Shown here: piece by piece, positions 1-64,000 of the stretch
Layout of the letters: every line of letters begins with the position of its first letter
Position numbering within the stretch: the stretch's first letter is position 1
Program-made: the position numbers and the translations under genes
Assembly: GCF_053078305.1 (NCBI RefSeq)
Contig: NZ_CP166879.1
Direction: 5' to 3' (one strand)
Length of the DNA: 64,000 bases
Notes under the pieces: model-generated
The model's database searches: none
What the model saw: only the letters and a program-made list of their open reading frames with translations
What the model was told of the DNA's origin: nothing

Positions 1-520
1 TCTTTCGCTACCAGGCAGCGAGTGGGAAAAAGAAGATTACCTGAACCTCATCGAGCAACTGGATGAAGAAGGTTTTGATGACTTTACCCGCGTGCGTGAG
101 CTGTTGGGTCTGGCGACCGGGTCGGATAACGGTTGGTACACCCTGCGTATCGGTGAATTAAAAGCCATGCTGGCGCTGGCTGGTGGCGATCTGGAACAGG
201 CTCTGGTCTGGACCGAATGGACGATGGAGTTTAACTCATCGGTATTCAGCCCGGAACGCGCCAACTATTATCGCTGCCTGCAAACGTTGTTATTACTGGC
301 ACAGGAAGAAGATCGCCAGCCGCTGCAATATCTGAATGCGTTTGTTCGCATGTACGGCGCAGATGCCGTGGAAGCCGCCAGTGCGGCAATGAGCGGCGAA
401 GCGGCGTTTTATGGCTTGCAACCAGTAGATAGCGATCTGCACGCGTTTGCTGCACATCAGTCGCTGTTGAAGGCCTACGAAAAGCTGCAGCGCGCCAAAG
501 CAGCATTCTGGGCAAAATAA
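1..520 (+). CDS. ycaO: YcaO-family protein, C-terminal part (gene starts upstream of window)
   Basis: Open frame running in from window edge to stop at 520; sits directly upstream of focA-pflB as in E. coli; call by synteny and recalled sequence. Confidence 0.7.
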   Translation, partial: LSLPGSEWEKEDYLNLIEQLDEEGFDDFTRVRELLGLATGSDNGWYTLRIGELKAMLALAGGDLEQALVWTEWTMEFNSSVFSPERANYYRCLQTLLLLAQEEDRQPLQYLNAFVRMYGADAVEAASAAMSGEAAFYGLQPVDSDLHAFAAHQSLLKAYEKLQRAKAAFWAK

Positions 521-925
521 AATCAAATAGCCTACGCAATGTAGGCTTAATGATTCGTCTGAGTTATATTACGGGGCGTTTTTTTAATGCCCCGCTTTAC
601 ATATATTTGCATTAATAAAATAATTGTAATTATAAGGTTAAATATCGGTAATTTGTATTTAATAAATACGATCGATATTGTTACTTTATTCGCCTGGTGC
701 TCCCTTTTAATTAACTGTTTTAGCGGAGGATGCGGAAAAAATTCAACTCATTTGTTAATTTTTAAAATTTATTTTTATTTGGATAATCAAATATTTACTC
801 CGTATTTGCATAAAAACCATGCGAGTTACGGGCCTATAAGCCAGGCGAGATATGATCTATATCAATTTCTCATCTATAATGCTTTGTTAGTATCTCGTCG
901 CCGACTTAATAAAGAGAGAGTTAGT
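521..925 (+). promoter_or_regulatory. AT-rich focA-pflB upstream regulatory/leader region (multiple anaerobic promoters expected)
   Basis: ~400 bp strongly AT-rich non-coding stretch before focA GTG start; known FNR/ArcA-regulated promoter region in E. coli; individual sites not mapped here. Confidence 0.5.
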
Positions 926-1783
926 GTGAAAGCTGACAACCCTTTTGATCTTTTACTTCCTGCTGCAATGGCCAAAGTGGCCGAAGAGGCGGGTGTCTAT
1001 AAAGCAACGAAACATCCGCTTAAGACTTTCTATCTGGCGATTACCGCCGGTGTTTTCATCTCAATCGCATTCGTCTTCTATATCACAGCAACCACTGGCA
1101 CAGGCACAATGCCCTTCGGCATGGCAAAACTGGTTGGCGGCATTTGCTTCTCTCTGGGGCTGATTCTTTGTGTTGTCTGCGGAGCCGATCTCTTTACTTC
1201 CACAGTGTTGATTGTTGTTGCTAAGGCGAGTGGGCGCATCACCTGGGGTCAGTTGGCTAAAAACTGGCTAAATGTCTATTTTGGCAACCTGGTCGGCGCA
1301 CTGCTGTTTGTACTTTTAATGTGGCTTTCCGGCGAGTATATGACCGCAAATGGTCAATGGGGACTAAACGTCCTACAAACCGCCGACCACAAAGTGCACC
1401 ATACTTTTATTGAGGCCGTCTGCCTTGGTATCCTGGCAAACCTGATGGTATGTCTGGCAGTATGGATGAGTTATTCTGGCCGCAGCCTGATGGACAAAGC
1501 GTTTATCATGGTGCTGCCGGTCGCGATGTTTGTTGCCAGCGGTTTTGAGCACAGTATCGCAAACATGTTTATGATCCCGATGGGTATTGTAATCCGCGAC
1601 TTCGCATCTCCGGAATTCTGGACCGCTGTCGGTTCTGCACCGGAAAATTTTTCTCACCTGACCGTGATGAACTTCATCACTGATAACCTGATTCCGGTTA
1701 CGATCGGTAATATTATCGGCGGTGGTTTGTTGGTTGGGTTGACATACTGGGTCATTTACCTGCGTGAAAACGATCACCATTAA
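926..1783 (+). CDS. focA: Formate channel FocA (GTG start)
   Basis: 285-aa membrane protein beginning VKADNPFDLLLPAAMAKVAEEAG; the track ORF 587..1783 is an in-frame upstream extension through the AT-rich leader. Confidence 0.9.
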   Translation: MKADNPFDLLLPAAMAKVAEEAGVYKATKHPLKTFYLAITAGVFISIAFVFYITATTGTGTMPFGMAKLVGGICFSLGLILCVVCGADLFTSTVLIVVAKASGRITWGQLAKNWLNVYFGNLVGALLFVLLMWLSGEYMTANGQWGLNVLQTADHKVHHTFIEAVCLGILANLMVCLAVWMSYSGRSLMDKAFIMVLPVAMFVASGFEHSIANMFMIPMGIVIRDFASPEFWTAVGSAPENFSHLTVMNFITDNLIPVTIGNIIGGGLLVGLTYWVIYLRENDHH

Positions 1784-1837
1784 TGGTTGTCGAAGTACGC
1801 AGTAAATAAAAAATCCACTTAAGAAGGTAGGTGTTAC

Positions 1838-4120
<2,283 letters not shown>

Positions 4121-4162
4121 TTAGATTTGACTGAAATCGTACAGTAAAAAGCGTACAATAAA

Positions 4163-4188
4163 GGCTCCACGAAAGTGGGGCCTTTTTT
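4163..4188 (+). terminator. Rho-independent terminator after pflB
   Basis: GC hairpin ggctccac-gaaa-gtggggcc followed by T-run. Confidence 0.6.
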
Positions 4189-4311
4189 AGCACGAGAGCC
4201 TTTTTTGTCAGCTATCTATACTTTAAGGTGACTGCCAAAACAGACTCGACGTAGCCTTCGAGCTGCGCACCAACACGGCCTCAGATGGGCCACATCTGGA
4301 GAAACACCGCA

Positions 4312-5052
4312 ATGTCAGTTATTGGTCGCATTCACTCCTTTGAATCCTGTGGAACCGTAGACGGCCCAGGTATTCGCTTTATCACCTTTTTCCAGGGCTG
4401 CCTGATGCGCTGCCTGTATTGTCATAACCGCGACACCTGGGACACGCATGGCGGTAAAGAAGTTACCGTTGAAGATTTGATGAAGGAAGTGGTGACCTAT
4501 CGCCACTTTATGAACGCTTCCGGCGGCGGCGTTACCGCATCCGGCGGTGAAGCAATCCTGCAAGCTGAGTTTGTTCGTGACTGGTTCCGCGCCTGTAAAA
4601 AAGAAGGCATTCATACCTGTCTGGATACCAACGGTTTTGTTCGTCGTTACGATCCGGTGATTGATGAACTGCTGGAAGTAACCGACCTGGTAATGCTCGA
4701 TCTCAAACAGATGAACGACGAGATCCACCAAAATCTGGTTGGAGTTTCCAACCACCGCACGCTGGAGTTCGCTAAATATCTGGCGAACAAAAATGTGAAG
4801 GTGTGGATCCGCTACGTTGTTGTCCCAGGCTGGTCTGACGATGACGATTCAGCGCATCGCCTCGGTGAATTTACCCGTGATATGGGTAACGTTGAGAAAA
4901 TCGAACTTCTCCCCTACCACGAACTGGGCAAACACAAATGGGTGGCGATGGGTGAAGAATACAAACTCGATGGTGTTAAACCACCGAAGAAAGAAACTAT
5001 GGAACGCGTGAAAGGCATTCTTGAGCAGTACGGTCATAAGGTAATGTTCTAA
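4312..5052 (+). CDS. pflA: Pyruvate formate-lyase activating enzyme (radical SAM)
   Basis: 246 aa from [23 protein letters not shown]; CxxxCxxC-type radical SAM cysteine cluster ([10 protein letters not shown]); track ORF starts 9 codons upstream. Confidence 0.92.
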
Positions 5053-5062
5053 TTTCCCCGTA

Positions 5063-5096
5063 AAGCGGCAACTTTATTGAGTTGCCGCTTTTTTAT
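5063..5096 (+). terminator. Rho-independent terminator after pflA
   Basis: Hairpin aagcggcaac...gttgccgctt followed by TTTTTT. Confidence 0.6.
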
Positions 5097-5261
5097 TCCG
5101 CGCTGCATAAATAATTCAGAGCTCTATTTCTCACGCCCTTACAGCACAGCTTCCAAATGTATTACCCAAACCGCCAGTATATGTCCTGCGGCTTGCGCGC
5201 ATTTCTCGATTATGTAAAAACGGGTCAGATCTGCCAGAGTCAGCATCACCGACCACAATAA

Positions 5262-6692
5262 TTATTTACTATTCGCTTTACGCGCCAGCAGCGGGAATAT
5301 CAGTCCTAATCCTACCAGCACAAACGGCGTTGCAACATTCAGCGCCAACTGGAAGGTCCACTCTGCAGTGAAGGCTTCCATTTTCGGGAAGATCCCCGTC
5401 AAACAGGCAAAGGCGGTAAAGGCAAAACACCAAATCCCGACGGTCATTGCCAGAGGCTTATTACGAATAAAGACATATTCTGGTTTATATTTCTGCGCCA
5501 GGCGAACGACTGCAATAAATGCAACAAATACCCATAAATAACGCAGCGGCATCACTACCGAGTTAAGATTCAACAGCCATTTATAGAGATTGTTCATATC
5601 ACCGATGCCGAGAGTCGGCAGCATAATCAGAATTGCCACCAGCACCAGGGTCAGAAAATAGCCATTAACGGGCGTACCAGAAGCGTTGGTACGACATAAA
5701 CTGGCTGGAATATATTTGCTGTCAGCATCACCTAATAGCACTTTAAGCGGGGCATCAATCGAGAATACCAGCGCAGCTACTTGTCCCAGGGTATTCGCAA
5801 TGGCGTAAATCACCATTAAAGTATTACCCATGTTGTAATACTCGCCCAGCTTCTGAAAAGCGTAATATTGACCGTTAGTCATTAAGTCATCCGGGATATT
5901 ACGCGAGTCAAACATCATCCCCATCGCCAGTGAGCCCAGAATGGCACAAACCGCAACCATCACCGCCAAGCATAGCATCCCTTTTGGAAATTCTTTTCCT
6001 GGGTTGCGCGTTTGATTAACGTAAGGAGAAATCTTCTCTGCTCCGCCAACCGCGAAAACCAGCATTGAAATAGTGGTAATGTAGGTAAAGTCGATATGAG
6101 GAATGAACGTTTCCCAGGTAATGTTTGTGGTCGCAATATGCACTTCAGTAATCGCAGGCGCGGTTACCGCCATCGCCACATACAGGAGCGACATAACAAA
6201 CATCGCAATCCCTGCCACAGAACCGACGATTTTCAGCGATTTCATACCGCGTGAAGCAACCCACATAAAGAAGATAAACAGCACCAGCGTTAACCCCTGT
6301 AACGCTACGACTGAATATTCTTTGATTAGCGAACCGTCGCCTTTCATCGCCCAACCGAGCGCAATCAGTATTGCCTGGGGTTTTTGTGCCAGATAGGGAA
6401 TATGCACCACCCAGTAGGTCCACGCGGCGAGGTAAGCCAGTCCGGGTCCCATCGTGTGTTTAATCCAAGTACTGACCCCGCCTTTCCCATCTTTGAAGGT
6501 CGAGCCTAACTGACCAACAATTAGCGCATAAGGTGTGAAATAGAGCGCAAAGATAAACACCCATGAAAAAACAACCACCAGCCCCTGGTTGGCATAGTTA
6601 TTAACAACGTTGCCAAAACCCCAGACAGTGATAAAAGACATCAGCGCAATGTTGTACCATCGCAGCTGTTTTTCCTGAACATTCCCAGCCAT
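5262..6692 (-). CDS. ycaM: Putative amino-acid/polyamine (APC-family) transporter
   Basis: Polytopic membrane protein; likely start MAGNVQEKQLRWYNIALMSF (476 aa); track ORF extends 64 codons upstream. Confidence 0.75.
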   Translation of the reverse strand: MAGNVQEKQLRWYNIALMSFITVWGFGNVVNNYANQGLVVVFSWVFIFALYFTPYALIVGQLGSTFKDGKGGVSTWIKHTMGPGLAYLAAWTYWVVHIPYLAQKPQAILIALGWAMKGDGSLIKEYSVVALQGLTLVLFIFFMWVASRGMKSLKIVGSVAGIAMFVMSLLYVAMAVTAPAITEVHIATTNITWETFIPHIDFTYITTISMLVFAVGGAEKISPYVNQTRNPGKEFPKGMLCLAVMVAVCAILGSLAMGMMFDSRNIPDDLMTNGQYYAFQKLGEYYNMGNTLMVIYAIANTLGQVAALVFSIDAPLKVLLGDADSKYIPASLCRTNASGTPVNGYFLTLVLVAILIMLPTLGIGDMNNLYKWLLNLNSVVMPLRYLWVFVAFIAVVRLAQKYKPEYVFIRNKPLAMTVGIWCFAFTAFACLTGIFPKMEAFTAEWTFQLALNVATPFVLVGLGLIFPLLARKANSK

Positions 6693-6901
6693 AGACAAAT
6701 CCTTCGCCAAAATTAAAGGGGCATCTGTAAAACGAGGGATTATGCGCGGCAAATAAGAAGTGCGGAAATAGCGAAATGCAAAATTATAACCTGCTGCACA
6801 TTTTATTTTTAAACGAATAAAATTTGGAAAAAAGCAAGTCAGATAGAAGAAACAAAAAAGCAGAGTGTGAAACAGTAAGTTCACACTCTGCTTGAATTCA
6901 T

Positions 6902-8050
6902 TTACACGTGAGCAACGGGTTTCGGCGTATGACCGGCGTTGCGAAGCAGCATCAGCAAATAGATAAACGATACGCTGGCGATCATGATAAACAATAAATT
7001 ATCGGAGAAATTCTGCATTAGCATAGCGGTAAATGACGGGCCAAGCAGACTTCCCACGGTATAGCTCAACAGTAAGGCCTGGTTCATCGCCACCAGTTGA
7101 TGATGTTCAACTTTCTCGCAAGCCCAGGCCATCGCCACCGGATATAGCGTAAAGCCAGCGGCACCGAGGATGAATAACGCTGGGGCCATCGCCGCCTGGC
7201 TAAGCATCGCGATACTGCCGAGAATGACGACAAAGACCTGAACACGCAACACCAGCAGTCGACCAAACTTATCCGCCAGACGTCCAATCGGCCATTGTCC
7301 GAGGATACCCGCACTGACCAGTACCGCCATCCAGAAACCAATGCTGGCATTGCTCACCCCTTTGTGATTGAGGTACAACGGCATCAGGCCATATAGAGAT
7401 CCCAGAACGATTCCTGAGATAATGCAGCCATTCACGCCAAGCCGCGCCTGACGGAGTTTTAGCATTGACGTAATTGACGTCGAATCATGGTTTTCAGCCT
7501 GCTGATTCAGGACACGCGTAAACAACAGCGGTAAGATCCCTGCCAACGTCAAACCTGTAACCCACGGCAATACGCTCATCAGCTCGGTTGAGACTTTGCT
7601 GACCAGTAACTGGCCTAAAAACGTTCCCACGTAATAAACCATCATATACGCAGCAAGCAAACGCCCACGGTTACGTGACGTCCCACTGCACATCAGCGCG
7701 CTCTCAACGACTACCCAAATCATGGCACAGCCGACGCCCGCGACAAAACGCCACGCCAACCAGCTCCAGAAACCAATCATCAGGCCAAGGCCGGCACAGC
7801 CAGCGGCAAAAATGAAGGAGGCCAGATAATAGCTGCGGTTAAAGCCAATGCGTTTAATGACATACCCTGTCAGCAATGTACCGACAAGGTTGCCGGTAAA
7901 ATAGGATGAGCTGACAACGCCTACCTGCCATGTGGACATGTGTTCCTGGGCGAGCCAAAGCGGCACGAGTGTATTTAACACCGCGATCGCCAGAGTCAAC
8001 AAAAGCAGGCCAGACAGCAAAAGCATGACAGGCCGGGTATACGTGGACAT
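6902..8050 (-). CDS. ycaD: MFS transporter YcaD
   Basis: 382-aa 12-TM-like protein; synteny between ycaM and ycaC. Confidence 0.8.
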
Positions 8051-8364
8051 GAATTAAAACCGTGAGGAAGTTCAAATTTCATGCGCATCATGCCACCGCC
8101 AAAAACATTGTCAATGGGTGAAAATACGCGCATATCGCAGCGGCGGTATTATCGATTTATATTACTCATTCATAACGCTAATACTGAAGAGATGATTAAT
8201 CTCATCTGATTGTTTTTATTGATCTAACACAAATTTCATACGCTTCGTTCAGTCGAAAAATTTCATGGTCACAGCAAACTCATATTTCCCGTCTATGCTT
8301 TCAGAGCAATGCATCGCGTCTGACCGATTTCAGACGTACCACTGACTCTCGAAAGGAGAAGAGG

Positions 8365-8991
8365 ATGACCAAACCGTATGTTCGTCTTGATAAAAATGAT
8401 GCTGCCGTTTTGCTTGTTGATCACCAGGCTGGTTTACTTTCCCTTGTACGGGATATCGAACCCGATAAGTTTAAAAATAACGTGCTGGCGCTGGGTGACC
8501 TGGCTAAGTATTTCAACTTACCAACTATTCTTACCACCAGTTTTGAAACCGGTCCTAACGGCCCATTAGTTCCAGAACTGAAAGCACAATTCCCCGATGC
8601 ACCTTACATTGCTCGCCCGGGCAATATTAATGCCTGGGATAACGAAGATTTTGTAAAAGCAGTCAAAGCGACAGGTAAAAAACAGTTAATTATTGCCGGT
8701 GTGGTAACCGAAGTTTGCGTGGCATTCCCGGCGCTTTCAGCCATTGAAGAGGGGTTTGATGTGTTTGTCGTGACTGACGCATCAGGGACCTTTAATGAAA
8801 TTACCCGGCATTCGGCGTGGGATCGCATGTCGCAAGCTGGTGCGCAATTGATGACATGGTTCGGCGTGGCTTGCGAGCTACACCGTGACTGGCGTAATGA
8901 TATTGAAGGACTGGCGACGTTGTTCTCTAACCACATTCCTGATTATCGTAATTTGATGACCAGTTATGACACGTTAACGAAGCAGAAATAA
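8365..8991 (+). CDS. ycaC: Isochorismatase-family hydrolase YcaC
   Basis: 208 aa, MTKPYVRLDKNDAAVLLVDHQAGL...; cysteine-hydrolase fold motifs; RBS aaggagaag upstream. Confidence 0.85.
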   Translation: MTKPYVRLDKNDAAVLLVDHQAGLLSLVRDIEPDKFKNNVLALGDLAKYFNLPTILTTSFETGPNGPLVPELKAQFPDAPYIARPGNINAWDNEDFVKAVKATGKKQLIIAGVVTEVCVAFPALSAIEEGFDVFVVTDASGTFNEITRHSAWDRMSQAGAQLMTWFGVACELHRDWRNDIEGLATLFSNHIPDYRNLMTSYDTLTKQK

Positions 8992-8995
8992 AAGA

Positions 8996-9019
8996 GAACC
9001 GGGGCCGAAACCCCGGTTG
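8996..9019. terminator. Bidirectional terminator between ycaC and dmsC
   Basis: Palindrome aaccggggccgaaaccccggtt between convergent genes. Confidence 0.55.
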
Positions 9020-9026
9020 TTACTGA

Positions 9027-9890
9027 TTAGCTTGCGACGGCCATCCCCACGGTCATATGCAAACCATAGAATACGCCGCGACCGATTAATTCCCCTGCCA
9101 GAAGCAGAATGAATGAGACGGATAGTAGCGGAACCGCAGGCTGATAACCTTTTAGCTGTGGTGCAATCCACAAGCACAGGGCAACGGCCAAAAGCACGAT
9201 CCGCCAGGACATCAGCGCACCATAGTCCGGCACCAGCGCTGCGGCCTGCTGCACAGAACTATGAATAGTCGCCAGCTCTGCGCCCTGCATCACTGACATC
9301 ACGCCACTCACTACCAGTGCAAGTACAGAAATGGCTGGCAGCAGACGCATCGCCCAGCCATCGACGCCAGCCAGACTCAGCAACAGGTAACCCAGTAACG
9401 GGCCGCCCATAAACATTGTCAGGAAGAAGCCCATCGGCGTCCAGATGCTGTACCAGGTCGGAACGGTATCAATGCTGTTATAGACACGCACCATCATCCA
9501 GACAAAGACTACGCCAAGAACCATCGTCACTACCAGCCACAGCGTACGCAATGCCGGTGACAGCTTTTTCAGCATTGCCAGCAACCAGCCGATGCCGCCT
9601 ACAGCAAAAAAGATCGAACCGCTGGCGATTTCGTTACTGAGTGCTGAAGCCCCTACCCGGTTGAGCGAGTTAAAGGCGCGCATCGGTGAACCAAGATGGA
9701 GCATAGAGGCGATAAAGCCAATGCCCATCAGCACCCATAAGCCAAACATGCAGGCGATAACACGCTGCTGGGTTTCTGCTCGCAGGTCGCCTTTGAGCAG
9801 CGCCAAAGCCAGAACGATAAAACCACCCGCCACACATTGCCCGAAGACCGTGAAGATCATCAGCGGCCATTCATGCCATCCACTTCCCAT
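9027..9890 (-). CDS. dmsC: DMSO reductase membrane anchor subunit
   Basis: Hydrophobic 287-aa protein from MGSGWHEWPLMIFTVFGQ; downstream of dmsB. Confidence 0.85.
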   Translation of the reverse strand: MGSGWHEWPLMIFTVFGQCVAGGFIVLALALLKGDLRAETQQRVIACMFGLWVLMGIGFIASMLHLGSPMRAFNSLNRVGASALSNEIASGSIFFAVGGIGWLLAMLKKLSPALRTLWLVVTMVLGVVFVWMMVRVYNSIDTVPTWYSIWTPMGFFLTMFMGGPLLGYLLLSLAGVDGWAMRLLPAISVLALVVSGVMSVMQGAELATIHSSVQQAAALVPDYGALMSWRIVLLAVALCLWIAPQLKGYQPAVPLLSVSFILLLAGELIGRGVFYGLHMTVGMAVAS

Positions 9891-9891
9891 C

Positions 9892-10509
9892 TCACACCTC
9901 CTTCGGGTTTGCCAGATAGCCAGTGGTATCCCCGGTCGGGCGGCTATTGGCATTGGGTTTGATCACAATATTCGGTTTGGTAAAGTGAGCTCGCGGCAAC
10001 GGCGCAACGGCCGCCAGATCGCCATGTTTTTTACGCAGCTCGTCGATAGGGCCGAAATCCAGCGCCCGCAGCGGACAAGATTCAACACAGATCGGCTTTT
10101 TACCCTCCGCAACACGGTCATAACAACCATCGCATTTGGTCATATGGCCTTTCGTTTCGTTATATTGCGGTGCGCCATACGGGCAAGCCATATGGCAGTA
10201 GCGGCAACCAATGCACACATCTTCATCGACCACAACAAAACCATCTTCACGTTTATGCATCGCACCGCTCGGGCAGACTTTAGTACAAGCCGGATCTTCG
10301 CAGTGGTTGCACGAAATCGACAGATAGTAGGCAAACACGTTCTGGTGCCAGACACCGTTATCTTCCTGCCAGTCGCCACCAGCATATTCATAAATGCGGC
10401 GGAAGCTGACTTCTGGTGTCAAATCTTTGTAGTCTTTACAAGCCAGCTCGCAGGTTTTGCAACCGGTGCAACGGCTGGAATCAATAAAAAATCCATACTG
10501 GGTTGTCAT
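9892..10509 (-). CDS. dmsB: DMSO reductase iron-sulfur subunit (4x[4Fe-4S] ferredoxin-like)
   Basis: 205 aa with multiple CxxCxxCxxxCP motifs. Confidence 0.92.
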   Translation of the reverse strand: MTTQYGFFIDSSRCTGCKTCELACKDYKDLTPEVSFRRIYEYAGGDWQEDNGVWHQNVFAYYLSISCNHCEDPACTKVCPSGAMHKREDGFVVVDEDVCIGCRYCHMACPYGAPQYNETKGHMTKCDGCYDRVAEGKKPICVESCPLRALDFGPIDELRKKHGDLAAVAPLPRAHFTKPNIVIKPNANSRPTGDTTGYLANPKEV

Positions 10510-10519
10510 CGGTTACTCC

Positions 10520-12964
10520 TTACACCTTTTCAACCTGAACAAGGTTTGTATGTGACGGATTCCCCTTAGCGAGAGGAGACGGACGTTGAGTGGTCAGTAC
10601 GTTAATACAACCACCCTTATCGACACGTTTTGCATCCGGGTCATACCAGGCACCTTCACCCAGTGCGACCACACCCGGCATCATTCGTGGCGTCACTTTC
10701 GCCTCAATATGAACCTCACCACGATCGTTAAAGATCCTGACTTTATCGCCGTTGTGGATACCGCGTTTTTGGGCATCAAGCGGGTTGATCCACATTTCCT
10801 GACGGCAAGCCGCTTTCAGCACATCAACGTTGCCGTAAGTTGAGTGAACGCGAGATTTATAGTGGAAACCCGTAAGCTGCAGCGGATACTGTTTGTTCAG
10901 CGGATCCTGATAACTTTCAAAGCCCGGCGTGTAGATCGGCAGTGGATCGATCACATCGCCTTCTGGCAATTCCCAGGTAGCGGCAATGTCAGCCAGCGCC
11001 TGCGAATAAATCTCAATTTTGCCCGATGGCGTAGTCAGTGGGTTTGCCTGCGGATCTTCACGGAAGGCTTTATAAGCAACGTGATGCCCTTGTGGGTCGC
11101 GCTTTTTAAAGATCCCCTGCTTGCGGAACTCTTCAAACGTTGGCAGTTCAGGAATCGCTTCCCGCGACTGGGCATACAGATGCCGCATCCACTCTTCCTG
11201 TGTACGACCTTCAGTAAACTGTTGCTCAACGCCAAGACGTTTTGCCAGTTCGCTGGTCATCTCATAGATGGTCTTACATTCAAAGCGCGGTTTAATCACC
11301 TGATCGTTGAAAATCACGTAAGACATATTCCCGCAGGATGCATCCAGCGCAAAGTCCATCTGTTCGGAAGCGGTGCAGTCAGGCAGCAGGATGTCAGCAT
11401 ATTTCGCCGATGAAGTCATGTGGCAGTCGATAACCACAATCAGCTCGCACTTCTTATCATCCTGGAGGATTTCATGGGTACGGTTGATTTCAGAATGCTG
11501 GTTAATCAGGCAGTTACCGGCATAGTTCCAGATCATTTTGATCGGCACATCCAGCTTATCTTTCCCGCGCACACCATCACGCAGCGCCGTCATTTCCGGG
11601 CCACGTTCAATGGCATCGGTCCACATAAACATCGAAATGCTGGTCTGGATCGGGTTTTCCAAGGTCGGCATACGGACAAACGGTAAGCTGTATGAACCTT
11701 CACGCGCGCCGCTGTTCCCTCCATTAATACCAACGTTACCGGTCAGAATCGCCAGCATCGAGATAGCGCGAGTCGCGATTTCGCCGTTGGCGTGGCGCTG
11801 CGGCCCCCATCCCTGGCTGATAAACGCCGGTTTGGTACTGCCGATTTCACGAGCCAGTTTGATGATTTTGTCTGCCGGAACACCGGTGATTTGCGAGGCC
11901 CATTCCGGTGTTTTAGCCACGCCATCTGGCCCTTCACCCAGAATATAAGCTTTATAGTGGCCATTTTTCGGCGCACTGGCTGGCAGGGTTTTCTCGTCAT
12001 AGCCAACGCAATATTTATCGAGGAATGCCTGATCCACCAGGTTTTCGGTGATCATGACATACGCCAGACCGTTAACCAGTGCGGCATCTGTTCCTGGACG
12101 AATAGGGATCCACTCATCTTCGCGCCCGGCACCGGTGTCGGTATAGCGCGGATCGATGATGATCATGCGGGCATTAGATTTCTGGCGTGCCTGTTCAAGA
12201 TAGTAAGTCACCCCACCGCCACTCATTCGCGTTTCGCCAGGGTTATTACCAAACAGCACTACCAGCTTACTGTTTTCGATATCCGACGGGCTGTTGCCAT
12301 CTGCCCAGCCGCCGTAGGTATAGTTCAGACCTTCCGCAATTTGCGCGGAAGAGTAGTCACCGTAATGGTTCAGATAACCGCCGCAGCAGTTCATCAGCCG
12401 CGCGACCAGGGTATTTCCCGGCGGCCAGGAGCGGGTCATGGTGCCACCCAGCGTACCGGTGCCATAGTTAAGATAGATGGATTCGTTGCCGTACTCTTTG
12501 ATCAGGCGCTGCATATTGGTCGCGATGATGTCGTAGGCTTCTTCCCAGCTAATGCGCTCGAATTTGCCTTCACCGCGCGCCCCGACTCGTTTCATCGGAT
12601 ATTTCAGGCGGTCCGGATTATAGACACGGCGACGCATGGAACGCCCACGCAAACAGGCGCGAACCTGGTGCAGGCCGTCGTAATTGTCATCGCCGGTATT
12701 GTCCGTTTCGACATATTTGATTTCACCGTCCACGACGTGCATACGTAGCGGGCAGCGACTACCACAGTTAACTGTACAGGCGCTCCAGATAACCTTTTCG
12801 TCTGATTTTGTTGGAATGGCGCTATCGACAGCGTGCGCAATCCGACTAAAAGGTAATGTTAATGCGCTGCTGGCCATTGCCAGGCCGCCGATCGCTGTCG
12901 TTTTTACCAAACCACGGCGACTCACCTCAGCAGCCAATACCGCATCAGGGATTTTCGTTTTCAT
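10520..12964 (-). CDS. dmsA: DMSO reductase catalytic molybdopterin subunit (Tat signal)
   Basis: 814 aa; N-terminal twin-arginine signal (SRRGLVKTTAIGGLAMA); molybdopterin oxidoreductase motifs. Confidence 0.93.
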   Translation of the reverse strand: MKTKIPDAVLAAEVSRRGLVKTTAIGGLAMASSALTLPFSRIAHAVDSAIPTKSDEKVIWSACTVNCGSRCPLRMHVVDGEIKYVETDNTGDDNYDGLHQVRACLRGRSMRRRVYNPDRLKYPMKRVGARGEGKFERISWEEAYDIIATNMQRLIKEYGNESIYLNYGTGTLGGTMTRSWPPGNTLVARLMNCCGGYLNHYGDYSSAQIAEGLNYTYGGWADGNSPSDIENSKLVVLFGNNPGETRMSGGGVTYYLEQARQKSNARMIIIDPRYTDTGAGREDEWIPIRPGTDAALVNGLAYVMITENLVDQAFLDKYCVGYDEKTLPASAPKNGHYKAYILGEGPDGVAKTPEWASQITGVPADKIIKLAREIGSTKPAFISQGWGPQRHANGEIATRAISMLAILTGNVGINGGNSGAREGSYSLPFVRMPTLENPIQTSISMFMWTDAIERGPEMTALRDGVRGKDKLDVPIKMIWNYAGNCLINQHSEINRTHEILQDDKKCELIVVIDCHMTSSAKYADILLPDCTASEQMDFALDASCGNMSYVIFNDQVIKPRFECKTIYEMTSELAKRLGVEQQFTEGRTQEEWMRHLYAQSREAIPELPTFEEFRKQGIFKKRDPQGHHVAYKAFREDPQANPLTTPSGKIEIYSQALADIAATWELPEGDVIDPLPIYTPGFESYQDPLNKQYPLQLTGFHYKSRVHSTYGNVDVLKAACRQEMWINPLDAQKRGIHNGDKVRIFNDRGEVHIEAKVTPRMMPGVVALGEGAWYDPDAKRVDKGGCINVLTTQRPSPLAKGNPSHTNLVQVEKV

Positions 12965-13263
12965 AATGGCTCACTCAAGCTTGCTCACGATTGATTCCAG
13001 TAACAAACCGTATTGTGTAATTATTTCTATAGCAGATCGCTATATAGGCTTGTATACATCGAATAATTTGAAAATCAAAGAGATAGGTAGATTTTCACTC
13101 GAAAGTAGTATTACGTGTAAGTGAGGAGTAATTATTGTTCGGTATCAAAGGGAGACAAAAAAAGCGCCCGCAGGAGGTTTAACGCTACTTACTCCCCTTG
13201 ATGATTTGCTTATTTTTCAATGAGTAAATCAAAACAAGGGGAGCAAATAAGCACAAGTTACAA

Positions 13264-14256
13264 CTAATCGATGGACAGTTTATGGACACTTTCAGCCAGC
13301 GGATTAAAGCTGATTGCATCCTGTAAAAAGTCCGGCGAAAAATGCGCATACGTCATCGTTTGTTGAATCGTGGCATGGCCCAGGATTCGTTGTAGCGTAA
13401 CGATATTTCCGCCATTCATCATGAAATGTGTAGCGAATGTATGACGCATGACATGGGTGGCCTGCCCTTTCGGTAAGTCCGGCTTCACCTCCTGAAGGAT
13501 CTCCCGAAATCTGAGGTAATCAGCCTGGTACAACAATCCGGTTCTGCGGGTTTTAATTAACGCAAGTACCGCATCAGAAACGGGAACGGCGCGAGATTTT
13601 CCGTTCTTGGTGTTAAAGAACATCACGCGGTTACCTACAATATGTTCCCCACGTAAACCAGCTGCTTCACCCCACCTTGCCCCCGTGGAAAGACACAGAA
13701 TGGCAACACGCCGCGCATCTCCATCGAGTCGTTCAAGCAGTCGTTCAATCTCCTCATCTGAAAGAAAGGCCATCTCTGTGTTCCTGACTTTCAGCTTACG
13801 TATTCCCCGAACCGGGTTTTCGTTATGGAACACCTCACCCTCAATCAGCGAGCTGAACATTGCAGACAAGGCACACAAATCGCGGTTAATGCTGGAAGGC
13901 ATTAACCCGGCCTGTAATTTGTCGGACCGGTACCCGAGCATAAATTTTCGCGTCATCTGACTGGCACGAGGATCACCCATCTCACGGTTTATCTTTTCCA
14001 GTCTGACCCTGTAGGTATCCCCGTAATCCTGGTTACGACCATCAAGCAACCACCAGGCCTCTATCAGTTCGGATAACCGACGCTGATCTGCTGGCTTAGC
14101 CTGCCATGGCTTATCATGAAAATTCTGCAAAACATACCTTTCAAACTCCTGCGCCTTTGACTTCAGGGTAAAAATCTTACGAATCCGCTTTCCTTCCGTC
14201 CCTTGTGGCCTTACATCAACCTTATAACGTCCGTCTTTGAGTTGCTTAATCGACAT
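13264..14256 (-). CDS. int: Phage integrase, tyrosine recombinase (P2 Int-like)
   Basis: N-terminus MSIKQLKDGRYKVDVRPQGTEGKRIRK closely resembles P2 Int; C-terminal catalytic region HVMRHTFATHFMMNGGNIVTLQRILGH...TMTYAH; track ORF begins at an upstream TTG. Confidence 0.9.
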   Translation of the reverse strand: MSIKQLKDGRYKVDVRPQGTEGKRIRKIFTLKSKAQEFERYVLQNFHDKPWQAKPADQRRLSELIEAWWLLDGRNQDYGDTYRVRLEKINREMGDPRASQMTRKFMLGYRSDKLQAGLMPSSINRDLCALSAMFSSLIEGEVFHNENPVRGIRKLKVRNTEMAFLSDEEIERLLERLDGDARRVAILCLSTGARWGEAAGLRGEHIVGNRVMFFNTKNGKSRAVPVSDAVLALIKTRRTGLLYQADYLRFREILQEVKPDLPKGQATHVMRHTFATHFMMNGGNIVTLQRILGHATIQQTMTYAHFSPDFLQDAISFNPLAESVHKLSID

Positions 14257-14325
14257 GATTAGCCCCTCCAACGGATAAATTAACCAAACACTCCCTGCGG
14301 GATGAAACCCGCTCGATGTGTAACG

Positions 14326-14673
14326 TCAGCCAGCATTGCGGCCTGATCGGGATGATTTTTGGGTAACGTCGATTGAAGCCAGATCGCCCTCCGACTGAGA
14401 AGATCCATCAAGAGAGAGAGCCGGGGCAATTTGACCCCCAGCTTCAAACGTTTCATCAGTTGTTAACCAAAGTGCATATTTTTTAAAACGTAAATTTTTT
14501 GTGATCTTTAATAAGATCTCACTTCCGATTCCATCTTGCCTTCCCGTTTCGTAATACCTCTGCGTATTAACAGGAATCCCTGTAAGCTCAAAGAATTGCT
14601 TCCTTGTAAGCCTCTCACTTTTCCGGATCATCAAGATTTTTTCACCGATACTTATTGACAGTGTCGAATTCAT
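14326..14673 (-). CDS. Immunity repressor (P2 C-like)
   Basis: From MNSTLSISIGEKILMIRKSERLTRKQFFELTGIPVNTQRYYETGRQ...GQIAPAL; matches P2 C repressor pattern (EKIVLMRKSE...YYESGR...SGQIAPAL) by recall; adjacent to int. Confidence 0.75.
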   Translation of the reverse strand: MNSTLSISIGEKILMIRKSERLTRKQFFELTGIPVNTQRYYETGRQDGIGSEILLKITKNLRFKKYALWLTTDETFEAGGQIAPALSLDGSSQSEGDLASIDVTQKSSRSGRNAG

Positions 14674-14774
14674 ACCACTAAAATCCTCGCAAAAGTGTCG
14701 TAATTTCGACATTAAACAAACCAAAACAAACCTTCATAAGGTGCAATAGGCGCACCTGTGCGAGAGGATAACAA
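14674..14774. promoter_or_regulatory. Divergent lysis/lysogeny switch region between C-like repressor and Cox-like gene
   Basis: Tandem 10-bp direct repeat (t/a)aaacaaacc x2 at 14713-14732 plus palindrome ggtgcaataggcgcacc at 14740-14756; P2-type repressors bind direct repeats. Confidence 0.5.
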
Positions 14775-15299
14775 ATGCGGGACTTCATTGCCGATAAAGA
14801 GTTATCTGACACCGATCACACAACTGGAGCGGCGTACATCAACGCCGATACCAGTCAACAAGAAGCAACAGATAACAACGACGAACAAAAGCCACAGCGC
14901 ACATATAAAAAAGGGGCAACCCTGCGGCTGGATGGCCCAATAGCCGGGCTTTGCTCACTTGAAAAAGGGGCCGCCTACATCGGATTAACAAAAACAGCAT
15001 TACGCGCAGCTCTCCAGCGTAACCAGATGCCAGGGCATAAAACCCGCTCAAACCCTGAAGATGAGAATTCGGATGGTGTTTGGTGGTTTAACGTCAGAGA
15101 GTGGGACAAGCTGGCCGACGAACTCCCGGAATGTGAGCCACCAGAATGGCACAACTGGAAAAGCTACTGGACATACGACCGCCAGAAAAGAAAGTTTACC
15201 CCGGCTGATAAGGAAGATTGCCAGACCGTCAATGGAAAACGGGTTTACAAAGGCAGAAAGTCAAAGCTGGAACAGAGCCAGGATGTAAACGAACGGTGA
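14775..15299 (+). CDS. Cox-like excisionase/transcriptional regulator with long N-terminal extension (start uncertain)
   Basis: Segment GAAYIGLTKTALRAALQRNQMPG...GVWWFNVREW resembles P2 Cox HTH region by recall; divergent from repressor; 174-aa ORF is longer than P2 Cox (91 aa). Confidence 0.5.
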   Translation: MRDFIADKELSDTDHTTGAAYINADTSQQEATDNNDEQKPQRTYKKGATLRLDGPIAGLCSLEKGAAYIGLTKTALRAALQRNQMPGHKTRSNPEDENSDGVWWFNVREWDKLADELPECEPPEWHNWKSYWTYDRQKRKFTPADKEDCQTVNGKRVYKGRKSKLEQSQDVNER

Positions 15300-15305
15300 T
15301 GAACG

Positions 15306-15701
15306 ATGAGCGGCAAAAATAAGTCAGAAAAAAACACAACCGTCCTTAAGCAGTTAAGCCTCCTGAAAGAGGAACACAAGGACGCCACGATACTGATGCA
15401 TCTGGAAGGCTCACCGAAAATAACAATCACAACAACCTATAGCGAGTTACACAAAGAGCTTGAAGGATTAATTAACTTTTGTTCAAAGCTAAAAGCGAAT
15501 GAAAACATTGATGACCTGATACTTAAACCAGAAGCAGAGTTCGGGCACTTTTGCGAAAGTAGAGAAAATGGATGCATCGGAATAATGCTATACGCAACCC
15601 GCGGAATAATGATTAATCTGCCCGTTGAGCAGGCTGTGGATATATTCGGAGAAATGGCACTTAATAAAACCACTATTTACAAAAGAAAAATGCCGGAGTA
15701 A
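15306..15701 (+). CDS. Hypothetical protein in AT-rich moron (131 aa)
   Basis: ATG overlapping stop of upstream gene; local GC ~40% versus ~55% in flanking phage genes; no recognisable motif. Confidence 0.45.
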   Translation: MSGKNKSEKNTTVLKQLSLLKEEHKDATILMHLEGSPKITITTTYSELHKELEGLINFCSKLKANENIDDLILKPEAEFGHFCESRENGCIGIMLYATRGIMINLPVEQAVDIFGEMALNKTTIYKRKMPE

Positions 15702-15714
15702 CCCGGCATGGTTA

Positions 15715-15909
15715 TTAGTATGTTGGTCCCTTAGAAAAGTTCCAGGAACTCTTGCGAGGGTATTTATGAAGTACTTTTTCGCGGACATCGTTAGCCAGAT
15801 CTCTGATTTGATCGTGCTTATCATCAGAAGACGGAGGAACTTCGGGGATTTTATCCACGATTTCAATTACTGATTTAAGCATTTTTATTAATTCATCGTC
15901 GTAAGACAT
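15715..15909 (-). CDS. Hypothetical small acidic protein in AT-rich moron (about 64 aa; start uncertain)
   Basis: Convergent with 15306..15701; track ORF 15715..15942; likely start MSYDDELIKMLKSVIEIVDK. Confidence 0.35.
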   Translation of the reverse strand: MSYDDELIKMLKSVIEIVDKIPEVPPSSDDKHDQIRDLANDVREKVLHKYPRKSSWNFSKGPTY

Positions 15910-16016
15910 TGTTATCTCCTTTTTCTGGTTGTGTGGAAACACCAGAATACCACGCGCCGGGCGTGGTTAAACATCCCGGCACTGATTTTCATTTAACTTA
16001 AACGGGGTTTTCCGAT

Positions 16017-16355
16017 ATGACACAGCGACGCAGCTTCCGCACTGGCGCAGAACGCCACGCAGCCCGTTTCTCAACCAGCGCATCACGCAGCAACTCGCAC
16101 TACAGCCTGCAGGAAACGCACGCCACACCTGACGGGCATCCGGTTAAACAAACCGGTAAACACACCTGGCTGATTAATGATGCCGGAATTGTCATTCACC
16201 GGGGCGCACGCAACCCGATTACCGGAAATACCTGTTACTCCCTGACTCGCGGAGATGAGCAGTTCGGGCAGGATTTCACCCTGCACGAAGCATTAAGAAC
16301 GGCAGACCGGTTAATCAGCGGTCGCAGTTTTCAGCACCCGGAACATCGCCGCTGA
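16017..16355 (+). CDS. Hypothetical phage early protein
   Basis: 112-aa ORF in early operon; no recognisable motif. Confidence 0.4.
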   Translation: MTQRRSFRTGAERHAARFSTSASRSNSHYSLQETHATPDGHPVKQTGKHTWLINDAGIVIHRGARNPITGNTCYSLTRGDEQFGQDFTLHEALRTADRLISGRSFQHPEHRR

Positions 16356-16374
16356 TAAATAAAAGGATTCAGCC

Positions 16375-16617
16375 ATGATCGAAGCCTACAAAATACTTAT
16401 TAATAATGCGTTGCAGCGTTATCACTTCGAACTCGCAAACCGGGGGGTAACCCGGGACGAAGGACTTCGTAACTCACTGCGGGGCGCAATTATGGGACTG
16501 TATAACTGCGCACTGGGCAGCGATGACCGCGAAGCACTGGAAGAATTAAAAGTTATTGTGGCCGAACTGTTTGAAGGTGAAATCGTTGAGCCTTATTTCA
16601 CAGAGGTGGCAGCATGA
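16375..16617 (+). CDS. Hypothetical phage early protein
   Basis: 80-aa ORF with RBS-like aaggattcagcc upstream. Confidence 0.4.
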   Translation: MIEAYKILINNALQRYHFELANRGVTRDEGLRNSLRGAIMGLYNCALGSDDREALEELKVIVAELFEGEIVEPYFTEVAA

Positions 16618-16739
16618 GCGTATTTCTTTCATGGGTGATTCTGATTATTTCCGTGCTTATGGCGATTGGCATTATGCGAATTATCGAAGCGCTGAAAAAT
16701 ATCGAATCTTTATTTACTGGCGAAGAACGCCGTAAATAA
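16614..16739 (+). CDS. Small single-TM membrane peptide (41 aa), translationally coupled (ATGA overlap)
   Basis: Not in the ORF track (below length cutoff); MSVFLSWVILIISVLMAIGIMRIIEALKNIESLFTGEERRK read from sequence; start overlaps preceding stop. Confidence 0.35.
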   Translation: MSVFLSWVILIISVLMAIGIMRIIEALKNIESLFTGEERRK

Positions 16740-16818
16740 ATAACCAACCGGACAGAAAACATTAAAACCATCCGCATCTGCGGAGGGCTTCACTCAATCC
16801 AGAAACGGAGAAACAGCT

Positions 16819-17097
16819 ATGAGCACCAATACACCTACAGAAATAAACAAACTATTTACCGACCCGGCGCATATTGAATTGACGCAAAAAACGCTGACTG
16901 AAATAACCAATGTACTGGATGAAAGAATATCAGAAATAGATAAAGACAAGCATTTTGCTACTTACATGGCCCTGCAAATGCAAAGCATGGCAATGGTGAC
17001 AGCAAAACAGACCATCAGTGAACTCTATATGAAAAACCTGCGCCTTGAGCACGAACTGGCAGAACTCCGGGCACAGTCCGGCCAGTTTTCAGCGTGA
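16819..17097 (+). CDS. Hypothetical phage early protein (predicted coiled coil)
   Basis: 92-aa ORF with RBS aacggagaaacagct before ATG. Confidence 0.4.
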   Translation: MSTNTPTEINKLFTDPAHIELTQKTLTEITNVLDERISEIDKDKHFATYMALQMQSMAMVTAKQTISELYMKNLRLEHELAELRAQSGQFSA

Positions 17098-17360
17098 GGG
17101 GCAGGACGATGAACAGCATATTTACCGCCACAAGACGAACCCTGCTGACGCATTTCACCGATGCCGCGGGCCGCGAATTCATGGTGGAAAGTTATTTAAT
17201 CACAACGACCACGCCGTGCCCGTCAGACGCTGATTATCTCTACATCCATCTGGCTGACGGAACACAAATCACCGCGATTGCCAGTACCGTTCGCGAAGTA
17301 ATGACCATCAGAGGGGCATGGAAATCAGAAACACAAGCCCACGGAGAGCTGCGGCCATGA
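17094..17360 (+). CDS. Hypothetical phage early protein
   Basis: 88-aa ORF, start overlaps preceding stop. Confidence 0.4.
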   Translation: MRGRTMNSIFTATRRTLLTHFTDAAGREFMVESYLITTTTPCPSDADYLYIHLADGTQITAIASTVREVMTIRGAWKSETQAHGELRP

Positions 17361-17569
17361 TCAGCAAGTACACCACCAACGCACGTAAACCCGGTAAAGA
17401 CGCACGCCACCACATCGCCGTACTCCGCAATCTGTTACTGGAGGAAATCGACGACTTCACGGCGACGCTGAGCGGTCCGGGCGCACCAGTAACACCAGGT
17501 GAGATCCACCGGGACCTTAAACGCCGTATTGAAAACGCCATTGATTACACCCTGAACCCGACCGAATAA
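17357..17569 (+). CDS. Hypothetical phage early protein
   Basis: 70 aa from MISKYTTNARKPGK; ATGA overlap with preceding gene; track ORF 17318..17569 starts upstream. Confidence 0.4.
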   Translation: MISKYTTNARKPGKDARHHIAVLRNLLLEEIDDFTATLSGPGAPVTPGEIHRDLKRRIENAIDYTLNPTE

Positions 17570-17595
17570 CCGGAACAGTAACGGAGGTTATCGCG

Positions 17596-18150
17596 ATGAG
17601 ACTTACACCAATGGGAATACCGGGCAAAGCCCCGGCACATGTGAAGGCGTGGACACAGCAGGAAGATCGGTTACTCATCTCGCTTTATCAGGAACACAAC
17701 ACACATCAGATGGCTGAACGAATTCAGCGAACCCGTAAAGCAGTTATGCACCGGATTCGTTTTTTACGTAATCGTGGGCTGATTGGCCGCAAGAGAAAAG
17801 CACCACTGAGTACAGAAGCCATAGCCTTTCTTATTAAAAACCGTCATGTAAAAACCGCACAGGAAATGGCTCTGGAAGTGGGATGTAGTGAGTGCACAGT
17901 GAGGTACACACTGCGTAAACGGGGTTACAACCTGAAAAAATGCGGTGAGAACCACCATTGCGCCAGATACAGCGATCATCTGGTTGAGCTGGTCACGGAG
18001 CTACGCGACATACACAACATGACGTTCTGCATGATCGCTGAACACATCAACAGCACGATACAGATGCACATTAACGACGATGCGGCGTTTCATCTCTACC
18101 ACCGCCGCACAGCGGCTGACGCCGCGCTCTGTGAACTGTTACCGGGCTGA
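17596..18150 (+). CDS. Putative DNA-binding protein with two HTH-like segments (occupies P2 gpB position; function unknown)
   Basis: 184 aa; segments HQMAERIQRTRKAVMHRIRFLRNRG and TAQEMALEVGCSECTVRYTLRKRG look helix-turn-helix-like; RBS acggaggttatcgcg. Confidence 0.4.
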   Translation: MRLTPMGIPGKAPAHVKAWTQQEDRLLISLYQEHNTHQMAERIQRTRKAVMHRIRFLRNRGLIGRKRKAPLSTEAIAFLIKNRHVKTAQEMALEVGCSECTVRYTLRKRGYNLKKCGENHHCARYSDHLVELVTELRDIHNMTFCMIAEHINSTIQMHINDDAAFHLYHRRTAADAALCELLPG

Positions 18151-18266
18151 GTGATCATCATGCACACACAAAAAAACCGCTTGCCATGCCGCAATCAGTC
18201 AGGTTACATTCCCACTGCACCTCATAAAACGGGTGCCGGGATTACCACCCCGCCGACTACACAAGC

Positions 18267-18290
18267 GCACAACCGCGCCAGCGGTTTTTT
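18267..18290 (+). terminator. Rho-independent terminator inside early region
   Basis: Hairpin accgcgccagcggt followed by TTTTTTT. Confidence 0.55.
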
Positions 18291-18470
18291 TGTGCGTACT
18301 GTATCGCCACGTCTTTTTCGCGTCAGAATTATGGCGGGGCGTACGGGGCCGACTTCGGTCGGGCCGGGGTCTTGTGTAGCCGGTTGTGGTAACCCTGTAC
18401 GTCTCGCCACCCTGAGATTACCGCCTCGGGTTGGTGAGTTTTCACAACTTACTACACAAGGGGCCACACC

Positions 18471-18698
18471 ATGGCAAACCGCAAACAACAGCGCGTCCGC
18501 GCTGAGCGTCTTCACATCCGCACCGAAATCAACCGCAGACTCTGGCGCGCATCACGCGTCGCGCAAATCATGTACATCAACATGCTGCATGAACACGCAC
18601 ACGCGCTGTCAGACCGTTACTGTGCCGCCGTCTTCAGCTACCTGGCGGATGACCTGGCAGAGCTGCAGGACCTTATCAACCAGCAACACCACCACTAA
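18471..18698 (+). CDS. Hypothetical small protein
   Basis: 75 aa; ATG with aagggg RBS; preferred over overlapping low-complexity ORF 18151..18780. Confidence 0.4.
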   Translation: MANRKQQRVRAERLHIRTEINRRLWRASRVAQIMYINMLHEHAHALSDRYCAAVFSYLADDLAELQDLINQQHHH

Positions 18699-18766
18699 AC
18701 AACATCCTGAAGCCATCCCGCACCCGTGCGCGGGAGGCTTCCGCACGTCTGTTACCGGAGGTTCTC

Positions 18767-19189
18767 ATGAAGAACGTTAAGGGACTTTCAGATATTCAGG
18801 ATTTTTTTAACTGGATGTGGGCAGTGGATCCCCGGCTGGCTTCCCGCCTGAACGACTGGCACGACTATTACCGCCGCGCCTGTAAACAGGCCGCCAGACG
18901 CGTCACCACATACGGGGATTTCTCCTTCACCGTTGACGGCAGTTACCGCGTGGACGTGAAAGGCGATGGTGATGGTTTTGGTTTTGGTTTATTTCACATC
19001 AACGGAACCGACAGCACCGCCATCAGCTGGTCGTCGTCAGAGATGACGCTTGTTCTGGAAATGACAAACCACAGCGTGGCCGTGAAAGGTATATACACCG
19101 CAGAAGACTTTATCGGTGAATACCAGCGCCTTCTCGTGCTGTACCGGGCAGCGTTTCAGGCGGCAACTGCCGGGGAGTGCGACGCATGA
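18767..19189 (+). CDS. Hypothetical protein preceding replication gene
   Basis: 140-aa ORF; stop overlaps start of the replication gene. Confidence 0.4.
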   Translation: MKNVKGLSDIQDFFNWMWAVDPRLASRLNDWHDYYRRACKQAARRVTTYGDFSFTVDGSYRVDVKGDGDGFGFGLFHINGTDSTAISWSSSEMTLVLEMTNHSVAVKGIYTAEDFIGEYQRLLVLYRAAFQAATAGECDA

Positions 19190-21705
19190 GCGACCATAAC
19201 GCACAACTGGCGTACCCGTGGAACGCCCCGCTGCCGGTTATCGATCCTGAAACGTTCGGCAGAGCGCAACCAACCGCATTACGCCAGGCCATTCAGAGCT
19301 ACATCAACGAAGACATTCGCACTGACGCCAGACTGGATGAAGAAACCGTCGCCTTCCTGACAACCACAGACGAAGGGAAGCGAATTAATTCGCATCTTCA
19401 CCACGACGAAGAGCGTCGGATCAGACTGGAAAAACTGACGCGACACAAACGCGAAAATCCACCCACGCTGGTATCTGAAGCCATGGCAGAGCTGCGCGCC
19501 CTGCCGCCGTTTCTTGCCGGTCCGCTCATCCGTGACCTGGCCCGCCTGAGCCGCAAACAGGAGAGCGCACGCCGGGAAGGGCTTAAGAATAACAGCGCAT
19601 ATGCGGCGGATAACTTCGTTCGTCACGGCCTGCGTGCCCGCCTGAAACGTATCGCCCGTGTGAATGAACGCTTTGCCACCCCGGCCTTTAAGGCCACCGC
19701 CGCCCGCGAACGGCTGGATGAACTGCTTATGCTGCCGCAGCTGAGCCGTGACGAAATCCAGCGCCTTGCCACCCTGACCGCCACCGCGTTTTCCGCCGCA
19801 CTGGAGCGCGCATGTGATGAGGTCATCGAAAAGACCGGCAGGGGTGACGATGACCTGTTCACCTGGTTACTGACCTACCAGCCACTGGCACGCATGGCGT
19901 TAAAACTGGGTATCACACCACCCTGCTGGCCGTCGCTGGAAATCAGACCCGACCGCCGCACCGCCCCCGACCCGGAACAGGTGCCGGGTGCGGTCATGCG
20001 CCTTTCCTGTGCGACATGGTGGAACAGTCAGTTAAGACACCTCCGGGACATCTGGCGTGAAGAGCTGTTACGCGCCGCAGGTCTGGTGTCACGTAAGACA
20101 TCGGTATATATCAGCCATGAAGCGTTACTGGACTGGCGCGAAAAACGCCAGCGCACCCGCGATTTTCTGAAGGCCTGGGACATCGAGAACGAAGAGGGAG
20201 AACGGTTCAGCCTTGAGGATATCTACTGGGCAGGTCTCTCTAATCCGCGTAACCGCCGTAACGAGATGATGGCCTGCGTCCGGGGAATGGAGCAGGTCGC
20301 CGAAGCACGCGGCGACCTGGCGTTTTTCGTCACCGTCACAGCCCCTTCCCGTTTTCACAGCGTGAACGATGACGGCAGCCTGAACCCGAAATACTGCGGA
20401 GCAACGGTACGTGATGCCAGTGATTATCTGGTTTACCGCTTTTTCGCCGCCGTCCGCAGGGCCATCAACAAGGCCGGGCTGGGCTGGTACGGCGTGCGCA
20501 CAGTGGAGCCCCACCACGACGGTACACCGCACTGGCACATGCTGGTATTCACCAGCCCGGAAAACGAAGCCCGTATCACTGAAATCATGCGCAACGCCGC
20601 CATCAGGGAGGACCGCGCAGAGCTGGGTGATGATATCTCCCCGCGTTTTAAATGCGAAAAAATCGACCCGGCAAAAGGCACACCGGCGAGCTATATCGCG
20701 ACCTATATCGGTAAGAACCTGGACGCCAGCGCCTTCATGGGGAATGACCCGAAAACCGGCAAACCTTACGTCGATAAGGAATCAGGCAAAACCATGGCCG
20801 AAACCGTGGAGAACGCCATCGGCTGGGCGGCCCTTCACCGCATCCGCCAGTTCCAGTTCTTCGGTATCCCTCCCCGCCAGGTATGGCGCGAACTCCGCCG
20901 CCTTGCCGGGCAGATGGCCCGTAACCCGGCTGCCCCGCAGCGTCTGGACCATGACGACATTGACGCCATACTGGCCGCCGCCGACGTGGGATGTTTTGCC
21001 ACCTATATCACCCGCCAGGGTGGTGTGCTCATTCCCCGCAACACGTACCTGGTCCGCACCGCATACGAAACTGCCGAAGAGGCCAACGACTACGGCGAAT
21101 TCCCGCAACGCATTTACGGCGTCCGCGCCCCGTCACTCGGGGAGCGCTACACCATATGCACCCACCCGGACACCTGGAAACTGGTCAGACGTAAGCCGGA
21201 AAACGAAGACCGCACGGACGAGGGTTTTGACGTTGAGTGCGGCTTTGCCGCACCTTGGACTCGTGGCAATAACTGTCCCCCTGACCAGAATCTGACCATA
21301 AACGACCCGCCAGAAAGGCAGCCGGACGGACGCAGGGAGCAGCGACTTACCCTGCCGGAAGGTGATTTGGGTGAATGGTTAAGGTCACTGACCCCCACAG
21401 AGCGAAAACAACTCACCAGGCAGCTGAAAAACCCGCCACCTGACACGGAAACCGTGAAAAACGGCGGCATCAGTGCGCCCGCTGGCGGCGTTCGCGTGAG
21501 TGTCGCACTGACCGCTGAGCCACACATCACCGCACAAATCACCCGTGAGCTTGATGCGCTGGGCGTGCAGCTGCATGAAAGCGCCGTCGTTTCCGTCCGG
21601 CACGGTGCCCGCGTGCGCCTGGCTGACGGGCGCACCGCGTACTGGAATGACAGCACCCGCCGCATTGATATCACCCCCGCACCGAATACGGAGGCGCCAC
21701 AATGA
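19177..21705 (+). CDS. Replication initiation endonuclease (P2 gpA-like, HUH rolling-circle Rep)
   Basis: 842 aa; HUH-type motif EPHHDGTPHWHMLVF; located where P2 A lies relative to int-C-cox. Confidence 0.8.
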   Translation: MRRMSDHNAQLAYPWNAPLPVIDPETFGRAQPTALRQAIQSYINEDIRTDARLDEETVAFLTTTDEGKRINSHLHHDEERRIRLEKLTRHKRENPPTLVSEAMAELRALPPFLAGPLIRDLARLSRKQESARREGLKNNSAYAADNFVRHGLRARLKRIARVNERFATPAFKATAARERLDELLMLPQLSRDEIQRLATLTATAFSAALERACDEVIEKTGRGDDDLFTWLLTYQPLARMALKLGITPPCWPSLEIRPDRRTAPDPEQVPGAVMRLSCATWWNSQLRHLRDIWREELLRAAGLVSRKTSVYISHEALLDWREKRQRTRDFLKAWDIENEEGERFSLEDIYWAGLSNPRNRRNEMMACVRGMEQVAEARGDLAFFVTVTAPSRFHSVNDDGSLNPKYCGATVRDASDYLVYRFFAAVRRAINKAGLGWYGVRTVEPHHDGTPHWHMLVFTSPENEARITEIMRNAAIREDRAELGDDISPRFKCEKIDPAKGTPASYIATYIGKNLDASAFMGNDPKTGKPYVDKESGKTMAETVENAIGWAALHRIRQFQFFGIPPRQVWRELRRLAGQMARNPAAPQRLDHDDIDAILAAADVGCFATYITRQGGVLIPRNTYLVRTAYETAEEANDYGEFPQRIYGVRAPSLGERYTICTHPDTWKLVRRKPENEDRTDEGFDVECGFAAPWTRGNNCPPDQNLTINDPPERQPDGRREQRLTLPEGDLGEWLRSLTPTERKQLTRQLKNPPPDTETVKNGGISAPAGGVRVSVALTAEPHITAQITRELDALGVQLHESAVVSVRHGARVRLADGRTAYWNDSTRRIDITPAPNTEAPQ

Positions 21706-22106
21706 CCCGCTTTTATTGCGCCATGCAGCGCCAGCGTTTTGACGAAATGATGCGCCAGCGCACGCCCTTACTGACCCTGAACAACATTGCCACGGGGCCA
21801 CAACCGGGCGATGAGCTGGAAATCACGGTCGTCAGTCCCGATCGCACCACCACGGCCATCATCACCGACATACTCAACGGACGACCGGACAGCACCAACC
21901 GCAGCTGGCTTGTCGCCGTTCGTCCGCGCCGTCCGCCCGGAGAGCCGGAGCCGCTCACGCCTGCCGGAAAAATCATGCGGCAGTACCACGAAGAGCAGGA
22001 ACACAAACACAACGCAGAACTGACCAGAACACTGGCATCGATTAACCGCAAAGCGGCAATTGCCCGCTATGTGCATTCAGCCGCAGGCAGACAATCACGC
22101 AGGTAA
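21702..22106 (+). CDS. Hypothetical protein, translationally coupled to replication gene
   Basis: 134 aa; ATGA overlap with gpA-like stop. Confidence 0.4.
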   Translation: MTRFYCAMQRQRFDEMMRQRTPLLTLNNIATGPQPGDELEITVVSPDRTTTAIITDILNGRPDSTNRSWLVAVRPRRPPGEPEPLTPAGKIMRQYHEEQEHKHNAELTRTLASINRKAAIARYVHSAAGRQSRR

Positions 22107-22115
22107 ACAAAGACC

Positions 22116-22325
22116 ATGAACATAACCAGAAACAGCCAACTAAAGGAGCGCACCATGAACAGCACCAGGAGGATCAGCGACAGAGAGCTTACGAAAATGA
22201 TTGAGTCGGCACAGCAGCTGCTTTCACGACAAAACCCGGTCGTGGAAGAAACATGGTGGGAGAATTTACTGGCAGCACTGACCGAACTCCGGGAACGCCG
22301 GAACAACGAAGGAGCCGCCAAATGA
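22116..22325 (+). CDS. Hypothetical small protein
   Basis: 69-aa ORF; start may be internal (MNSTRRISDREL). Confidence 0.3.
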   Translation: MNITRNSQLKERTMNSTRRISDRELTKMIESAQQLLSRQNPVVEETWWENLLAALTELRERRNNEGAAK

Positions 22326-22648
22326 AGACCCCAGGAATGACCGGAAAGGAAATCATTTTACGCTACCTGGAAACGCACACACGTTTCAGCGCCCCAGAAC
22401 TGGTAGAAAAACTGGGCGTGAAAAGAACCGTCATTAATCAGGCCGCCGGGAAAATGGTACGGGAAGGCCTGCTGGTTGTGGATGGATACACGGACAAGAT
22501 AACGCATTACCGGAAGCCAACGGAAAAGGAACGACAGGAACTGGCGCAACGGGCTGAACGGCAGCAGGAAAAATCAGTCATCGAAGCCTGCAAGCGCAGC
22601 GAAATCATGAAGCGAATTCTGTTTATCTACGGCGCTGCATTCCGTTAA
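22322..22648 (+). CDS. Putative winged-helix DNA-binding protein
   Basis: 108 aa from MKTPGMTGKEIILRYLETHTRFSAPELVEKLGVKRTVINQAAGKMVREGLLVV; ATGA overlap with preceding ORF. Confidence 0.4.
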   Translation: MKTPGMTGKEIILRYLETHTRFSAPELVEKLGVKRTVINQAAGKMVREGLLVVDGYTDKITHYRKPTEKERQELAQRAERQQEKSVIEACKRSEIMKRILFIYGAAFR

Positions 22649-22656
22649 AGGAGCTG

Positions 22657-22680
22657 GTGAGTCGGGGCAAAAATTCTTTT
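22657..22680. terminator. Bidirectional terminator between convergent genes
   Basis: Hairpin ggggcaaaaattctttttgcccc. Confidence 0.5.
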
Positions 22681-22713
22681 TGCCCCGGCGAAGCAGCAGA
22701 CAAGCGAAGCGCG

Positions 22714-22977
22714 TCAGGAACGCCGCGACAGTAGTTCAAGCGCATACCGGCGATCTTCCGGGCGCATGGCATCAACAAGAAACTTCACCATATTGCGACC
22801 GGAGCGGGCGCCGGGGCTGAGGGTATGGGAAAAGGTCATCGTACAGACGAAGGTGTGCCCGCATTCGACATCACTGCATGCACAGTACAGATCCGCAAGT
22901 TCAGGGGTTTTCCAGTCTGTCTTCCGGATGACAGCAGGTGCGCCACAGTCAGGACACCGGGCTTTAAAAATCCGCAT
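22714..22977 (-). CDS. Ogr/Delta-family zinc-finger late-gene transcription activator
   Basis: From MRIFKARCPDCGAPAV...YCACSDVECGHTF: CPxC...CxxxxxCxxTF pattern of P2 Ogr; GGGAGG RBS 7 nt upstream of ATG. Confidence 0.7.
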   Translation of the reverse strand: MRIFKARCPDCGAPAVIRKTDWKTPELADLYCACSDVECGHTFVCTMTFSHTLSPGARSGRNMVKFLVDAMRPEDRRYALELLSRRS

Positions 22978-23014
22978 CTTACCTCCCGATAACACGTATC
23001 CCGGGGAAGACATT

Positions 23015-24088
23015 TTACCCGACCGGCACCACTTTTTCTTCCGCCACATGCCCGGCTTCCACATCAAAACGAAGATAAAGGTGTTCCGGTATATCGGGAT
23101 CGCTGTTCACGGCGTTCATGATTTTACGCTGAAGCGGTATCACCTCATCCTTGCGGTACGTTTCACGCGTCGTTTCCGGGTTAGGGATGGTGGCCCCGTT
23201 CGTGGGGATGATCCCCGCAAGACCGGCAGGAAAGCGGTGTGCCGTAAACACATCCTGGGCGCTGATCCCCTTGATGTTTGAAAATTCATCCTTGGCGCTC
23301 ACCTCACCAATCGGAATAATTTTCACCCCATCCGGCGAACCTTTGGGGATGTTGATGTACAGATTGCGGAAATTTCCCAGCCCCTTAGACTCCGCCACCT
23401 TCTCGCGGATCTCATCCTCCATCTCCGTGGTGATCCCAGGGTCGTTCGTATACAGCAAAAAGCCCATATGCGCCCCGTTGTTGTAGTAACGGCGACGAAA
23501 AAGGCTGGCCTCGCTGTTCAGCAGCGCCGAGTGAATGCCACCGATATAATCCGGCAGCCCGTAAATTTGCTGACGCGGATCATACATCCGCAGAAAGATA
23601 ATATCTTCCGGCGTATAGACCAGCGCGGGACCTTCCTGAAGCACCACGAACTCACCGGTTTTGCGGCGCCGGAGATACAGCGACGGAAGCGGCTCAAGTG
23701 CCACGACGTCGCCGAATACGTTACGCACCTTGAGCAGGGCGAGATCGCCGAACAACAGGTAGTCAAATACCGCCTGTTCCATCTGGTCCGTTGTGAGGCC
23801 ACCACCGGTATAGCCCCCCGCCACCATGTTACGGCGGGCATACAGCACCCCACCGTGCTGGGCGTTAAGGTTCGGGAGCTGCGCCAGTGCCAGGCGGTTA
23901 ATCGGCAGCTGCCAGTGGTTGTGTTCGTTGTCATACCAGATGTTATGGTAGTCCGTGCCGGTGGTCAGCACCGGTTCCGGCTGACCAAACGTGATTGTGC
24001 TGCCACGTGCGGGCGTGAATGCTTTTTTCGTCACGCGTGACGTTTTGTTTCTGCGTTTCTTGCTCATGCGGCTTTCCCGAAGGCCCAT
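23015..24088 (-). CDS. Portal (capsid vertex) protein, P2 gpQ-like
   Basis: 357 aa; size and position upstream of terminase ATPase on same strand as in P2 Q-P; family assignment by recall. Confidence 0.6.
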   Translation of the reverse strand: MGLRESRMSKKRRNKTSRVTKKAFTPARGSTITFGQPEPVLTTGTDYHNIWYDNEHNHWQLPINRLALAQLPNLNAQHGGVLYARRNMVAGGYTGGGLTTDQMEQAVFDYLLFGDLALLKVRNVFGDVVALEPLPSLYLRRRKTGEFVVLQEGPALVYTPEDIIFLRMYDPRQQIYGLPDYIGGIHSALLNSEASLFRRRYYNNGAHMGFLLYTNDPGITTEMEDEIREKVAESKGLGNFRNLYINIPKGSPDGVKIIPIGEVSAKDEFSNIKGISAQDVFTAHRFPAGLAGIIPTNGATIPNPETTRETYRKDEVIPLQRKIMNAVNSDPDIPEHLYLRFDVEAGHVAEEKVVPVG

Positions 24089-25890
24089 GTGGACGGGCGT
24101 TCATAGTCATAATCTACAGGCTCATTAATCACGGCGTGCGAAATGGCAAAAAACACATCCGCATGCCCCGTAACATCCGACCGTTCCGCCACGAACGTCA
24201 GCGCGTTACCGCTTTTTGTGGTGGTGCGGCGTATGGACATGAACGACGCGGGGATCTCCGTGCGTTCACGGCTGGCCTCATCAATGGCGTCTTTCGCCCA
24301 CTCGATACGCTTATGGGCCACCACGTCTATCATTTTCATCACCAGGCGGTTTTTGCTCTCCACGCTGTAAAGAATGGCGTTAGCCTCACGTGGCGCAAAG
24401 CGACTGACGATATCAAACACCCCTTTCCCGATACCGGTGATATCTATGCCGATATAGGTAATGTTAAAGCGCTGCATCAGTTCGCGGATCTGATCGGCCT
24501 GCCAGGTGAAGTTAAATCCCTGCCACTGCCAGACGGCGAGTACACGGAACCGCTCGCCCTCATGGACAGGCGGAGCCACAATCACAAACGTGGAATTATC
24601 CCCGGACCTTGACGGGTCAAAGCCCGCCCATACCTCACGATTGCCGAACGGACGTGCCGCCGTGGGATCGTAGTCACCCCACGTCTCCATCTCCACCTCG
24701 CACCTGACCAGTTCGGAGAACTTAAATACCGCATCCTTGCTGTCAACAAACTCGCAGCCGTACAGCATCGCATAGGTGGTCGGGTTGTAGCGGTTCCTGA
24801 TACGTTCAATATCAACCCGTGCAGACAGGCCACCCGCCACCGCCTCTTCCAGCCGGATAATGTAGCGCCAGATCCCGTCAGGGCATTCACAGCCCACACG
24901 CATCGCGCTTTCTTTCGGAAACTCAACCGCACGACGCGCCGGGTCATCCCCGCGCCAGTCGTCACCATTCCAGACCAGATAAGCCTGGTGGGTTTTGGCG
25001 CTGGGTGTGGAAAAATACGTCGTGCGGTATTTGTCGTGGGTCGCCATTGCCGAGGCCACTTCATGCAGTCGCGTGAATTTTGGGATCCAGAACACCTCAT
25101 CGCCGTAAAGGTGGCCGTTAAATCCCTGGGCGGTGCTGACATTGGTGGACAGGAAGCGCAGCATTGCACCATTGCTCAGACGGATATGCTTACCCGTGAG
25201 CGTGATCCCAAACTGCAGGGCGAAGTTAATAATATATTCACGAAAGATTTCCGCCTGTACCCGTGACGCAGAAAAGAAAATCTGGTTATCACCGGTCACC
25301 ACCGCATCTTCGAACGCTTCCCATGCAAAATACCAGGTCATGCCGATCTGGCGGCTCTTGAGGATGAAACGGCGCTCACGGTGCCGGTTCTCGCGGCAGT
25401 GCAGCTGGTAGGCATAAAGATTTTTACGCGCCCATTCATCCAGCATTTCAGCAGTCAGTCCGGAAACGTCGTTTTTCCGGTAGCGCCGCTTTTTCCCTTC
25501 TCCCCCGCCGCAGGTCCCCGCAGCCGCGCCGTCCTCATACCCTGCCGGACGCAGGGCGGCAATTTCCGCCATCCTTTCAGCGTGTTTGTTTTTCTGGGCG
25601 ATGATCTTCACGTGCTGCGCGATAAGTTCACGCAGTTCGGCAAGTTCACACTCTGTCTTGCCCTCCCGTCCGGTCAGCACATCAATACGCCGGGCGATCA
25701 CGTCCTCAACGGATTCAGCGGGCAGCAGGGCGGCCCACTGCCCCACATCACACCAGTGGTAAACCGTGCGCGGCGGAATACCGAGTTCCGCCGCAATATC
25801 GCGGGGGTGCCACCGCTTCAGGTAAAGCGATCGCGCCGCCTCTTTGATTTCGTCAGAATATTTAGCCATGCGCCCATTATGGCGGCGCAT
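24064..25890 (-). CDS. Terminase large (ATPase) subunit, P2 gpP-like
   Basis: 608-aa ORF; N-terminal HTH-like segment (RDIAAELGIPPRTVYHWC); divergent from scaffold/capsid genes as in P2; true start may be MAKYSDEIK. Confidence 0.65.
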   Translation of the reverse strand: MRRHNGRMAKYSDEIKEAARSLYLKRWHPRDIAAELGIPPRTVYHWCDVGQWAALLPAESVEDVIARRIDVLTGREGKTECELAELRELIAQHVKIIAQKNKHAERMAEIAALRPAGYEDGAAAGTCGGGEGKKRRYRKNDVSGLTAEMLDEWARKNLYAYQLHCRENRHRERRFILKSRQIGMTWYFAWEAFEDAVVTGDNQIFFSASRVQAEIFREYIINFALQFGITLTGKHIRLSNGAMLRFLSTNVSTAQGFNGHLYGDEVFWIPKFTRLHEVASAMATHDKYRTTYFSTPSAKTHQAYLVWNGDDWRGDDPARRAVEFPKESAMRVGCECPDGIWRYIIRLEEAVAGGLSARVDIERIRNRYNPTTYAMLYGCEFVDSKDAVFKFSELVRCEVEMETWGDYDPTAARPFGNREVWAGFDPSRSGDNSTFVIVAPPVHEGERFRVLAVWQWQGFNFTWQADQIRELMQRFNITYIGIDITGIGKGVFDIVSRFAPREANAILYSVESKNRLVMKMIDVVAHKRIEWAKDAIDEASRERTEIPASFMSIRRTTTKSGNALTFVAERSDVTGHADVFFAISHAVINEPVDYDYERPSTWAFGKAA

Positions 25891-26035
25891 CCGGCCCGCA
25901 TTCAGGCAGAAAATTTCGGCTGTGTTCGGCTATCCCGCGTTATCCGAAGACAGCCGAATTCAGCCAGTAGCCCCCCGCTGTAAAAATCCCGACACTCACC
26001 GGAGTTCTTCAGATTTTCACGTAAAAGAGGCCACG

Positions 26036-27085
26036 ATGCCGCAGCCAACGTTGATGACCGACTGGATATGTATCGCCACATCAGGACCGACCGTTGACGG
26101 CCGCGAAATTGATCCGCAGTGGCTGACTGATGCCGCTGAAACCTATTCCCGCAACACCTACACGGCGATGCTGTGGCCCTGGCATGAGGAAGAAATCGGA
26201 CACCGCCAGTACACCAGTAATCTGGGTGAAGTGGACTCACTGAAAGCGGAAACCGGCGAGGACGGTAAAACCCGCCTCTACGCACGGCTGGTCCCTAACC
26301 AGTACCTGATTGAAGCCAACAGACTGGGGCAGAAGCTGTTCACATCCGCCGAGATAGTGGAGAACTTCGCCCGGAGCGGACGCGACTATCTCCTGGGCGT
26401 GGCGGTGACGGATATCCCCGCCAGTCTGGGGACGGAAAAAATCCGCTTCACCCTGAACAACGAGGAATACACGGCACAGCGGGCGAACTGCCAGACGTTC
26501 ACGCTGGGCAGCCTGTCACCGGACACCTCCCCGCCCCCCCGTAAACCTGAATCATTCCTGAAACGCCTGTTCAGCGCAGGACAGACCGACAACACCGACA
26601 CCAGTAAGCCTGATACAGGCGAGGACGCAAAAATGGACGAAATTAAAGCACTGCTTGAAAAGCTGATCACCCTGGTGGAAGGCGGCAGCGCCGCTGCCGC
26701 TGGCGAGGGCACAGCAGACACACCGGAAGAAGCAAAAGCCGAAGTCGCGGAAATCGCCGCCGAAATCGCCGATGCCGCCGCAGAGGTGGCAGAACTGGCA
26801 GAAGAAGTGGAAGCCGCCCCGGAAGATGAGGTTAAGGCTGAAGCCTTCAGCGCCGCGAAAGCGAAGCTGGAAGACGCGATTAAAGCGTTCAGTGCCATCA
26901 CACCGGAAAAAGGCGAACGTTACCGCCGCTTTGCCGCCCGTCGCCGGGACGACACCGACAAAGAAGAAATCAAAGCTATTGCCGAAAAACTTAACGACCT
27001 GACCACGAAGCTGTCAGCAACCGGCATCACGCCACGACCGGCTGGCACACCGGCAGAAAGCGAAAAACCGTTTGACTTTGTTTAA
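26036..27085 (+). CDS. Capsid scaffolding protein, P2 gpO-like
   Basis: From MPQPTLMTDW with aaagagg RBS; YLLGVAVTDIPASLGTE matches P2 gpO YLVGLAVTDDPASLGTE by recall; Ala/Glu-rich C-terminus; track ORF 25844..27085 is an upstream extension. Confidence 0.7.
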   Translation: MPQPTLMTDWICIATSGPTVDGREIDPQWLTDAAETYSRNTYTAMLWPWHEEEIGHRQYTSNLGEVDSLKAETGEDGKTRLYARLVPNQYLIEANRLGQKLFTSAEIVENFARSGRDYLLGVAVTDIPASLGTEKIRFTLNNEEYTAQRANCQTFTLGSLSPDTSPPPRKPESFLKRLFSAGQTDNTDTSKPDTGEDAKMDEIKALLEKLITLVEGGSAAAAGEGTADTPEEAKAEVAEIAAEIADAAAEVAELAEEVEAAPEDEVKAEAFSAAKAKLEDAIKAFSAITPEKGERYRRFAARRRDDTDKEEIKAIAEKLNDLTTKLSATGITPRPAGTPAESEKPFDFV

Positions 27086-27096
27086 GGACACGCAAC

Positions 27097-28125
27097 ATGC
27101 AACTGAACCAGAAAACCGAATCACTGCTTCGTAAGTACGCTGCCGGACTGGGCGCGGCAAACGGGGTTGACGACGTCACACGCTATTTTGCGCTGTCTGA
27201 CCCGAAGGAGACCGCGCTGCGTGACGCCATCATGCACTCCGACGAGTTTTTATCAAAACTGCCGAACGTGCTGGATGTTGAACAGGTGACAGGCCAGGTG
27301 GTTACCACCGGCGTTCCGGGCCTCCATACCGGACGTAAAAAAAATGCCCGTTTCACCCTTCCGCTGGGTGTTACCGGGAATGAATACAAGCTGGCTGAAA
27401 CCGATTCCGGTGCCCACCTCCTGTACACCACACTGGTCACCTGGGCAAACGCAGGCGGTGAAAACGAGTTCTTTAACCGCATTCAGAATTTTGTTAACAG
27501 ACAGATCGCGCTGGATATCCTGCGCATCGCCTTTAACGGTACCAGCGTGGCCGAAGATACCGACCCGGTAACCAACAAAAACGGCGAGGACGTCAACACC
27601 GGCTGGCATGCCATCGTCAAAGGCCGCAGCGCAAAACAGATCGTGGAGGCTGGCCCGACGCTGGGCAAGGGTGGCGACTTTATCGGGCTGGATGCAGCCG
27701 TGGCAGACCTCGTGCACACCCTCATTGATGAGTCGTATCGCGGTCATCCGGATCTGGTGGTACTGGTTGCGCCCGATCTTGTGGCACAGGACAAGGTGAC
27801 GCTGCTTAACGCCATCGACGCCCCCACGGAAAAAGTGGCCGCGCAGCTTATCGGTCGCCAGATCGCCGGGCTGACAGCATACACCCCGCCGTTCATGCCG
27901 GAAGGACGCCTGATTGTCACCACGCTGGCAAACCTTCACATCTACACGCAGCGCGGCACCCGTCAGCGCCGTGCGGAGTGGAACGACGATCGCAAGCGTT
28001 TTGAAAACAACTATCTGCGCATGGAAGGTTACGCCGTGGAGCACGACGAAATTTACGCGGCCTACGACAAGCTGACCATCAAGGGCGCAGAAGCGGCAGA
28101 AGAGCCCGCATCTGGCGGCGCATAA
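27097..28125 (+). CDS. Major capsid protein, P2 gpN-like
   Basis: 342 aa; GKGGDFIGLDAAVADL and HPDLVVLVAPDLVAQDK resemble P2 gpN segments by recall. Confidence 0.7.
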   Translation: MQLNQKTESLLRKYAAGLGAANGVDDVTRYFALSDPKETALRDAIMHSDEFLSKLPNVLDVEQVTGQVVTTGVPGLHTGRKKNARFTLPLGVTGNEYKLAETDSGAHLLYTTLVTWANAGGENEFFNRIQNFVNRQIALDILRIAFNGTSVAEDTDPVTNKNGEDVNTGWHAIVKGRSAKQIVEAGPTLGKGGDFIGLDAAVADLVHTLIDESYRGHPDLVVLVAPDLVAQDKVTLLNAIDAPTEKVAAQLIGRQIAGLTAYTPPFMPEGRLIVTTLANLHIYTQRGTRQRRAEWNDDRKRFENNYLRMEGYAVEHDEIYAAYDKLTIKGAEAAEEPASGGA

Positions 28126-28142
28126 GCACAGAGGGCGGCGCA

Positions 28143-28841
28143 ATGACACCCTGCCAGCGACACCGGGCGAAAATCCGCACACAGGAGGCACTCGAACGCC
28201 GGGAGGCGCTGACGGCCTCCCCGGTCAGCTTCCACCTGTTACGCGCGGAGCTTGATCGCGATGTGGCACGGCTGCGCAGTCTTCCGGTCCGTGAAGAGCG
28301 GCTGGCGTTCAAGCGCGACATTCTCCTGCCGCGCTGGCTGCCCGTCGCGGAGCGCTATATCGCTGACGGAAAGCGCCACGCCTGCCCGGTACTGGTGTAC
28401 TGCATCATCTGGCTGTTCGACACGGGCGACCTGAGTCGCGCCCTTGACTGGGCAGACATTGCCATCAGTGAAGGCCAGGCCACGCCGGACAACTTCCGCA
28501 GCACCCTGCCCGCCTTCGTGGCAGACACGGTGCTGCAGTGGGCCACCGACAACAGCGAGGCCGGACACAGCATAGAACCGTATTTTTCGCGCACCTTCAG
28601 GAACGTCACCACCTCGTGGCGGCTGCATGAGGAAATCCGCGCGAAGTGGTTCAGATTTGCCGGGCTGTATCTTCTGCGCGACGAGGCGGGCAAACCGAGA
28701 GCCACCGCGATTAATGATACTGCCGTACTGGAAAAGGCAGACGCATACCTGGCACAGGCGGCAGCACTGAGCCGTACCGCTGGCGTAAAAAGTATCAGGG
28801 CGCGCATCAGGGCACGCATCAGCGCCCTTAATGCAGCGTAA
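28143..28841 (+). CDS. Terminase small/endonuclease subunit, P2 gpM-like
   Basis: 232-aa ORF in the P2 M position after capsid gene. Confidence 0.5.
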   Translation: MTPCQRHRAKIRTQEALERREALTASPVSFHLLRAELDRDVARLRSLPVREERLAFKRDILLPRWLPVAERYIADGKRHACPVLVYCIIWLFDTGDLSRALDWADIAISEGQATPDNFRSTLPAFVADTVLQWATDNSEAGHSIEPYFSRTFRNVTTSWRLHEEIRAKWFRFAGLYLLRDEAGKPRATAINDTAVLEKADAYLAQAAALSRTAGVKSIRARIRARISALNAA

Positions 28842-28948
28842 ACGACTACCCGCAGGGCCGGGCGGGCGCGGGAGGAGGCATCAGTGACGGAAACTGTATG
28901 GCCGTGGAATCCCGGACAGCCCGCCTTTTTATTCATATGAGGCACGTC

Positions 28949-29422
28949 ATGAGCGAACCGAGCTTCAGCGTCAGCGGTAAACCGCTGAAATCCACACCGC
29001 AGACGGTGACAAACGGCGAGCCGTTCTGGCCGGACCTTAATCTGGCTGAGCTTCAGGGGTCACGCACGCTTCCGGCTGATTTACCCGACGACACGGCGGC
29101 CATGGCGCTACTTGCCGCAGTGGCCGAGGTAAACACCACGCTGGCGCCGGTTGTGGCGCACTGGAAGGCGCAGGGGCATGAACGCGCCGCAGACGTACCG
29201 GGGGCCAGGCTGGGCGATGAAACCCAGCTGGTCGCACAGTACAAAAAGGCCGTTTATGCCCGTGCCAAGGCCGATCTTATGGGCGAGTTCGCCACCATTG
29301 GTCGCCGTGAAACCTATCCGGGGCAGGAAAGCGAGGACACACGCGCCACCTTACTGGCTGAAGCCTCGCTGGTCATGCGTAACATGCTGGGGCACAGACG
29401 CGCGGGAGTGCACATTATATGA
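28949..29422 (+). CDS. Head completion/stabilisation protein, P2 gpL-like
   Basis: 157 aa from MSEPSFSVSGKPLK; position after M as in P2. Confidence 0.45.
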   Translation: MSEPSFSVSGKPLKSTPQTVTNGEPFWPDLNLAELQGSRTLPADLPDDTAAMALLAAVAEVNTTLAPVVAHWKAQGHERAADVPGARLGDETQLVAQYKKAVYARAKADLMGEFATIGRRETYPGQESEDTRATLLAEASLVMRNMLGHRRAGVHII

Positions 29423-29892
29423 ACCAGCTGGAAAGCCTGACCGCCTTCATTACCGAAAATCTGCCGCCTGACGCCATGCAGTTCTTCATGAGCAGTCAGG
29501 AAGACGCGCAGCTTATCCGCAGTCAGAAGGCGCTGGGTAACGACCAGATCCGCATGGGCGTGATGACGTACACCGGCGTGATTGCATGGGATAACTTCCC
29601 GTTCCGCAAATACTCACCGGGGCTGGTTTACGCGCTGGTCATGGCCTGGCTGGAAGAGCACGCGGACCCGCTGAGGGAGGAATTCCGCCCGGAGGATGTG
29701 AACGTCGACCCGCAGTTTAACGATGAGGACTCGTGCCTTCTCGATATCACGGTGGGACTGGCTGACCCGCTGATCATCCGGGTTCAGGAAGACGGCCCCG
29801 TTCCGTACAGGGGGAAACGCTGGACACTGGTTAACCCTGAAATCTGGACGGCGGAAACCATGGATCTGTTTGTCAGCAGGAGCCGCGAATGA
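29419..29892 (+). CDS. Tail completion protein (P2 gpR-like)
   Basis: 157 aa; overlapping start/stop with neighbours; assignment by position and size. Confidence 0.4.
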   Translation: MNQLESLTAFITENLPPDAMQFFMSSQEDAQLIRSQKALGNDQIRMGVMTYTGVIAWDNFPFRKYSPGLVYALVMAWLEEHADPLREEFRPEDVNVDPQFNDEDSCLLDITVGLADPLIIRVQEDGPVPYRGKRWTLVNPEIWTAETMDLFVSRSRE

Positions 29893-30599
29893 TAAGCGGC
29901 CAGCTGAACCCGCAGCAGCTGGCAGAAGCACAGGCGATGCTTCAGTCGCTGGATCTGCCCCCGAAAAAACGCCGTCGCCTGTTATGGCGTATTGCCCGGC
30001 ACGGCATTATCGCCGCTGCCAGACGCCATCAGCGCGATCAGGCCGCACCGGACGGTACAGCATGGGCACCCCGGAAACGCGGTAAGGGGAAAATGTTCAG
30101 AAAGCTGCCGCGTCTTCTGGCGGTCCGTGAGATGCCCGGACAGGATGCCGTAAAGGTTTATTTCCGTAACGGCAATCACACCAGTGGCAGGAGCCGCATC
30201 AGTGCCGGTGCCGTGGGCTGGGTTCACCACAACGGCGCAGAAATCCGGGTCAGTGCTGACAGCTTCAGCGGTCAGGACCAGAACGGGCAGACCGCCACCC
30301 GCCGACAGGCAAAACGACTGCGGGAGCTGGGCTTTAAGGTACGCCAGAAGGGGCGCTGGCGGAAAGCATCCATGAAATACCTGTTAACGCTTTCGCGGGC
30401 GCAGGCCGGGTTGCTGATCACCATTATGGAAGATCAGATTATCGCCGGACCACGCCAGCAGAAGGCCCGGACATGGACCATTACCCTTCCGTCGCGCGTC
30501 TTTCTGGGGGTAACAAACGAAGAATTTTCACACATCCTGGCACGCCAGATGAACGCAATGGGCTACGGCCTGGACGTTGACGCACAGGATATCAGATAA
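29889..30599 (+). CDS. Phage virion morphogenesis / tail completion protein (P2 gpS / Mu G family-like)
   Basis: 236 aa; position after R-like gene. Confidence 0.4.
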   Translation: MISGQLNPQQLAEAQAMLQSLDLPPKKRRRLLWRIARHGIIAAARRHQRDQAAPDGTAWAPRKRGKGKMFRKLPRLLAVREMPGQDAVKVYFRNGNHTSGRSRISAGAVGWVHHNGAEIRVSADSFSGQDQNGQTATRRQAKRLRELGFKVRQKGRWRKASMKYLLTLSRAQAGLLITIMEDQIIAGPRQQKARTWTITLPSRVFLGVTNEEFSHILARQMNAMGYGLDVDAQDIR

Positions 30600-30610
30600 G
30601 GAGTCACACC

Positions 30611-31756
30611 GTGAGCTGGCCGAATGTAACCGTAAGCCATCAGAACCGTTTCAACGGTGCCACCCGTGAAGTGGAGCGCACGCTGCTTTTTGTGGGCTAT
30701 GGCAAAAAGAACACAGGTAACACCCTTTCCGTCTCCCCTGAGACCGACCTGGACGACGTGCTGGGACCGGATGAAAGCCTGCTTAAATCCACGCTTACCG
30801 CCGCAATCGCCAACGGTGGCCAGAACTGGTTTGCCTATGTTCACGTTCTGTCTGAACCCAAACCCCCGGCACCGGAGGGTGGCGACGCTAACGCCGCATG
30901 GGTGGACGCGGTGAAAAAAGCGCAGACCATTGCTTCTGCCGAGGGCGTGGTGATTGCCATTGACATCACGGCCAAAGATGCCGTTAACCGCGCCACCGAA
31001 ACCCGCGCCCTGCTTCAGTCCGCTTATGGCCGCTTTGTCTGGTTCATGCTGTGCGTGGCCGGACCGGGCAAGGATGAAGCATGGGCGGCATACGTCACCC
31101 GCATCAGTGCCATACAGGACGGCGTGGCAGCACCTGGCGTGATGGTGGTTCCCCGCTTATGGGGAAATGAGCCCGGCGTACTGGCGGGCCGTCTCTGTAA
31201 TCCTTCCGTCACCGTTGCGGACAGTCCGGCACGTGTGGCAACCGGTGCCCTGGTGGCGATGGGTAACGATGAGATCCCGCAGGACGGCAAGAAACAGCCC
31301 CTTGAGCTGGCCACGCTGCGCTCGCTGGAAGGCAAACGCTTCAGCGTGCCCATGTGGTATCACGATTTCGACGGGCTCTACTGGTCAGACGGACGCACCC
31401 TTGATGTGGAGGGGGGCGATTACCAGGTCATCGAAAACGTGCGCGTGGTGGATAAGGTCTCCCGCCGTGTACGTCTGCGCGCCATTGCCCGCCTTGCGGA
31501 TCGCGCACTCAACAGCACACCGGGCAGCATTGCCGCCAGCCAGACATATTTCAGCCGCACGCTGCGTGAAATGGCGCTCGCCACGGAGATTAACGGCGTA
31601 CCGTTCCCCGGCGAGGTTAAACCGCCACAGGACGGGGATATCACCATCGTCTGGACCAGCAGTACACACGTGCAGATTTACATTGTGGTACGCCCCTACG
31701 AGAGCGCAAAAGCCATTGGCGTAAGTATTGAACTCGACACAGCACTGGAGATCTGA
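30611..31756 (+). CDS. Putative tail sheath protein
   Basis: 381 aa, immediately before a ~150-aa tube-sized gene; assignment by size and order only. Confidence 0.35.
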   Translation: MSWPNVTVSHQNRFNGATREVERTLLFVGYGKKNTGNTLSVSPETDLDDVLGPDESLLKSTLTAAIANGGQNWFAYVHVLSEPKPPAPEGGDANAAWVDAVKKAQTIASAEGVVIAIDITAKDAVNRATETRALLQSAYGRFVWFMLCVAGPGKDEAWAAYVTRISAIQDGVAAPGVMVVPRLWGNEPGVLAGRLCNPSVTVADSPARVATGALVAMGNDEIPQDGKKQPLELATLRSLEGKRFSVPMWYHDFDGLYWSDGRTLDVEGGDYQVIENVRVVDKVSRRVRLRAIARLADRALNSTPGSIAASQTYFSRTLREMALATEINGVPFPGEVKPPQDGDITIVWTSSTHVQIYIVVRPYESAKAIGVSIELDTALEI

Positions 31757-31757
31757 C

Positions 31758-32219
31758 ATGGCCGGAAATGAACGTATCAGCGGCGGCGCGTTTGATATCA
31801 ACTACGACGGGATCATGATCCACGTGGAAAGCGCCACCGTCACCATCACCGACAACAGCGCCGTGGCACAGACGCGCGGCGTGCCGAACGGCTACACCCG
31901 TGGTTCTGTTTCTGCCGATGTGGAGGTGGAAGTCGACGCGCAGAACTTTAAAAAGTTTGGTGCCGTGGCCCGCTCTGCGGGGTCGTGGCGTGCCATTCCT
32001 GAAAAGGATTTTCTCTTTTATGCCAACAACGGCAGCGAGGAGGAAAAAATCGAGGTGTTCGGCTGCGTCCCCATGTTGTCGGACGTGGTGAACATCAGCG
32101 CAGGTGAAGCCGGAAAGACCACGAAAAAAATCAAGTTCATGGTCACAAGCCCGGACTTTATCAGCATTGACGGCGTGCCCTACCTGTCAGCCCGTGACAC
32201 CCGCGATCTGAAGGGGTGA
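31758..32219 (+). CDS. Putative tail tube protein
   Basis: 153 aa from MAGNERISGGAFD; position after sheath candidate. Confidence 0.35.
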   Translation: MAGNERISGGAFDINYDGIMIHVESATVTITDNSAVAQTRGVPNGYTRGSVSADVEVEVDAQNFKKFGAVARSAGSWRAIPEKDFLFYANNGSEEEKIEVFGCVPMLSDVVNISAGEAGKTTKKIKFMVTSPDFISIDGVPYLSARDTRDLKG

Positions 32220-32223
32220 TGCC

Positions 32224-42209: not shown

Positions 42210-42723
42210 TGGTGAGGGTATTTTCATGCAGAACATGGTGATTTCGCCCTCGATGCAGTTCCAGGAAAAGGACCAGTCCGGTCAGACATCGAGCACCGCG
42301 AACGCCGAGCAGGGCATCAAGGCCAAAGAGCTTCGCGTAACCGGGATGATCACCTTTGACAATGAGCGGGCCCTTCAGCGCATTTTCCAGCTGGCCTCTG
42401 CCACCACCGGGGACGGTGCCCTGAAAGTTTACCGTATCGCAAACGCCACCGCTGCCGCCATTAACTTTCGTGAAGGGACATTTTCCGGGCAGATAGACGC
42501 ACAGCAGCAGACCGACCGCCTCGCCTGGCAGGTCAGCTTCACATTACGCGAAAGACGAAGCGTACCGGAAAAACGCCAGGCACGCGCCGCACCCGGCAGC
42601 AGCCGTAAACAGACGCCGCAGACGCCCGGCGCAAAAGGCGGGACCGTGGCCGACGAAACACCGGAGAAAATGACCTGGTTCGAAGAAAAGGTCCTCAAAC
42701 CCGTCAATGATGCGCTGGAGTAA
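42181..42723 (+). CDS. Hypothetical tail-region protein (start uncertain)
   Basis: 180-aa ORF overlapping upstream gene; alternative start MQNMVISPS. Confidence 0.3.
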   Translation: MSQTALLALDGEGIFMQNMVISPSMQFQEKDQSGQTSSTANAEQGIKAKELRVTGMITFDNERALQRIFQLASATTGDGALKVYRIANATAAAINFREGTFSGQIDAQQQTDRLAWQVSFTLRERRSVPEKRQARAAPGSSRKQTPQTPGAKGGTVADETPEKMTWFEEKVLKPVNDALE

Positions 42724-42725
42724 CC

Positions 42726-44399
42726 ATGAACCCCACTAAACGTCTGTTACTGGGTAACGACACCATTCAGCTGGTCAGCTGTTCCGTCATGCTTGAGCTG
42801 AACGCGTGCGGACGCGGATTTATCACGGCCAGAACGGAGCAGAACTACACCGGGCGCCCTGTTCGTCTCGATATCGGATACGGAAACGACCTGGTGCGCT
42901 GGTTTACCGGATACGTTGAACGCAGCCAGCCCGCTGAAAACGGCTCGGTGCGGCTTCTGATTCGTGAAATGGCGGGGATCCTTGATCACCCCTTCCCCTG
43001 TTCATTTCAGCACCCGACAATGCGCACGGTCACACAGTGGCTGAGTGAGACCAGCGGGCTGGAAATCATCCTGCCGGACAACGCGGCTTACACTGACAGA
43101 CCCGTTCCGCATTTCACGCACAGCGGCACGGGCTACGAACTGCTGGCCAGTCTGGGGCGTATTTTCTCCGTACCGGACTACATCTGGCATCCGTTACCGG
43201 ACGGCGGCATTATGGCCGCTGCCGCCGCGCAGGGGATGTTTTCCGGTCGCCCCGTCACCATCCCGCACGAGTTCAGCCAGGCATCAACGGGCGGACACAG
43301 TATGACCCTCCCGATGATTCAGACGCTGCGACCGGGTGTGGAGGTGAACGGTCAGCGCCTGACGATGGTCATGCTGGAAGATGACAACATGACCATCACG
43401 TGGACACCACGCAATAAAGCCACCGGCGCCCCCCTCCAGAAGTCCCCTTTCCGTCGCCAGGCTGAAAAGGCCTTCCCTGAACTGGCATCAGGGCTTCACC
43501 TGCCCAAACTGGCACGTGTTGAGGCGCCGACCGAAGCCGTCAGCGCGGGCAATATTGCCGACCCGTTCAGACCCCGCTACGCGGTGAATCTCCAGCTGCT
43601 TGACGAGAACGGCAACCCGGCAGCGGATACGCCCGTTTATAACGCCGTTCCCCTCCCCGTTCCTATGGCGGGCAGTGAGTCCGGCATGTTCCAGTTCCCG
43701 CCCCCCGGAACCCTGGTGGAAGTGGGATTTGTGGAAGGCCGGGCGGATAAGCCCTTCATCCGCCAGATAATGGCAGAGGGCCACAATCTGCCCGACGTGA
43801 AGCCGGGCGAGCAGTTGCAGCAACAGCGCGACGGCGTATCGCAGCGCGTGACGGTCGCCGGAGACTGGGAGCGCCAGACAGACCAGCGGATACAGGAGAC
43901 ATCACGCGAGCGCGTGGTGAGCGCAGACGAGGAGACGCGGAGCCTGACCAGCCGGGAGACCACCATACAGGCAACCGACACAACCACCGTCCTGGGCGTA
44001 TCCACGCTTCAGGCTGGCGCAGTCACCCATATCACTGAAGAGAACTACAGCATCAGCACGGGCGGGCACATGATGGTGGTTGCCGGTACCTGTGAGCGCG
44101 ACGTGGAAGGCGACACACTGGACACCGTGGGCGGCAGCCTTACCGAAAAGATTAAGGGCGTCCGTCACAGTATTGCGCAGGCGCAGAAGCTGGTTGGCGA
44201 TACGGTGAAGCTGGGAAACGAGGGCATTAATGTACTGACCATGCTGACGGACCTTGCCGATGTGGTGGAAGAGCTGGCCGATATTACGGCATCACATACC
44301 CACCCCAAAACGGGCACGTCTCCGCAGGCCGCACAGTTCAGCCAGGTCGCTCAGGAGTGCCGCCAGCTTAAAAATAAATATTCACCAATAATCGAATAA
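42726..44399 (+). CDS. Putative baseplate hub / central spike protein
   Basis: 557 aa; C-terminal region with histidine motif ITASHTHP resembling iron-binding spike tips (P2 gpV-type); last gene before non-coding right arm. Confidence 0.35.
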   Translation: MNPTKRLLLGNDTIQLVSCSVMLELNACGRGFITARTEQNYTGRPVRLDIGYGNDLVRWFTGYVERSQPAENGSVRLLIREMAGILDHPFPCSFQHPTMRTVTQWLSETSGLEIILPDNAAYTDRPVPHFTHSGTGYELLASLGRIFSVPDYIWHPLPDGGIMAAAAAQGMFSGRPVTIPHEFSQASTGGHSMTLPMIQTLRPGVEVNGQRLTMVMLEDDNMTITWTPRNKATGAPLQKSPFRRQAEKAFPELASGLHLPKLARVEAPTEAVSAGNIADPFRPRYAVNLQLLDENGNPAADTPVYNAVPLPVPMAGSESGMFQFPPPGTLVEVGFVEGRADKPFIRQIMAEGHNLPDVKPGEQLQQQRDGVSQRVTVAGDWERQTDQRIQETSRERVVSADEETRSLTSRETTIQATDTTTVLGVSTLQAGAVTHITEENYSISTGGHMMVVAGTCERDVEGDTLDTVGGSLTEKIKGVRHSIAQAQKLVGDTVKLGNEGINVLTMLTDLADVVEELADITASHTHPKTGTSPQAAQFSQVAQECRQLKNKYSPIIE

Positions 44400-44411
44400 T
44401 TATTCACTTTA

Positions 44412-44440
44412 ACAGGCCGCGCAATGTGGCCTTTTTTATT
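44412..44440 (+). terminator. Rho-independent terminator after last tail gene
   Basis: Hairpin ggccgcgcaatgtggcc followed by TTTTTT. Confidence 0.55.
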
Positions 44441-44459
44441 CCCGGACAATAAAAAATAT

Positions 44460-45100
44460 TCATCACCGGACATCACCCACCACGAAAAAACCGTCCGCAG
44501 CAGAAAAAAAGATGGACGAAACGCCCCACGTAATCCCCACGTAAAACGTCGCGTAACGCCACGTAACGAAGAGATAACCCCGCCAGCCCGATTCGATCCC
44601 CTGACATCAGAAAACGATTTCTGCGCCCCAAAATCGCCGCAAATGGCCGGAAATTTTCGGGGGCGACGTAACGCGTAAAGTGACGTAATCGGCGCTACCC
44701 CGCACACGCCTCCGGTATTTGTGTACGATAAATTTTGCAAATCGAAAGGGGTGCAAAACACCCCTCCAGGGCGCGCCATTACTGAGTTTTTCCCTTCTGA
44801 ATGGTTTTGCACTTTGTGCAAGGTTTTGCAAAAGTGTGCAAAAACTCCGGCTTTCTGAGGATCCCGAAAAATTTTAATGCACTGAATAACAAGAGATTTT
44901 TAAAATTACGTCACGATCGAAGATCTGAAAAAGGATCCGACGACGAAAACGAAAAAATCAGGAAAGCCAGAACTGGCGCGGTCTGGCGGGGAGTGGCAGC
45001 AAAAATCACTTTTGCACACTTTTGCACAACTGCTCCGAAAAAGGATGGCGAAGGGGAAGGAAAACAGCCACGTCATCCGTTGCACGTAACGGACGTAAAA
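44460..45100. repeat. Non-coding iteron array (ACGTAA-type and TTTTGCAC/GTGCAAAA-type short repeats)
   Basis: At least 10 copies of (c/g)acgtaa(c) at 44528-44690 and 45070-45100; direct/inverted ttttgca(c/a) copies at 44735-44850 and 45010-45030; no credible ORF. Confidence 0.6.
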
Positions 45101-45105
45101 GGTAA

Positions 45106-45463
45106 ATTACGCGCGGGTGCCTTTCGGCTGACGGCTGGAAGGAATACCTGAAGGCCGGATGTGAAAAGGCCCCGAGTCAACTAACGTTAACCCGAGGCCC
45201 TGACACTTCCTACCTGACAAGTGGAAGGTTAGCGCCTCCCTGTAAAAGGAGTCAAGCGCTATGCCGCAAAAAACGATCATAGTGAGCATTTTATGCATAA
45301 CTATTTTGATGATTGTCTGGATGATACACACGTCACCGTGTGAGTTCAGGCTTAACATCATGTGGTCACAATTTGCGGCGTTCTTGCAGTGTAAACAGTA
45401 AGAAACCGCAGCGGGGGTGAAAGCCCCCGCTATCCGGTTGCCGGGTTCGGTCGATATGGCACC
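45106..45463 (+). repeat. Copy 1 of ~360-bp duplicated module carrying a small hydrophobic-peptide gene (type I toxin-like locus)
   Basis: Near-identical to 45826..46186 (about 90% by eye); starts attacgcgcgggtgcctttcgg, ends at GC hairpin gcgggggtgaaagcccccgc. Confidence 0.7.
45261..45401 (+). CDS. 46-aa hydrophobic peptide, Hok/Gef-like candidate type I toxin (copy 1)
   Basis: MPQKTIIVSILCITILMIVWMIHTSPCEFRLNIMWSQFAAFLQCKQ; AGGAG RBS 8 nt upstream; single TM then Cys-containing tail, as in Hok family; highly structured leader. Confidence 0.45.
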   Translation: MPQKTIIVSILCITILMIVWMIHTSPCEFRLNIMWSQFAAFLQCKQ

Positions 45464-45516
45464 TTTTCTCCATTGGATTACAGACGTATTTGCCCGCGAC
45501 ATGCGGGCCTTTTTGT

Positions 45517-45720
45517 TCAGTTGTATTTATTGTGGTCGTTACTGGCAGTGGCATTAACTGATTTTGCATGAATAGCACAAATTTTTTCCACGATAACACC
45601 ACACGCTTCAAGGTCTTCCGGGCGTGAAACCTTTATTTTTGTAATAGTCTCAGGATTATCAGCCGTTCCACTTTGCACAACCTCAATTTCAATTTTTTTT
45701 CTTGAAAGAATCATTTTCAT
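45517..45720 (-). CDS. Hypothetical small protein (67 aa) between the two duplicated modules
   Basis: ATG-initiated ORF in AT-rich spacer; weak SD. Confidence 0.25.
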   Translation of the reverse strand: MKMILSRKKIEIEVVQSGTADNPETITKIKVSRPEDLEACGVIVEKICAIHAKSVNATASNDHNKYN

Positions 45721-45825
45721 CGCCCCGACACAGGACAGAGTAAGCCTGTGCGAAAGAATATCACCAGTGCGATAGCGTTGTCTGCTTCAACGCCAGGCAT
45801 TGCGCACACAAAGGGAAATCAGTAC

Positions 45826-46186
45826 ATTACACGCGGGTGCCTTTCGGCTGATGGCTGGAAGGATTACCTGAAGGCCGGATGTGGAAAGGCCCCGAGTCAA
45901 CTTTAATGTTAACCCGAGGCCCTGACCATCTACCCTAAGCAAGTGGAAGGTTAGCGCCTCCCTGTAAAAGGAGTCAAGCGCTATGCCGCAAAAAACGATC
46001 ATCGTGAGCATTTTATGCTTAACCATGTTGTTGACCGTCTGGATGATACACCGTTCTCCGTGTGAGTTCAGGCTTAACATCATGTGGTCAGAATTTGCGG
46101 CGTTCTTGCAGTGTAAACCGTAAGAAACCGCAGCGGGGGTGAAAGCCCCCGCTATCCGGTTGCCAAAGGTTCGGTCGAAAGTCGCA
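45826..46186 (+). repeat. Copy 2 of ~360-bp duplicated module (type I toxin-like locus)
   Basis: Direct repeat of 45106..45463 with scattered substitutions. Confidence 0.7.
45983..46123 (+). CDS. 46-aa hydrophobic peptide, Hok/Gef-like candidate type I toxin (copy 2)
   Basis: MPQKTIIVSILCLTMLLTVWMIHRSPCEFRLNIMWSEFAAFLQCKP; same RBS and frame as copy 1; differences are mostly conservative. Confidence 0.45.
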   Translation: MPQKTIIVSILCLTMLLTVWMIHRSPCEFRLNIMWSEFAAFLQCKP

Positions 46187-46206
46187 CCCTCACACAAAAG
46201 TCACAA

Positions 46207-46238
46207 AGAAAAACAAAGCCCGCAGCGTAAAAACTGCG
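46207..46238. terminator. Bidirectional rho-independent terminator (serS end / right-arm transcripts)
   Basis: Perfect hairpin aagcccgcag-cgtaaaaa-ctgcgggctt flanked by A-run and T-run. Confidence 0.65.
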
Positions 46239-46362
46239 GGCTTTTTTGTTTCAAAGATGGACGTTATCTGGACACATGAAAATAAAAAATCTTTATTTTC
46301 AATATGTTAACCACCCACTAAAACCACCCGCAGGCGCTTTTTAGATTCAGAAAAATTAGGTA

Positions 46363-47676
<1,314 letters not shown>

Positions 47677-47745
47677 TTAAATGGGAGATGTGGCCACAGC
47701 CTGCGACCACAGGGATACAGTAACAACATTACCGCAACGATAACA

Positions 47746-49089
47746 TTAACGGTAGCGTTTTATGGGGCTATTTTGATCCTGTTCAGCCAGCCAGGCGAGC
47801 TTTTCGCCAATCTTGCCTTCAAGGCCCCTGTTTGTCGGGAAATAATAGCGTGTTTGTGCTATTTCCGGCGGGAAGTAAACCTCACCGGCAGCATAAGCGT
47901 TTGCTTCATCATGAGCGTAACGATATTCCTGCCCGTAGCCCATTTCCTTCATTAATTTCGTCGGCGCATTACGCAAATGAACCGGCACGTCATAATCCGG
48001 GCGTTCGCGAGCATCGGCCAGCGCGGCTTTAAACGCAGTGTAGACAGCGTTGCTTTTTGGCGCGCAGGCCAGGTAAACAATCGCCTGAGCAATGGCGCGT
48101 TCACCTTCCGCCGGGCCAACGCGAGTAAAGCAATCCCAGGCCGCAATTGCCACCTGCATCGCTCGTGGATCGGCATTACCGACGTCTTCAGACGCAATCG
48201 CCAGACAGCGACGCGCGACATATAACGGATCGCCACCAGCGGTAATAATTCGCGCATACCAGTACAGCGCCGCATCGGGTGCGCTACCACGTACCGACTT
48301 ATGCAGTGCAGAAATCAGATCGTAAAAGCGATCGCCTTTGTTATCAAAGCGGGCGCTACGTTCACCGGCGATTTCGGTCAGTAATTCAGGCTTCAGGACC
48401 CGCTTACCGCTATCATCGACTTCGGCCATATCCGCCATCATTTCCAGCGTATTTAACGCCCGGCGCGCGTCGCCATTCACCAGTTCTGCAATGGCACGTC
48501 GTGTTTCATCTGGCAGAACAATATCCTGACCACCATAGCCACGGGTTTTGTCTTCCATCGCCTGAGTTAGTACTTGCTCAATATCCTCTGTACTCAGGGA
48601 TTTCAACAGATAAACACGGGCACGGGAAAGCAGTGCCGAATTAAGCTCAAACGACGGGTTTTCAGTGGTTGCGCCAATAAAAGTGATGGTGCCGTCTTCA
48701 ATATGTGGCAGAAATGCATCCTGCTGGCTTTTGTTGAAACGGTGAACTTCGTCAACAAAAAGAATAGTGCGGCGACCTGCATTGCGGTTTTGCCGGGCGC
48801 GCTCGATCGCCTCGCGAATCTCTTTCACGCCAGAGGTGACGGCAGAAATACGTTCCACATCAGCGTTCGCATAGCGGGCAATCACTTCAGCGAGGGTTGT
48901 TTTGCCGGTACCCGGTGGCCCCCAGAGGATCATAGAATGTAAATGCCCGGCTTCGATAGCGCGCGGCAACGGCTTCCCCGCAGCCAGCAAATGTTGCTGA
49001 CCGATATACTGTGCTAAATTTTCTGGCCGCATACGCGCGGCCAGAGGTTGAAAAGTATTATCCGAAAAATCGAGCGACAGATTGCTCAC
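47746..49089 (-). CDS. rarA: Replication-associated recombination protein A (MgsA, AAA+ ATPase)
   Basis: 447 aa; Walker [10 protein letters not shown]; synteny serS-rarA-lolA. Confidence 0.92.
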
Positions 49090-49099
49090 TCAGGTGCCT

Positions 49100-49711
49100 C
49101 TACTTACGTTGATCATCTACCGTGACGCCTTGCGGCGGGGTGAAGGTAAATTTCGCTGCATCCACAGCCCCATTTTGCTGGGATTTCAGTTGATAACTGC
49201 TGCGCTGATCGTCCTGCTCCACCGCGCTAAACTGATGGATTGTGCCATCACGTCCCACGTTAATGGTGAACTGCTTCAGATTGCCATTGCTGGCTTTCGG
49301 CGTCAGGACAAAGTCATCGCCATTCTGTTTGATATTGTACTGCTGCCAGTCGCTGGACTGGTTGCGGGCAATCAGCATAAACGGCGTATTACCGGTGGCA
49401 TCTTTCAGCCAGGTTGCCGTAGCTTGCTCAACGAACGGGTTATAGAACCACAGTGTTTTACCGTCAGAAACCAGAATGCTTTCATCAGGTTGTGTCATAT
49501 GCCAGTTGAATAAGTTTGGACGTTTCACCCACAGATCGCCCTGACCTTCCTGCACCGCCGCGCCGCTACCGTCAGTCACTTTTTGTGTGAAGCTGGCGTG
49601 GAAGCTGCTGACTTTATCCAGGCGGCTTTTCAGATCGCTTGCGGCATCAGCCCAAACGCTGCTTGCTACTAAGCTTGAGAGTAATGCACAGGTGATGGCA
49701 ATTTTTTTCAT
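49100..49711 (-). CDS. lolA: Outer-membrane lipoprotein carrier protein LolA
   Basis: 203 aa with signal peptide [21 protein letters not shown]. Confidence 0.92.
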
Positions 49712-49865
49712 CATTATTCCTCAAATTACGTCACTCCCGATCGGGAGTTCCCTCTACTCTCTATTCCAGGCTAATAATCAGCTTGAGGAAAGAAGAAAAT
49801 ACTGAATTTTCAGTTGATAGAGTGCCGGATGCGACGCTACCGCGCCTTATCCGGCAATGCATTAA

Positions 49866-52800
49866 TTAGTCAAACGGCGGTGGGGCCAGCACTTCACGAT
49901 TACCGTTGTGCCCCTGTTCGCTGACAATCCCCTGCGCTTCCATCTGTTCGATAATACGCGCTGCACGGTTATAACCAATGCGGAACTGACGCTGTACGCC
50001 TGAAATTGACGCTTTGCGTTTTTCAGTGACAAACTGCACCGCCTGATCGAACAACGGATCCAGTTCTTCAGCGCCATCGAAACCACCCGCACCACCTTCG
50101 CTTTCGCTGTCGGAGGTGATGCCATCAACATACTGTGGGCGACCACGCGCTTTCCAGTCCTGCACCACGGCATGAACTTCCTGATCGCGAACAAAAGCAC
50201 CATGGACACGTACCGGCAACGTGGAGTTCGGCCCAGAGTAGAGCATATCCCCCATACCCAGCAGTGATTCCGCGCCAGCCTGATCAAGAATGGTACGTGA
50301 GTCAATCTTACTGGATACGGTAAAGGCGATACGGGTCGGAATATTCGCTTTAATCAGACCAGTAATAACATCAACCGATGGACGCTGAGTTGCCAGTACG
50401 AGGTGGATACCCGCGGCACGGGCTTTTTGCGCCAGACGTGCTATCAGCTCTTCCACTTTTTTACCTACCGTCATCATCAGGTCGGCAAATTCGTCAACCA
50501 ACACCACAATGTATGGCTCTTTTTTCAGCACCGGATGCTGGGCATCCATACTGTCACCCGGCTTCCAGTACGGGTCTGGAATCGGACGCATCATGCGATC
50601 GGCTTCAGCAATTTTTTCGTTATAACCCGCCAGATTACGCACACCCAGCGCAGACATCAGTTTATACCGACGCTCCATCTCGTTAACACACCAGCGCAGC
50701 GCGTTGGCGGCATCTTTCATATCAGTAACGACTTCCGTTAACAGATGCGGAATGCCTTCATAAACCGAAAGCTCCAGCATTTTCGGGTCGATCATGATGA
50801 AACGCACATCTTCTGGCTGCGCTTTATAAAGCATGCTCAGGATCATCGCGTTCACACCGACAGACTTACCGGAACCGGTAGTCCCCGCAACCAACAAGTG
50901 CGGCATTTTCGCCAGATCGGCAACCACCGGCTCACCGGCGATATCTTTACCCAGCACCACGGTTAATGGCGACGGATTATCGCGGAATTTGGCGTTATCC
51001 AATACTTCGCGCAGATAAACGGTTTGTCGTTTTTTATTCGGTAACTCCAGACCTACATAGGGTTTGCCAGGAATAACTTCAACGACACGCACCGCCACCG
51101 TCGAAAGTGAACGGGCAAGGTCCCGTGACAAGTTAGAAATGCGCGCCGCTTTTACGCCCGGTGCCAGGTTAAGTTCAAAGCGAGTGATAACCGGCCCCGG
51201 AGAGTAATTGACGACATCGGCTTTAATACGGAAATCAGCCAGACGTGCTTCCACCAGACGCGCCATTTGTTCAAGCGCAAAGGTATCTACCGGCTCCACT
51301 TCGCTCGGCGGCGGTGTCAGCAAATCCAGAGAAGGCAGCGGCGTCGTCGGTTTATGCAACGGACGGCTGTCGCCATTACGCATCAACAGCGGATGAAGCA
51401 GAGTATCCTGCGGCTGTGGCGCAACTGGCTGTTGCGGCTGCTGATATTGCTGCTGTGGTGCAGCCGATTGTTGTGGCTGCTGATACTGCGGCTGCGGCGC
51501 AACTGGCTGTTGCGGCCGCTGATATTGCGGCTGCGGTGCAACCGGTTGTTGCGGCTGCTGATATTGCTGCTGCGGTGCAACCGGTTGTTGCGGCTGCTGA
51601 TATTGCTGCTGTGGCGCAACCGGCTGTTGTGGCTGCTGATACTGCTGCTGCGGTGCAACCGGTTGTTGCGGCTGCTGTACAGGTTCAACAATTGGCGTAA
51701 ACAACGGTTCGTGTGGACCATCATCCAGCAACGCTTTCATTGGCGAAAATTCAAAATCATCCAGCGAGAACGGATTCGCCCCAGCCGGTTGTTCGCCGGA
51801 ATAACGTTGTTGTTGAGTTTGCGCAAACTGACGAGCCAGTTCAGCCTCTGCCGCAGCATCTGCATCTTCTGCGTTTACGGGCACATCATGTTGATACTGT
51901 TCGCCATAGCGTTGCTGCTGTGTCTGGGCGAACTGACGTGCCAGTTCATCCTGCTGCATCGCATCGATTTCATCATCATTATACTGATCGCCAGAATCAT
52001 ACTGATTGCGCTGGGCTTCACGGGCTTTTTCTTCCGCCGCACGCTGTGAGGGCAGTTTAATACCGTAAGACGCCAGTTCACGACGAGTTGGCACGCGGAT
52101 ACGTTTCGGTCGTGGCAACTGCGGGCCAATCCCCTCTTTGACCTGCGGACGCGGTCCACCGCTATTTGCCAGACTGAAGACTGGCGCAGCAACGGTTGCG
52201 GCAGCCCCCGTCGCCAGTGTCGCTTTTTTCACGCCAGATGCCAGCGGAGAAACAGCGGCAGCGGCTTCTACTGGAGGTATTGCTGCAACAGAAGGTGCTT
52301 TCAGCGAAGATTTGATCGGTTCTGGTTCTTTAACCGGTTCTGGAATCGGTTGATACCAGGCCGCAAGTTGTTCACGTTCACGGGCTCGCTTCTCTTCCAC
52401 TTCTTCAAAGTAGTAAAGCGGCGGACGCGCGGGTTTTGTCTCTTCTACAACGGGTTCAGGCTCCACAACAGGCTGCTGTTCAACAGGTTGCGGCTGTTGG
52501 TACAACGGCTCCTGAGCGGCTGGCTGCTGATAAGTTTGCTCAGTCTGGTATGTAGACTGTGGAGCAAAAGTGGATTGCTGCTCTTCGGCTTGCCAGGCGT
52601 TACCTGCCACCGGTTGTTCTGGCGCAGGGGCATAATACGGCTGTTGCGCAGGCTGTTCCGGCGCAGTTGCGTAATACGGTTGCTGAACAGGTTGTTCCGC
52701 CGCAGGAGCGTAGTAAGGTTGTTGCGCAGGTTGTTCAGCTGCAGGTGCATAATACGGCTGCTGCGGCTGTACTGGTTGTTGCAGCGGCTCATTATATTGC

Positions 52801-53972
52801 ACTGCAGGCTGCGCATATTGTGACTGCTGTGGGTAACCTTCCGGTGCAGGAGCAATAACCGGCTCTCCCGTTTGTGGACCCGGTACAGGCTGCCAGGCTA
52901 CTGTAGGTTGCGCAGGTGGAACATCAACAGAGGCAACAGGTGGCGTCTGAGTCACAGGTTCAACCGGTGCAGCCCAGCTTTGCGTCGCCGTGGTAGCAGC
53001 AGCTGCTACAGCGACAGGTTCGGTAATTGGCGCACCGTTTAATAATGGATCGTATTCGTCATATTCTGGCTGCGTTGCACGATTGCCCGAAAATAGGACG
53101 TCGTCCGGGTCGGCAGCCACACCGCGTGCAGTGTAGGTAATCTCTTCGTCATCATCCATCCGCTTACCGGAGAACAACGCAGCGTCTGTTTGCCGCCCCA
53201 TCGGATTAATGAATTTTTCCGCCAACCGTTTACGACGCGCTAGCGCGCCGCGAAGAATACGGGCACGGCGTGATTCATGCTGTTTGCCGTGATTTTCATC
53301 TTCATACTCTTCGTCGTCTTCATACTCATCTTCATCGACCCAGGTATCATCGCGACGGGTACGATTACTGGCGAAGGTGAGAATGTTTAAAATCCAGCCG
53401 CCGAGTTTTTCAGCAATGGTCACCCATGACCAACCGGTGAACAACGTCAGGCCCGCTGCCCAAACGCAGAGCAGCGCAATAGTTCCCCCGCTACTGTGTA
53501 GCAGTGGTTGTAGCGTAGTGCTTAGTAAGCTGCCAATGACGCCACCGGAGGCAAAATACCAGATATCGTCAGCGTTGATTGCCGCCAGACCACAGGAGGT
53601 AAGGATGAGCGCCAAAACGCCAATGATGCGTAGCGAAACGGCAAAATAATCAATGTATTCGTCGCTGGACTGATGACGCCAGGCAAACCAACAACCGCCG
53701 ACAATAATGACGGGAATGGTGTAAGCCATCACGCCAAAAATAAAGAACAGCGTATCTGCCAACCACGCACCGGGCATCCCACCTAAATTATGGATAGGTT
53801 CATGCCAGGCCGTTTGCGACCAGCTGGGGTCCGAAGGGTTAAAGCTTAGTAAGGCAGCCATCAACCAGACGGCAAACAGGACAATAAGGATCAGCAACGC
53901 CTCCAGAAGGCGGCGACCGCTACTTAACTTTGTCAATGTGACTTCTTTGTCTTCAGTGTATTCCTGGCTCAA
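49866..53972 (-). CDS. ftsK: DNA translocase FtsK
   Basis: 1368 aa; N-terminal TM domain, long Pro/Gln-rich linker, C-terminal motor with Walker A GTTGSGKS. Confidence 0.95.
51405..51685. repeat. In-frame 39-bp tandem repeats within ftsK linker (encode PQQPVAPQ(Q/P)QYQQ units)
   Basis: About 7-8 consecutive near-identical 39-nt units visible in sequence. Confidence 0.8.
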
Positions 53973-54106
53973 GAAAGGCTCTCCAGGTTACAGGCTTTTC
54001 CTGCCCGATGCTAAAACGGACAACAGTACCAGGTTACCCCAGTACTGTTGCTGTATGGATTAACAGGAGTGTAATCAAAATACGCCGATTTTGCACCTGT
54101 TCCGTG

Positions 54107-54601
54107 TTAGCGCGTCTTAATAACCAGACGATTACTCTGCTTGACTTCTTCCATAACAACGTATGTCCGTGTGTCATTGACGCCAGGCAGACGCAGCAGG
54201 GTTTCCCCCAGCAACTTACGGTAAGCTGACATATCCGGCACGCGTGTTTTCAACAGGTAGTCGAAATCACCGGATACTAAATGACACTCCTGAATTTCTT
54301 CAAGTTTTTGTACAGCGGTATTGAATTGTTCAAACACATCCGGTGCGCCACGATTCAGAGTAATCTCAACGAATACCAGAAGTGATGCATCCAGATAATG
54401 GGGGTTCAGCAGCGCCGTATAGCCCTGAATAAACCCTTGTCTTTCCAGCCGACGCACACGCTCAAGGCACGGCGTTGGGGAAAGTCCCACACGTTTAGAA
54501 AGCTCGACGTTAGAAATACGCCCATCCTTTTGCAACTCATTAAGAATGTTACGATCGATACGGTCGAGATCTTTGCCAGGGCGCTTCTTGCTATCTACCA
54601 T
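54107..54601 (-). CDS. lrp: Leucine-responsive regulatory protein
   Basis: 164 aa from MVDSKKRPGKDLDRIDRNILNELQKDGRISNVELSKRVGLSPTPCLERVRRLE; track ORF starts 18 codons upstream. Confidence 0.95.
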   Translation of the reverse strand: MVDSKKRPGKDLDRIDRNILNELQKDGRISNVELSKRVGLSPTPCLERVRRLERQGFIQGYTALLNPHYLDASLLVFVEITLNRGAPDVFEQFNTAVQKLEEIQECHLVSGDFDYLLKTRVPDMSAYRKLLGETLLRLPGVNDTRTYVVMEEVKQSNRLVIKTR

Positions 54602-55028
54602 TATTATTGTCTCTCTGTATTCCTTCCCTACTCCTGTCTGACCCTGAAACATCACTGTTCAGAGTCGCTACCCGTCACGATAGACCGAAATCATGAAGAT
54701 TCACGGCGCGCAATGCCTGGGTCTACGGTGAGAAGACCGTTGCCTTGTGGCAGCTATCGACATCACGAATGGCGTCTGTCCACGCCATACGTAGATTTCA
54801 CTAGCACGGTAAACATGGTATTTACATGCATGGTTATGCGCATATAAGAATACTGTTTTTTTTCTTCCTCGAATGTTTTCGCAAAACACCAGGGGATTGT
54901 CAAAGCAAAACATCGATTTTTAGTACAACATGCCAGATATTCATTAACAGGGGCGTTTATTCATCATTTAATCGGCTTATAAAGCGGGAAATTTAAGTAG
55001 CAGAGGTGATAATGACGGGAGAATTTGA

Positions 55029-56111
<1,083 letters not shown>

Positions 56112-56137
56112 TTTTACAAATCAGTAACAAAAGTAAA

Positions 56138-56177
56138 GAAGGCGACACCATGCGACTATGGGTCGCCTTTATTTTTT
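56138..56177 (+). terminator. Rho-independent terminator after trxB
   Basis: Hairpin ggcgacaccatgcgactatgggtcgcc then TTTATTTTTT. Confidence 0.55.
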
Positions 56178-56233
56178 CCCCGTTGTAACATTGCTCTGCA
56201 AATAATTCTGATAACTCACCTGCTAAGCGTGCA

Positions 56234-58000
56234 ATGAATAAATCTCGTCAAAAAGAGTTAACCCGCTGGTTAAAACAGCAAAGCGTCATCTCCCAACGTT
56301 GGCTGAATATTTCTCGTCTGCTGGGCTTTGTGAGCGGCATATTGATCATTGCCCAGGCATGGTTCATGGCGCGAATTCTGCAACATATGATTATGGAGAA
56401 TATTCCCCGTGAAGCCCTGCTGCTTCCCTTTACGTTACTGGTTCTGACCTTTGTACTGCGCGCATGGGTGGTCTGGTTACGCGAACGGGTGGGTTATCAC
56501 GCCGGGCAGCATATCCGCTTTGCCATCCGCCGTCAGGTTCTCGACCGTCTGCAACAAGCAGGGCCAGCGTGGATTCAGGGTAAACCTGCGGGGAGCTGGG
56601 CGACGCTGGTACTCGAGCAAATTGACGATATGCATGATTACTATGCACGCTACCTGCCGCAAATGGCGCTGGCAGTGTCGGTGCCGTTGCTGATTGTGGT
56701 GGCGATCTTCCCCTCTAACTGGGCTGCGGCGCTCATTCTGCTGGGCACAGCACCGCTAATTCCGTTGTTTATGGCGCTGGTTGGAATGGGGGCTGCCGAT
56801 GCTAACCGACGTAACTTTCTCGCTCTTGCTCGCTTAAGTGGGCATTTCCTCGATCGCCTGCGCGGCATGGAAACACTGCGTATTTTTGGTCGTGGTGAAG
56901 CTGAAATTGAAAGTATTCGTTCTGCTTCGGAAGATTTCCGCCAACGGACAATGGAAGTGCTACGACTGGCGTTTTTATCCTCCGGCATTCTCGAATTTTT
57001 TACCTCGCTGTCAATTGCTCTGGTGGCAGTCTACTTTGGTTTTTCCTATCTCGGCGAGCTGGATTTTGGTCACTACGATACTGGCGTGACGCTGGCTGCG
57101 GGTTTTCTGGCCCTGATCCTTGCGCCAGAGTTTTTCCAGCCATTACGCGATCTCGGTACGTTTTATCATGCTAAAGCCCAGGCTGTTGGTGCAGCTGACA
57201 GTCTGAAAACGTTTATGGAAACCCCGCTCGCCCATCCGCAGCGCGGTGAGACGGAATTAGCATCAACCGATCCGCTGACCATTGAGGCCGAGGATCTGTT
57301 TATCACGTCGCCGGAAGGTAAAACGCTGGCCGGACCGCTGAACTTTACTTTGCCAGCAGGCCAACGTGCAGTGTTGGTTGGTCGCAGCGGTTCAGGTAAA
57401 AGCTCACTGCTGAACGCGCTTTCTGGTTTTCTCTCATATCAGGGATCATTACGAATCAACGGGATAGAATTACGCGATTTATCACCAGAATCATGGCGTA
57501 AACATCTCTCCTGGGTTGGGCAAAACCCACAATTACCGGCAGCAACATTACGGGATAACGTACTACTGGCGCGACCTGATGCCAGCGAACAAGAATTACA
57601 AGCAGCGCTGGATAACGCCTGGGTCAGCGAGTTTCTACCGCTCCTGCCACAAGGCGTTGATACGCCTGTTGGCGACCAGGCTGCCCGCCTTTCCGTGGGG
57701 CAGGCGCAGCGCGTGGCGGTGGCCCGTGCGTTACTAAATCCCTGTTCGCTATTACTGTTGGATGAACCCGCTGCCAGCCTTGATGCTCACAGTGAACAGC
57801 GCGTAATGGAGGCGCTGAATGCCGCCTCTCTGCGCCAGACAACGTTAATGGTCACCCACCAGTTAGAAGATCTTGCTGACTGGGATGTCATTTGGGTTAT
57901 GCAGGATGGCCGGATTATTGAGCAAGGACGTTACGCGGAATTAAGTGTGGCTGGTGGCCCATTCGCCACATTACTGGCCCATCGTCAGGAGGAGATTTAA
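56234..58000 (+). CDS. cydD: Cysteine/glutathione ABC exporter subunit CydD
   Basis: 588 aa; TMD plus NBD with Walker A GRSGSGKSS and signature LSVGQAQR. Confidence 0.92.
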   Translation: MNKSRQKELTRWLKQQSVISQRWLNISRLLGFVSGILIIAQAWFMARILQHMIMENIPREALLLPFTLLVLTFVLRAWVVWLRERVGYHAGQHIRFAIRRQVLDRLQQAGPAWIQGKPAGSWATLVLEQIDDMHDYYARYLPQMALAVSVPLLIVVAIFPSNWAAALILLGTAPLIPLFMALVGMGAADANRRNFLALARLSGHFLDRLRGMETLRIFGRGEAEIESIRSASEDFRQRTMEVLRLAFLSSGILEFFTSLSIALVAVYFGFSYLGELDFGHYDTGVTLAAGFLALILAPEFFQPLRDLGTFYHAKAQAVGAADSLKTFMETPLAHPQRGETELASTDPLTIEAEDLFITSPEGKTLAGPLNFTLPAGQRAVLVGRSGSGKSSLLNALSGFLSYQGSLRINGIELRDLSPESWRKHLSWVGQNPQLPAATLRDNVLLARPDASEQELQAALDNAWVSEFLPLLPQGVDTPVGDQAARLSVGQAQRVAVARALLNPCSLLLLDEPAASLDAHSEQRVMEALNAASLRQTTLMVTHQLEDLADWDVIWVMQDGRIIEQGRYAELSVAGGPFATLLAHRQEEI

Positions 58001-59722
58001 ATGCGCGCTTTGCTACCCTATCTGGCACTGTATAAACGTCATAAATGGATGTTAAGTCTTGGTATTGTGCTGGCAATTGTGACGCTGCTCGCCAGTATCG
58101 GTCTGTTGACACTTTCCGGCTGGTTCCTCTCGGCCTCAGCGGTTGCGGGGGTTGCCGGACTGTACAGCTTCAACTATATGCTACCCGCTGCGGGCGTGCG
58201 TGGTGCAGCAATCACCCGTACTGCCGGGCGTTATTTTGAACGTCTGGTAAGTCACGACGCGACTTTCCGCGTGTTGCAGCATCTGCGCATTTACACCTTC
58301 AGCAAATTGTTGCCCCTCTCCCCTGCCGGACTGGCGCGCTATCGTCAGGGCGAATTGCTCAACCGCGTGGTGGCGGATGTTGATACGCTCGATCATCTTT
58401 ACCTGCGCGTTATCTCGCCGCTGGTGGGCGCTTTTGTGGTGATTATGGTGGTGACAATCGGGTTAAGTTTCCTTGATTTCACCCTCGCCTTTACGCTGGG
58501 CGGCATTATGTTACTGACGCTTTTCCTGATGCCACCGCTGTTTTATCGTGCGGGAAAAAGCACCGGGCAAAATCTGACTCATCTTCGCGGACAGTATCGC
58601 CAACAACTGACGGCCTGGCTGCAAGGGCAAGCTGAACTGACCATTTTTGGTGCCAGCGATCGTTATCGCACGCAACTAGAGAATACAGAAATTCAATGGC
58701 TGGAAGCGCAACGCCGTCAATCTGAACTGACCGCATTGTCGCAAGCGATAATGCTGCTCATTGGCGCATTAGCGGTGATCCTGATGCTGTGGATGGCGTC
58801 TGGCGGCGTTGGCGGCAATGCTCAACCCGGCGCGTTAATTGCCCTGTTTGTCTTCTGCGCGTTAGCCGCGTTTGAAGCACTGGCACCAGTAACGGGTGCA
58901 TTTCAGCATCTGGGGCAAGTCATTGCCTCTGCCGTTCGGATCACTGATTTAACGGATCAAAAACCGGAGGTCACCTTCCCTGATACCCAAACTCGTGTTG
59001 CCGATCGCGTTTCGCTGACATTACGGGATGTTCAGTTCACTTATCCGGAGCAATCCCAACAGGCACTTAAAGGGATTTCTCTTCAGGTAAACGCCGGGGA
59101 ACATATAGCGATTCTCGGGCGAACCGGATGCGGCAAATCAACACTGTTACAACTGCTGACCCGCGCATGGGACCCGCAACAGGGCGAGATTTTGCTTAAC
59201 GATAGCCCCATAGCCAGCCTGAATGAAGCGGCTCTACGACAGACCATCAGCGTTGTTCCTCAGCGAGTGCATCTGTTTAGCGCCACGCTGCGTGATAATC
59301 TGTTACTCGCCTCGCCTGGCAGTAGTGATGAGGCTCTGTCGGAGATCTTGCGTCGCGTTGGTCTGGAGAAGCTGCTCGAGGATGCAGGTCTCAACAGTTG
59401 GTTAGGTGAAGGCGGACGCCAGCTCTCCGGTGGTGAACTGCGCCGTCTGGCTATCGCCCGTGCGCTGTTACATGATGCGCCACTGGTGTTGCTGGATGAA
59501 CCTACCGAAGGCTTAGATGCCACAACCGAAAGTCAGATCCTTGAATTGCTTGCAGAAATGATGCGTGAGAAAACGGTGTTAATGGTCACCCATCGACTTC
59601 GCGGACTCTCTCGTTTCCAACAAATAATAGTGATGGACAACGGGCAAATTATTGAGCAAGGTACTCACGCAGAACTGCTTGCCAGACAGGGGCGTTATTA
59701 CCAGTTCAAGCAGGGTTTGTAA
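58001..59722 (+). CDS. cydC: Cysteine/glutathione ABC exporter subunit CydC
   Basis: 573 aa; Walker A GRTGCGKST, signature LSGGELRR; abuts cydD stop. Confidence 0.92.
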   Translation: MRALLPYLALYKRHKWMLSLGIVLAIVTLLASIGLLTLSGWFLSASAVAGVAGLYSFNYMLPAAGVRGAAITRTAGRYFERLVSHDATFRVLQHLRIYTFSKLLPLSPAGLARYRQGELLNRVVADVDTLDHLYLRVISPLVGAFVVIMVVTIGLSFLDFTLAFTLGGIMLLTLFLMPPLFYRAGKSTGQNLTHLRGQYRQQLTAWLQGQAELTIFGASDRYRTQLENTEIQWLEAQRRQSELTALSQAIMLLIGALAVILMLWMASGGVGGNAQPGALIALFVFCALAAFEALAPVTGAFQHLGQVIASAVRITDLTDQKPEVTFPDTQTRVADRVSLTLRDVQFTYPEQSQQALKGISLQVNAGEHIAILGRTGCGKSTLLQLLTRAWDPQQGEILLNDSPIASLNEAALRQTISVVPQRVHLFSATLRDNLLLASPGSSDEALSEILRRVGLEKLLEDAGLNSWLGEGGRQLSGGELRRLAIARALLHDAPLVLLDEPTEGLDATTESQILELLAEMMREKTVLMVTHRLRGLSRFQQIIVMDNGQIIEQGTHAELLARQGRYYQFKQGL

Positions 59723-59763
59723 GCTATTATTGAACGATCCGACTTGCGTGGAGTTTTGCGGTC

Positions 59764-60468
59764 ATGCGCCTGGTTCAGCTTTCTCGCCATTCAATAGCCT
59801 TCCCTTCCCCGGAAGGCGCATTACGTGAGCCTAACGGCCTGCTGGCACTTGGGGGCGATCTTAGCCCTGCGCGCCTGTTAATGGCTTACCAGCGTGGTAT
59901 TTTTCCGTGGTTTTCTCCAGGCGACCCCATCCTCTGGTGGTCGCCCGATCCCCGCGCGGTGCTATGGCCAGAATCACTGCATATCAGCCGTAGTATGAAG
60001 CGATTTCATAAACGCTCGCCCTATCGTGTCACGATGAATTACGCTTTTGGTCAGGTGATTGAAGGCTGTGCCAGCGATCGCGAAGAAGGAACCTGGATCA
60101 CGCGTGGCGTGGTCGAAGCCTACCATCGCCTTCACGAACTCGGTCATGCCCACTCCATTGAAGTCTGGCGTGAAGATGAGCTTGTCGGCGGTATGTACGG
60201 CGTGGCCCAGGGAACGCTATTTTGTGGCGAGTCCATGTTCAGCCGGATGGAAAATGCGTCTAAAACGGCGCTTCTGGTATTCTGTGAGGAATTTATCGGT
60301 CATGGCGGTAAGCTTATCGACTGCCAGGTCCTTAACGATCACACAGCATCGCTTGGTGCCTGCGAAATTCCCCGCCGGGATTACCTTAATTATCTCAATC
60401 AAATGCGCCTCGGACGATTGCCGAATAATTTCTGGGTACCACGATGCTTGTTTTCACCACAAGAATGA
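59764..60468 (+). CDS. aat: Leucyl/phenylalanyl-tRNA--protein transferase
   Basis: 234 aa [50 protein letters not shown]. Confidence 0.92.
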
Positions 60469-60749
60469 ATGTTTTCGGCACATTTCTCCCCAGAGTGTTA
60501 TAATTGCGGTCGCAGAGTTGGTTACGCTCATTACCCCGCTGCCGATAAGGAATTTTTCGCGTCAGGTAACGCCCATCGTTTATCTCACCGCTCCCTTATA
60601 CGTTGCGCTTTTGGTGCGGCTTAGCCGTGTGTTTTCGGAGTAATGTGCCGAACCTGTTTGTTGCGATTTAGCGCGCAAATCTTTACTTATTTACAGAACT
60701 TCGGCATTATCTTGCCGGTTCAAATTACGGTAGTGATACCCCAGAGGAT

Positions 60750-60971
<222 letters not shown>

Positions 60972-61224
60972 TTGTTTTACCGCCTGATGGGCGAAGAGAA
61001 AGAACGAGTAAAAGGTCGGTTTAACCGGCCTTTTTATTTTGTGATATGTATGAAGTACTTTGGAAGTATAAGTCCGTAACTTGTCTCGATGTAGATATAC
61101 TGCACAACTTGTTTACAGTATGAGCAAACAATAATTATCATTAAAATTCTTCTTGACCGTTTTACTCCAACTCCCTATAGTAGCGCCCCGTTGCCACCCA
61201 TGAGGTTTGGCAGCAAAACAATTT

Positions 61225-61312
61225 GGTGAGGTGTCCGAGTGGCTGAAGGAGCACGCCTGGAAAGTGTGTATACGGCAACGTATCGGGGGTTCGAATCCCC
61301 CCCTCACCGCCA
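61225..61312 (+). tRNA. serW: tRNA-Ser (anticodon GGA), long-variable-arm class II tRNA
   Basis: GGTGAGGTGTCCGAGTGGCTGAAGGAGCACGCCTGGAAAGTGTG...GGTTCGAATCCCCCCCTCACCGCCA; acceptor stem complementarity, T-loop GGTTCGAATCC, CCA end. Confidence 0.93.
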
Positions 61313-61317
61313 TATTT

Positions 61318-61351
61318 AAAGAAGAGCTCGTACGAAAGTGCGAGCTTTTTT
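61318..61351 (+). terminator. Rho-independent terminator after tRNA-Ser
   Basis: Hairpin aagagctcgtacgaaagtgcgagctt followed by TTTTTTT. Confidence 0.6.
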
Positions 61352-61655
61352 TTCGCATTTTATCTGTCTGTACGGCAGTGAACATGGTGGGCGGGTGGAG
61401 TATGTTACCTGTGAATTTCTAAGCTGCCTGTACGGCAGTGAACACAAATACTACACGTTTAGCCCGTTGTTAATAAAGCAAAACCATCTCATTTTCCTGC
61501 TACCACCCTTTTTTTATCCTTACCTTACCGCAGCACTAATTATCAACAACTTACCATCATCATCAAAAAAAGGGTCTGAACCTCCTCCCCCATAAATAAA
61601 AAGTCCGTAACCTCTTTCGAGATTACGGACTTCACCAACCTACTTAACAATCAGA

Positions 61656-63932
61656 TTAATGCGCTGCTTCCGCCTTGTGCTTTTGTGCACTCTGGAATCC
61701 GTAAGTCAGCTCATTTTTCTCTTTATCCAGCGCGACGGTGACCTGACCGCCGTCCACCAGCGAACCAAACAGCAGTTCGTTGGCAAGCGGTTTTTTCAGG
61801 TTGTCCTGGATGACACGCGCCATCGGACGTGCGCCCATTGCCCGGTCGTAACCTTTCTCGGCCAGCCAGTTACGCGCTTCCTGGCTCACTTCCAGCGAAA
61901 CACCTTTCTGATCCAGCTGAACCTGCAACTCGACGATGAATTTATCCACCACCTGATGGATCACGTCAGTTGACAGATGATCGAACCAGATAATGTTGTC
62001 GAGACGGTTACGGAATTCCGGTGTAAAGATCTTCTTGATCTCTTCCATCGCATCGGTGCTGTTATCCTGGTGGATAAGACCAATGGATTTACGCTCAGTT
62101 TCCCGTACCCCGGCGTTGGTGGTCATCACCAGCACCACGTTACGGAAGTCCGCTTTGCGTCCGTTGTTATCGGTCAGCGTACCGTTGTCCATCACCTGCA
62201 ACAGAATATTGAACACGTCCGGGTGCGCTTTCTCGATTTCGTCCAGCAGCAGCACCGCATGTGGATGCTTGATGACCGCATCAGTCAGCAAACCGCCCTG
62301 ATCAAAACCAACGTATCCCGGAGGCGCACCAATAAGACGGCTGACGGTATGGCGTTCCATATACTCGGACATATCAAAGCGCAGAAGCTCAATGCCCAAA
62401 GCTTTCGAAAGCTGTACCGTCACCTCTGTTTTCCCGACCCCGGTAGGGCCGGCAAACAGGAACGAACCAACCGGTTTATGTTCGTGACCTAAACCTGCAC
62501 GCGCCATCTTAATGGCTTCAGTCAGCGCCTCAATAGCTTTATCCTGACCGAAGACCAGCATTTTCAGGCGATCGCCGAGGTTTTTCAGGGTATCGCGGTC
62601 ACTCTGAGAAACACTCTTCTCTGGAATGCGTGCAATACGGGCCACCACGGACTCAATATCCGCCACATTTACGGTTTTCTTGCGTTTGCTTACCGGCATC
62701 AGGCGTGCGCGAGCGCCCGCTTCGTCGATAACATCAATCGCTTTATCCGGCAGATGACGATCGTTAATGTATTTCACCGCCAGCTCTACCGCCGCACGCA
62801 CCGCTTTTGCGGTATAACGCACGTCGTGGTGCGCTTCATACTTCGGTTTCAGGCCATTGATGATTTGAACAGTTTCTTCGATCGACGGTTCAGTAATATC
62901 AATTTTCTGGAAGCGACGCGCCAGAGCACGGTCTTTCTCGAAAATGTTGCTGAACTCCTGATAGGTTGTCGAACCAATTACGCGAATTTTACCGCTGGAG
63001 AGCAACGGTTTGATTAGGTTAGCCGCATCGACCTGACCACCAGACGCTGCACCCGCACCGATAATGGTGTGGATCTCATCAATAAACAGGATGCTGTTAG
63101 TGTCCTGCTCCAGCTGCTTGAGCAACGCTTTAAAACGTTTTTCAAAGTCGCCGCGATATTTTGTGCCCGCTAACAGAGAACCGATATCGAGAGAGTAAAT
63201 CGTACAGTCAGCCATCACTTCCGGCACATCGCCCTGAACAATTCGCCAGGCAAGACCTTCTGCAATCGCGGTTTTACCGACACCAGATTCCCCCACCAGC
63301 AGCGGGTTGTTTTTACGGCGACGGCAGAGAACCTGAATAGCACGCTCCAGCTCCTTCTCACGACCAATCAGTGGGTCGATTCCGCCCACGCGCGCAAGCT
63401 GATTCAGGTTCGTCGTGAAATTCTCCATACGTTCCTCCCCACCAGCTTGTTCTTCGCTGTTTGGCTGGCTGCCAGGATCAGAAGACTGTGTCGGCTCGTC
63501 TTTACGCGTGCCATGAGAGATAAAGTTCACCACATCGAGACGGCTGACTTCATGTTTACGCAACAGATATGCCGCCTGCGACTCCTGTTCGCTAAAGATA
63601 GCGACCAGAACGTTTGCACCGGTAACCTCATTGCGACCGGAGGACTGGACATGGAAGACCGCACGTTGCAGTACACGCTGAAAACTCAGCGTCGGCTGTG
63701 TGTCGCGCTCCTCTTCACTGGCAGGCAGAACGGGTGTGGTTTGTTCAATAAAGGCTTCCAGTTCCTGACGGAGCGCAACCAAATCCACAGAACACGCTTC
63801 CAGCGCCTCCCGGGCAGATGGGTTACTGAGCAGCGCCAGTAACAAGTGCTCGACGGTCATAAACTCATGACGGTGCTCGCGCGCTCTGGCGAAAGCCATA
63901 TTTAAACTGAGTTCCAGTTCTTGATTGAGCAT
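61656..63932 (-). CDS. clpA: ATP-dependent Clp protease ATP-binding subunit ClpA
   Basis: 758 aa from [35 protein letters not shown]; two AAA+ modules (GESGVGKTA and GPTGVGKTE Walker A); track ORF starts 5 codons upstream. Confidence 0.95.
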
Positions 63933-64000
63933 AGGCACCTCCCCCAATTTTTATGCCTGCATTCAGGCTTTTTCTAGCGTACACAGCAATGGATGCTCAT

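Follow-up and report, generated by a model that had tools for sequence, protein, structure and literature searches.

The closest described relatives of the locus studied here are the immunity modules of phages P1 and P7, of satellite phage P4 and of the Gifsy-1 prophage. In the immI region of P1 and P7, the promoters P51a/b are followed by the sites a1 and b1, the c4 gene, the sites a2 and b2, and the genes icd and ant. In P4, the promoter PLE precedes seqA, the CI RNA and seqC, and further downstream lie epsilon, orf151, orf106 and alpha. Gifsy-1 carries isrK, then orf45 (STnc1160), then anrP. Experiments in Gifsy-1 have shown that IsrK controls the translation of a downstream anti-repressor and prophage induction: the short IsrK in trans can switch on anti-repressor translation and drive induction, a processed RNA, STnc1160, comes from the downstream region, and IsrK was called a structural homologue of P4 SeqA (PMC4825925). 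The sign of the regulation differs between these models. C4/CI represses in P1 and P4, whereas IsrK activates in Gifsy-1.

The module we describe here is already known, in the sense that its mechanism has been worked out in P1, P4 and Gifsy-1, and the copy in our window (the whole stretch of 64 kb of DNA that was analysed) is a copy of curated RNA families. We think it very likely that a 320-base gap in this window is an antisense gate of the P1/P4/Gifsy-1 type, acting on an anti-repressor-like gene and a replication gene. The window is E. coli chromosome with a P88-type P2-family prophage (genus Xuanwuvirus); its positions 1-6000 are 100% identical to E. coli strain ET350 over pflB-focA-ycaO. 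The prophage genes that matter for the argument are as follows.

13264-14271, minus strand: integrase
14326-14724, minus strand: C repressor, 41% identity to P2 C
14775-15299, plus strand: Cox
17596-18150: helix-turn-helix protein gene, directly upstream of the gap
18471-18698, plus strand: 75-aa gene of the 'Derepression' family (P4 epsilon-like), first gene after the gap
18767-19189, plus strand: 140-aa conserved phage ORF (phrog_3237, E 1.9e-50), which overlaps the gpA start
19177-21705, plus strand: gpA-type replication initiator, a nicking endonuclease (Pfam PF05840, 356 bits)

Small early genes lie in a run between Cox and the helix-turn-helix gene. The gap extends from the stop codon of the upstream ORF at 18150 to the ATG of the next well-supported ORF at 18471, which is the extent that an earlier note on this DNA had given it. 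The first protein after the gap matches Pfam PF25738 (30.6 bits, cut-off 27) and phrog_3688, and aligns with P4 epsilon in BLASTP (33% identity over 66 aa, E 1e-7). Its variable columns are spread over the three codon positions as 32/28/55, an excess at third positions. The gpA homologue is 33% identical to P2 gpA (E 1e-80) and lies downstream in the same transcription unit as the RNA module. Within and around the gap we find the following elements.

18164-18184, plus strand: A-rich segment (ACACACAAAAAAACCGCTTGC), upstream of and overlapping the -35 hexamer
18181-18210, plus strand: sigma-70 promoter-like site TTGCCA-18 nt-TACATT from a promoter scan (-35 at 18181, -10 at 18205)
18217-18291, plus strand: isrK-type leader sRNA (Rfam RF01394, 63.6 bits against a cut-off of 50)
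18242-18248, plus strand: a1 (TTACCAC), in the loop of isrK hairpin 2, exact complement of C4 a'
18257-18265, plus strand: b1 (CTACACAAG), single-stranded in isrK, complement of C4 b'
18271-18291, plus strand: isrK intrinsic terminator (stem AACCGC / GCGGUU, loop GCCA, then U7)
18327-18414, plus strand: C4/CI-type antisense RNA gene (Rfam RF01695, 79.6 bits against a cut-off of 45)
18371-18379, plus strand: b' (CUUGUGUAG), in the 12-nt loop of C4 hairpin 2
18386-18392, plus strand: a' (GUGGUAA), single-stranded linker of the C4 three-way junction
18418-18424, plus strand: a2 (TTACCGC), pairs with a' via one G-U pair
18452-18460, plus strand: b2 (CTACACAAG), abuts and overlaps the Shine-Dalgarno sequence AAGGGG

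Comparison with P1, P4 and Gifsy-1

The order and spacing of these elements are those of P1 immI. The P1 record annotates the promoter P1c4, a1, b1, a 77-nt C4, a2, b2 and icd, and the window has a counterpart for each of them. The -10 hexamer and a1 are 32 nt apart in both, b1 and the C4 5' end are 67 nt apart in P1 and 68 nt in the window, and b2 and the start codon (of icd in P1) are 11 nt apart in both. The two loci also share the RF01695 C4 fold, a terminator-like hairpin, a b2 site placed on the ribosome-binding site of the first downstream gene, and the AAUUAU|GG and GCCACC sequence contexts at the ends of C4. They differ in cargo, which is an epsilon-like protein and gpA in the window but Icd and Ant in P1, and in their carrier, a P2-family phage as opposed to a plasmid prophage. 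They also differ in the leader, which falls under the isrK model here and under the c4-a1b1 model in P1, and no C1-type operator was seen at the window promoter. A LexA box near this promoter was considered by eye and dropped, the half-site TACTGTAT at 18297-18304 lacking a matching right half.

In P4, whose seqA/CI region has been defined by experiment, both Rfam models match in the same order as in the window. The isrK match, at P4 positions 8692-8615, falls on the seqA region, and the C4 match falls on the CI RNA gene. The gene order after the RNA is shared as well: an epsilon-like gene, a small ORF and a replication gene in the window correspond to epsilon, the two small ORFs and alpha in P4. 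Even the old annotation of a protein over the RNA ('cI', Ash family) recurs. In contrast to P4, whose alpha is a primase-helicase, the window has a rolling-circle nickase in gpA, and it has no Icd/Kil-like ORF between the RNA and the epsilon-like gene. The second ORF of the window (140 aa) has no detectable similarity to P4 orf151. Moreover, what the window carries is a whole P2-like phage, which encodes C and Cox proteins itself. That P88-like, helper-type phages carry the same cassette as the satellite P4, judged by gene order, suggests that RNA immunity and epsilon may have moved together as a cassette between helper and satellite.

With Gifsy-1 the window shares a match to the isrK family, here with a putative promoter of its own and a terminator that would be leaky. 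A downstream RNA complementary to IsrK, which in the window is probably processed and stable as well, and a predicted gate on an anti-repressor-type gene, hence on prophage induction, are further points of likeness (PMC4825925). Gifsy-1 is, however, a lambdoid phage in which the cargo AnrP leads to AntQ, whereas the window carries a P2-family phage. The published activation in Gifsy-1 also works through a translated 45-codon ORF, and a conserved equivalent of this ORF was not found in the P88-like group.

Two RNA genes and their target sites

The earlier note had offered a structured regulatory RNA as one explanation of the gap and an Rfam search as a way to check it. The search yields two RNAs, isrK and C4/CI, both of known families and both above the gathering scores of RF01394 and RF01695. 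In an Rfam scan of the whole window, on the plus strand, their E-values are 2.9e-11 (isrK) and 5.7e-14 (C4). Both matches are full length: isrK covers model positions 1-77, including the terminal intrinsic terminator, and C4 covers model positions 1-87. The same two models match phage P88, a prophage of E. coli STEC316 and satellite phage P4.

The promoter-like site in front of isrK matches the consensus at 9 of 12 positions. Its predicted transcription start, at about 18217, falls on the first position of the isrK model. The two hexamers do not vary among ten P88-like loci, even where the spacer has diverged (as in L172). The leader itself folds into two 5' hairpins, a single-stranded stretch and the intrinsic terminator, and energy minimisation reproduces this fold. 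It is the counterpart of P4 seqA and of the P1 a1b1 leader. The c4-a1b1 model (RF03163), which scores 51 bits on the P1 leader against a cut-off of 46.7, has no match between 17900 and 18800 at E-values up to 10. The window leader has two hairpins and the a1/b1 placement of the P1 leader, yet falls under the isrK model. Hfq binding is a family trait of RF01394 and is putative for the copy in the window.

The terminator described in the earlier note is there, with stem arms at 18271-18276 and 18281-18286, the loop GCCA between them and a T7 run at 18285-18291. A hairpin followed by a T-run is found between b1 and C4 in 62 of the 67 family representatives. That the terminator is part of a small RNA, and that target sites are repeated around it, had no place in that note. 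Its three GC-rich stems are also present and can now be named: they are the outer helix of C4, a hairpin with a UUCG loop, and a hairpin just 3' of C4 ('accctgag...ctcgggt') that shows a2 in its loop.

C4 adopts a three-helix fold in which a long outer helix encloses two hairpins. The outer helix, 'ggcggggcgtacgggg...ccctgtacgtctcgcc', has 17 bp and pairs 18332-18348 with 18393-18409. Hairpin 1, inside 'ggccgacttcggtcgggcc', pairs 18349-18353 with 18358-18362 around the UUCG loop. When its ends are placed by comparison with those annotated for P1 C4, the predicted mature RNA extends from about G18333 to C18411 (~79 nt); the P1-like contexts of both ends, AAUUAU|GG on the 5' side and GCCACC on the 3' side, are kept in the window. 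It is probably excised from a longer transcript by RNase P as a tRNA-like RNA, as its relatives are.

Relatives of C4 were collected with a strict 22-base pattern, which gave clean matches on about 120 viral contigs. An earlier 14-base pattern had been too loose, with about 9 true C4 copies among more than 80 loci that were mostly chance matches. The viral contigs, the window and annotated loci together provided 108 unique C4 copies with 69 combinations of loop and linker. Over 68 sequences, 94.9% of the cells of the C4 fold are paired, compared with 37-48% when the partners are slid, and 16 of 27 pairs have changed on both sides (291 such cells); helix 3 and the GGG/CCC pairs carry no information here, having been set by the search pattern. 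Covariation across homologous prophages, another check that the earlier note had named, thus speaks for a conserved structure, with 94.9% of cells paired in C4 and 99-100% at the a and b sites described below.

The mechanism is defined by the repeated a and b sites. The 9-mer CTACACAAG has three occurrences in the 64 kb, where 0.19 would be expected, and all three lie inside the element: two in the sense orientation, as b1 and b2, and one as the complement in the C4 loop. The end of b2 is 11 nt before the ATG at 18471. The ten P88-like loci share an almost unchanged scaffold; hypervariability is confined to the six a/b blocks, which change together. In these loci all 160 cells of the pairings a1:a' and b1:b' are intact (100%), and 11 of 16 pairs show compensatory change. 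For a':a2 and b':b2 the figures are 99.4% of cells and 10 of 16 pairs, and sliding the partners as a control leaves 26-51% paired.

The wider family behaves in the same way. Among 67 specificity types from viral contigs, 58% of loci have in their upstream flank, and 70% in their downstream flank, a stretch of 8 nt or more that is complementary to their own loop, each time against 2% of mismatched pairs, and these complements sit at fixed offsets on both sides. The a and b types re-assort independently; one b type, for example, occurs with three different a types. We had also tried the duplex energy between the single-stranded part of C4 and its flanks. It came to -45.3 and -37.6 kcal/mol, where the background is -28 +/- 5, but proved a poor statistic, several unrelated windows scoring as well. 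The energy statistic was therefore set aside as uninformative, and exact-word matching and covariation tests were used instead.

A predicted gate and the other readings of the gap

By analogy with P1, P4 and Gifsy-1, we would expect the module to work in the following way. A constitutive promoter (-35 at 18181, -10 at 18205) would start an RNA near 18217. The majority of transcripts would end at the terminator at 18271-18291, giving an isrK-type sRNA of ~75 nt with a1 and b1. The C4/CI-type RNA would be carried by read-through transcripts and by those from an upstream early promoter, and RNase P would cut out of them a tRNA-like C4 of ~79 nt, as in P1 and P4. The b' segment in the hairpin loop and the a' segment in the junction linker would then pair with a2 and b2 on the mRNA. 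With b2 overlapping the ribosome-binding site of the epsilon-like gene, this pairing would block translation, and polarity would reduce expression of the downstream ORF and gpA. The anti-repressor-like protein and replication would be kept silent in the lysogen, which would also gain a sequence-specific immunity to related phages. The a1 and b1 sites of isrK would compete for the same segments of C4, and the ratio of isrK to C4 could set the switch, as has been shown for IsrK in Gifsy-1.

Repression as the direction of regulation, polarity on gpA and an anti-repressor activity of the epsilon-like protein are all carried over from the homologous systems, as is processing by RNase P. The first gene after C4 varies in the wider family between Icd-like, Bro-N/Ant-like, Rha-like and epsilon-like types, all of them cargo of the anti-repressor or kil type. 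P4 epsilon is said to act on P2 C, to which the C repressor of this prophage is 41% identical. By this circumstantial comparison, the epsilon-like protein could plausibly counteract the P2-type C repressor of its own phage. Since gpA is essential for lytic growth, some bypass of the gate must exist. It should also be said that in a fold of the full-length transcript b' is predicted to pair with b2 in cis, and hence action in trans by the processed RNA is not the sole possibility.

One could argue that the sign of the regulation is the opposite one, which is conceivable although we hold it to be somewhat unlikely. As in Gifsy-1, the long isrK-C4-mRNA would fold into a form silent for translation until isrK in trans opened the C4 region. 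A small ORF that begins with the conserved AUG of 'UUAUGG' (18331) would then be translated and couple ribosomes into the downstream gene, such that the module would induce the epsilon-like gene rather than repress it. The Gifsy-1 isrK-orf45-anrP experiments fit this scheme (PMC4825925). In the window this AUG is found at the 5' end of C4 and 115 nt from the predicted start, and the first AUG of orf45 in Gifsy-1 is at position 107, if orf45 is equated with the C4 region from the numbering in the paper (PMC4825925). In addition, a1 and b1 of isrK are perfectly complementary to a' and b', and alternative pairings in cis are predicted. Against this, the AUG is absent in 16 of the 67 family members, and its ORF varies between 8 and 367 aa and is frameshifted in two relatives (L159 and L195). 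In the window, the ORF from 18331 has 149 codons and runs out of frame across the entire epsilon-like gene, hence not a geometry for coupling. Moreover, b2 sits on the ribosome-binding site, as it does at the repressive site of P1. If, on the other hand, the gap were a plain operon boundary, with the terminator closing the upstream early genes and a new promoter for the replication genes, or a decayed relic in which a C4-like fold no longer works, one would understand why it holds both a terminator and a promoter-like site and why a2 has one non-Watson-Crick pair. To us this is very improbable. The promoter precedes the terminator instead of following it, none of the six pairing sites is broken and they covary in relatives, and the element is retained, at 80-95% identity, in some 1,178 of 5,426 complete E. 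coli genomes. The transcriptional boundary suggested by the earlier note is right in so far as a promoter-like site and a terminator lie inside the gap, but these belong to the RNA module and are not a mere operon separator.

That the gap encodes a protein of the Ash or transcriptional-regulator kind (ORF 18151-18780 or the reverse ORF 18222-18515), with the RNA folds incidental, seems extremely unlikely to us. In its favour, the frame is open in all ten P88-like loci, PHROGs 995, 821 and 6928 match the translation, PGAP calls an 'ash family protein' pseudogene at this site in E. coli STEC316, and Pfam Phage_ASH matches the STEC316 translation with 26.6 bits against a cut-off of 26. Yet the gap part of ORF 18151-18780 has no coding signature: its variable columns fall evenly over the codon positions (34/34/34), unlike those of the neighbouring epsilon-like gene. 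Indels of +1 and -1 in L159 and L195 change about 57 codons, yet the nucleotides are conserved. The ORF crosses the intrinsic terminator, and it overlaps in another frame with a gene that Pfam supports. Its window translation matches nothing in Pfam or NCBIfam, and neither it nor the sub-ORF from 18331 matches the Ash family (PF10554) in particular; the reverse ORF has no family match either. We have rejected both ORFs as genes on these grounds (no codon periodicity, frameshifts in relatives, no Pfam or NCBIfam match), and the suspicion in the earlier note that the spanning ORF is spurious was well founded. In P4, Pfam Phage_ASH itself scores 59.7 bits on the obsolete 'cI protein' ORF, and its match coincides exactly with the CI RNA gene. 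The immunity factor of P4 has reportedly been shown to be an RNA and not the 'cI' protein. There is, finally, next to no chance that the gap is a replication origin or a protein-binding element for the adjacent replication genes, an origin-like element having been another option of the earlier note. The gap is indeed next to gpA, and a 21-nt inverted repeat flanks isrK. But no iterons, AT-rich repeats or AT-rich unwinding region were found in the gap, the ori nick site of P2 is placed within gene A in its record, and the RNA model accounts for every conserved feature.

Possible read-through, annotation and spread

The inverted repeat just mentioned (I1) pairs the A-rich segment at 18164-18184 with the 3' half and U-tract of the isrK terminator (18277-18297), 19 of 21 positions being complementary. 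In a predicted fold of 18140-18297, the long helix between these two segments replaces the terminator, while in a fold of 18217-18297 the terminator is kept. The segment is invariant in the ten P88-like loci. Lying upstream of the isrK start, it would be present only in RNA from the phage early promoter. Two roles are conceivable for it, that of an UP element and that of an anti-terminator arm. As a trait of the whole family, such an arm was rejected: its complementarity is strong in 16 of 63 family members, which belong to only two clades, there is no covariation, and the mean duplex energy is -15.0 for own arms compared with -13.4 for cross-pairs. From the folds of the window we may then consider a terminator that depends on the source promoter, with upstream early transcripts reading through and own-promoter transcripts ending. 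We regard this as a rather doubtful proposal. If it were true, lytic early transcripts would reach C4, the epsilon-like gene and gpA, and RNA from the module's own promoter would yield only isrK. This would explain how an essential replication gene can lie behind a terminator and an immunity RNA.

Returning to the antisense gate that we prefer, its recognition as an isrK/C4 module removes a spurious ORF and accounts for the non-coding gap. It also predicts RNA immunity in P88-like P2-family prophages, with control over an epsilon-like anti-repressor and a replication gene. The a/b specificity blocks, which are short and re-assort freely, would define which of these phages are mutually immune. 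The main value of this result lies in correcting protein mis-annotations and in predicting types of RNA immunity; it opens no new biological question.

The mis-annotations concern families as well as single records. The PHROG 'transcriptional regulator' families, the 'ash family protein' pseudogene of PGAP and Pfam PF10554 appear to be built on translated RNA genes. PF10554 also matches the STEC316 translation of the isrK-C4 region, as described above. The frame of ORF 18151-18780 is probably open owing to the GC-rich RNA. A search of the available literature found no description of the module in P88-like phages. About a fifth of the complete E. coli genomes (1,178 of 5,426) carry similar copies of the element. 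In public records it is mostly unannotated or given as a protein ('ash family protein', 'transcriptional regulator', 'Rha protein' or 'hypothetical protein'), but at least one GenBank record already labels copies of it 'isrK Hfq binding RNA' and 'C4 antisense RNA'.

Protein families over the RNA genes

The two RNA genes of the isrK-C4 module and the spacer between them can also be read as protein. The regions concerned are as follows:

18151-18470 of the window, isrK-spacer-C4 RNA genes of the prophage
8168-8584 of satellite phage P4, region of the RNA genes
6010-6270 of the E. coli STEC316 prophage locus, isrK-spacer-C4 RNA genes

Pfam family PF10554 ("Ash protein family") corresponds to such conceptual translations. 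The same is true of PHROGs 6928, 995, 821, 3960, and 29966, and the PGAP "ash family protein" pseudogene is another such translation. In P4, the PF10554 match to the obsolete "cI protein" ORF coincides exactly with the CI RNA gene. For members such as these, if not more widely, PF10554, the five PHROGs, and the PGAP ash call seem to be spurious.

Many Stx-converting phages of the lambdoid type also have the module, with an identity of about 70%; the matches include Stx2a- and Stx2c-converting phages, mEp460, ST64B, and Hafnia phage yong2. In the lambdoid Stx-converting phages it mostly carries no annotation, or is called "Rha protein," "regulatory protein," or "Ash family protein." Among these matches, LC710661 is the single record that names the RNAs.

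Re-assortment and predicted folding of the module

The short target and antisense pairing sites that would set immunity specificity (a and b blocks) occupy three stretches of our alignment of the window with nine P88-like loci:

Columns 114-138, 244-265, and 291-334, a and b specificity blocks

Among these closely related phages, the a and b blocks re-assort independently. The b type CAACCAAAG, for example, is combined with three a types (TTTCCAC, TTCGCAG, and TTGGAAC). By implication, recombination takes place between these two short RNA-immunity determinants.

Around isrK lies a 21-nt inverted repeat with 19 of 21 positions complementary:

18164-18184, arm just upstream of the isrK promoter
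18277-18297, arm comprising the terminator 3' strand and U-tract

In the predicted fold of an RNA initiated upstream, pairing of these arms displaces the terminator. The inverted-repeat arm may be a promoter-dependent anti-terminator, or it may merely be an UP-element A-tract.

Cargo slot, probable attachment site, and CRISPR-like repeats

Behind the replication gene gpA we compared two regions:

21702-23281 of the window, segment after gpA
8856-10131 of phage P88, corresponding segment

In P88 and in the prophage of STEC316, gpA is directly followed by ParM and a partition protein, whereas the window's prophage has other small ORFs at this place (134, 131, and 171 aa; the first is phrog_14984). 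This segment is therefore a variable cargo slot.

The sRNA STnc130 has a full-length match (122 bits) at 13055-13189 (+), directly beside the integrase gene of the prophage (13264-14271, -). This sRNA locus, or the sequence next to it, is the probable attachment site of the prophage.

Next to tRNA-Ser(GGA) (61225-61312), a 28-nt repeat (GTTCACTGCCGTACAGGCAG...) is present twice, with about 32 nt between the copies:

61357-61384, minus strand, repeat copy
61416-61443, minus strand, repeat copy

Rfam CRISPR-DR4 matches one of them, and the window holds no cas genes near the pair. Many E. coli strains carry a short orphan CRISPR array near serW, which the pair presumably represents.

Follow-up and report, generated by a model that had tools for sequence, protein, structure and literature searches.

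What kind of genes occupy the space after the replication gene of a P2-family prophage is the question raised by this locus. In P2, the cos-proximal interval between gpA and gpQ is a hotspot (Rousset et al. 2022). The window analyzed here (64,000 nucleotides of contig NZ_CP166879.1, assembly GCF_053078305.1) comes from Escherichia coli 04-00955 and contains a P88-related prophage of the Peduoviridae (P2 family), in which three small ORFs, here named g1, g2 and g3, follow gene A. An earlier note, made from the sequence alone, had suggested that they could form a compact regulatory or exclusion module at the equivalent of the tin/old hotspot of P2. We examined whether they are real genes, how they are linked to gene A and to each other, and which known proteins they resemble.

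The A-to-Q interval and its operon layout

All three ORFs are present where the earlier note had placed them (21702-22106, 134 aa; 22116-22325, 69 aa; and 22322-22648, 108 aa), and all are annotated by RefSeq/PGAP in the identical genome NZ_CP035498.1. Comparison with relatives whose A protein is 79% identical revealed purifying selection on each of them, with dN/dS values of 0.29-0.33 for g1, 0.22-0.36 for g2 and 0.14-0.23 for g3. Read along the + strand, A is followed by g1, g2, g3, hairpin/probable cos, ogr and Q, with these features:

19186-21705, + strand: gene A, replication endonuclease (gpA-type rolling-circle initiator), PGAP start
21702-22106, + strand: g1, 134 aa, lineage-specific companion of A
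22155-22325, + strand: g2, most likely 56 aa, small helical protein (a long form of 69 aa would start at 22116)
22322-22648, + strand: g3, 108 aa, Ren-family winged-helix protein
22646-22719: probable cos region, a 74-nt element conserved in P88-like phages, consisting of the hairpin and then GGCGAAGCAGCAGACAAGC
22653-22697: strong hairpin in the gap that separates g3 from the convergent ogr, probably a terminator acting in both directions
22714-22977, - strand: ogr, Ogr/Delta-type zinc-finger late activator gene (Pfam Ogr_Delta, 2.5e-15; PGAP)
23015-24067, - strand: portal gene Q (PGAP 'phage portal protein'), boundary of the gpA-gpQ interval

The product of gene A, to which RefSeq/PGAP gives the name 'replication endonuclease', was matched by Pfam Phage_GPA (2e-106) and phrog_91 (7.7e-237) in profile searches and is 53% identical to P88 gpA; a further open start, GTG at 19177, lies upstream of the PGAP start. 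The start codon of g1 shares a 4-nt ATGA with the stop codon of A and has GGAGG 9 nt upstream; an overlap of the same kind joins the start of g3 to the stop of g2, with AAGGAG 7 nt upstream. The description of three overlapping, coupled ORFs therefore holds for the A/g1 and g2/g3 junctions, whereas g1 and g2 do not overlap and are separated by 48 nt (or 9 nt in the case of the long form of g2).

The length of 69 aa claimed for the middle ORF also needs revision. An AAGGAG Shine-Dalgarno sequence is located 7 nt upstream of 22155, which is also the start chosen by PGAP, and the 56-position profile phrog_14672 aligns with residues 14-69 of the long form (3.3e-32). Moreover, distant homologues start just before the RISDK motif, and the 13 extra codons of the long form have a dN/dS of about 0.9. 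For these reasons, g2 most likely starts at 22155 and encodes 56 aa, carrying the motif RISD..L..MI..A..LL.R..PV.EE.WW......L.ELRERR.

A simple promoter scan of the + strand between 18500 and 23300 yielded no promoter-like sites. The inverted repeat that directly follows g3 (22653-22697) has a predicted RNA folding energy of -35.5 kcal/mol (z -4.7 versus shuffled sequences), and this hairpin, which would end the operon, lies about 40 nt ahead of the probable cos. The 74-nt element at 22646-22719 recurs at 92-93% identity in 16 records of P88-like phages, and most of the annotated ones have it at the 3' end of the portal gene; in P2, a hairpin is immediately followed by cosR GGCGAGGCGGGGAAAGCAC. 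We regard this element as the probable cos region. On its other side, the ogr gene is convergent with g3 and marks the far part of the A-to-Q interval. The three genes thus lie between A and Q, as the hotspot placement in the earlier note had it, and adjoin the probable cos.

Our best explanation, to which we assign as a whole a probability of roughly 55%, is that g1-g3 lie at the promoter-distal end of the early operon, the one for lytic replication. Co-transcription with A is suggested by the simple promoter scan, and the genes would presumably be expressed at the same early stage. They most likely serve the lytic cycle as accessory genes, and g3 would be a Ren-type factor that either counters abortive infection or takes part in replication. 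The functions proposed below for each of the three genes are to be read as inferred.

A fixed first gene and an exchangeable pair

The g1 protein is matched by phrog_14984 (4.6e-66), and its homologues form 35 protein clusters, in every one of which the source name is labelled E. coli. Among the annotated E. coli loci inspected, the start of g1 always lay 4 nt before the stop codon of the 'replication endonuclease'. All nine sampled loci whose A protein reaches 74% identity contained g1, and the P88-type loci did not; in P88-type phages, ParM-like and other genes come after A. The identity of g1 follows that of A (about 60% where A is 79% identical), and the dS values are alike (0.7-1.0 for both). 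A census of 5426 E. coli genomes found g1 at 79 places in 67 of them. The lineage is rare, accounting for about 1% of complete E. coli genomes, which limits its practical impact. In addition, neither g1 nor g2 had a match in 50,697 deposited phage genomes (tblastn), and by this search the A/g1 lineage has no isolated phage representative.

For both g1 and g2, NCBIfam and Pfam returned noise only, and the Pfam, NCBIfam, PHROGs and PADLOC searches provided no functional annotation for either. The AlphaFold model of g1 is poor (pLDDT 63, pTM 0.29), with a small N-terminal domain and a long C-terminal helix (residues 87-133). The idea that g1 or g2 is a remnant of lambda P or of the longer C-terminus of P88 gpA was rejected, as no significant similarity was found. 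In our reading, g1 stays with this gpA lineage as an invariable companion, to which it is coupled in translation, and it may serve as an accessory factor for A-dependent replication.

The next two genes behave differently. Among the 79 g1 places, g2 occurs at 46 and g3 at 39 (about half), corresponding to 37 and 32 E. coli genomes, respectively, and the pair is replaced by unrelated small ORFs at loci L002, L003, L011 and L097-L099. In relatives where A is only 79% identical, g2-g3 are 84-93% identical, with dS values of 0.15-0.48 versus 0.7-1.0 for A and g1, and the GC content falls from 0.62 to 0.52 at the g1/g2 boundary. Because of these steps in GC content and dS, the higher identity and the partial occupancy, g2-g3 can be recognized from sequence comparison as a separately exchanged, facultative two-gene cassette of separate origin. 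The tail of the operon would then be composite, with g1 fixed to A and g2-g3 facultative. Occupancy of the interval in related prophages is variable, as expected of a hotspot, for g2 and g3, but g1 was found in every locus examined with this A lineage. Conservation as a core accessory gene, which the earlier note had itself named as evidence against its proposal, is seen for g1 and not for the facultative pair. A small SSB-like gene was also observed right after g3 in relatives.

An exhaustive HMMER search collected 17 representatives of g2 homologues, and stand-alone forms were found in the early regions of lambdoid, Mu-like and 186-like phages. The 4-nt overlap of g2 and g3, their co-occurrence at 39 of the 46 g2 places and the winged-helix nature of one partner could also point to a toxin-antitoxin or addiction-type pair, i.e., a small protein and its DNA-binding partner. 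However, g2 homologues stand alone or beside other neighbours in the lambdoid, Mu-like and 186-like loci inspected, with no adjoining Ren-like gene and hence no obligate pairing of g2 with a Ren-like protein; lambda Ren is coupled to P or a DnaC-type loader rather than to a g2-like gene; and no toxin family was matched. We consider such a pair very improbable.

The last gene and the Ren family

Ren of phage lambda has been recognized since 1980, and its role has so far been tied to lambda-type O/P replication modules. The g3 protein is matched over residues 4-107 by phrog_142, 'Ren-like exclusion protein' (4.5e-29). In pairwise comparisons, it has 42% identity to lambda Ren from end to end (BLASTP, E 3e-27; Ren residues 1-93 of 96), and 40.8% identity to lambda ren over 95% of the query (tblastn). 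The motifs INQAA.KM.R.GLLV and C.xSxxMKRxL are conserved; within the latter, which forms the C-terminal helix motif of Ren (C-x-x-S-x-x-M-K-R-x-L), C90 never varies and S93, M96 and L100 hardly do so in an alignment of 22 sequences from both subfamilies. Judged by these alignments, g3 is a full-length homologue of lambda Ren. What is new here is the context, a rolling-circle gpA operon, for a known Ren family.

The AlphaFold model of g3 (pLDDT 82) contains a winged helix and two C-terminal helices, so that the winged-helix segment noticed in the last gene by the earlier note is borne out; Pfam MarR_2 also recognizes it (E 1.9e-5), albeit below its cut-off. Foldseek searches of the PDB with this model returned generic winged-helix matches only, and no solved structure of a Ren relative turned up when the PDB sequences were searched with a profile. 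The fold raises the alternative that g3 is an ordinary MarR-type regulator, acting for example on ogr and the late genes or on the early operon, and that g2 is a small modulatory protein. This would agree with the MarR_2 and GntR (2.3e-4) matches in Pfam, the ArsR/MarR repressors at the top of the Foldseek list, the PGAP name 'MarR family transcriptional regulator' and the position of g3 next to ogr. However, the MarR_2 score of 25.2 bits is below the gathering cut-off of 27 and covers residues 12-53 (about 42), and the Foldseek TM-scores to MarR proteins are about 0.35-0.5. With 108 aa and a winged helix starting from residue 8, g3 lacks the N-terminal dimerization helix of the 140-150-aa MarR proteins, and its full-length match is Ren, including a C-terminal motif that is absent from MarR. 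An ordinary MarR regulator is thus unlikely, and the recurrent RefSeq name is better corrected to Ren family. This alternative overlaps the other readings, since DNA binding by Ren-type proteins is possible, and so is a regulatory role for the winged-helix protein, which is what is left of the 'regulatory module' once proposed.

The subfamily of g3 is sharply separate, as the IMG/VR loci show an identity of 90% or more or else of 45% or less. The seven g3-type loci show the gpA-g1-g2 context wherever upstream DNA is available, whereas 72 of the 73 lambda-type loci have ren after P and the remaining one has it after O and an IstB/DnaC-type loader. The association with an initiator and helicase-loader (O/P-type) module does not extend to g3. 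According to the literature, all initiator-helicase-loader modules carry ren, which is described as 'likely involved in DNA replication', and in lambda it is translated together with O and P. On Rex+ lysogens, ren mutants of lambda show poor growth, and suppressors of this defect lie in O and P; this phenotype and the two-hybrid contacts of RexA and RexB with Ren have been reported for lambda Ren only. We infer that g3 most likely has the role established for Ren by genetics: during lytic replication, it would stop a resident Rex-type system from aborting the phage, perhaps through contact with the sensor or by hiding a replication intermediate. The identity is only about 42%, however, and lambda O and P, the genetic partners of Ren, are absent here; the Rex-related role may not hold for g3.

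A different reading is that all three genes, including the Ren homologue, are purely replication accessories (for initiation control, a switch of replication mode or DNA tethering) and that the anti-Rex effect is a side effect confined to lambda. In line with it are the terminal position in the replication operon, which lambdoid phages share, the literature statements on ren, the strict linkage of g1 to A and the SSB-like neighbour of g3 in relatives. On the other hand, about half of the prophages that carry this A/g1 lack g2 and g3 and have unrelated small ORFs in their place, so that these two genes cannot be essential for replication. Moreover, the Ren family serves two unrelated mechanisms, theta (O/P) and rolling circle (gpA), which argues against a mechanism-specific replication role. 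We regard a pure replication set as possible but doubtful, and return to the early-operon reading in which g3 is a Ren-type factor of the lytic cycle.

Since a homologous subfamily is found at the equivalent place of an operon whose initiator is an unrelated rolling-circle protein, our data suggest that Ren activity is independent of O and P. A further-reaching idea, which we put forward tentatively and would not rely on, is that Ren-type proteins are portable counter-defence factors against RexAB-like abortive-infection sensors, whatever the mode of replication, and that g2-g3 is such a module captured by a rolling-circle phage of the P2 family. If so, g3, working without lambda O and P, would separate the function of Ren from O/P genetics, and the 45-year-old question of how Ren defeats Rex would become directly testable. 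The g3 subfamily offers a second, simpler system for studying Ren.

Comparison with genes of the P2 hotspot and of lambdoid phages

The tin and old genes of P2 occupy the same interval, from A to cos/Q, as g1-g3. However, they lie on the strand opposite to A and have their own promoter near cos, whereas g1-g3 are on the A strand with starts coupled at A/g1 and g2/g3. As stated in the earlier note, none of the three is recognizable as tin or old: P2 Tin has 253 aa and Old, annotated as an AAA family ATPase and exonuclease, has 586 aa, and g1-g3 showed no similarity to either or to P2 Orf91 (for Tin/Old, the best BLASTP E-value was 0.12, over short segments only).

Could the three genes nevertheless be compact anti-phage cargo, expressed from the prophage to protect the host? 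The cos-proximal gpA-gpQ location and the facultative, replaceable nature of g2-g3 would fit, as would the PHROGs label 'Ren-like exclusion protein' in the moron category. A search with PADLOC-DB 2.0 gave no match for g1 or g2 and only weak matches for g3 (E 1e-4 to 1e-2), all confined to the generic winged helix, and thus no defence-system signature was found in g1-g3. Three other ORFs, located after the tail-fibre assembly gene, were also checked as real cargo and rejected; one is a baseplate protein (HP1_ORF34) and none of the three matched PADLOC. Against cargo, g1-g3 are coupled on the A strand without a promoter-like site, while tin/old and the cargo found on the minus strand in relatives point the other way; g1 invariably accompanies this A lineage; and the 298 aa in total contain no enzymatic or effector domain. 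The label 'exclusion protein' also conflicts with the phenotype, as it is the ren mutants that are excluded. A host-protecting module is therefore quite unlikely, and g3 is more likely a replication-linked counter-defence gene. The 'tin/old-equivalent exclusion module' of the earlier note is not upheld, given the Orf91-type layout, the Ren homology of g3 and the lack of a meaningful PADLOC match. This refines the reading of the P2 hotspot: genes that share the strand of A and are coupled to it belong to the early operon as accessory genes, whether fixed or facultative, and true lysogenic-conversion cargo, where present, lies beyond them, in a slot that is empty in this prophage.

The positional match of g1-g3 in P2 is Orf91 (DUF3850) rather than tin/old. 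Orf91 overlaps the end of A by 4 nt, is read in the same direction and belongs to the early operon, sharing position and layout with g1-g3, although it has no sequence similarity to any of them and matches PHROG 986, annotated as an RNA-binding protein. Among lambdoid phages, g2 has a counterpart of roughly 50 aa in Ead/Ea22-like proteins, where it corresponds in alignment to residues 119-174 of a protein of 224 aa in which Pfam Ead_Ea22 covers residues 2-120; the g2 homologue is thus fused there as a C-terminal module, whereas this prophage has the stand-alone form. With lambda Ren (NP_040633; PHROG 142; NCBI 'protein ren'), g3 shares the winged helix and the C-terminal C.xSxxMKRxL..YG motif; its N-terminus is longer by five residues, and six residues are inserted in its linker. 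Both are the last gene of a replication operon, starting in an ATGA with the upstream stop codon behind an AAGGAG Shine-Dalgarno sequence, and the ATGA overlap is found at the lambda P/ren junction and at the junction of a DnaC-type loader with ren (locus L107) alike. The difference lies in what precedes them, which is rolling-circle gpA with g1 and g2 in the case of g3, and O/P or O with a DnaC-type loader in the case of lambda-type ren.

The three genes and their prophage setting

The 1.15-kb stretch around the three small genes matches the E. coli 04-00955 chromosome (NZ_CP035498.1) at 100% identity; in the annotated record of that chromosome, a P2-family prophage sits between dmsA and serS. 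The prophage carries integrase, repressor, cox, small early genes, gene A and g1-g3, then, on the opposite strand, ogr/delta, portal gene Q and terminase gene P; the late genes come after these. The order A, ogr, Q is seen again in many distant IMG/VR loci. Gene A, annotated as encoding a replication endonuclease, specifies a rolling-circle initiator of the gpA type (Pfam Phage_GPA, 2e-106), whose nearest relatives among deposited phages (P88/Xuanwuvirus) share only 53% identity with it. The features of this region are as follows:

19186-21705 (+), gene A, replication endonuclease
21702-22106 (+), g1, 134 aa
22155-22325 (+), g2, 56 aa (long form from 22116, 69 aa)
22322-22648 (+), g3, 108 aa
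22646-22719, hairpin-containing element, probably cos
22714-22977 (-), ogr/delta late-activator gene, convergent with g3; the probable cos on one side, the portal gene on the other

All three small ORFs reported in the earlier note were found at their coordinates, and PGAP annotates 3/3. Substitution rates measured against four relatives with 79% identity in A gave dN/dS values of 0.19 for A, 0.29-0.33 for g1, 0.22-0.36 for the 56-aa form of g2 and 0.14-0.23 for g3. The low ratios in g1, g2 and g3, together with the PGAP annotation, indicate that all three are real genes. They had been described as overlapping, which holds for g2 and g3 (joined by ATGA) but not for g1 and g2, which lie 48 nt apart; the A/g1 junction is also an ATGA overlap, and a good Shine-Dalgarno sequence precedes both A/g1 and g2/g3. 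Likewise, the middle ORF is present, but it probably starts at 22155 and encodes 56 aa, instead of the 69 aa read from 22116. AAGGAG lies 7 nt 5' of 22155, PGAP chose this start in the E. coli 04-00955 genome, the 56-position profile phrog_14672 aligns with residues 14-69 of the long form, remote homologues start shortly ahead of the RISDK motif, and the 13 additional codons have a dN/dS of about 0.9 in a small sample. A direct repeat at 22113-22129 and 22152-22168 (ACCATGAACA.. ACCAG) doubles the start-codon context of g2, and thus produces its two in-frame ATG codons, which lie 39 nt apart and can serve as alternative starts.

Elsewhere in the prophage, the annotation splits the tail-fibre gene into two pseudogene fragments (38816-39799 and 40316-40876), so the prophage may be adsorption-defective. 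A DNA methyltransferase gene (32519-33271) lies within the lysis cassette, between holin and endolysin, and two Hok/Gef family toxin genes (45260-45400 and 45731-45871) occupy the right border beside serS. The CRISPR array, tRNA-Ser and type I-F cas genes (cas6f, csy3, csy2) at the end of the window (60797-61484 and 62023-64000) are unrelated to the prophage.

A fixed companion of gene A and a facultative cassette

When the window's proteins were searched by tblastn against 96 fetched loci, g1 was present in 9/9 loci with an A of 74% identity or more, and no locus with a P88-type or still more remote A protein carried it. Its identity follows that of A (96-98% where A is 98%, about 60% where A is 79%), and its dS of about 1.0 is similar to that of A (about 0.75). 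The earlier note had held that its regulatory or exclusion module would be refuted by homologues conserved as core replication accessory genes in all related phages, and g1 is such a case, as a constant accessory to the A-lineage replication gene; it is probably a partner specific to this gpA lineage. Its family is narrow (35 protein clusters, all source-named ones labelled E. coli), with strongly conserved motifs MTRF.C..Q..F, PQPGDELEIT, PDR.T and DIL, beyond which come a proline-rich linker and then a basic helix. No relatives were found in Pfam, NCBIfam, PADLOC or PDB, and the predicted structure is a low-confidence model.

The pattern changes after g1. Where A is 79% identical, both g2 and g3 reach 84-93% identity at a dS of only 0.15-0.48, and GC content falls from about 0.62 to about 0.52 across the g1/g2 boundary. 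These steps mark a recombination joint, with A and g1 as one unit and g2 and g3 as another, the latter probably a mobile cassette. Among 5,426 complete E. coli genomes, g1 occurs at 79 places (67 genomes), g2 at 46 (37 genomes) and g3 at 39 (32 genomes).

Comparison of A-to-Q occupancy among related prophages, a check proposed earlier, showed that the sequence after g1 differs between them. In the window, g2 and g3 stand alone. In some relatives they are followed by a short SSB-like gene and then cargo, either a minus-strand DUF4760 gene or a TumE/HVO_A0114 toxin-antitoxin pair; others carry a g2 variant with unrelated small ORFs, or different small ORFs. One arrangement has a single 82-aa ORF, and another a 100-aa ORF followed by IS600 and then HTH and PIN-domain proteins. 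Thus g1 is fixed, whereas the early-operon genes g2 and g3 are facultative. Cargo of the classical kind, if any, lies downstream of the early-operon tail, and the cargo slot of the window's prophage is empty.

In related prophages, the SSB-like gene (85-105 aa), absent from the window, directly follows the Ren-like gene in L004 (6896-7213), L005 (6753-7013) and L006 (6092-6349); the 105-aa L004 copy matches phrog_44 but is far shorter than that 271-position profile. Cargo was located at 7261-7758 in L004 (minus-strand DUF4760 gene), 6469-7217 in L006 (TumE/HVO_A0114 pair) and 5272-8466 in L099 (IS600, then HTH and PIN-domain proteins). Three overlapping ORFs of the window (41484-44399; 241, 180 and 557 aa), downstream of the tail-fibre assembly gene, were rejected as cargo and are probably structural, because the middle one encodes a baseplate protein (HP1_ORF34) and PADLOC matches 0/3.

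The small-domain family of g2 has 17 representatives in an exhaustive search. Members occur alone downstream of lambdoid prophage replication genes, within the early region of a Mu-like element, immediately after gpA in a 186-like phage and fused at the C-terminus of an Ead/Ea22 protein; none of these loci has a Ren-like neighbour.

Ren homology of g3

On sequence comparison, g3 is a homologue of lambda Ren. It matches PHROG 142 ('Ren-like exclusion protein', 4.5e-29), and tblastn aligned 95% of its length at about 40% identity with ren of lambda, HK140, phage 21, 933W and many Stx phages; lambda-type relatives found by profile search carry the NCBI name 'protein ren'. Pairwise BLASTP with lambda Ren (42% identity, E 3e-27) extends from lambda Met1, opposite g3 Met6, to the C-terminal MKR(I/V)L..YG. 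In a 22-sequence alignment, invariant or near-invariant positions fall in the recognition helix INQAA, GLLV, YR and the C-terminal C..S..M...L. The winged-helix-like segment noticed earlier is borne out by the AlphaFold model (pLDDT 82), with a winged helix from residue 8 and then two helices. Pfam MarR_2 was rejected (25.2 against a threshold of 27 bits, covering only about 42 residues), and Foldseek returned only generic ArsR/MarR/AspA-type winged helices (TM-scores about 0.5); with the Ren homology, these results mean that the RefSeq name 'MarR family transcriptional regulator' under-describes g3. No solved structure of any Ren relative was found.

In IMG/VR the family is bimodal, with seven loci 90-98% identical to g3 and 73 at 45% or less. 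The seven g3-type loci lie downstream of A, g1 and g2 in all cases having upstream sequence. Lambda-type loci follow lambda P in 72 cases and an O-like gene plus an IstB/DnaC-type loader in one. In the lambdoid contig L107 (3263-5300), the Ren homologue ATGA-overlaps an IstB/DnaC-type helicase loader that replaces lambda P; thus, even within lambdoid phages, Ren is not bound to P. The widespread 57-aa proteins (P0156, on 261 contigs, and relatives; phrog_7054) share 56-60% identity with the N-terminal winged helix of g3 only, and look Ren-like but short of the C-terminal helices.

According to the literature, lambda O, P and ren have terminal overlaps and are co-translated. Heteroimmune lambda ren mutants show poor growth on Rex+ lysogens, their suppressors mapping to O and P, and interactions of Ren have been reported with RexB (yeast two-hybrid) and with RexA/RexB (bacterial two-hybrid). 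The mutant phenotype means that Ren counters exclusion rather than causing it, and on this point the PHROG 142 label is misleading. Most likely, g3 would act in a similar way, protecting phage DNA during replication against an abortive response of the Rex type. The main rival is a more general replication role for a Ren-type g3. Ren has been credited with 'some as yet unidentified role' in replication. P-lethality and replicative killing do not require Ren.

Transcription signals, the probable cos region and comparison with known systems

A consensus scan of the + strand from 18500 to 23300 found no promoter-like site. An inverted repeat with 21-nt arms lies immediately 3' of the g3 stop codon (fold energy -35.5 kcal/mol, z = -4.7), directly followed by GGCGAAGCAGCAGACAAGC. 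The hairpin and the next ~30 nt form a 74-nt element (22646-22719) with 92-93% identity in P88-like phages, where it usually lies at the portal gene 3' end with different flanks. In P2, a hairpin is likewise followed directly by the 19-nt cosR, GGCGAGGCGGGGAAAGCAC. This likeness suggests that the element is probably the cos region, and it is probably also a bidirectional terminator. If so, g3 would stop about 40 nt short of the packaged genome's end, and g1-g3 would occupy the cos-proximal gpA-gpQ locus, defined by Rousset et al. as the P2 hotspot.

The suggestion that the genes form an exclusion module expressed from the prophage is unlikely, because they lie on the A strand, are coupled to upstream genes, have no promoter found by the scan, lack an effector domain and have no meaningful match to a PADLOC defence model. 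On the best-supported reading, g1-g3 are accessory genes of the lytic cycle, placed last in the replication operon.

As the earlier note had stated, none is recognisable as tin or old; no similarity to P2 Orf91, Tin or Old was found. In P2, gene A overlaps by 4 nt with Orf91, which follows it on the same strand; farther on, tin and old occupy the other strand and have their own transcription start sites near cos. Thus, g1-g3 are arranged as Orf91 is, unlike tin and old. A literature search of incomplete coverage found no published description of a rolling-circle Ren subfamily or of a partition of the hotspot. Since Ren is already known, this is no new kind of system. What appears new is the three-part make-up of the hotspot interval (one gene that is fixed, an early cassette that is facultative, and a cargo slot apart from both), and, although Ren has been stated to go with all initiator-helicase-loader modules, a distinct Ren subfamily on a rolling-circle replicon, in contradiction of that link to O/P-type modules.

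Follow-up and report, generated by a model that had tools for sequence, protein, structure and literature searches.

The open reading frame (ORF) at positions 22714–22977 (minus strand) of the window, by which we mean the whole 64-kb stretch of DNA analysed here, very probably encodes a late-gene transcriptional activator of the Cys4 Ogr/B/Delta type that stands in its native position within a K139/ESSI-2/SI7-type prophage. An earlier note on this DNA had taken the gene for one relocated within a P2-type prophage, a view that our results do not bear out. The position of ogr beside the portal gene is the normal and already published layout of the K139/ESSI-2/SI7 branch and not a rearrangement; the "relocation" is an artefact that arises when P2 is taken as the reference. 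For this prophage, P2 is the wrong map, and a portal-adjacent ogr is a marker of the K139/ESSI-2/SI7-type lineage and no anomaly. The gene had already been identified by annotation and its order was already known, and the significance beyond a correct annotation is little. The modest gain is a testable candidate operator, together with a candidate ogr promoter, for a late-activator subfamily that seems never to have been studied experimentally; in the literature searched, we found no experiment on the 87-aa protein or on any member of its subfamily.

The coordinates of the 87-aa ORF (MRIFKARCPDCGAPAVIRKTDWKTPELADLYCACSDVECGHTFVCTMTFSHTLSPGARSGRNMVKFLVDAMRPEDRRYALELLSRRS) include the stop codon and agree exactly with those of the earlier note. 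Its product matches Pfam PF04606 (Ogr_Delta) over the entire profile (positions 1–47 of 47) with 57.4 bits at a cut-off of 26.3 (E 1.3e-15), and PHROG 603 (transcriptional regulator) takes in this protein as well as P2 Ogr. Residues C8, C11, C34 and C39 are invariant when the protein is aligned with P2 Ogr, 186 B, P4 Delta, K139 Orf13 and the homologues from ESSI-2 and SW3, and the four cysteines are spaced C-x2-C-x22-C-x4-C, just as in P2 Ogr, 186 B and P4 Delta. These matches confirm the assignment to the Ogr/Delta zinc-finger family made in the earlier note, as well as its Cys4 pattern, in which only the second pair was misread (CxxxxxC, the true spacing being CxxxxC). Furthermore, E. coli 04-00955, whose locus is 99.3% identical, has the same 264-bp CDS, which carries the PGAP annotation WP_001217943.1, "ogr/Delta-like zinc finger family protein". 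Family membership is also seen from the phage side, as the prophage carries P2-family gpA, portal, terminase, scaffold, capsid and gpM genes and has its nearest relatives in the Peduoviridae.

Within this family, the protein stands apart from P2 Ogr, to which it is 25% identical. It reaches 19.2 bits with NCBIfam NF007241, the P2 Ogr equivalog model (cut-off 116 bits), compared to 177.6 bits for P2 Ogr itself, and hence belongs to a separate subfamily; judged by these profiles, it is a member of the Pfam Ogr/Delta family and not an orthologue-level match to P2 Ogr. P2 Ogr has 72 residues and the window protein 87, with a C-terminal extension of ~15–30 residues whose conservation is limited to its own subfamily. 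To this subfamily also belong K139 Orf13 and the homologues from ESSI-2, SI7/SW3, YenM324, phiO18P and Smhb1, each a "transcriptional regulator / zinc-finger protein" whose gene lies downstream of portal (44–60% identity to the window protein); in the K139/ESSI-2/SI7-type phages, the homologues have 83–89 residues, carry the same C-terminal extension and are encoded after the portal gene, convergent with rep. Delta of the satellite phage P4 shares the zinc-finger family and activates helper late promoters. It is, however, a tandem duplication of the module (166 aa) encoded between sid and psu, whereas the window protein is a single module encoded by a complete helper-type phage. A sequence search of the PDB retrieved no solved structure of any relative of the 87-aa protein, and zinc binding, dyad binding and dependence on the RNA polymerase alpha subunit would be expected of it by extrapolation from P2, 186 and P4.

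The prophage sits between dmsA and serS of the E. coli chromosome, and these flanking genes were used to set its boundaries because no att direct repeats of at least 18 bp were found at its ends. The portal gene (gpQ homologue; 23015–24067, minus strand; Pfam Phage_portal, coordinates from PGAP) lies directly upstream of ogr on the same strand, as the earlier note had stated, and its end at 23015 leaves a gap of 37 bp. It is preceded by the gene of the large terminase subunit (gpP homologue; 24064–25869, minus strand; Pfam Terminase_6N, Terminase_6C and Terminase_5, and PGAP), the first gene of a leftward terminase–portal–ogr late operon. This minus-strand block is divergent from a plus-strand block that begins with the capsid scaffold gene (gpO homologue; 26036–27085, plus strand; PGAP of the 04-00955 locus, order as in SW3 and K139) and continues through capsid, gpM, head completion, tail sheath and tube, holin and endolysin, tape measure, baseplate and fibres to ~44399. 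On its other side, it is convergent to the genes that precede it, in the order integrase, a repressor-like HTH gene, cox, small early genes, an isrK/C4 RNA pair, the replication endonuclease gene at the end of the early operon (gpA homologue; 19186–21705, plus strand; Pfam Phage_GPA, E 2e-106, and PGAP), two small ORFs and a MarR/Ren-like gene (22322–22648, plus strand; PGAP and PHROG), the latter gene and gpA being convergent with ogr.

In the window prophage as in K139, all late genes are contained in two divergent operons, so that a single control region (25870–26035) could serve all of them. Within this region, between terminase and scaffold, we identified an extended inverted repeat, TTCGGCTGTG-TTCGG-N14-CCGAA-GACAGCCGAA (25915–25958, core dyad 25925–25948), as a candidate site for the Ogr-like activator; written out, it reads TTCGGCTGTG-TTCGG-CTATCCCGCGTTAT-CCGAA-GACAGCCGAA. 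The exact TTCGG-N14-CCGAA motif occurs only once in the 64-kb window. The same dyad, with a spacer of 13 or 14 nucleotides, is found in the terminase/scaffold control region of K139/ESSI-2-type phages: K139 has one copy in its 33-kb genome, at the equivalent place, as have ESSI-2 and YenM324 at theirs. In a survey of 73 related loci having both flanking genes, 63 carry an exact TTCGG-N13/14-CCGAA in the intergenic region, and no copy was found outside the terminase/scaffold region in 710 kb. The exact dyad is absent from the intergenic region of the other ten, nine of which have variants with one or two mismatches in a scan with the N14 spacer, while the tenth (L090) has at least three. Shuffled control regions, by comparison, came within one mismatch of the dyad in 0.2% of trials. 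The centre of the dyad lies 66–67 bp ahead of the terminase ATG in the best-preserved loci and up to ~125 bp ahead in others; in SW3, the closest cultured phage, its left inner half-site is degenerate. Neither P2 and 186 nor the more distant phages phi3 and PY3 have a TTCGG/CCGAA dyad. The dyad thus goes with the protein subfamily and is, for this reason, the best candidate for the site bound by the activator.

The activator sites annotated in P2 and 186 are mostly of the form TGT-N12-CCA, and the earlier note had proposed to look for such an Ogr-dependent consensus at the late promoters. No TGT-N12-(A/C)CA dyad is present in the control region 25870–26035, where the sole match with one mismatch overlaps a –10-like TAAAAAT. 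We also tried the exact TGT-N12-ACA motif across the window and discarded it, with 10 matches against 15.6 expected and none in the late control region; being an idealised consensus, it is a weak test, given that the annotated P2 and 186 sites mostly end in CCA, and the rescan of the control region with one mismatch was likewise negative. From the distribution of the motifs, TTCGG-N13/14-CCGAA is the likely activator site of this lineage in place of the TGT-N12-CCA of P2. P2 also has four late promoters, whereas the window lineage appears to have one divergent pair. The literature searched yielded no description of a TTCGG-N13/14-CCGAA site, although the K139 genome paper (Kapfhammer 2002) may discuss the dyad.

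The same control region contains a –10-like hexamer, CATAAT (25876–25881, minus strand), only ~6–8 nt upstream of the terminase ATG, which has no Shine-Dalgarno sequence. The hexamer recurs in most of the related control regions inspected but not in every one, loci L074, L083 and L090 being among those without it at that spacing. The terminase mRNA may have little or no leader.

A second candidate element precedes ogr itself. A TAAAAT hexamer (23012–23017, minus strand) lies 40 nt upstream of the ogr ATG, where it overlaps the portal stop codon, and the hexamer is present 38–44 nt upstream of the ATG in ~50 of 54 distinct upstream sequences. Its frame with respect to ogr varies from lineage to lineage, a pattern that points to a signal at the DNA level. 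Its conservation suggests that TAAAAT serves as the –10 element of a weak or regulated promoter belonging to ogr. No consensus –35 element accompanies it, and a generic sigma-70 scan around ogr called no minus-strand promoter. The records of P2 ogr and 186 B each show a promoter of their own.

Taken together, these elements can be arranged into a putative scheme of late-gene control. The ogr product would first be made from its own weak promoter, with the TAAAAT inside the end of the portal gene as candidate –10 element. The Ogr-like protein would then bind TTCGG-N14-CCGAA and its outer half-sites, 10 bp away, between terminase and scaffold, and from this dyad both late operons would be switched on with the host RNA polymerase. 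As ogr is co-directional with portal, follows it after 37 bp and is separated from it by no terminator called in our scan of the gap, late transcription should read from terminase and portal into ogr, giving positive feedback. In this arrangement, ogr is the last gene of the leftward late operon, followed by a hairpin and probably by cos, with the early replication operon converging from the other side. We put forward, as a tentative proposal that falls somewhat short of an even chance, that the Ogr subfamily encoded next to portal binds its own operator, different from the TGT-N12-CCA site of P2, 186 and P4. This operator would be TTCGG-N13/14-CCGAA, flanked by outer half-sites at a distance of one helical turn, and its single copy between terminase and scaffold would drive the whole late regulon while read-through feeds back on ogr.

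The topology of this loop has a counterpart in P2 (Peduovirus) and 186 (Eganvirus), where ogr and B, which share Ogr_Delta, PHROG 603 and the cysteine spacing with the window protein, are likewise the last genes before a terminator shared with a late operon. A single terminator is annotated for the P2 "ogr transcript and F operon" and, in 186, for "pB and late promoter". The host operon differs, being the tail F/J operon next to attP in P2 and 186 and the terminase–portal operon in the window, yet the shared terminators indicate that the feedback topology is conserved. With the activator gene closing a late operon in both layouts, the same feedback is implied.

It could also be a different factor that binds the conserved dyad, and the zinc-finger protein could have diverged to another job, such as a cos or packaging accessory or a different regulator, with that other factor controlling late transcription. 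The low identity to P2 Ogr, the C-terminal extension confined to the subfamily, the failure of the P2-Ogr equivalog model, the vicinity of a putative cos and the lack of a P2-type TGT-N12-CCA site would all fit such a divergence. We nonetheless consider it improbable: the full-length Pfam match and the identical cysteine spacing favour the family function, PGAP annotates no second Ogr-family gene in the prophage and no other late activator candidate is apparent, and the protein subfamily and the dyad co-occur across relatives.

The start of the 87-aa protein is the ATG at 22977, as judged from conservation and the ribosome-binding signal. The window also contains longer in-frame ORFs that overlap the end of the portal gene, of 117 aa from a TTG at 23067 or 99 aa from an ATG at 23013, and N-terminally extended homologues are annotated in the deposited records of SW3, ESSI-2 and YenM324. 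That such a longer form is the real product is very unlikely, since the annotated extensions have no sequence in common between relatives (those of SW3, YenM324 and the window ORF are all unrelated), and conservation in the alignment begins at M-R-[IV]. Furthermore, a strong Shine-Dalgarno sequence, GGGAGG (22982–22987, minus strand; read from the sequence), stands 4 nt before the ATG at 22977, and the short start is the one used by K139, phiO18P and PGAP.

Downstream of ogr, between it and the convergent MarR/Ren-like gene, the sequence CGGGGCAAAAA-TTC-TTTTTGCCCCG (22663–22687) can fold into a hairpin. The 81-nt region that includes it (22640–22720) has a folding energy of –28 kcal/mol (z = –3.35), and in phage P88 a compensatory A/T swap keeps the stem. 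The hairpin has no canonical U-tract and was not called by the terminator scan; based on folding and the compensatory change, it is the probable terminator of the terminase–portal–ogr transcript. It is followed, 8 bp beyond the ogr stop codon, by GGCGAAGCAGCAGACAAGC (22687–22705), which equals the annotated P2 cosL 19-mer GGCGAGGCGGGGAAAGCAC at 10 of 19 positions (compared by eye). In P2 and 186, cos lies downstream of the portal gene, and this likeness hints, weakly, that 22687–22705 is a cos sequence. A megablast of the ogr region against phages gave as sole match a 74-bp block of P88-type phages. We rejected this match as homology of the ogr gene, because it consists of the post-operon block with the hairpin and the cos-like 19-mer beginning GGCGA (22646–22720), which shares 93% identity with the stretch directly behind portal in P88-type phages (Xuanwuvirus). 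The homology ends at the stop codon of the upstream gene, which is ogr in the window and portal in P88, and P88-type coliphages are otherwise unrelated to the window prophage. Hairpin and cos-like sequence may plausibly form a cos/terminator module, and the 74-bp block looks like a mobile one.

The position of ogr has to be seen against the relatives of this prophage. The closest cultured phages are SW3/SW5/SI7, ESSI-2, YenM324 and K139, and not P2. The portal protein is 76% identical to that of SW3 (SW3/SI7, Irrigatiovirus) and 58% to that of the ESSI-2-like phage ESSI2_ev129, compared to 33% for P2 Q; at the DNA level, the head region aligns only with SW3/SW5/SI7 (71% identity over 84% of the query). 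Moreover, the gene order of the whole prophage is collinear with Salmonella phage SW3 and Vibrio phage K139 and not with P2. By sequence identity and gene order, the prophage is assigned to the K139/ESSI-2/SI7-type branch of the Peduoviridae and not to P2-type Peduovirus.

In this branch, ogr after portal is the rule. The terminase–portal–ogr order with a convergent rep gene was found in all seven phages checked, which represent six named genera and one unclassified Pseudoalteromonas phage. Ordered by the identity of their Ogr protein to that of the window, these are SI7/SW3 (Irrigatiovirus, 60%), ESSI-2 (Seongnamvirus, 55%), YenM324 (Tresduoquattuorvirus, 54%), K139, Kappa and their group (Longwoodvirus, 48%), phiO18P (Bielevirus, 45%), Pseudomonas phi3 (Phitrevirus, 41%) and Pseudoalteromonas PY3 (unclassified, 31%). 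The gene stands directly after portal in all of them except K139, in which a further small ORF (orf14) intervenes between portal and orf13; otherwise, the homologue group differs only by sequence divergence. A scan of IMG/VR added 80 loci carrying an Ogr relative of 53–100% identity, all 80 of which have the order terminase, portal, ogr, with a divergent scaffold gene wherever the relevant flank is present. A gpA homologue converges downstream of ogr in 67 of them and was not detected in the other 13, several of which have the full downstream flank. The layout of portal followed by ogr has also been stated in print for K139 and for Smhb1 (PMC8537503). The same gene order is thus normal in a described phage group, as seen in the seven phages, the 80 loci and the published account.

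That a P2-type prophage had its ogr moved from the attP end to the portal side as a peculiarity of the window element is extremely unlikely: the gene does follow tail gene D beside attP in P2 and 186, and the head genes and gpA of the window prophage are of the P2 family, but the portal identities, the gene order throughout, the 80 loci and seven phages, the published layout of K139 and Smhb1 and the existence of Peduoviridae with ogr in yet other places all speak against it. The earlier note was right that the position differs from P2, where ogr, like B in 186, follows gene D beside attP, and the zinc finger is conserved on alignment, with four invariant cysteines; the prophage does differ from canonical P2, yet it is not rearranged. 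As to the other places, ogr of the Burkholderia phages KS5 and KL3 is found next to the repressor in the early region (PMC3091744), and that of phiRSY1 at ~35 kb (PMC5694545). The position of ogr is hence lineage-specific, and P2 is no universal reference. Burkholderia phage phiE094 (Tigrvirus), considered as a further example of a portal-adjacent ogr, was rejected, as it has no ogr next to portal.

Several features elsewhere in the window were observed in passing. The "MarR family" gene at 22322–22648 (plus strand) matches PHROG 142, "Ren-like exclusion protein" (E 4.5e-29), and may be a superinfection-exclusion moron in the slot of P2 tin and old. Between a Myb/HTH-like ORF (17596–18150) and gpA, where the early operon otherwise has no genes, Rfam detects isrK (18217–18291, plus strand; 63.6 bits) and C4 antisense RNA (18327–18414, plus strand; 79.6 bits), both above the gathering score, a pair corresponding to an RNA module of the P1/P7 c4 or Gifsy IsrK type for immunity/antirepressor control in a P2-like prophage. 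Near the dmsA-side junction, a full-length Rfam match to the enterobacterial sRNA STnc130 (13055–13189, plus strand; 122 bits) overlaps the 3' end of the integrase gene (13026–14018, minus strand). Two tandem copies, 94% identical and repeated at a period of ~720 bp (45102–45442 and 45822–46164), lie just past the right prophage end, where PGAP has two Hok/Gef family toxin loci in the matching genome. Further along, a tRNA-Ser(GGA) gene (61225–61312, plus strand) is followed by two type I-F-like CRISPR repeat remnants (61366–61386 and 61416–61443; CTGTACGGCAGTGAACA, Rfam CRISPR-DR4, 50 bits), which are adjoined by a 763-aa ORF (61656–63947, minus strand); the site is probably the orphan CRISPR locus known to lie between the E. 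coli genes clpA and infA.

Follow-up and report, generated by a model that had tools for sequence, protein, structure and literature searches.

A predicted cos packaging region with phased, lineage-specific repeats in a rare P2-family prophage of Escherichia coli

In the cos site of phage lambda, repeated sites for the small terminase subunit and a segment prone to bending flank the nick site asymmetrically, and the upstream element is located at the genome end packaged last. In the pac site of the headful phage P1, clusters of short phased repeats with GATC lie to either side of the cleavage point, the TGATCA/G hexamer itself being the repeat. In the P2 family, recognition by the terminase is poorly defined beyond the core of 55 bp that P2 and P4 share as their cos (PMC9594776). 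The cos of P2/186/P4 is common to satellites (PMC9594776, PMC9122126), and a cargo or defence hotspot adjoins it in P2 and P4 (PMC9122126). The cos of P2 adjoins the portal gene Q and has a 19-nt overhang (GGCGAGGCGGGGAAAGCAC). In the HP1-type Peduoviridae (HP1/HP2 of Haemophilus, phiO18P of Aeromonas, ESSI-2 of Cronobacter, and SI7/SW5 of Salmonella), the order of the sites is the last baseplate gene, cos, attP, and int; for HP1, cohesive ends of 7 nt have been described (PMC4893331). No earlier analysis of repeats in HP1-type phages was found in the literature, nor were published data on the binding of P2-family terminases to repeats of the kind described below, and the open literature yielded no description of cos in ESSI-2 or SI7.

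The window analyzed, a stretch of 64,000 nucleotides, is a segment of an E. coli chromosome in which a P2-family prophage of the HP1/phiO18P/ESSI-2 type extends from about 13175 to 46330, inserted at the dmsA-serS terminator. The prophage belongs to a lineage that is rare in E. coli (11 of 5426 complete genomes) and combines a P2-type gene set (int, C, cox, gpA nickase, Ogr, portal, terminase, and capsid) with an HP1-type tail module. Its last gene (42726–44399) is a homolog of HP1 orf35, 38–67% identical to those of HP2, phiO18P, ESSI-2, and SI7, and the rho-independent terminator of the tail/baseplate operon lies directly 3' of its stop codon. The initial annotation had described the phage as P2-like and the repeat-rich stretch as part of its right arm, and both statements were correct. 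The segment 44520–45100 is very probably the cos packaging region of this inducible-looking prophage, where phased repeats would recruit the terminase (Table 1). It is an ordinary kind of element; nevertheless, this subtype of cos had not been dissected before, and the lineage-specific variation of its repeats is instructive.

Table 1. Features of the predicted cos region, attachment sites, and terminase genes (positions in the window)
Feature	Position	Strand	Remarks
attL core copy	13167–13174		in loop of dmsA/serS intergenic terminator
Partner arm-type repeat	13271–13289		ATGGACAGTTTATGGACAC
Terminase large subunit (TerL)	24064–25890	-	Pfam Terminase_5, HTH_23, Terminase_6N, Terminase_6C
Terminase small subunit, P2 gpM family	28143–28841	+	Pfam PF05944, E 3.9e-36; phrog_74
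Rho-independent terminator ending tail/baseplate operon	44414–44432	+	hairpin AGGCCGCGCAATGTGGCCT, then T-run
Array A, four CGTAA-core units	44524–44568	+	CCCCACGTAA, CCCCACGTAA, TCGCGTAA, GCCACGTAA; phased 10–12 bp
GC box, extra copy of inverted GC-rich repeat box	44578–44590	+	CCCCGCCAGCCCG
Array B (motif R)	44665–44689	+	GACGTAA-CGCGTAA-AGTGACGTAA; abuts predicted cut site
cos core, predicted cohesive-end (staggered nick) sequence	44695–44710	.	16-mer CTACCCCGCACACGCC; homology to virion ends
First motif L pair	44733–44757	.	TTTTGCAAA and GGTGCAAAA
Left GC-rich inverted box	44758–44789	.	..CCCCTCCAGGGCGCGCCA..; I1 with 44963–44994
Main motif L array, TGCA cores	44805–44845	.	TTTTGCAC, TTGTGCAA, TTTTGCAAAA, GTGCAAAAA; about 10 bp apart
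AT-rich central block	44859–44940	.	GATC at 44860, 44915, 44922, 44934
Right GC-rich inverted box	44963–44994	.	..CTGGCGCGGTCTGGCGGGGAG..; I1, I9
Two direct motif L copies	45010–45028	+	TTTTGCACAC, TTTTGCACA; inverted relative to 44823–44843
Distal ACGTAA pair	45084–45098	+	GCACGTAACGGACGTAAAAGG; outer edge of cos module
Cargo slot between cos module and attP	45107–46160	+	two hok/sok-type toxin-antisense modules and 67-aa ORF
Integrase arm-type direct repeats, P' arm	46257–46275	+	ATGGACGTTATCTGGACAC
attR core	46327–46334	.	CCCGCAGG, 8 bp

The core aligns base for base with the 15-nt terminal repeat of ESSI-2 (CTACACCGCACCCGC), which is present at both ends of its record, and with the annotated cosL/cosR of phiO18P (CTCATCCGCTCCCGCC); it is also homologous to the ends of the SW5 record. 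The virion-end records of HP2, phiO18P (annotated cosL/cosR), SW5, and ESSI-2 finish 175–220 bp past the orf35-type gene, and the core of the studied prophage is located 295 bp past the stop of the corresponding gene (161–218 bp in relatives, more in those with inserts), with attR and the Int arm sites downstream. Each of the 70 related IMG/VR loci whose sequence extends far enough downstream contains the core, and its flanks (CGGCG before the core and CTCC/CTGC after it) are conserved in relatives. Outside the E. coli lineage the core is invariant, whereas this lineage differs from the enterobacterial core at two positions. It should be noted that a cos site at 44970–44995 was also considered because of a resemblance to the P2 overhang; this candidate was dropped, since the ends of ESSI-2, SW5, and phiO18P place the homolog at the core given in Table 1, and the GC box at 44970–44995 is one arm of a conserved inverted repeat and not cos.

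Consistent with the HP1-type cos, the region follows the orf35-type baseplate gene, precedes attP and int, and has a homologous core of 15–16 bp; its right-end side carries repeats of the CACG(G/T)AA type, and its left-end side has a GC box, GATC sites, and T-rich repeats with GCA or CAG. It differs from the relatives in the two core substitutions, in the R motif (GACGTAA instead of GACGGAA), in the extra upstream array A, in a gene-to-cos distance longer by about 120 bp, and in the extra distal ACGTAA pair. With P2/186/P4 it shares the terminase families, gpM (PF05944) and a gpP-like TerL, and a GC-rich core with a CCCCGCC-like element; unlike in P2, its place is the opposite end of the late region, next to attP. 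The resemblance to lambda cos (cosQ-cosN-cosB, R sites, and IHF site) is one of outline, as there is no sequence or protein homology, two repeat classes are present instead of one, the length is about 570 bp as opposed to about 200 bp, and inspection of the AT-rich block by eye gave no convincing match to the IHF consensus WATCAANNNNTTR; the element does not belong to the lambda family. Like P1 pac, it has clusters of short phased repeats and GATC sites flanking the predicted cleavage point, and methylases are encoded by the phage family, although here GATC is separate from the main repeats.

The density of the repeats, already pointed out in the initial annotation, was well above that in 2000 dinucleotide-preserving shuffles of 44460–45100 itself: ACGTAA was found 8 times (shuffle mean 0.31) and TTTGCA 9 times (shuffle mean 0.76), and neither count was reached in any of the shuffles. 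The strings quoted in that annotation are present at their positions. Its figure of at least ten ACGTAA-core motifs is borne out for the CGTAA core, with nine forward copies (44529, 44540, 44552, 44562, 44667, 44674, 44684, 45085, and 45094) and one inverted copy (44906), while the exact ACGTAA copies in 44528–45098 number 8 of the 34 found on both strands of the window. The clustered direct and inverted motifs also described there correspond to the TTTGCA/TGCAAA copies, 9 of 39 in the window falling in 44734–45026. Both classes are phased, the CGTAA cores of the first array being spaced by 11, 12, and 10 bp and the TGCA cores at 44808, 44817, 44827, and 44838 following each other in steps of about 10 bp. 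Features that had been overlooked are the cos core, the two GC-rich inverted boxes, the GATC-rich AT block, and a perfect 10-bp inverted pair (I15) formed by GTGACGTAAT (44680–44689) and ATTACGTCAC (44905–44914).

The ACGTAA-type repeats are located on the virion right-end side and the TTTGCA-type repeats on the left-end side. Across 64 relatives, both classes kept their position and changed their sequence by lineage (GACGGAA versus GACGTAA; TTTGCA versus TTTCAG), and the phased copies flanking the predicted cleavage site were found at conserved positions. On the right side, GACGTAA aligns with GACGGAA in SI7-type phages and with CCACGGAA in phiO18P and HP2; array B matches, column for column, two GACGGAA units in SI7-type phages and three CCACGGAA units in phiO18P. 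The left-side 6-mers are TGCAAA/GCAAAA (4–10 copies) in this lineage and in SI7-type phages and CTGAAA/TGAAAA (4–7 copies) in ESSI-2-type phages. The first motif L pair aligns with TTTTGCAAAAG..TTTTGYGCAAA in SI7-type phages and with TTTTTCAG in ESSI-2-type phages. The main motif L array reads TTTGCAC-N-GCGCAA-N-TTTGCAG-N-TTGCAAAA in SI7-type phages and is swapped for AACTGAAAAG-N-TGAAAAG-N-TTTCAG-N-TTTTTCAG in ESSI-2-type phages and satellite-like elements. The two direct motif L copies belong to an inverted repeat (I2, 95% complementary) and align with TTTTGCAAAAnnnTGCGCA in SI7-type phages.

The central block contains a conserved AATGCACTGAATAAC (44876–44890) and one inverted copy of motif R, the second half of the I15 pair. 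Situated at about +200, this copy carries the same lineage-specific base as the direct R copies and follows the R motif of each lineage (TTTCCGTCAC in SI7-type phages, TTTCCGTGG in phiO18P, and TTTTCCGTG in HP2). An exception was found in ESSI-2-type phages, where the proximal unit GACAAAA does not match the inverted unit TTTTACGTG, which weakens a simple model of one protein and one motif. The left GC-rich box is kept as ..CCGCCAGCCYGCGCC.. in relatives, including satellite-like elements, and the right one as GCGCGGGCTGGCGGGGAG in SI7-type phages; the extra GC box forms inverted repeat I9 with 44979–44991 (92% complementary), and the same CCCCGCCAGCC box occurs in SI7-type phages. Within the E. 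coli lineage the repeats are nearly invariant: in 10 same-lineage sequences no variable positions were found in array B with the core, in the TGCA array, in the TTTTGCAC pair, and in 45006–45047, one was found in 92 bp of the central AT-rich block, and in the flanks 7–16% of the positions were variable.

Array A, which is located on the virion right-end side about 130–170 bp before the predicted cut site, is probably accessory. Its aligned counterparts in relatives are GCGTAAAACG..CTGTAACGCC or CCAGAC..CACAGAACGC blocks, three of the 10 same-lineage sequences have lost exactly one 10-bp unit, and satellite-like elements from the sister lineage do not keep the array; since the copy number of array A varies and these elements do without it, it may be dispensable for recognition. 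The distal ACGTAA pair is specific to this lineage, being kept in all 10 same-lineage sequences and having no aligned counterpart in relatives. The satellite-like elements (for example, IMGVR_UViG_2778261380_000011) have a capsid gene of their own, together with genes for an integrase, a P4 alpha-like primase, and an Ogr/Delta-like regulator, and no orf35 homolog adjoins their core. They share with ESSI-2-type phages only the sequence from about -12 to +175 around the core, as would be expected if their packaging depended on the terminase of a helper, and the proximal unit of array B is the only upstream element retained. The shared segment is thus about 190 bp, as compared with about 55 bp in P2 and P4. 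No satellite-like element with the core of the E. coli lineage was found.

In the proposed mechanism, gpM and TerL would assemble on 44520–45100 during lytic growth, and the terminase would make staggered nicks in the core of 15–16 bp, the right end of the virion forming on the ACGTAA-rich side and its left end on the TTTGCA-rich side; we infer from the comparisons where the terminase cuts, how long the overhang is and of which polarity, which way packaging runs, and that the prophage is inducible. The short repeats would serve as recognition and architectural sites. Motif R (GACGTAA/CCACGTAA) would act from the copies abutting the cut site, from the phased upstream array, and from the inverted copy some 200 bp downstream, and motif L (TTTTGCA/TGCAAAA) from 10-bp-phased arrays on either side of the AT-rich, GATC-rich block, which is presumably bendable and is bracketed by the GC-rich inverted boxes. 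An oligomeric terminase, possibly together with a host bending protein, might wrap or loop the DNA and so position the nuclease, an arrangement that may be likened to lambda cosB/cosQ or to the hexamer arrays of P1 pac. Judging by sequence, the small subunit is a candidate reader of the repeats, and TerL, which consists of an N-terminal gpP-like helix-turn-helix (residues 14–69), an ATPase domain, and an RNaseH-like nuclease, is a second candidate reader and the putative enzyme nicking the core. Identity to the proteins of two other lineages (SI7 and ESSI-2) was 68% and 54% for gpM and 76% and 56% for TerL; the divergence of both, including the helix-turn-helix, tracks the overall divergence, and no reader is therefore singled out. 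At about 350 bp, the conserved left module far exceeds the 55-bp cos of P2/P4 in length and may hold a second function.

Possibly, although we regard this as rather doubtful, the module of about 570 bp forms a code for packaging specificity whose readers are two DNA-binding modules of the terminase, gpM and the helix-turn-helix at the N terminus of TerL; switches of the repeats and the core would then isolate lineages and dedicated satellites from cross-packaging. The coordinated switches would be those from GACGGAA to GACGTAA (direct and inverted), TTTGCA versus TTTCAG, and the two core substitutions, and methylation of the GATC cluster might act as a further gate on cleavage, as in P1 pac. 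Similarly tentative, and unlikely in our estimation, is a layer of control laid over cos, whereby the GATC cluster would tie cleavage or packaging to Dam, to a phage methylase, or to SeqA binding. GATC sites occur at conserved positions among the relatives, with a left-side mean of 3.8 per 385 bp in 64 relatives versus about 3.6–4.0 per kb in the prophage and the window, and methyltransferases are encoded in the family, namely, by this prophage (32519–33271), SI7 (Dam-family), and ESSI-2, as well as by HP1 (PMC7556043). However, the local enrichment is modest (five GATC in 44460–45100 versus a shuffle mean of 1.75, a count reached in 44 of the 2000 shuffles), and some relatives have no GATC at all in the interval (minimum 0).

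Among the four functions put forward in the initial annotation, packaging at cos stood, by homology to virion ends, whereas a replication origin, integrase arm sites, and a partition site did not. An iteron-type or secondary origin would have initiator arrays flanking an AT-rich, GATC-rich unwinding element, and the region does have this appearance, an AT-rich block with four GATC in 75 bp being surrounded by phased repeats of either orientation and flanked by GC-rich inverted boxes. It is nevertheless very improbable: the prophage encodes a rolling-circle nicking endonuclease of the P2 gpA type (phrog_91, E 8e-237) and neither an iteron-binding Rep nor a DnaA-like initiator, and the recorded virion ends fall at the centre of the module. 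Moreover, an origin is expected to be initiator-specific, yet the module is common to satellite-like elements with a different replication protein, the P4 alpha-like primase, which argues against an origin.

There is likewise little likelihood that the stretch is a regulatory region, or a gene for a small RNA or protein, serving the hok/sok cargo or the late transcript. RefSeq places a hypothetical protein across 44816–45151 in relatives, and a hairpin followed by a T-tract is present on the minus strand at 44747–44765. However, this ORF is unconserved and is annotated at varying lengths or absent in relatives; the 116-aa frame annotated here (44801–45151) had no PHROG match, no open frame was found to be kept at the same place in relatives, and Rfam gave no match over 44400–45100, so that the earlier statement of no credible ORF holds. 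The scan of the region for sigma-70-like promoters found none (2.1 expected), no Ogr-type late-promoter element TGT-N12-ACA is present in it, and the module is conserved beside quite different cargo (AbiH, other ORFs, and satellite genes).

Arm sites of attP, at which the repeats would bind Int or Cox and build an intasome, are in turn highly improbable, although the region is on the attR side and the family keeps cos and attP in one intergenic interval. No direct repeat of at least 12 bp was found between the prophage ends, and the 8-bp att core was located by mapping where homology to K-12 ends; homology to prophage-free genomes stops at 13174–13180. The att core is 1.2–1.9 kb away from the repeats, past the two hok/sok modules. 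The real arm-type repeats are different (ATGGAC-N-TGGACAC) and adjoin the att core on both arms, matching the TGTGGAC repeats TGTGGACGCTTTGTGGACAC and TGTGGACACAATGTGGACAC that flank attP in SI7, and both ACGTAA and TTTGCA are absent from the P arm near attL. When the intervening cargo varies, the repeats hold their distance to the cos core and not to attP. A plasmid-like partition (centromere) site or incompatibility determinant, which the clustered direct and inverted short repeats recall by their likeness to parS/parC arrays, can practically be dismissed, as no ParA, ParB, ParM, or ParR gene is annotated in the prophage or in a near-identical relative, the element is integrated by a tyrosine integrase, and the array is centred on the cos core.

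Assignment of the stretch to cos would settle a region that is unannotated or mis-annotated (a hypothetical protein across it in RefSeq) and fix the virion map for this rare E. coli prophage lineage. The natural variants, namely, three motif dialects, deletions of unit copies, and satellite-like elements that retain only about 190 bp, represent a ready-made mutational series for finding out what is read by the terminase, and the same information is needed for cosmids or transducing particles in this phage group.

The hok/sok cargo slot is not part of the cos function. It contains hok ORFs at 45261–45401 and 45983–46123 and, on the minus strand, the 67-aa ORF (45517–45720); sok-like Rfam matches were found at 45115–45272 and 45835–45994, both under the gathering score. 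With cos placed here, the cargo falls in a hotspot beside cos such as is known from P2 and P4, and a sister prophage carries AbiH there.

The repeat strings quoted in the initial annotation for the region 44460-45100 were found where it had placed them. ACGTAA occurred 34 times in the 64-kb window (both strands), with 8 of the copies lying within 44528-45098, and TTTGCA occurred 39 times, with 9 copies within 44734-45026. Compared with 2000 dinucleotide-preserving shuffles of the region itself, both densities were above background (8 vs. 0.31 and 9 vs. 0.76, respectively), and neither count was reached in any shuffle. The copies were phased, the CGTAA cores starting at 44529, 44540, 44552 and 44562 and the TGCA cores at 44808-44838 being spaced by approximately 10 bp. 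The absence of a credible ORF was likewise borne out: a 116-aa frame (44801-45151), annotated by RefSeq in some relatives, gave no match in the PHROG search and was not kept open in related phages. Thus, the observation of dense repeats in a non-coding stretch was confirmed.

The prophage was found in the E. coli gene order pflB ... dmsABC, prophage, serS rarA lolA ftsK, and the match to prophage-free genomes ended at 13174-13180. Its P2-type genes included int, C, cox, those of the gpA nicking endonuclease and Ogr, as well as the portal, terminase large subunit, scaffold, capsid and gpM genes, and the tail module was of the HP1 type. The last gene (42726-44399) was a homolog of HP1/HP2 orf35, with an identity of 38-67% to its counterparts in HP2, phiO18P, ESSI-2 and SI7. 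The repeat region was present in 11 of 5426 complete E. coli genomes, every time with the orf35 homolog. Two copies of the prophage lineage each, seen as two matches to the baseplate gene and cos region, were carried by NZ_CP067426.1, NZ_CP148318.1 and NZ_AP045167.1. The insertion point was the loop of the bidirectional dmsA-serS terminator hairpin (AAAAGCGCC-CGCA-GGCGCTTTT in prophage-free genomes), and the att core is just 8 bp long.

Features of the prophage ends and of the repeat-rich region (window coordinates)
Feature	Position	Sequence or remark
att core	13167-13174 and 46327-46334	CCCGCAGG, 8 bp; in the dmsA/serS intergenic terminator loop
Direct repeats	13271-13289 and 46257-46275	ATGGAC-N-TGGACAC; flank the att core, one per side
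Array A	44524-44568	four CGTAA units, 11-bp phasing; upstream of array B
Array B, motif R	44665-44689	GACGTAA-CGCGTAA-AGTGACGTAA
Predicted cos core	44695-44710	cggcg-CTACCCCGCACACGCC-tccgg with flanks
Left side 1, motif L pair	44733-44757	TTTTGCAAA, GGTGCAAAA
Left side 2, GC-rich box	44758-44789	
Left side 3, TGCA array	44805-44845	four TGCA-core sites, ~10 bp spacing
Left side 4, AT-rich block	44859-44940	
Left side 5, partner of GC box	44963-44994	inverted
Left side 6, motif L	45010-45028	two further copies
hok ORFs	45261-45401 and 45983-46123	
sok-like Rfam matches	45115-45272 and 45835-45994	below gathering score

The repeat-rich stretch sits on the predicted cos site of the phage. In GenBank records of relatives that start and finish at the virion termini, the genome ended soon after the orf35 homolog, with attP and int at the opposite end: 196 bp past this gene in HP2 (int start 699 bp from the left end), 200 bp in phiO18P (cosL and cosR annotated, 16 nt), 175 bp in SW5 and 198 bp in ESSI-2. 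The ESSI-2 record had an identical 15 nt, CTACACCGCACCCGC, at each end, the SW5 record started with GCACCCGCCTGC and finished with CGGCGCTACACCGC, and the annotated cohesive end of phiO18P was CTCATCCGCTCCCGCC. The ESSI-2 and SW5 record ends were taken as virion ends because they coincided with each other and with the annotated cos of phiO18P. The core of the window aligned column for column with the ends and flanks of all three phages. Among 80 IMG/VR loci encoding an orf35 homolog at 58-100% identity, it was found in each of the 70 with sufficient downstream sequence; it was invariant outside the E. coli lineage and had two substitutions within it. The match to recorded ends and the presence in all 70 loci are the grounds for assigning the region to cos, and the packaging option of the initial annotation is supported by homology to these ends, synteny and a cognate terminase. 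With these three defining features present, the element belongs with the cos sites known from HP1-type Peduoviridae. By analogy with the ESSI-2 and phiO18P records, the overhang would be 15-16 nt, with the same polarity. In the SI7 record (MK972712.1, ~4885-4895), which reads ..aacggcg-gcacccgcc.., the 7 bases CTACACC are missing, although SW5, ESSI-2 and every prophage relative have them; the assembly probably collapsed here at the virion cohesive ends, which, if so, fits virion ends lying at the core.

The anatomy of the site was compared by aligning or scanning 64 unique cos regions, across which the overall layout, including the order of the left-side elements, was conserved. On the right-end side, two or three units of motif R (GACGTAA type) abutted the predicted cut site, its equivalents being GACGGAA (two copies) in SI7-type phages, CCACGGAA (three copies) in phiO18P, GACAAAA in ESSI-2-type phages, and CCACGGAAA (three copies) with ACGTAA (two copies) in HP2. 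Array A aligned with related yet different blocks in other phage groups. On the left-end side, four GATC sites were located in the AT-rich block, together with AATGCACTGAATAAC, which is strongly conserved and can be made out even in HP2, and with one inverted motif R, ATTACGTCAC, which pairs with 44680-89 as a perfect inverted repeat of 10 bp. The alignment of relatives was lost approximately 350 bp past the core, where variable cargo starts.

Among ten sequences of the E. coli lineage, no variable positions were found in array B with the core (44662-44710), the TGCA array (44801-44848) or the segment 45006-45047, and one was found in the 92-bp AT/GATC block, whereas 7-16% of positions varied in the surrounding spacers, GC boxes and hok/sok leader. 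Array A showed point changes, and in three of the ten sequences (loci L222, L223 and L224) it lacked exactly one 10-bp unit, CGTAACGCCA (44552-44561); its copy number thus varies by whole repeat units, and three or four copies are tolerated. Between lineages, the motifs themselves were switched. Motif L was TTTGCA/TGCAAA (4-10 copies per 400 bp) in the E. coli lineage and SI7-type phages, whereas ESSI-2-type phages had TTTCAG/CTGAAA (4-7 copies) at the same aligned positions. The G-to-T change distinguishing GACGGAA (SI7-type) from GACGTAA (window) was found at two direct copies of motif R and at the inverted copy 200 bp away (TTTCCGTCAC vs. TTACGTCAC, respectively). In phiO18P and HP2, the inverted copy matched their own motif R; the exception was the ESSI-2 type, with a mismatch between the proximal GACAAAA and the inverted TTTTACGTG. 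The motif L switch and the matched change in direct and inverted R copies point to proteins that read the repeats and co-evolve with them.

Of 80 stretches examined among those matching the invariant enterobacterial core in a scan of IMG/VR, 62 had the orf35 homolog just upstream of the core, and 11 lacked it there. Satellite-like loci with an ESSI-2-type core and no adjacent orf35 homolog were L148, L101, L104, L113, L118, L119, L124, L151, L162 and L174. In L148 (IMGVR_UViG_2778261380_000011), the order was integrase, two cargo ORFs, core, Ogr/Delta-like regulator, P4 alpha-like primase and a P2-type major head protein of its own; judging from these partial contigs, such an element looks like a satellite, and the group is possibly a family dedicated to ESSI-2-type helper phages. 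In an alignment of eight satellite-like elements and eight ESSI-2-type phages, conservation was confined to the span from ~-12 (GACMAAAWYSGCR) through the core to ~+175, including the TTTTCAG arrays and the GC box, and the sequence upstream of ~-12 was unrelated between the two groups. This span is what a helper-terminase-dependent element would keep. The comparison points to a recognition module made up of the proximal R unit and the left-side L arrays, with the distal ACGTAA array as a probable accessory. Complete E. coli genomes and IMG/VR yielded no satellite-like element carrying the core specific to the E. coli lineage.

Among the other readings, an overlaid methylation control resembling P1 pac is possible, if tentatively so. 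GATC occurred five times in 44460-45100 vs. 1.75 in shuffles, 44 of 2000 of which reached five; on the left side of the relatives, its mean was 3.8 per 385 bp, compared with ~3.6-4.0 per kb over the prophage and the window, and the left-side sites occupied conserved positions. The iteron-type origin proposed in the initial annotation is unlikely, since the sole initiator is the rolling-circle gpA nickase and the module is shared with elements using a different replication protein. Its integrase arm-site option was rejected: the ATGGAC-N-TGGACAC repeats, which match the TGTGGAC repeats flanking attP of Salmonella phage SI7 and are the predicted arm-type sites, differ in sequence and adjoin the att core, whereas the arrays stay in register with cos, not attP, as the intervening cargo varies. 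Against a promoter, small RNA or small protein, the region had no promoters (0 vs. 2.1 expected), Ogr-type element, Rfam match or conserved ORF. A centromere or partition site was rejected, as no partition genes were found in the prophage annotation.

For the cos site, the cutting and binding steps are inferred from sequence. Terminase would assemble on the phased arrays, the DNA would bend or loop via the AT-rich block, which has GC boxes and L/R sites in inverted orientation on its two sides, the nuclease would nick each strand within the core, and packaging would leave the orf35 side as the right end. The small terminase gpM belongs to PF05944, and the gpP-like large subunit (24064-25890, minus strand) has an N-terminal Terminase_5/homeodomain-like helix-turn-helix (residues 14-69; Pfam Terminase_5, HTH_23), an ATPase and an RNaseH-like nuclease domain; its PHROG matches to families of small terminases and DNA-binding proteins were weak. 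Given this helix-turn-helix and these matches, the large subunit is possibly a second sequence reader at cos. Attributing one motif class to each terminase DNA-binding module is tempting, but identities to SI7 and ESSI-2 (gpM, 68% and 54%; TerL, 76% and 56%, respectively) follow overall divergence and do not support such an assignment.

In outline, the site is like lambda cos in its series of terminase sites, its bendable segment and its upstream element, but the two are unrelated. The cos of P2 adjoins the portal gene, whereas that of the prophage adjoins attP. P4 and P2 have only the cos core in common (PMC9594776, PMC9122126); the extent shared with satellite-like elements is ~190 bp here vs. 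55 bp for P2 cos. Cos sites are well known as a kind of element, and this one has a lineage-specific core and repeat dialect; no analysis of the repeats in the HP1-type subgroup was found in the open literature.

The slot between cos and attP (45107-46160) contained two tandem hok/sok-type toxin-antisense modules, in line with the cargo hotspot next to cos that has been described in P2 and P4 (PMC9122126). Between them lay a 67-aa ORF (45517-45720, minus strand) with a weak match to phrog_14142 (E-value = 1.4e-6, function not known), annotated as hypothetical in strain 2013C-3033. Relatives carried one to three hok/sok copies, with three hok genes in strain N51. Meanwhile, the SI7-type prophage of E. 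coli 2011C-4251 (NZ_CP027388.1, locus L096), integrated beside yegQ, had an AbiH-family abortive-infection gene (9431-10396) in the equivalent cos-attR slot, where the window has hok/sok.

Follow-up and report, generated by a model that had tools for sequence, protein, structure and literature searches.

The two repeats at the right end of the prophage in the window (the whole 64,000-nt stretch of DNA that was analysed) are probably two complete type I toxin-antitoxin modules of the Hok/Sok family, which the prophage would carry as 'moron' cassettes. Judging from the sequence, its homologues and predicted RNA folds, we give this reading a probability of roughly 85%. The cassettes would be self-contained and lie at the right, att-proximal end of the prophage, which is integrated in the serS terminator of E. 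coli. Coordinates of all features are listed in Table 1.

The repeats and the prophage that carries them

The prophage (~33 kb) is inserted between dmsA and serS of E. coli, with PHROG matches for an integrase, a replication nickase, a terminase, a tail sheath, a tape measure, a baseplate and a tail fibre. No exact repeat of at least 10 nt was found between the two prophage junctions; the 8-nt att core was obtained through alignment with K-12. Duplication of an att site was rejected as the source of the repeat because both copies sit inside the insert, ~130 bp or more from attR.

The initial annotation had described two diverged, tandem copies of one module. The two copies are real (45102-45475 and 45822-46197, ~375 bp each, 93-94% identical) and are offset start-to-start by 720-722 bp. 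The repeat search gave 94% identity both for 45102-45182 against 45822-45902 and for 45218-45442 against 45940-46164, and the MAFFT alignment of the copies has 93% column identity over ~390 columns. The word tandem is right as to a paired repeat and wrong as to head-to-tail adjacency, since a 345-bp spacer keeps the copies from being strictly adjacent. The open reading frame in this spacer has a weak PHROG match, to the C-terminal part of phrog_14142. Homology between the copies runs upstream into a conserved promoter (TTGCnC-17-TAnATT), so that the functional unit would be ~440 bp for each copy with its own terminator included. The shared layout that had been described is present, as both copies have AAGGAG 9 nt 5' of the ATG, a 46-codon reading frame and, past the stop codon, a GC hairpin.

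There are 46 positions at which the copies differ. The differences had been called scattered substitutions, and their spread turns out to be uneven: 11 of the 33 differences in module positions 1-340 are concentrated in the 13-nt block 45205-45217. The view that the pair is an old duplication rather than an artefact is reasonable, the same tandem pair being found in 5 or 6 other complete genomes. Three-copy arrays occupy the same place in related strains.

Table 1 Features of the prophage and of the two modules. Column Position denotes positions in the window. Column Strand denotes the strand where one is given. RNAs, promoters, pairings and terminators are predictions.
Feature	Position	Strand	Remarks
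Prophage, ~33 kb	13175-46319		Between dmsA and serS; hok modules at its right end
att core CCCGCAGG	13167-13174 and 46327-46334		From alignment with the empty K-12 serS-dmsA site
Integrase	13264-14271	-	Left end of prophage
Copy 1 candidate hok promoter	45080-45108	+	-35 TTGCAC 45080-45085, 17 nt, -10 TAAATT 45103-45108
Copy 1 full-length hok-like mRNA body	45115-45466	+	tac-like 45115-45131; fbi-like 45447-45464
Copy 1 Sok-like RNA, ~61 nt	45158-45218	-	5' tail, 16-bp hairpin, UUUU tail
Copy 1 hypervariable block	45204-45218		Predicted Sok 5' tail; also 5' arm and loop of the hok mRNA target hairpin
Copy 1 Sok-like promoter	45226-45255	-	-10 TAACCT, reverse complement of 45226-45231; -35 TTGACT, reverse complement of 45250-45255
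Copy 1 SD AAGGAG	45246-45251	+	Pairs with upstream CUCC 45236-45239 in the full-length predicted fold
Copy 1 CDS, 46 aa	45261-45401	+	hok family; MPQKTIIVSILCITILMIVWMIHTSPCEFRLNIMWSQFAAFLQCKQ
Copy 1 post-stop GC hairpin	45409-45432	+	
Copy 1 intrinsic terminator	45492-45518	+	Downstream of the fold-back element; terminator scan
Spacer	45476-45821		AT-rich; 67-aa ORF 45517-45720 (-)
Copy 2 candidate hok promoter	45800-45828	+	TTGCGC 45800-45805, 17 nt, TACATT 45823-45828
Copy 2 full-length hok-like mRNA body	45835-46189	+	tac-like 45835-45851; fbi-like 46171-46189
Copy 2 Sok-like RNA, ~63 nt	45878-45940	-	Homology to sokB/sokC
Copy 2 Sok-like promoter		-	-10, reverse complement of 45948-45953; -35, reverse complement of 45972-45977
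Copy 2 CDS, 46 aa	45983-46123	+	SD 45968-45973; MPQKTIIVSILCLTMLLTVWMIHRSPCEFRLNIMWSEFAAFLQCKP
Copy 2 post-stop GC hairpin	46131-46154	+	
Copy 2 intrinsic terminator	46215-46250	+	Hairpin CCCGCAGCGTAAAAACTGCGGG, common to most family members

Peptides and predicted RNAs

The claim that the modules encode Hok/Gef-like peptides is borne out by all four annotation sources. Pfam PF01848 (HOK_GEF) matches residues 9-44 (E=8.5e-5, 22.5 bits), PHROG 251 matches the two peptides with E=2e-18 and 5e-19, NCBIfam gives matches to HokA (35.9 and 37.9 bits) and to the Hok subfamily (25-27 bits) with E=1e-9 to 1e-5, and RefSeq labels both genes 'Hok/Gef family protein'. Both NCBIfam matches are far under the curated cut-offs. 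The cut-off of the HokA equivalog NF007290 is 89 bits, and we therefore rejected the possibility that the peptides are HokA orthologues; tblastn against HokA gives 43-45% identity (E=2e-8). The copy 2 peptide is identical to WP_001135720.1, and a near-identical relative of copy 1 in another strain is WP_001135716.1, also a Hok/Gef family protein.

We compared both copies with positions C16, T18, L30, C31, E32 and E41 of the Hok/Gef family logo. Residues C12, T14, C27 and E28 are found in both, AAF is also conserved, the Leu before the conserved Cys (L30 of the logo) is Pro in both, and at E41 copy 2 keeps the Glu and copy 1 has Gln. The general form of the family, a ~50-aa peptide with an N-terminal hydrophobic helix and conserved Cys/Thr/Cys-Glu positions, is present. 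These comparisons support the assignment of both peptides to the Hok/Gef family.

A strict sigma-70 scan of 44700-46400 found no promoter on either strand, and the promoters in Table 1 were placed instead through family conservation and comparison with sokB/sokC. The candidate hok promoter follows the pattern TTGCnn-17-TAnATT, which most of the 18 homologues in the alignment have at a constant distance despite unrelated upstream flanks.

Folding of the full mRNA, as had been proposed in the initial annotation, predicts tac/fbi-like long-range pairing in both copies. In the minimum free energy structures the tac-like segment (GGGUGCC plus UCGGCUGA in copy 1) pairs with the fbi-like segment, the 5'-3' closure comprises 15-17 bp, and the z-scores of the full-length folds against shuffles are -8.1 (copy 1) and -6.6 (copy 2). 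The pairing between the two ends that had been suspected is therefore confirmed by folding, with the correction that the literal ggcacc occurs in copy 1 only and that tcgcaccc of copy 2 pairs one register over. All 20 homologues folded show 5'-3' end pairing when full length, and in all 20 the 5' end moves to a local partner after 3' truncation. The end-pairing bases are nearly invariant, so that the tac/fbi-like pairing receives no covariation support. For copy 1, the predicted probability that the Shine-Dalgarno sequence is unpaired is 0.02 in the full-length RNA vs 0.18 in the 3'-truncated RNA. Across the family this thermodynamic prediction changes from at most 0.02 to 0.00-0.36, the opening being partial and, in a few homologues, absent. 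By analogy with R1 hok mRNA, the post-stop GC hairpin of copy 1 is likely to be the road-block for 3' trimming (PMC1635323).

The Rfam check that had been suggested gave a divided answer. At the gathering score, the whole-window scan has no hok/sok match. A permissive scan finds the sok family RF01794 on the sense strand over the entire 157-nt model, with 49.5 bits in copy 2 (45835-45994) and 35.8 bits in copy 1 (from 45115), E=1e-9 and 5e-6, both scores lying below the gathering score of 59. This sequence similarity supports the assignment of the leaders to the hok mRNA/Sok family.

The initial annotation had named no antisense RNA. We now place a predicted one on the minus strand by homology to SokB and SokC: its promoter, +1 position, hairpin body and tail align with the annotated sokB and sokC of K-12. 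The promoter reads TTGACT-18-TAACCT, and its -35 element in copy 1 overlaps the hok RBS. The segment AGGTTAG[C/T]GCCTC is essentially invariant in 18 of 18 aligned modules (T for C in one), and the -10 element itself is invariant. The copy 1 antisense hairpin is predicted at -35.7 kcal/mol on the minus strand vs -19.3 kcal/mol on the plus strand. The hairpin is kept in 18 of 18 homologues and the minus strand is 4-16 kcal/mol more stable in every one of them, because of G-U pairs. RNAalifold on 17 antisense sequences found no compensatory pairs (the lower stem shows no variation, and indels distinguish the upper stems), and we therefore rely on the per-sequence folds and the strand asymmetry rather than on covariation. 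The predicted partner is a ~60-nt cis antisense RNA over the leader, with its own promoter and, in the conserved 16-bp hairpin, its own terminator.

The block in which the two copies differ most coincides with the predicted 5' tail of this RNA. Among 11 close homologues, the mean pairwise difference is 0.50 in the hypervariable block vs 0.10 in the whole module. In strain N51, two adjoining copies share 250 identical nt, and all their differences fall within the antisense region.

Known relatives and the absence of mok

The modules are ordinary members of a well-studied toxin-antitoxin family that, like its tandem islets, has been described before. We found the 46-aa family in ~1/3 of the complete E. 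coli genomes (1749 of 5426) and in 198 phage records. A profile search of genome contigs gave 6 loci, of which some lie on MAG contigs with obvious contamination. The module recurs with unchanged boundaries in Stx phages (behind lom) and in P2-like prophages (behind ogr), as well as between tail genes and on a plasmid. In a recent Hok catalogue, a 2026 preprint (bioRxiv 10.1101/2025.08.07.668861), the copy 2 peptide is sequence 1307 and the copy 1 peptide is one residue from sequence 1297. The catalogue describes a prophage enrichment of hok and tandem 'islets' in which 2-6 copies lie no more than 2 kb apart in all. It reports 3 of 45 tested homologues as non-toxic, with the representatives 82_1289, 72_1589 and 72_1621 outside those 3, and no single conserved logo residue as needed for toxicity. 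It covers the coding sequence alone and explicitly sets aside Mok, Sok and mRNA structure, so that neither the absence of mok nor the variable Sok tail is described there. What is added here is an anatomical map of both copies, with both promoters, the Sok-like RNA, the end-pairing, the road-block hairpin and the terminators.

HokA, a hok homologue on the E. coli chromosome, is the best NCBIfam match and shares with the peptides the MPQK N-terminus, WMI, LCE and AAFLxCK, but the peptides here are four residues shorter. The hokW-sokW system of the Stx2 prophage Sp5 is likewise prophage-borne, and its primers indicate that the promoter-less sokW construct was made by mutating TAACC, the -10 element of the antisense promoter in both systems (PMC8621323). 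Identity with HokW was rejected, as HokW has 51 aa and a different leader, GCGGGTGCTTGAGGCTATCTGCC... (from primers, PMC8621323). In Sp5-type phages the 46-aa family is a separate locus downstream of lom, with 79% DNA identity to copy 1.

The modules share with hok/sok of R1 a peptide of the Hok fold, a predicted cis-antisense Sok that has a 5' tail and a hairpin, tac/fbi-like end pairing, a likely 3' road-block hairpin and a terminator after fbi, and a refolding upon 3' trimming is predicted for them as well (R1 mechanism per PMC9841398, PMC1635323). They differ in peptide sequence (30-34% identity) and length (46 aa vs 52 in R1), in their location in a prophage vs a plasmid, and in mok, a leader ORF that in R1 overlaps hok and is needed for its translation, and that these modules do not have. 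In neither copy does an upstream ORF starting with ATG, GTG or TTG reach the hok RBS or ATG. The same test applied across the family finds no such ORF in 13 of 22 modules and only sporadic ORFs lacking conservation elsewhere; as a control, it recovered mokB and mokC of K-12. With no mok, the predicted target of the structural switch is the RBS of hok itself. We found no relevant paper on mok-less hok systems in a literature search, although subscription-only papers on the hok mRNA family might note such systems. The absence of mok is one of two family-level observations that seem less described, the other being that the predicted Sok 5' tail is a hypervariable block, different in neighbouring copies of an array.

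We tentatively propose, at somewhat less than even odds, that the 46-aa branch is a mok-independent Hok/Sok variant whose switch acts on its own RBS and which bears a hypervariable recognition cassette, always different between array neighbours, with each Sok acting on its cognate mRNA only. The cassette would comprise the first ~13-15 nt of Sok and, in the target hairpin, the arm and loop. If each Sok neutralised its own hok mRNA only, this would explain why arrays of 2-3 near-identical copies are kept and have not collapsed. Sequence and duplex energies are what suggests copy-specific discrimination here. Paralogous toxin/antisense modules in tandem, each copy with an antisense recognition segment of its own, are known from Ibs/Sib and Ldr/Rdl, toxin families unrelated to Hok; for Sib/Ibs, copy discrimination has been shown experimentally.

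Alternative readings, proposed mechanism and role

The pair may have another origin than local duplication. Two diverged hok cassettes of different phages could have been joined by recombination at the att-proximal arm, which we regard as a real possibility without favouring it. Copy 2 and the arm downstream of it, from terminator to attR, match a single copy behind ogr in P2-like prophages at serS, with the same peptide WP_001135720.1, and the copy 1 terminator differs from that of copy 2. The spacer was seen in 6 of 5426 E. coli genomes, each with a match covering most of the tandem pair, and is absent from the rest, and arrays in related strains mix the peptide types MPQKTII... and MSQKSL.... 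The N51 neighbours, however, fit a local duplication after which the copies diversified or underwent patchy conversion, and the preprint, which reports that 98% of hok islets hold one 60% identity cluster, favours duplication (bioRxiv 10.1101/2025.08.07.668861).

It is improbable that the modules, intact as they look, are silent relics that are weakly or not transcribed, never kill, and hitch-hike with the prophage. Chromosomal hokA, hokB and hokC are cited in the preprint introduction as unable to mediate post-segregational killing (bioRxiv 10.1101/2025.08.07.668861). Decayed relatives exist, one locus (L018) being without the -10 element and ATG and another (L016) having a frameshifting 8-nt deletion. 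The empty consensus-promoter scan and the Pro before the conserved Cys also point this way. Against a relic, the promoters, RBS, ORF, end-pairing, road-block hairpin and terminators are all intact in the two copies and are shared by 18-22 homologues, and the ORFs are held at 46 codons in distant contexts. As to the Pro, a toxic representative that also carries SPCEF (82_1289) appears, from the alignment files of the preprint, to belong to the same 60% cluster, and R1 Hok with the conserved Leu changed to Ala is still toxic (bioRxiv 10.1101/2025.08.07.668861). A third reading, as a repetitive element outside the TA families or as an artefact of assembly, for which nothing but the repetition itself speaks, is refuted by the differences between the copies, the same arrangement in independent complete genomes, and the protein and RNA family matches.

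Under the preferred reading of two complete Hok/Sok modules, a weak constitutive promoter would drive a ~350-400-nt highly structured mRNA encoding a 46-aa single-pass membrane toxin, and the opposite strand would give a ~60-nt unstable Sok-like RNA, antisense to the leader of that mRNA. As long as the mRNA is full-length, its very 5' end would be paired to the 3' end and the upstream CUCC would bury the hok RBS, so that the RNA would be inert. Slow 3' trimming to the GC hairpin would free the 5' end, which would snap onto AAAGGCCCC ~50 nt downstream. The GAGGC thereby released would pair with the anti-SD segment, the long target hairpin would form, and the RBS would be partly exposed. The Sok-like RNA would catch the target hairpin via its single-stranded 5' tail and the duplex would then be destroyed, as RNase III degrades the Sok/hok duplex in the R1 and hokW systems; no toxin would therefore be made while the module is transcribed. 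When transcription stops, possibly because the element is lost, the prophage is induced or an infecting phage shuts transcription off, Sok would decay first and the toxin would be made.

As to the biological role, the post-segregational killing or prophage stabilisation suggested in the initial annotation is one of several options; addiction to or stabilisation of the prophage is our tentative first choice. Help with lysis at induction is rather unlikely; its precedent is hokW-sokW, the only prophage hok with a tested role, where induction leads to loss of Sok, production of HokW and a doubling of phage release (PMC8621323). We consider it doubtful that the modules serve to exclude other phages, and equally doubtful that they are selfish or neutral passengers. 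The absence of mok and the variation concentrated in the predicted Sok 5' tail could guide experiments on how multi-copy type I systems avoid cross-talk.

Two hok modules and their predicted antisense RNAs

The initial annotation had described two diverged tandem copies of a Hok/Gef-like module, and this is confirmed with minor corrections, the modules being 93-94% identical, 720-722 bp apart from start to start and separated by a spacer. Each carries an AAGGAG ribosome-binding site, a 46-codon ORF, a GC hairpin past the stop codon and an intrinsic terminator 30-50 nt past the 3' complementary element. No third hok copy was found in the 64-kb window. The spacer ORF weakly matches the C-terminal part of phrog_14142 and may be a gene fragment.

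The Hok/Sok reading of these modules is also supported. The peptide matches Pfam HOK_GEF (E=8.5e-5) and PHROG 251 'MokW-like host killing' (E about 1e-18), and its scores against the NCBIfam HokA equivalog (36-38 bits) and Hok subfamily (25-27 bits) are significant, yet far under the curated cut-offs. RefSeq labels both genes 'Hok/Gef family protein' in a strain having the same tandem pair at 97.8% identity. The window peptides are 43-45% identical to HokA and 30-34% identical to R1 Hok, and retain the invariant Cys, Thr, Cys-Glu and Ala-Ala-Phe positions.

The antisense RNA, previously missed, is now located as a candidate by homology to sokB/sokC. On the minus strand of each copy, TTGACT is followed by 18 nt, TAACCT, 7 nt, a G, a tail of ~19 nt, the hairpin GGCCUCGGGUUAAC...GUUGACUCGGGGCC and then UUUUCACAUCC. 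This region aligns element by element with the annotated sokC and sokB of K-12, which have a -35 of TTGACC or TTGCCG, a 17-nt spacer, a -10 and 6-7 nt to the G start, and which share the hairpin GGCCUCGG...CGGGGC with the window copies. The hairpin has -23 to -36 kcal/mol in 18/18 homologues examined and is 4-16 kcal/mol stabler on the minus than on the plus strand, because several of its pairs are G-U; in these predicted folds the strand bias is the signature expected if the functional RNA is the minus-strand one. The antisense -10 sits in a 13-nt run showing essentially no variation across the 18 aligned family members. To judge by the primers of the hokW-sokW paper, the same TAACC hexamer was hit by the sokW promoter-less mutation, which abolished antitoxin activity (PMC8621323).

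Coordinates of the features in the window
Feature	Position	Strand	Remark
Hok-like module, copy 1	45102-45475
Hok-like module, copy 2	45822-46197
Spacer between copies	45476-45821		345 bp, AT-rich
67-aa ORF in spacer	45517-45720	minus
Sok-like RNA, copy 1	about 45218→45158	minus	ends predicted
Sok-like RNA, copy 2	about 45940→45878	minus	ends predicted
Variable block	45205-45217		13 nt
5'-3' pairing, copy 1	45115-45131 with 45447-45464		predicted fold
5'-3' pairing, copy 2	45835-45851 with 46171-46189		predicted fold
Terminator hairpin CCCGCAGCGTAAAAACTGCGGG	46215-46244
dmsA	ends at 12964
att core CCCGCAGG	13167-13174 and 46327-46334		inside serS terminator hairpin
Insert	roughly 13175-46319		~33 kb
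serS	46363-47655	minus	then rarA, lolA, ftsK
TTTTGCA(C/A)A cluster	44733-45028		non-coding
STnc130	13055-13189		Rfam gathering-level
isrK	18217-18291		Rfam gathering-level
C4 antisense RNA	18327-18414		Rfam gathering-level
CRISPR-DR4-like	61416-61443		Rfam gathering-level, single 28-nt match

Predicted mRNA switch and scan for a mok reading frame

The Rfam sok model, a model of the sense-strand leader, matched both copies end to end with 49.5 and 35.8 bits (E=1e-9 and 5e-6), below its gathering score of 59. Compared with shuffles, the full-length mRNA folds had z = -8.1 and -6.6. In these predicted folds 15-17 bp join the first 17 nt to the 3' element, and GGAG of the ribosome-binding site pairs with an upstream CUCC. 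In order to mimic the 3' trimming known for R1 hok mRNA (PMC1635323; PMC9841398), we truncated the sequences at the GC hairpin. The 5' end is then predicted to re-pair with AAAGGCCCC ~50 nt downstream, the freed GAGGC to form a long hairpin with the former anti-Shine-Dalgarno (SD) segment, and the ribosome-binding site to become partly accessible. This change of 5'-end partner was predicted in 20/20 family members, where the thermodynamic probability of an unpaired SD goes from 0.02 or less in the full-length form to 0.00 to 0.36 in the truncated form; covariation cannot confirm it because the paired bases hardly vary.

We then scanned for mok, the leader ORF of the R1 system, as any ATG/GTG/TTG ORF starting upstream and reaching the hok ribosome-binding site. 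As a positive control, mokC and mokB of K-12 were recovered, and no such ORF was found in either window copy or in 13/22 family modules. The few upstream ORFs in other modules are not conserved in position and frame. Given the absence of a mok ORF, the predicted target of the structural switch is the ribosome-binding site of hok itself. A literature search found no paper discussing a mok-less hok architecture, and the 2026 preprint on Hok diversity left Mok out because it is difficult to predict (bioRxiv 10.1101/2025.08.07.668861).

Prophage setting and distribution of the module

The host DNA is E. coli chromosome. Alignment to the empty serS-dmsA intergenic region of K-12 places the insert within the serS terminator, with the 8-nt core CCCGCAGG at both junctions. 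Judged from its sequence the insert is a prophage, with integrase and repressor at its left end followed by P2-A-like nickase, terminase, tail sheath, tape measure, baseplate and tail-fibre genes, and with the hok pair at the far right end, 130-1200 bp from attR.

Several side observations were made. The serS att site is used by at least two prophage types, the one in the window and P2-like prophages carrying D-ogr-hok at their right end. The hairpin CCCGCAGCGTAAAAACTGCGGG, which most family members, a plasmid copy among them, conserve within the cassette, resembles the att core and serS terminator (GCGCCCGCAGGCGC), which may be coincidence. In the stretch separating hok copy 1 from the last baseplate gene, a cluster holds 6 of the 7 exact TTTTGCA(C/A)A matches of the 64-kb window, in direct and inverted orientations; it may be a protein-binding array, and a RefSeq 'hypothetical protein' overlaps it. 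Among the Rfam matches, STnc130 lies upstream of dmsA, isrK and C4 inside the prophage (an immunity/antirepressor-type region), and the CRISPR-DR4-like match adjoins a tRNA (61225-61309).

Of 5426 complete E. coli genomes, 1749 contain the module family with most of its length covered, as do 198 phage records. One and the same unit of ~365 bp is found downstream of lom in Stx-converting phages, downstream of ogr in P2-like prophages at serS, ihfA and elsewhere, between tail genes and on a plasmid, and from this distribution it behaves as a discrete cassette. Only 11 genomes have the phage arm that lies upstream of copy 1, and fewer still, 6 of the 5426, have the spacer, all from strains matching most of the length of the tandem pair. 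The lone hok copy that ends P2-like prophages at serS matches copy 2 together with its downstream arm, the terminator of copy 1 differs, and the spacer is unique to this tandem arrangement. Local duplication and accretion by recombination are both possible origins of the pair.

At the same site, three consecutive hok genes are found in related strains. Such rows adjoin serS in E. coli N51 (1716-3100 of that locus) and JNEC-KY174 (1717-3300); they contain MPQKTII-type as well as MSQKSL-type peptides, and their periods are ~473 bp and ~723 bp. The hok copy number at this prophage end therefore ranges from 1 to 3 among strains. Two members are decayed: in E. coli NRZ14408 (401-755 of its locus, unannotated) the hok -10 region is lost and ATG is changed to ATA, and in the Stx2a phage Stx2_EH2011 (401-759) an 8-nt deletion frameshifts codons 5-7.

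Variable Sok tails and relation to published work

The differences between the copies had been described as scattered substitutions; they are instead uneven, with 11 of the 33 in module positions 1-340 falling within the 13-nt variable block. Others lie in the Sok hairpin loop, the transmembrane codons and the 3' end, and the codon changes are 7 non-synonymous and 3 synonymous. On the predicted Sok RNA the block maps to about nucleotides 2-14, the single-stranded tail. The R1 system uses an 11-nt 5' tail to make its first contact with the target loop (PMC1635323). Among 11 close homologues the mean pairwise difference is 0.50 in the block versus 0.10 over the whole module, and next to it the Sok promoter and the ribosome-binding site show almost no variation. 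Strain N51 has two neighbouring copies with identical peptides and identity over 250 nt, whose 16 internal differences are all confined to the predicted Sok transcript, with 11 in the block (picked after seeing the data, so that the small P values are descriptive only). In each of four arrays, neighbours always have different tails. In the predicted tail-target duplexes, cognate pairs reach -37 to -40 kcal/mol and non-cognate pairs -9 to -24 kcal/mol. This suggests that antitoxin recognition may be copy-specific, although the ~40-nt Sok hairpin body is almost identical between the copies.

The exact copy-2 peptide is sequence 1307 of the 2026 preprint, and sequence 1297 is a one-residue variant of the copy 1 peptide. 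The tested representative 82_1289, also with SPCEF, appears to share their cluster; two cluster-72 relatives were tested too, and only 3/45 homologues, all unrelated, were non-toxic. Islets of 2-6 copies within 2 kb account for 10% of hok genes (13.5% in Escherichia), and hok is enriched in prophages (all bioRxiv 10.1101/2025.08.07.668861). Among prophage hok loci, a role has been tested only for hokW-sokW of Sp5, where upon induction Sok disappears and HokW doubles phage release (PMC8621323); it is a separate locus of 51 aa, in contrast to the 46-codon ORFs of the window. The family, its prophage association, toxicity and tandem islets are thus already known, being published or annotated. Modest leads are offered by the lack of mok and by the hypervariable Sok tail.

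Follow-up and report, generated by a model that had tools for sequence, protein, structure and literature searches.

A 67-codon frame between two hok modules at an E. coli prophage end, probably a truncated remnant of a longer prophage gene

The systems closest to the locus described here are the hok/sok loci and a phage protein family. Tandem hok islets, with 2-6 copies, have been attributed to local duplication (bioRxiv 10.1101/2025.08.07.668861), and hokW-sokW has been characterised (PMC8621323). The family is phrog_14142, which PHROGs v4 holds as a 128-position profile of unknown function. The exact 67-aa protein encoded by the open reading frame (ORF) studied here was likewise already present in NCBI, under the name "hypothetical protein". 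What is added here is the unification of its relatives as a single gene and the recognition that the copy in the window, i.e., the whole stretch of 64,000 nucleotides that was analysed (NCBI RefSeq assembly GCF_053078305.1, contig NZ_CP166879.1), is truncated.

The window is part of an E. coli chromosome, and the nearest complete genomes, which are 94-98% identical to it across 45000-46300, annotate serS, rarA, lolA and ftsK directly to the right of the hok modules and the ORF. To the left of the modules, between dmsA and serS, lies a P2/HP1-like prophage of ~33 kb, which encodes a tyrosine integrase, a P2 gpA-type replication protein, a gpP-type terminase, tail fibre and tail-fibre assembly proteins, an HP1_ORF34 baseplate protein and a 557-aa baseplate protein (phrog_2258). 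The hok modules and the ORF are the attR-proximal tip of this prophage, and this is what the right arm, left unexplained in the initial annotation, consists of. A Mu-like prophage, an idea prompted by Com and methyltransferase neighbours in a related locus (L008, below) and by the several insertion sites, was rejected for the window given the presence of the integrase, P2 gpA, the gpP-type terminase and HP1_ORF34. The features to which the text refers are the following.

13264-14271, minus strand: tyrosine integrase, a prophage gene.
45080..45491, plus strand: hokA module, with a putative promoter, a leader with a sok-like region and the Hok coding sequence (45261-45401).
45492..45518, plus strand: hokA intrinsic terminator, GCCCGCGACATGCGGGC then CTTTTTGTTC.
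45517..45720, minus strand: the flagged ORF (MKMILSRKK...NKYN, then stop), equivalent to residues 72-138 of the 138-aa gene of its relatives.
45517..45714, minus strand: 65-aa version read from the second ATG (Met3), with GGGG 8 nt upstream.
45693..45700: T8/A8 homopolymer within the ORF (codons 7-10), prone to frameshift.
45717..45800, minus strand: 27-codon out-of-frame piece (MPGVEADNAIALVIFFRTGLLCPVSGR, then stop), whose TGA overlaps the ATG of the ORF (ATGA).
45800..46250, plus strand: hokB module, with a putative promoter, a sok-like leader, the Hok coding sequence (45983-46123) and a terminator hairpin (46215-46244).

Some further observations concern the same end of the prophage. This right end (HP1_ORF34, the 557-aa phrog_2258 protein and the hok islet; 13264-46300 in the window, and loci L006, L007 and L009-L013) adjoins serS, ihfB or ytfP depending on the strain, which indicates several integration sites for the prophage lineage. 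The 557-aa protein (42726-44399, plus strand), whose gene directly precedes the hok islet, matches phrog_2258 over its full length and displays a weak local likeness to the VgrG tip domain (TIGR01646, E = 0.0013). In the region of the tail-fibre-assembly gene, 41219-41417 (plus strand) gives a sub-threshold Rfam match to IS009 that spans the full model length, with 40 bits against a gathering score of 117. A 116-aa ATG ORF (44801-45151, plus strand) runs into the hokA promoter and leader; relatives annotate it as a hypothetical protein, it has no Pfam, NCBIfam or PHROG match, and it may be another doubtful gene call.

The two modules that flank the ORF contain direct repeats of ~360 bp (modA, ~45105-45465, and modB, ~45827-46190), with 88% identity per alignment column. 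Both code for a 46-aa Hok/Gef peptide that matches PF01848 (HOK_GEF), at E = 6.4e-5 and 1.9e-6, and each contains a sub-threshold Rfam match to sok (RF01794; 45115-45272 and 45835-45994). The peptide and RNA matches therefore place the modules, described at the outset as toxin-like, among the hok/sok-type type I toxin-antitoxin modules. Their putative promoters, read by eye, comprise -35 TTGCAC (45080-45085) and -10 TAAATT (45103-45108) for hokA, and -35 TTGCGC (45800-45805) and -10 TACATT (45823-45828) for hokB, the latter being homologous to the hokA promoter region. The hokB module sits where relatives carry the 5' half and the start region of a 138-aa gene. Between the modules, the covariance model found no Rfam sok match in 45480-45830, and the ORF gave no PF01848 match in the HMM search, in which both flanking 46-aa peptides do match.

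The stop codon of the ORF is located at the end of the T-tract of the hokA terminator. The hairpin of this terminator is not a canonical terminator for the ORF itself because, on the minus strand, it is followed by AAAUACG. Wherever the small gene is present, it is flanked by two related GC-rich hairpins (GCCCGC...GCGGGC; 45492-45508 and 46215-46244 in the window, 5853-5885 and 6247-6275 in L008, ~3465-3495 in L007); one of them is the hok terminator, and the other lies just beyond the 5' end of the gene and is degenerate in the 138-aa arrangement. This layout suggests that the small gene may reside in a hairpin-bounded cassette.

The flagged frame itself was correctly read in the initial annotation: it occupies 45517-45720 on the minus strand, between the two repeats, starts with ATG and encodes 67 aa before a TGA stop. 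Its translation product, MKMILSRKKIEIEVVQSGTADNPETITKIKVSRPEDLEACGVIVEKICAIHAKSVNATASNDHNKYN, is hydrophilic (GRAVY -0.34). The description of the spacer as AT-rich also holds, with a GC content of 36.8% in the ORF and 43.4% in the 357-nt spacer, versus 51-52% in the hok modules and 56% in the prophage to the left. The length of the ORF is by itself not significant against chance, as 795 of 5000 Markov-shuffled spacers (16%) contain an ATG frame of at least 67 codons, so that its status as coding-derived sequence rests on homology.

This homology points to a longer gene. At the end of the JNEC-KY202 prophage, a single hok module and its terminator are followed by a 138-aa ORF on the opposite strand (WP_231209984.1), which has a GGAGAG ribosome-binding site ahead of its ATG and whose last 65 aa are 97-99% identical to the window ORF, in the same frame. 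The 138-aa frame is intact in five of six loci (JNEC-KY202 and four of the five draft loci), the sixth, L010, carrying a 1-nt deletion. The cluster of proteins sharing 90% identity that contains the window protein has 101 members, all the named ones from E. coli, and its members are 138, 73, 67 or 65 aa long; ~1000 draft contigs encode proteins of this cluster. The 73-aa entries ("MLVLEALKM...") reflect other start calls within the 138-aa frame; of the five loci inspected, four keep it whole and L010 has it frameshifted. The protein of 138 aa (pI 5.6, GRAVY 0.04) is soluble and is not a Hok-like membrane peptide.

Both forms match phrog_14142: the 67-aa ORF alone aligns with positions 74-122 of 128 (E = 1.4e-6, 29.3 bits), and the 138-aa allele aligns collinearly, residues 23-124 with positions 25-122 (E = 4.2e-7). 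The window ORF does not cover the profile in full, its match being limited to the C-terminal ~38%. The collinear alignments therefore indicate that the family is ~130 aa long and that the window ORF is only its C-terminal part. The initial annotation had offered two readings, a cargo gene or a spurious frame. The second fails in view of the phrog_14142 match and the conserved protein homology, and the first is right as to origin, the ORF being cargo-derived, but not as to completeness, as it holds the C-terminal 65 codons of a protein of ~138 aa. Conservation, one of the matters named there, was found by homology search in the phrog_14142 match, in the nearly identical 138-aa alleles and in a homologue 39% identical to the ORF.

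This last homologue, P0003, emerged when 1.84 billion representative proteins were searched exhaustively with HMMER; the search gave the E. coli cluster and one more true relative, 59 aa long; another candidate, P0002, was rejected as a spurious HEAT-repeat match. P0003 is encoded at a rare and different E. coli prophage end (GCA_946062945.1, locus L008), with a Com-like zinc finger and a DNA methyltransferase as neighbours. The L008 frame is open upstream of the P0003 Met, giving 87 aa from a GTG, and the 20 residues that precede the Met align with the 138-aa protein (ALLVLSFLRTGASLILEVIK vs ASLIVSLLRANSVLVLEALK), lifting the pairwise score from 48.5 to 67 bits. Aligned with the 138-aa form from residue 54 onward, the L008 homologue reaches E = 9e-21, versus 5e-15 for the C-terminal part alone. 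As side observations, the neighbours in L008 (4787-5729) are a Mu Com-like zinc-finger gene and, after it, a gene for an N6/N4 DNA methyltransferase; ~900 complete E. coli genomes have the Com-side stretch too, and L017, the one of them that was inspected, has a hok module at the place of the small gene.

The comparison of L008 with the 138-aa allele also informs on selection. Overall pN is 0.35 and pS 0.76, the latter saturated, and pN/pS is 0.36/0.81 upstream of Met74 (20 codons) and 0.35/0.74 downstream of it (54 codons). Because pS is saturated and pN is constrained on both sides of the Met, purifying selection must in the past have acted on a protein that reached upstream of the start of the ORF. 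Judged by this pattern of substitutions, the longer protein is the selected unit, with clear past constraint. As for its function, neither the ORF nor the parent gene has Pfam, NCBIfam, PADLOC or PDB sequence matches, the PADLOC-DB defence HMMs gave no match at E ≤ 5 to either the 138-aa or the 87-aa protein, and fold searches returned generic resemblances only.

The window copy follows the KY202 allele closely, at 97-99% identity, from the Met3 codon to the stop; directly upstream the identity falls to ~65%. The 27-codon out-of-frame piece found there is probably what is left, in diverged form, of the codons ahead of Met74 in the intact alleles. Support for this assignment is moderate and comes from alignments (MAFFT, and Smith-Waterman with shuffle tests): the local alignment with the KY202 gene is collinear at the DNA level (shuffle p = 0.005), the protein alignment with the N-terminus of L008 (AIALVIFFRTG/ALLVLSFLRTG) has p = 0.01, the protein alignment with KY202 has p = 0.22, and BLASTP of the 27-aa piece gave no alignment. 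Between the conserved Arg-Thr-Gly (RTG) codons and the Met, the window has 29 nt instead of 27. Codons 1 to ~46 of the 138-aa gene, its ribosome-binding site and any promoter are absent, because the hokB promoter and leader are located there. All 8 window-type copies share this truncated structure, and the 65-codon frame is intact in seven of them; in L003 (JNEC-KY174), A7 replaces A8 in the homopolymer, and the ORF is broken and unannotated. Variation within the cluster amounts to 6 sites across 198 nt, 3 synonymous and 3 non-synonymous, too few to give more than a weak lean toward constraint, far from significant.

The ORF opens with ATG AAA ATG and, if it is translated at all, Met3 would be a more plausible start than Met1. 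In the alignments, the counterparts of Met3 are Met74 in the 138-aa form and Met1 in P0003. PGAP calls a 65-aa protein in L001 and L006, in the former because the first ATG is out of frame there. A consensus scan for sigma-70 promoters found none upstream on either strand; the same scan also misses the hok promoters.

The spacer DNA is rare: of 5426 complete E. coli genomes only 6 have it, and beyond these it turned up once each in a 1-Mb replicon that bears a plasmid label, a viral contig and a metagenome contig. The window-type cassette is found in two prophage backbones, in one beside HP1_ORF34-like baseplate genes and in the other beside P2 ogr. The large replicon (L004; CP061233.1, "plasmid pSTEC639_1", 1,005,770 bp) contains a gamma-glutamylcyclotransferase gene of the ytfP kind and bears its hok-ORF-hok cassette beside ogr in a P2-like prophage; it appears to be a piece of chromosome submitted under a plasmid label. 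A word-indexed protein search gave no candidates for the 67-aa ORF and returned only their own clusters for the 138-aa and 87-aa forms, and tblastn against 50,697 phage genomes gave no real matches and no phrog_14142 member. The sole match of a plasmid tblastn was the mislabelled 1-Mb E. coli replicon. Degenerate-pattern scans found nothing in 100,044 species genomes, one window-type copy among viral contigs, and one window-type copy plus two chance matches in JGI metagenomes.

The hok islet itself is variable. In L015, the same prophage at the same serS site carries hokA and hokB in direct tandem without the ORF, with ~30 nt from the terminator to the next promoter, a junction type present in 10 complete genomes; the same ORF-less tandem occurs in L016, in a P2-like prophage at a tRNA-Lys cluster. 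The shared flank of the tandem hok-hok and the ORF-bearing forms reaches ~45783, and the comparison gives no direction of change. The islets comprise one module (KY202-type), two (the window) or three (2013C-3033, JNEC-KY174 and Bongo), and the hokB-hokC junction of the three-module loci (L002, 3261-4599; L003; L005) is of the short, ORF-less type (compare 45261-46123 in the window).

The window copy is thus homologous to a longer protein that was under purifying selection in the past, and it is truncated and has lost the native start region. With a probability of about 0.7, the explanation is that the ORF represents the surviving 3' portion of a ~138-aa phrog_14142 prophage accessory ("moron") gene, of which it would be a young, truncated remnant. 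In the simpler arrangement, the ~138-aa gene would face just one hokW-like module, in convergent orientation, at the attR end of the P2/HP1-like prophage. A rearrangement of the hok islet would then have put hokB, a second hok module, in place of codons 1 to ~46, their ribosome-binding site and all the sequence ahead of it. Of the ~27 codons that follow, a diverged, out-of-frame piece would have been left, split from the ORF by a frameshift, and the last 65 codons would have remained open, happening to start with ATG AAA ATG. The fragment most likely no longer makes the native protein, is not needed, and is intact only through the recency of the rearrangement, which would have left too little time for decay. 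There are signs in the compared loci that the segment may be dispensable, namely the frameshift in L003, the loss of frame of the first ATG in L001 and the ORF-less tandem loci at the same site. The rarity of the spacer among complete E. coli genomes also speaks for a remnant.

One alternative is that the C-terminal 65 aa form a functional small protein translated from the internal Met (45714), the parent gene having a long and a short isoform and the window keeping the short one. Expression could then proceed by termination-reinitiation at the ATGA overlap with the 27-codon piece, which could couple translation, or by read-through from the hokB antisense (Sok) promoter. A Shine-Dalgarno (SD)-like motif precedes the Met by exactly 8 nt in three diverged lineages, GGAGG in KY202, GAGGTGATC in L008 and a weak GGGG in the window, but the conserved Leu-Glu-Ala/Val codons (CTG GAG GCG / CTT GAG GTG) at this position can account for it. 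The Met is also kept in the 39%-identical homologue, and gene callers independently pick it (the 59-aa P0003 and the 65-aa PGAP calls), yet the constraint upstream of the Met equals that downstream of it. A single-sequence AlphaFold model of the short protein is a simple beta-hairpin plus helix (pLDDT 70), whereas in the 138-aa model, which is of low confidence (pLDDT 60), the C-terminal strands are predicted to pack with N-terminal beta-alpha units so that both halves form one alpha/beta sandwich. The seven intact frames among the eight truncated copies say little, because all these copies are nearly identical. The occurrence of the cassette in two different prophage backbones favours a short protein as well, and against it stand the frameshifted copy, the tandem hok loci that lack the segment and the want of an evident promoter. 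On balance, a short functional protein seems unlikely. A more specific version, in which the 65-aa module would be a nested short phrog_14142 isoform that acts with the hok modules (e.g., by modulating hok/sok or prophage release) and is expressed by read-through from the hokB Sok promoter, is a good deal more speculative and must be called improbable; if true, it would be the first protein accessory to a type I toxin-antitoxin locus.

Two other explanations dispense with a protein in the window altogether. The segment may be kept for an RNA or DNA role, by spacing or insulating the hokB promoter from the hokA terminator, or as the template of a convergent antisense transcript into the 3' end of the hokA mRNA. 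It always accompanies a hok module, the ORF stop abuts the hokA terminator, and a minus-strand transcript would enter the hokA 3' region because the hairpin is a poor terminator on that strand. However, tandem hok-hok loci function as annotated pairs with the short junction of ~30 nt, the segment has no Rfam match or conserved structure, and the conservation of the distant allele follows a protein pattern, so that such a role is very improbable. That the ORF is merely a chance open frame in AT-rich, non-coding spacer is scarcely credible: the frequency of such frames in shuffled spacers and the lack of Pfam, NCBIfam, PADLOC and PDB matches would suit it, but it is refuted by the PHROG match, the near identity to the C-terminus of the 138-aa protein and the constrained distant homologue.

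On the preferred reading, that of a truncated remnant, the RefSeq "hypothetical proteins" of 65, 67, 73 and 138 aa are one gene in differing truncation states or with different start calls. Furthermore, the number of modules in hok islets at prophage ends rises and falls between one and three, and such islets can cut into cargo genes beside them. The ORF is then an ordinary by-product of hok-islet rearrangement, which matters little by itself and corrects the reading of an ORF that had been left unexplained.

The comparison with the known systems can be stated as follows. The window ORF matches the C-terminal part of phrog_14142, and the codons upstream of it are out of frame or missing. With the 138-aa prophage protein (WP_231209984.1; P0004, P0009 and P0012) it shares the frame, the prophage and the position convergent to hokA and its terminator; unlike that form, the window copy lacks codons 1 to ~46 and the GGAGAG, has a second hok module in place of the 5' part, and retains the next ~27 codons out of frame, at ~65% DNA identity. 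Like the 87-aa ORF of L008 (P0003), to which it is 39-43% identical, the window ORF has the QSGT(A/P)DNP(E/K)T motif, a Met and an SD-like motif at matching positions and comparable GC-rich hairpins to either side, whereas the L008 frame continues upstream and has a Com-like zinc finger and a DNA methyltransferase next to it instead of a second hok. As for the hok/sok loci, the modules of the window have at most 88% DNA identity to Stx-phage loci annotated as "MokW-like host killing", and the flagged ORF is neither a Hok toxin nor a Sok RNA, being instead a passenger between two members of the islet.

Follow-up and report, generated by a model that had tools for sequence, protein, structure and literature searches.

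The ftsK gene and its domain-free linker

The window analyzed here, a 64,000-nucleotide stretch of contig NZ_CP166879.1 (RefSeq assembly GCF_053078305.1), carries a complete ftsK on the reverse strand, with lrp upstream and lolA and rarA downstream, the same order as in the K-12 and JJ1887 annotations. The features of the gene are as follows.

49866-53972, minus strand: ftsK coding sequence, 1368 aa, TTG start (open reading frame list, K-12 comparison, Pfam)
53400-53915, minus strand: FtsK_4TM membrane domain, aa 20-191 (Pfam, E 5e-42)
51339-53399, minus strand: linker, aa 192-878, without a Pfam domain (Pfam and composition)
52608-52763, minus strand: array A, VNTR ms06, four units of 39 bp, aa 404-455, QQPYYAPA type (Tandem Repeats Finder [TRF], K-12 alignment, in silico PCR)
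51405-51677, minus strand: array B, VNTR ms07/CVN001, seven units of 39 bp, aa 766-856 (TRF, K-12 alignment, in silico PCR)
50373-51338, minus strand: FtsK alpha domain (aa 879-979) and FtsK/SpoIIIE ATPase domain (aa 987-1200) (Pfam; FtsK_SpoIIIE, E 9e-88)
49884-50066, minus strand: FtsK gamma domain, aa 1303-1363 (Pfam)

All four FtsK Pfam domains are present (FtsK_4TM, FtsK_alpha, FtsK_SpoIIIE, and FtsK_gamma), giving the protein the full architecture of the FtsK/SpoIIIE family: an N-terminal four-transmembrane segment, an alpha plus beta (P-loop ATPase) motor, and a gamma domain that interacts with KOPS and XerD. This is a normal, intact ftsK allele. Between membrane domain and motor, the linker is dominated by a few residues (P 17%, Q 20%, A 14%, and E 8% over aa 330-860); FtsK linkers are described as unstructured, with length and composition that differ between species (PMC5357621, PMC3870252), and their function is treated further in PMC2800217. 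An acidic tract lies right behind the membrane domain (53295-53336, minus strand, aa 213-226), which TRF detects as a repeat of period 6; K-12 has the identical tract.

The initial annotation described in-frame 39-bp tandem repeats in a Pro/Gln-rich linker, together with a further run of QQPYYAPA-type units. TRF recovers both inside positions 51380-52800, within the domain-free linker, and the QQPYYAPA block also has a 39-bp unit. Array B is reported as period 39 with 6.9 copies (51409-51677, score 391) and array A as period 39 with 3.9 copies (score 175) or period 78 with 1.9 copies (score 206) at 52612-52765; across 200 codon shuffles of the linker, the TRF score reached at most 79 (mean, 12). 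In both arrays the unit is 13 codons, encoding 13 aa. Pairwise identity between units is 29 to 32 of 39 nt in array A and 29 to 38 of 39 nt in array B (74 to 97%, i.e., 1 to 10 mismatches per 39 nt), and the differences are overwhelmingly synonymous (array A, pS = 0.74, pN = 0.06; array B, pS = 0.40, pN = 0.055; pN/pS for the module peptides, 0.08 to 0.14). This pattern of divergence among units indicates strong purifying selection on the module peptides, and the modules are probably no free-drifting spacer.

Two further features of this part of the linker were recorded. An identical 14-aa peptide is encoded twice between arrays A and B (51906-51947 and 51801-51842, minus strand; aa 676-689 and 711-724), as a dispersed direct repeat whose copies lie 35 aa apart and whose DNA differs at 10 of 42 positions, all synonymous; K-12 has this repeat as well, and Salmonella, Citrobacter, and Klebsiella retain one copy or more. 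Open reading frames in other frames run over the arrays on both strands (51245-52060 and 52350-52855), encoding 100 to 260 aa with runs of A/V/Q or R/L/N/S. As candidate genes, those at 51245-51700 (plus), 51267-52049 (plus), 51383-51724 (minus), 52350-52823 (plus), and 52445-52855 (minus) were rejected as by-products of the repeats, being low-complexity translations inside a well-supported gene.

Copy number in K-12, in E. coli, and in related genera

K-12 MG1655 ftsK (b0890) also starts with TTG and is 3,990 nt long, encoding 1329 aa, in agreement with the K-12 length given in the initial annotation (about 1329 aa, versus 1368 aa here). A global alignment of the two proteins contains seven substitutions and exactly 39 gap columns, 26 in the QQPYYAPA array (array A) and 13 in array B. 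The 39-aa excess is thus a difference in copy number, as had been proposed, since every alignment gap falls inside one of the two 39-bp arrays: the window has four units against two in array A (+2) and seven against six in array B (+1). Equal length and repeat count in K-12, the observation named beforehand as speaking against that proposal, is not what we found (1329 aa and 2 + 6 units). The C-terminal 512 aa are identical in the two proteins. Overall, the changes are in register, keep the frame, and are confined to the low-complexity linker, leaving the motor domain unaffected.

The initial annotation called this difference an expansion, which holds for the window relative to K-12 but not as the direction of change in array A. 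The K-12 array consists of window units 1 and 4 only (K-12 unit 1 matches window unit 1, and K-12 unit 2 matches window unit 4, each at 39/39 nt). Because window units 2 and 3 are only 29/39 to 32/39 identical to the units that flank them, with a pS of 0.74, a recent origin by duplication of units 1 and 4 is excluded for them. We infer with good support that the K-12 array A allele is a contraction in which units 2 and 3 (78 bp) were deleted, and that the window keeps the older four-unit state; the deletion junctions share the 11-nt string CCTGCGCAACA. Alternatively, a diverged array may have been imported by recombination.

To count units in outgroups, we scanned genome contigs with degenerate patterns, using one genome per species. 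Array A has four units in E. albertii, five in E. whittamii, four in a divergent lineage named E. coli, and two in Escherichia sp. E1V33; it was not found in Salmonella (one genome per species examined). No positional orthology is visible between the array A units of the window and those of E. albertii, E. whittamii, or other Escherichia, with 26 to 34 of 39 nt identical in all combinations. What indicates the direction of change in array A is therefore how far units 2 and 3 have diverged from units 1 and 4, together with the copy numbers of the outgroups. Array B is common to Escherichia, Salmonella, and Citrobacter, at two to nine units. In E. albertii NBRC 107761 (L004, 4208-4240), an 11-residue polyalanine run replaces array B units, leaving about two that are recognizable.

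Other Enterobacteriaceae carry unrelated in-frame arrays at the same two linker positions: 39 bp in 10 to 13.6 copies in Kluyvera and a relative (L044, L107), 72 bp in six to seven copies in Klebsiella (L040, L075, L112), 42 bp in 7.5 copies in Shimwellia (L027), and arrays of 39, 42, and 45 bp in Superficieibacter. Those of Kluyvera, Klebsiella, and Shimwellia at the array A position are much longer, unrelated, and in frame. No array was detected at these linker positions in most Enterobacter, Buttiauxella, and Cedecea. Arrays that are unrelated or absent across genera fit the published picture of a variable, unstructured linker (PMC5357621, PMC3870252).

Within E. coli, a whole-gene megablast search over 5,426 complete genomes was abandoned for allele counts, as the arrays broke up the matches in about 43% of genomes; for that reason we queried with 400 nt of array flank only and obtained array length by subtracting the matched flank length from the record span. 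For each array, 60 records were drawn, evenly spaced down the ranking of the 5,426 genomes, with the following result.

Array A (ms06): one unit in 1 genome, two in 19, three in 21, four in 18; one irregular length of 60 nt
Array B (ms07/CVN001): two units in 1 genome, three in 1, four in 1, six in 20, seven in 28, eight in 4, nine in 2; irregular lengths of 225, 249, and 270 nt

Copy number thus varies widely across the multiple E. coli genomes that the initial annotation had proposed comparing, and 116 of the 120 sampled array lengths are multiples of 39. The window alleles are among the commonest in E. coli (A = 4 in 30% and B = 7 in 47%), these frequencies being those of 60-genome samples spread over a biased RefSeq collection of complete genomes rather than of a full census. 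The sampled ranges (A, 1 to 4; B, 2 to 9) agree with published allele ranges: ms06 alleles 2, 3, and 4 and ms07 alleles 1 to 12 were reported in 80 wastewater isolates (PMC8215070), and CVN001 alleles 4, 5, 6, 7, and 8 at 1, 40, 40, 13, and 5%, respectively, in Swedish ESBL producers (PMC5217547). Records labelled plasmids account for eight of the matches to the linker flanks of ftsK, and 1 of the 5,426 genomes has no ftsK match.

Whole-gene matches in complete E. coli genomes give ftsK lengths of 3,990, 4,005, 4,029, 4,044, 4,068, 4,074, 4,095, 4,107, and 4,224 nt, and fetched annotated coding sequences add 3,912, 3,951, 4,011, 4,083, and 4,146 nt. The window's length, 4,107 nt, is the most frequent (15 of 34 fully covered matches). 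Unusual alleles fetched for inspection include A = 1 in strain I3, A = 3 in 1919D3, B = 2 in MS1657, and B = 9 in OkiPb01677; the ftsK genes carrying such alleles are intact coding sequences of 3,912 to 4,146 nt that differ by gain or loss of whole modules. Irregular changes were also seen, as an in-frame 18-nt deletion (QPVQPQ) adjoining array A in H22 and an in-frame 24-nt deletion within an array B unit in B25FEP, and gene lengths of 4,005, 4,044, 4,074, and 4,095 nt elsewhere suggest more linker indels that are not whole units.

In lineages sampled more than once, members share one allele, and alleles differ between lineages. All sampled O157:H7 genomes have A = 2 with B = 7, and the sampled K-12 derivatives have A = 2 with B = 6. 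In the ST131 strain JJ1887, ftsK is 4,107 nt long (1368 aa) and CVN001 = 6, which fits the published ST131 MLVA profile (PMC3877011, PMC5217547). This uniformity within sampled lineages and difference between them is why the arrays serve as MLVA typing loci. The 1329 aa of K-12 lie in the lower part of the observed E. coli FtsK range (1303 to at least 1407 aa), residue numbering past aa 416 shifts between strains, and a difference in FtsK length from K-12 should not count as a mutation.

Probable module gain and loss in a tether that may tolerate it

We consider it highly probable (roughly 0.9) that the window carries a common E. coli ftsK allele with two in-frame linker minisatellites whose copy number changes by slippage or recombination in a tolerated tether, the K-12 form of array A being a deletion. 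Judging from the allele structures, whole units would be lost or gained in register by replication slippage or unequal recombination between direct repeats. With a unit of 13 codons, such a change leaves the reading frame of the DNA-translocase domain downstream intact, and each step would add or remove 13 aa in a disordered Pro/Gln-rich tether of roughly 650 aa that runs from the membrane domain to the motor. Such changes in tether length are probably tolerated.

A review reports contacts of parts of the linker with FtsQ, FtsL, FtsI, and FtsZ and increased filamentation in linker mutants (PMC5357621), so copy number could have a functional effect. On an adaptive reading, which we consider unlikely, the 13-aa modules would be sequence-specific functional units, either divisome docking motifs or elements of tether reach, and selection would hold their number at lineage-specific optima by tuning reach or the binding of divisome partners. 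The one hint of functional modules is the conservation of their peptides (pN/pS, 0.08 to 0.14) while synonymous sites are near saturation. That the sampled O157:H7, ST131, and K-12 members each have one allele is compatible with such optima, but a low mutation rate predicts within-lineage uniformity equally well. Moreover, healthy isolates from all sources carry one to four array A units and two to nine array B units, at these linker positions related genera carry either unrelated arrays or none, and when a 28-aa linker-repeat indel was swapped between two Salmonella Enteritidis strains, survival in egg white, the single phenotype assayed, was unchanged (PMC6137255).

A recent, strain-specific slippage expansion from a K-12-like allele is less probable still. 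The excess over K-12 does consist of exact unit multiples, as such an expansion would produce, but recent duplicates would be near-identical, which is contradicted for array A by the divergence of its extra units from their neighbors. The four-unit and seven-unit alleles are moreover each found in a third to half of the sampled genomes, in unrelated lineages, and E. albertii and E. whittamii have four to five array A units. Least credible is a repeat mis-expanded in a short-read assembly: array B, at 273 bp with units as similar as they are, is of a size where short-read assemblers can miscount, but the exact 4,107-nt gene was found by whole-gene search at 100% identity in three independent complete E. 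coli genomes, which makes an artifact unlikely, its length is both the most frequent one and the annotated one in JJ1887, and the mismatches between units are enough to anchor reads. We retain whole-unit gain and loss in a tolerated linker as the most probable explanation; its significance beyond bookkeeping is small.

Correspondence with published typing loci

Both arrays are published VNTR typing loci, ordinary in-frame VNTRs that were already known. The suggestion that the repeats could be used as strain markers is therefore sound and already in practice, as the two loci are typed as ms06 and ms07/CVN001 (PMC4644529, PMC8215070, PMC5217547, PMC11773471); MLVA schemes have routinely targeted the ftsK linker polymorphism since 2007-2008, and it is hence no new locus. 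Each combines a 39-bp tandem array, published flanking primers, and copy-number polymorphism in E. coli, and exact matches to the published primers lie at the following sites in the window.

52854-52873, minus strand: ms06 forward primer (PMC4644529, PMC8215070)
52495-52514, plus strand: ms06 reverse primer
51918-51937, minus strand: ms07 forward primer
51312-51331, plus strand: ms07 reverse primer, overlapping the CVN001 reverse primers (51307-51326 and 51316-51337)
51772-51792, minus strand: CVN001 forward primer (PMC11773471, PMC8143711)

In silico PCR on the window yields 379 bp for ms06 (allele 4), 626 bp for ms07 (allele 7), and 484 bp for CVN001 (allele 6); the corresponding products from K-12 MG1655 are 301 bp (allele 2), 587 bp (allele 6), and 445 bp (allele 5). 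The window can thus be typed directly from its sequence for in silico MLVA (ms06 = 4, ms07 = 7, CVN001 = 6).

Array A is ms06 of Gorge et al.: it has the same 39-bp unit and exact primer matches, and for E. coli alleles 2, 3, and 4 have been published, corresponding to amplicons of 301 to 379 bp (PMC8215070). We show here that ms06 maps to the QQPYYAPA array of the FtsK linker; the cited MLVA literature does not state its location in ftsK. Array B is at once CVN001 of the Lindstedt generic E. coli MLVA (GECM-7/10) and ms07 of Gorge et al., with locus, unit, gene, and primers all the same. A Shigella MLVA paper that uses the Gorge et al. primers lists ms06 with a 39-bp unit and an offset of 223 and "ms07 (CVN001)" with a 39-bp unit and an offset of 353 (PMC4644529), and a paper on avian E. 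coli names the locus "CNV001 (ftsK)" and lists primers with exact matches at 51772-51792 and 51316-51337 of the window (PMC11773471). For the original Lindstedt CVN001 primers, the allele is given by (product - 250)/39 (PMC8143711), and it is because of this offset that the CVN001 allele is one below the array B unit count. CVN001 = 6, as in the window, is one of the two commonest alleles (alleles 5 and 6, 40% each; PMC5217547, Table 3).

A phase-variable contingency locus was considered and rejected. Such loci act through a frame shift or a promoter change; here the unit holds 13 whole codons (39 bp), each of the 120 sampled array lengths is divisible by 3, and every fetched ftsK is an intact coding sequence.

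The counterpart of array B in Salmonella enterica is STTR7, also called SENTR2, a 39-bp repeat in ftsK with similar modules directly upstream of the same conserved 11-aa segment (PMC2430564). Its copy number differs (9.3 in S. Enteritidis, about 4.5 in S. arizonae), and Salmonella has this array without array A. A looser parallel is CVN004/SENTR1 in tolA, one example of the in-frame minisatellites known from disordered or extended segments of envelope proteins, which, like the ftsK arrays, has an in-frame unit in a flexible region of a protein that is essential or at least important, is length polymorphic without loss of function, and is used in MLVA (PMC11773471, PMC2430564); it differs from them in its gene, its repeat sequence, and its unit of 15 or 45 bp.
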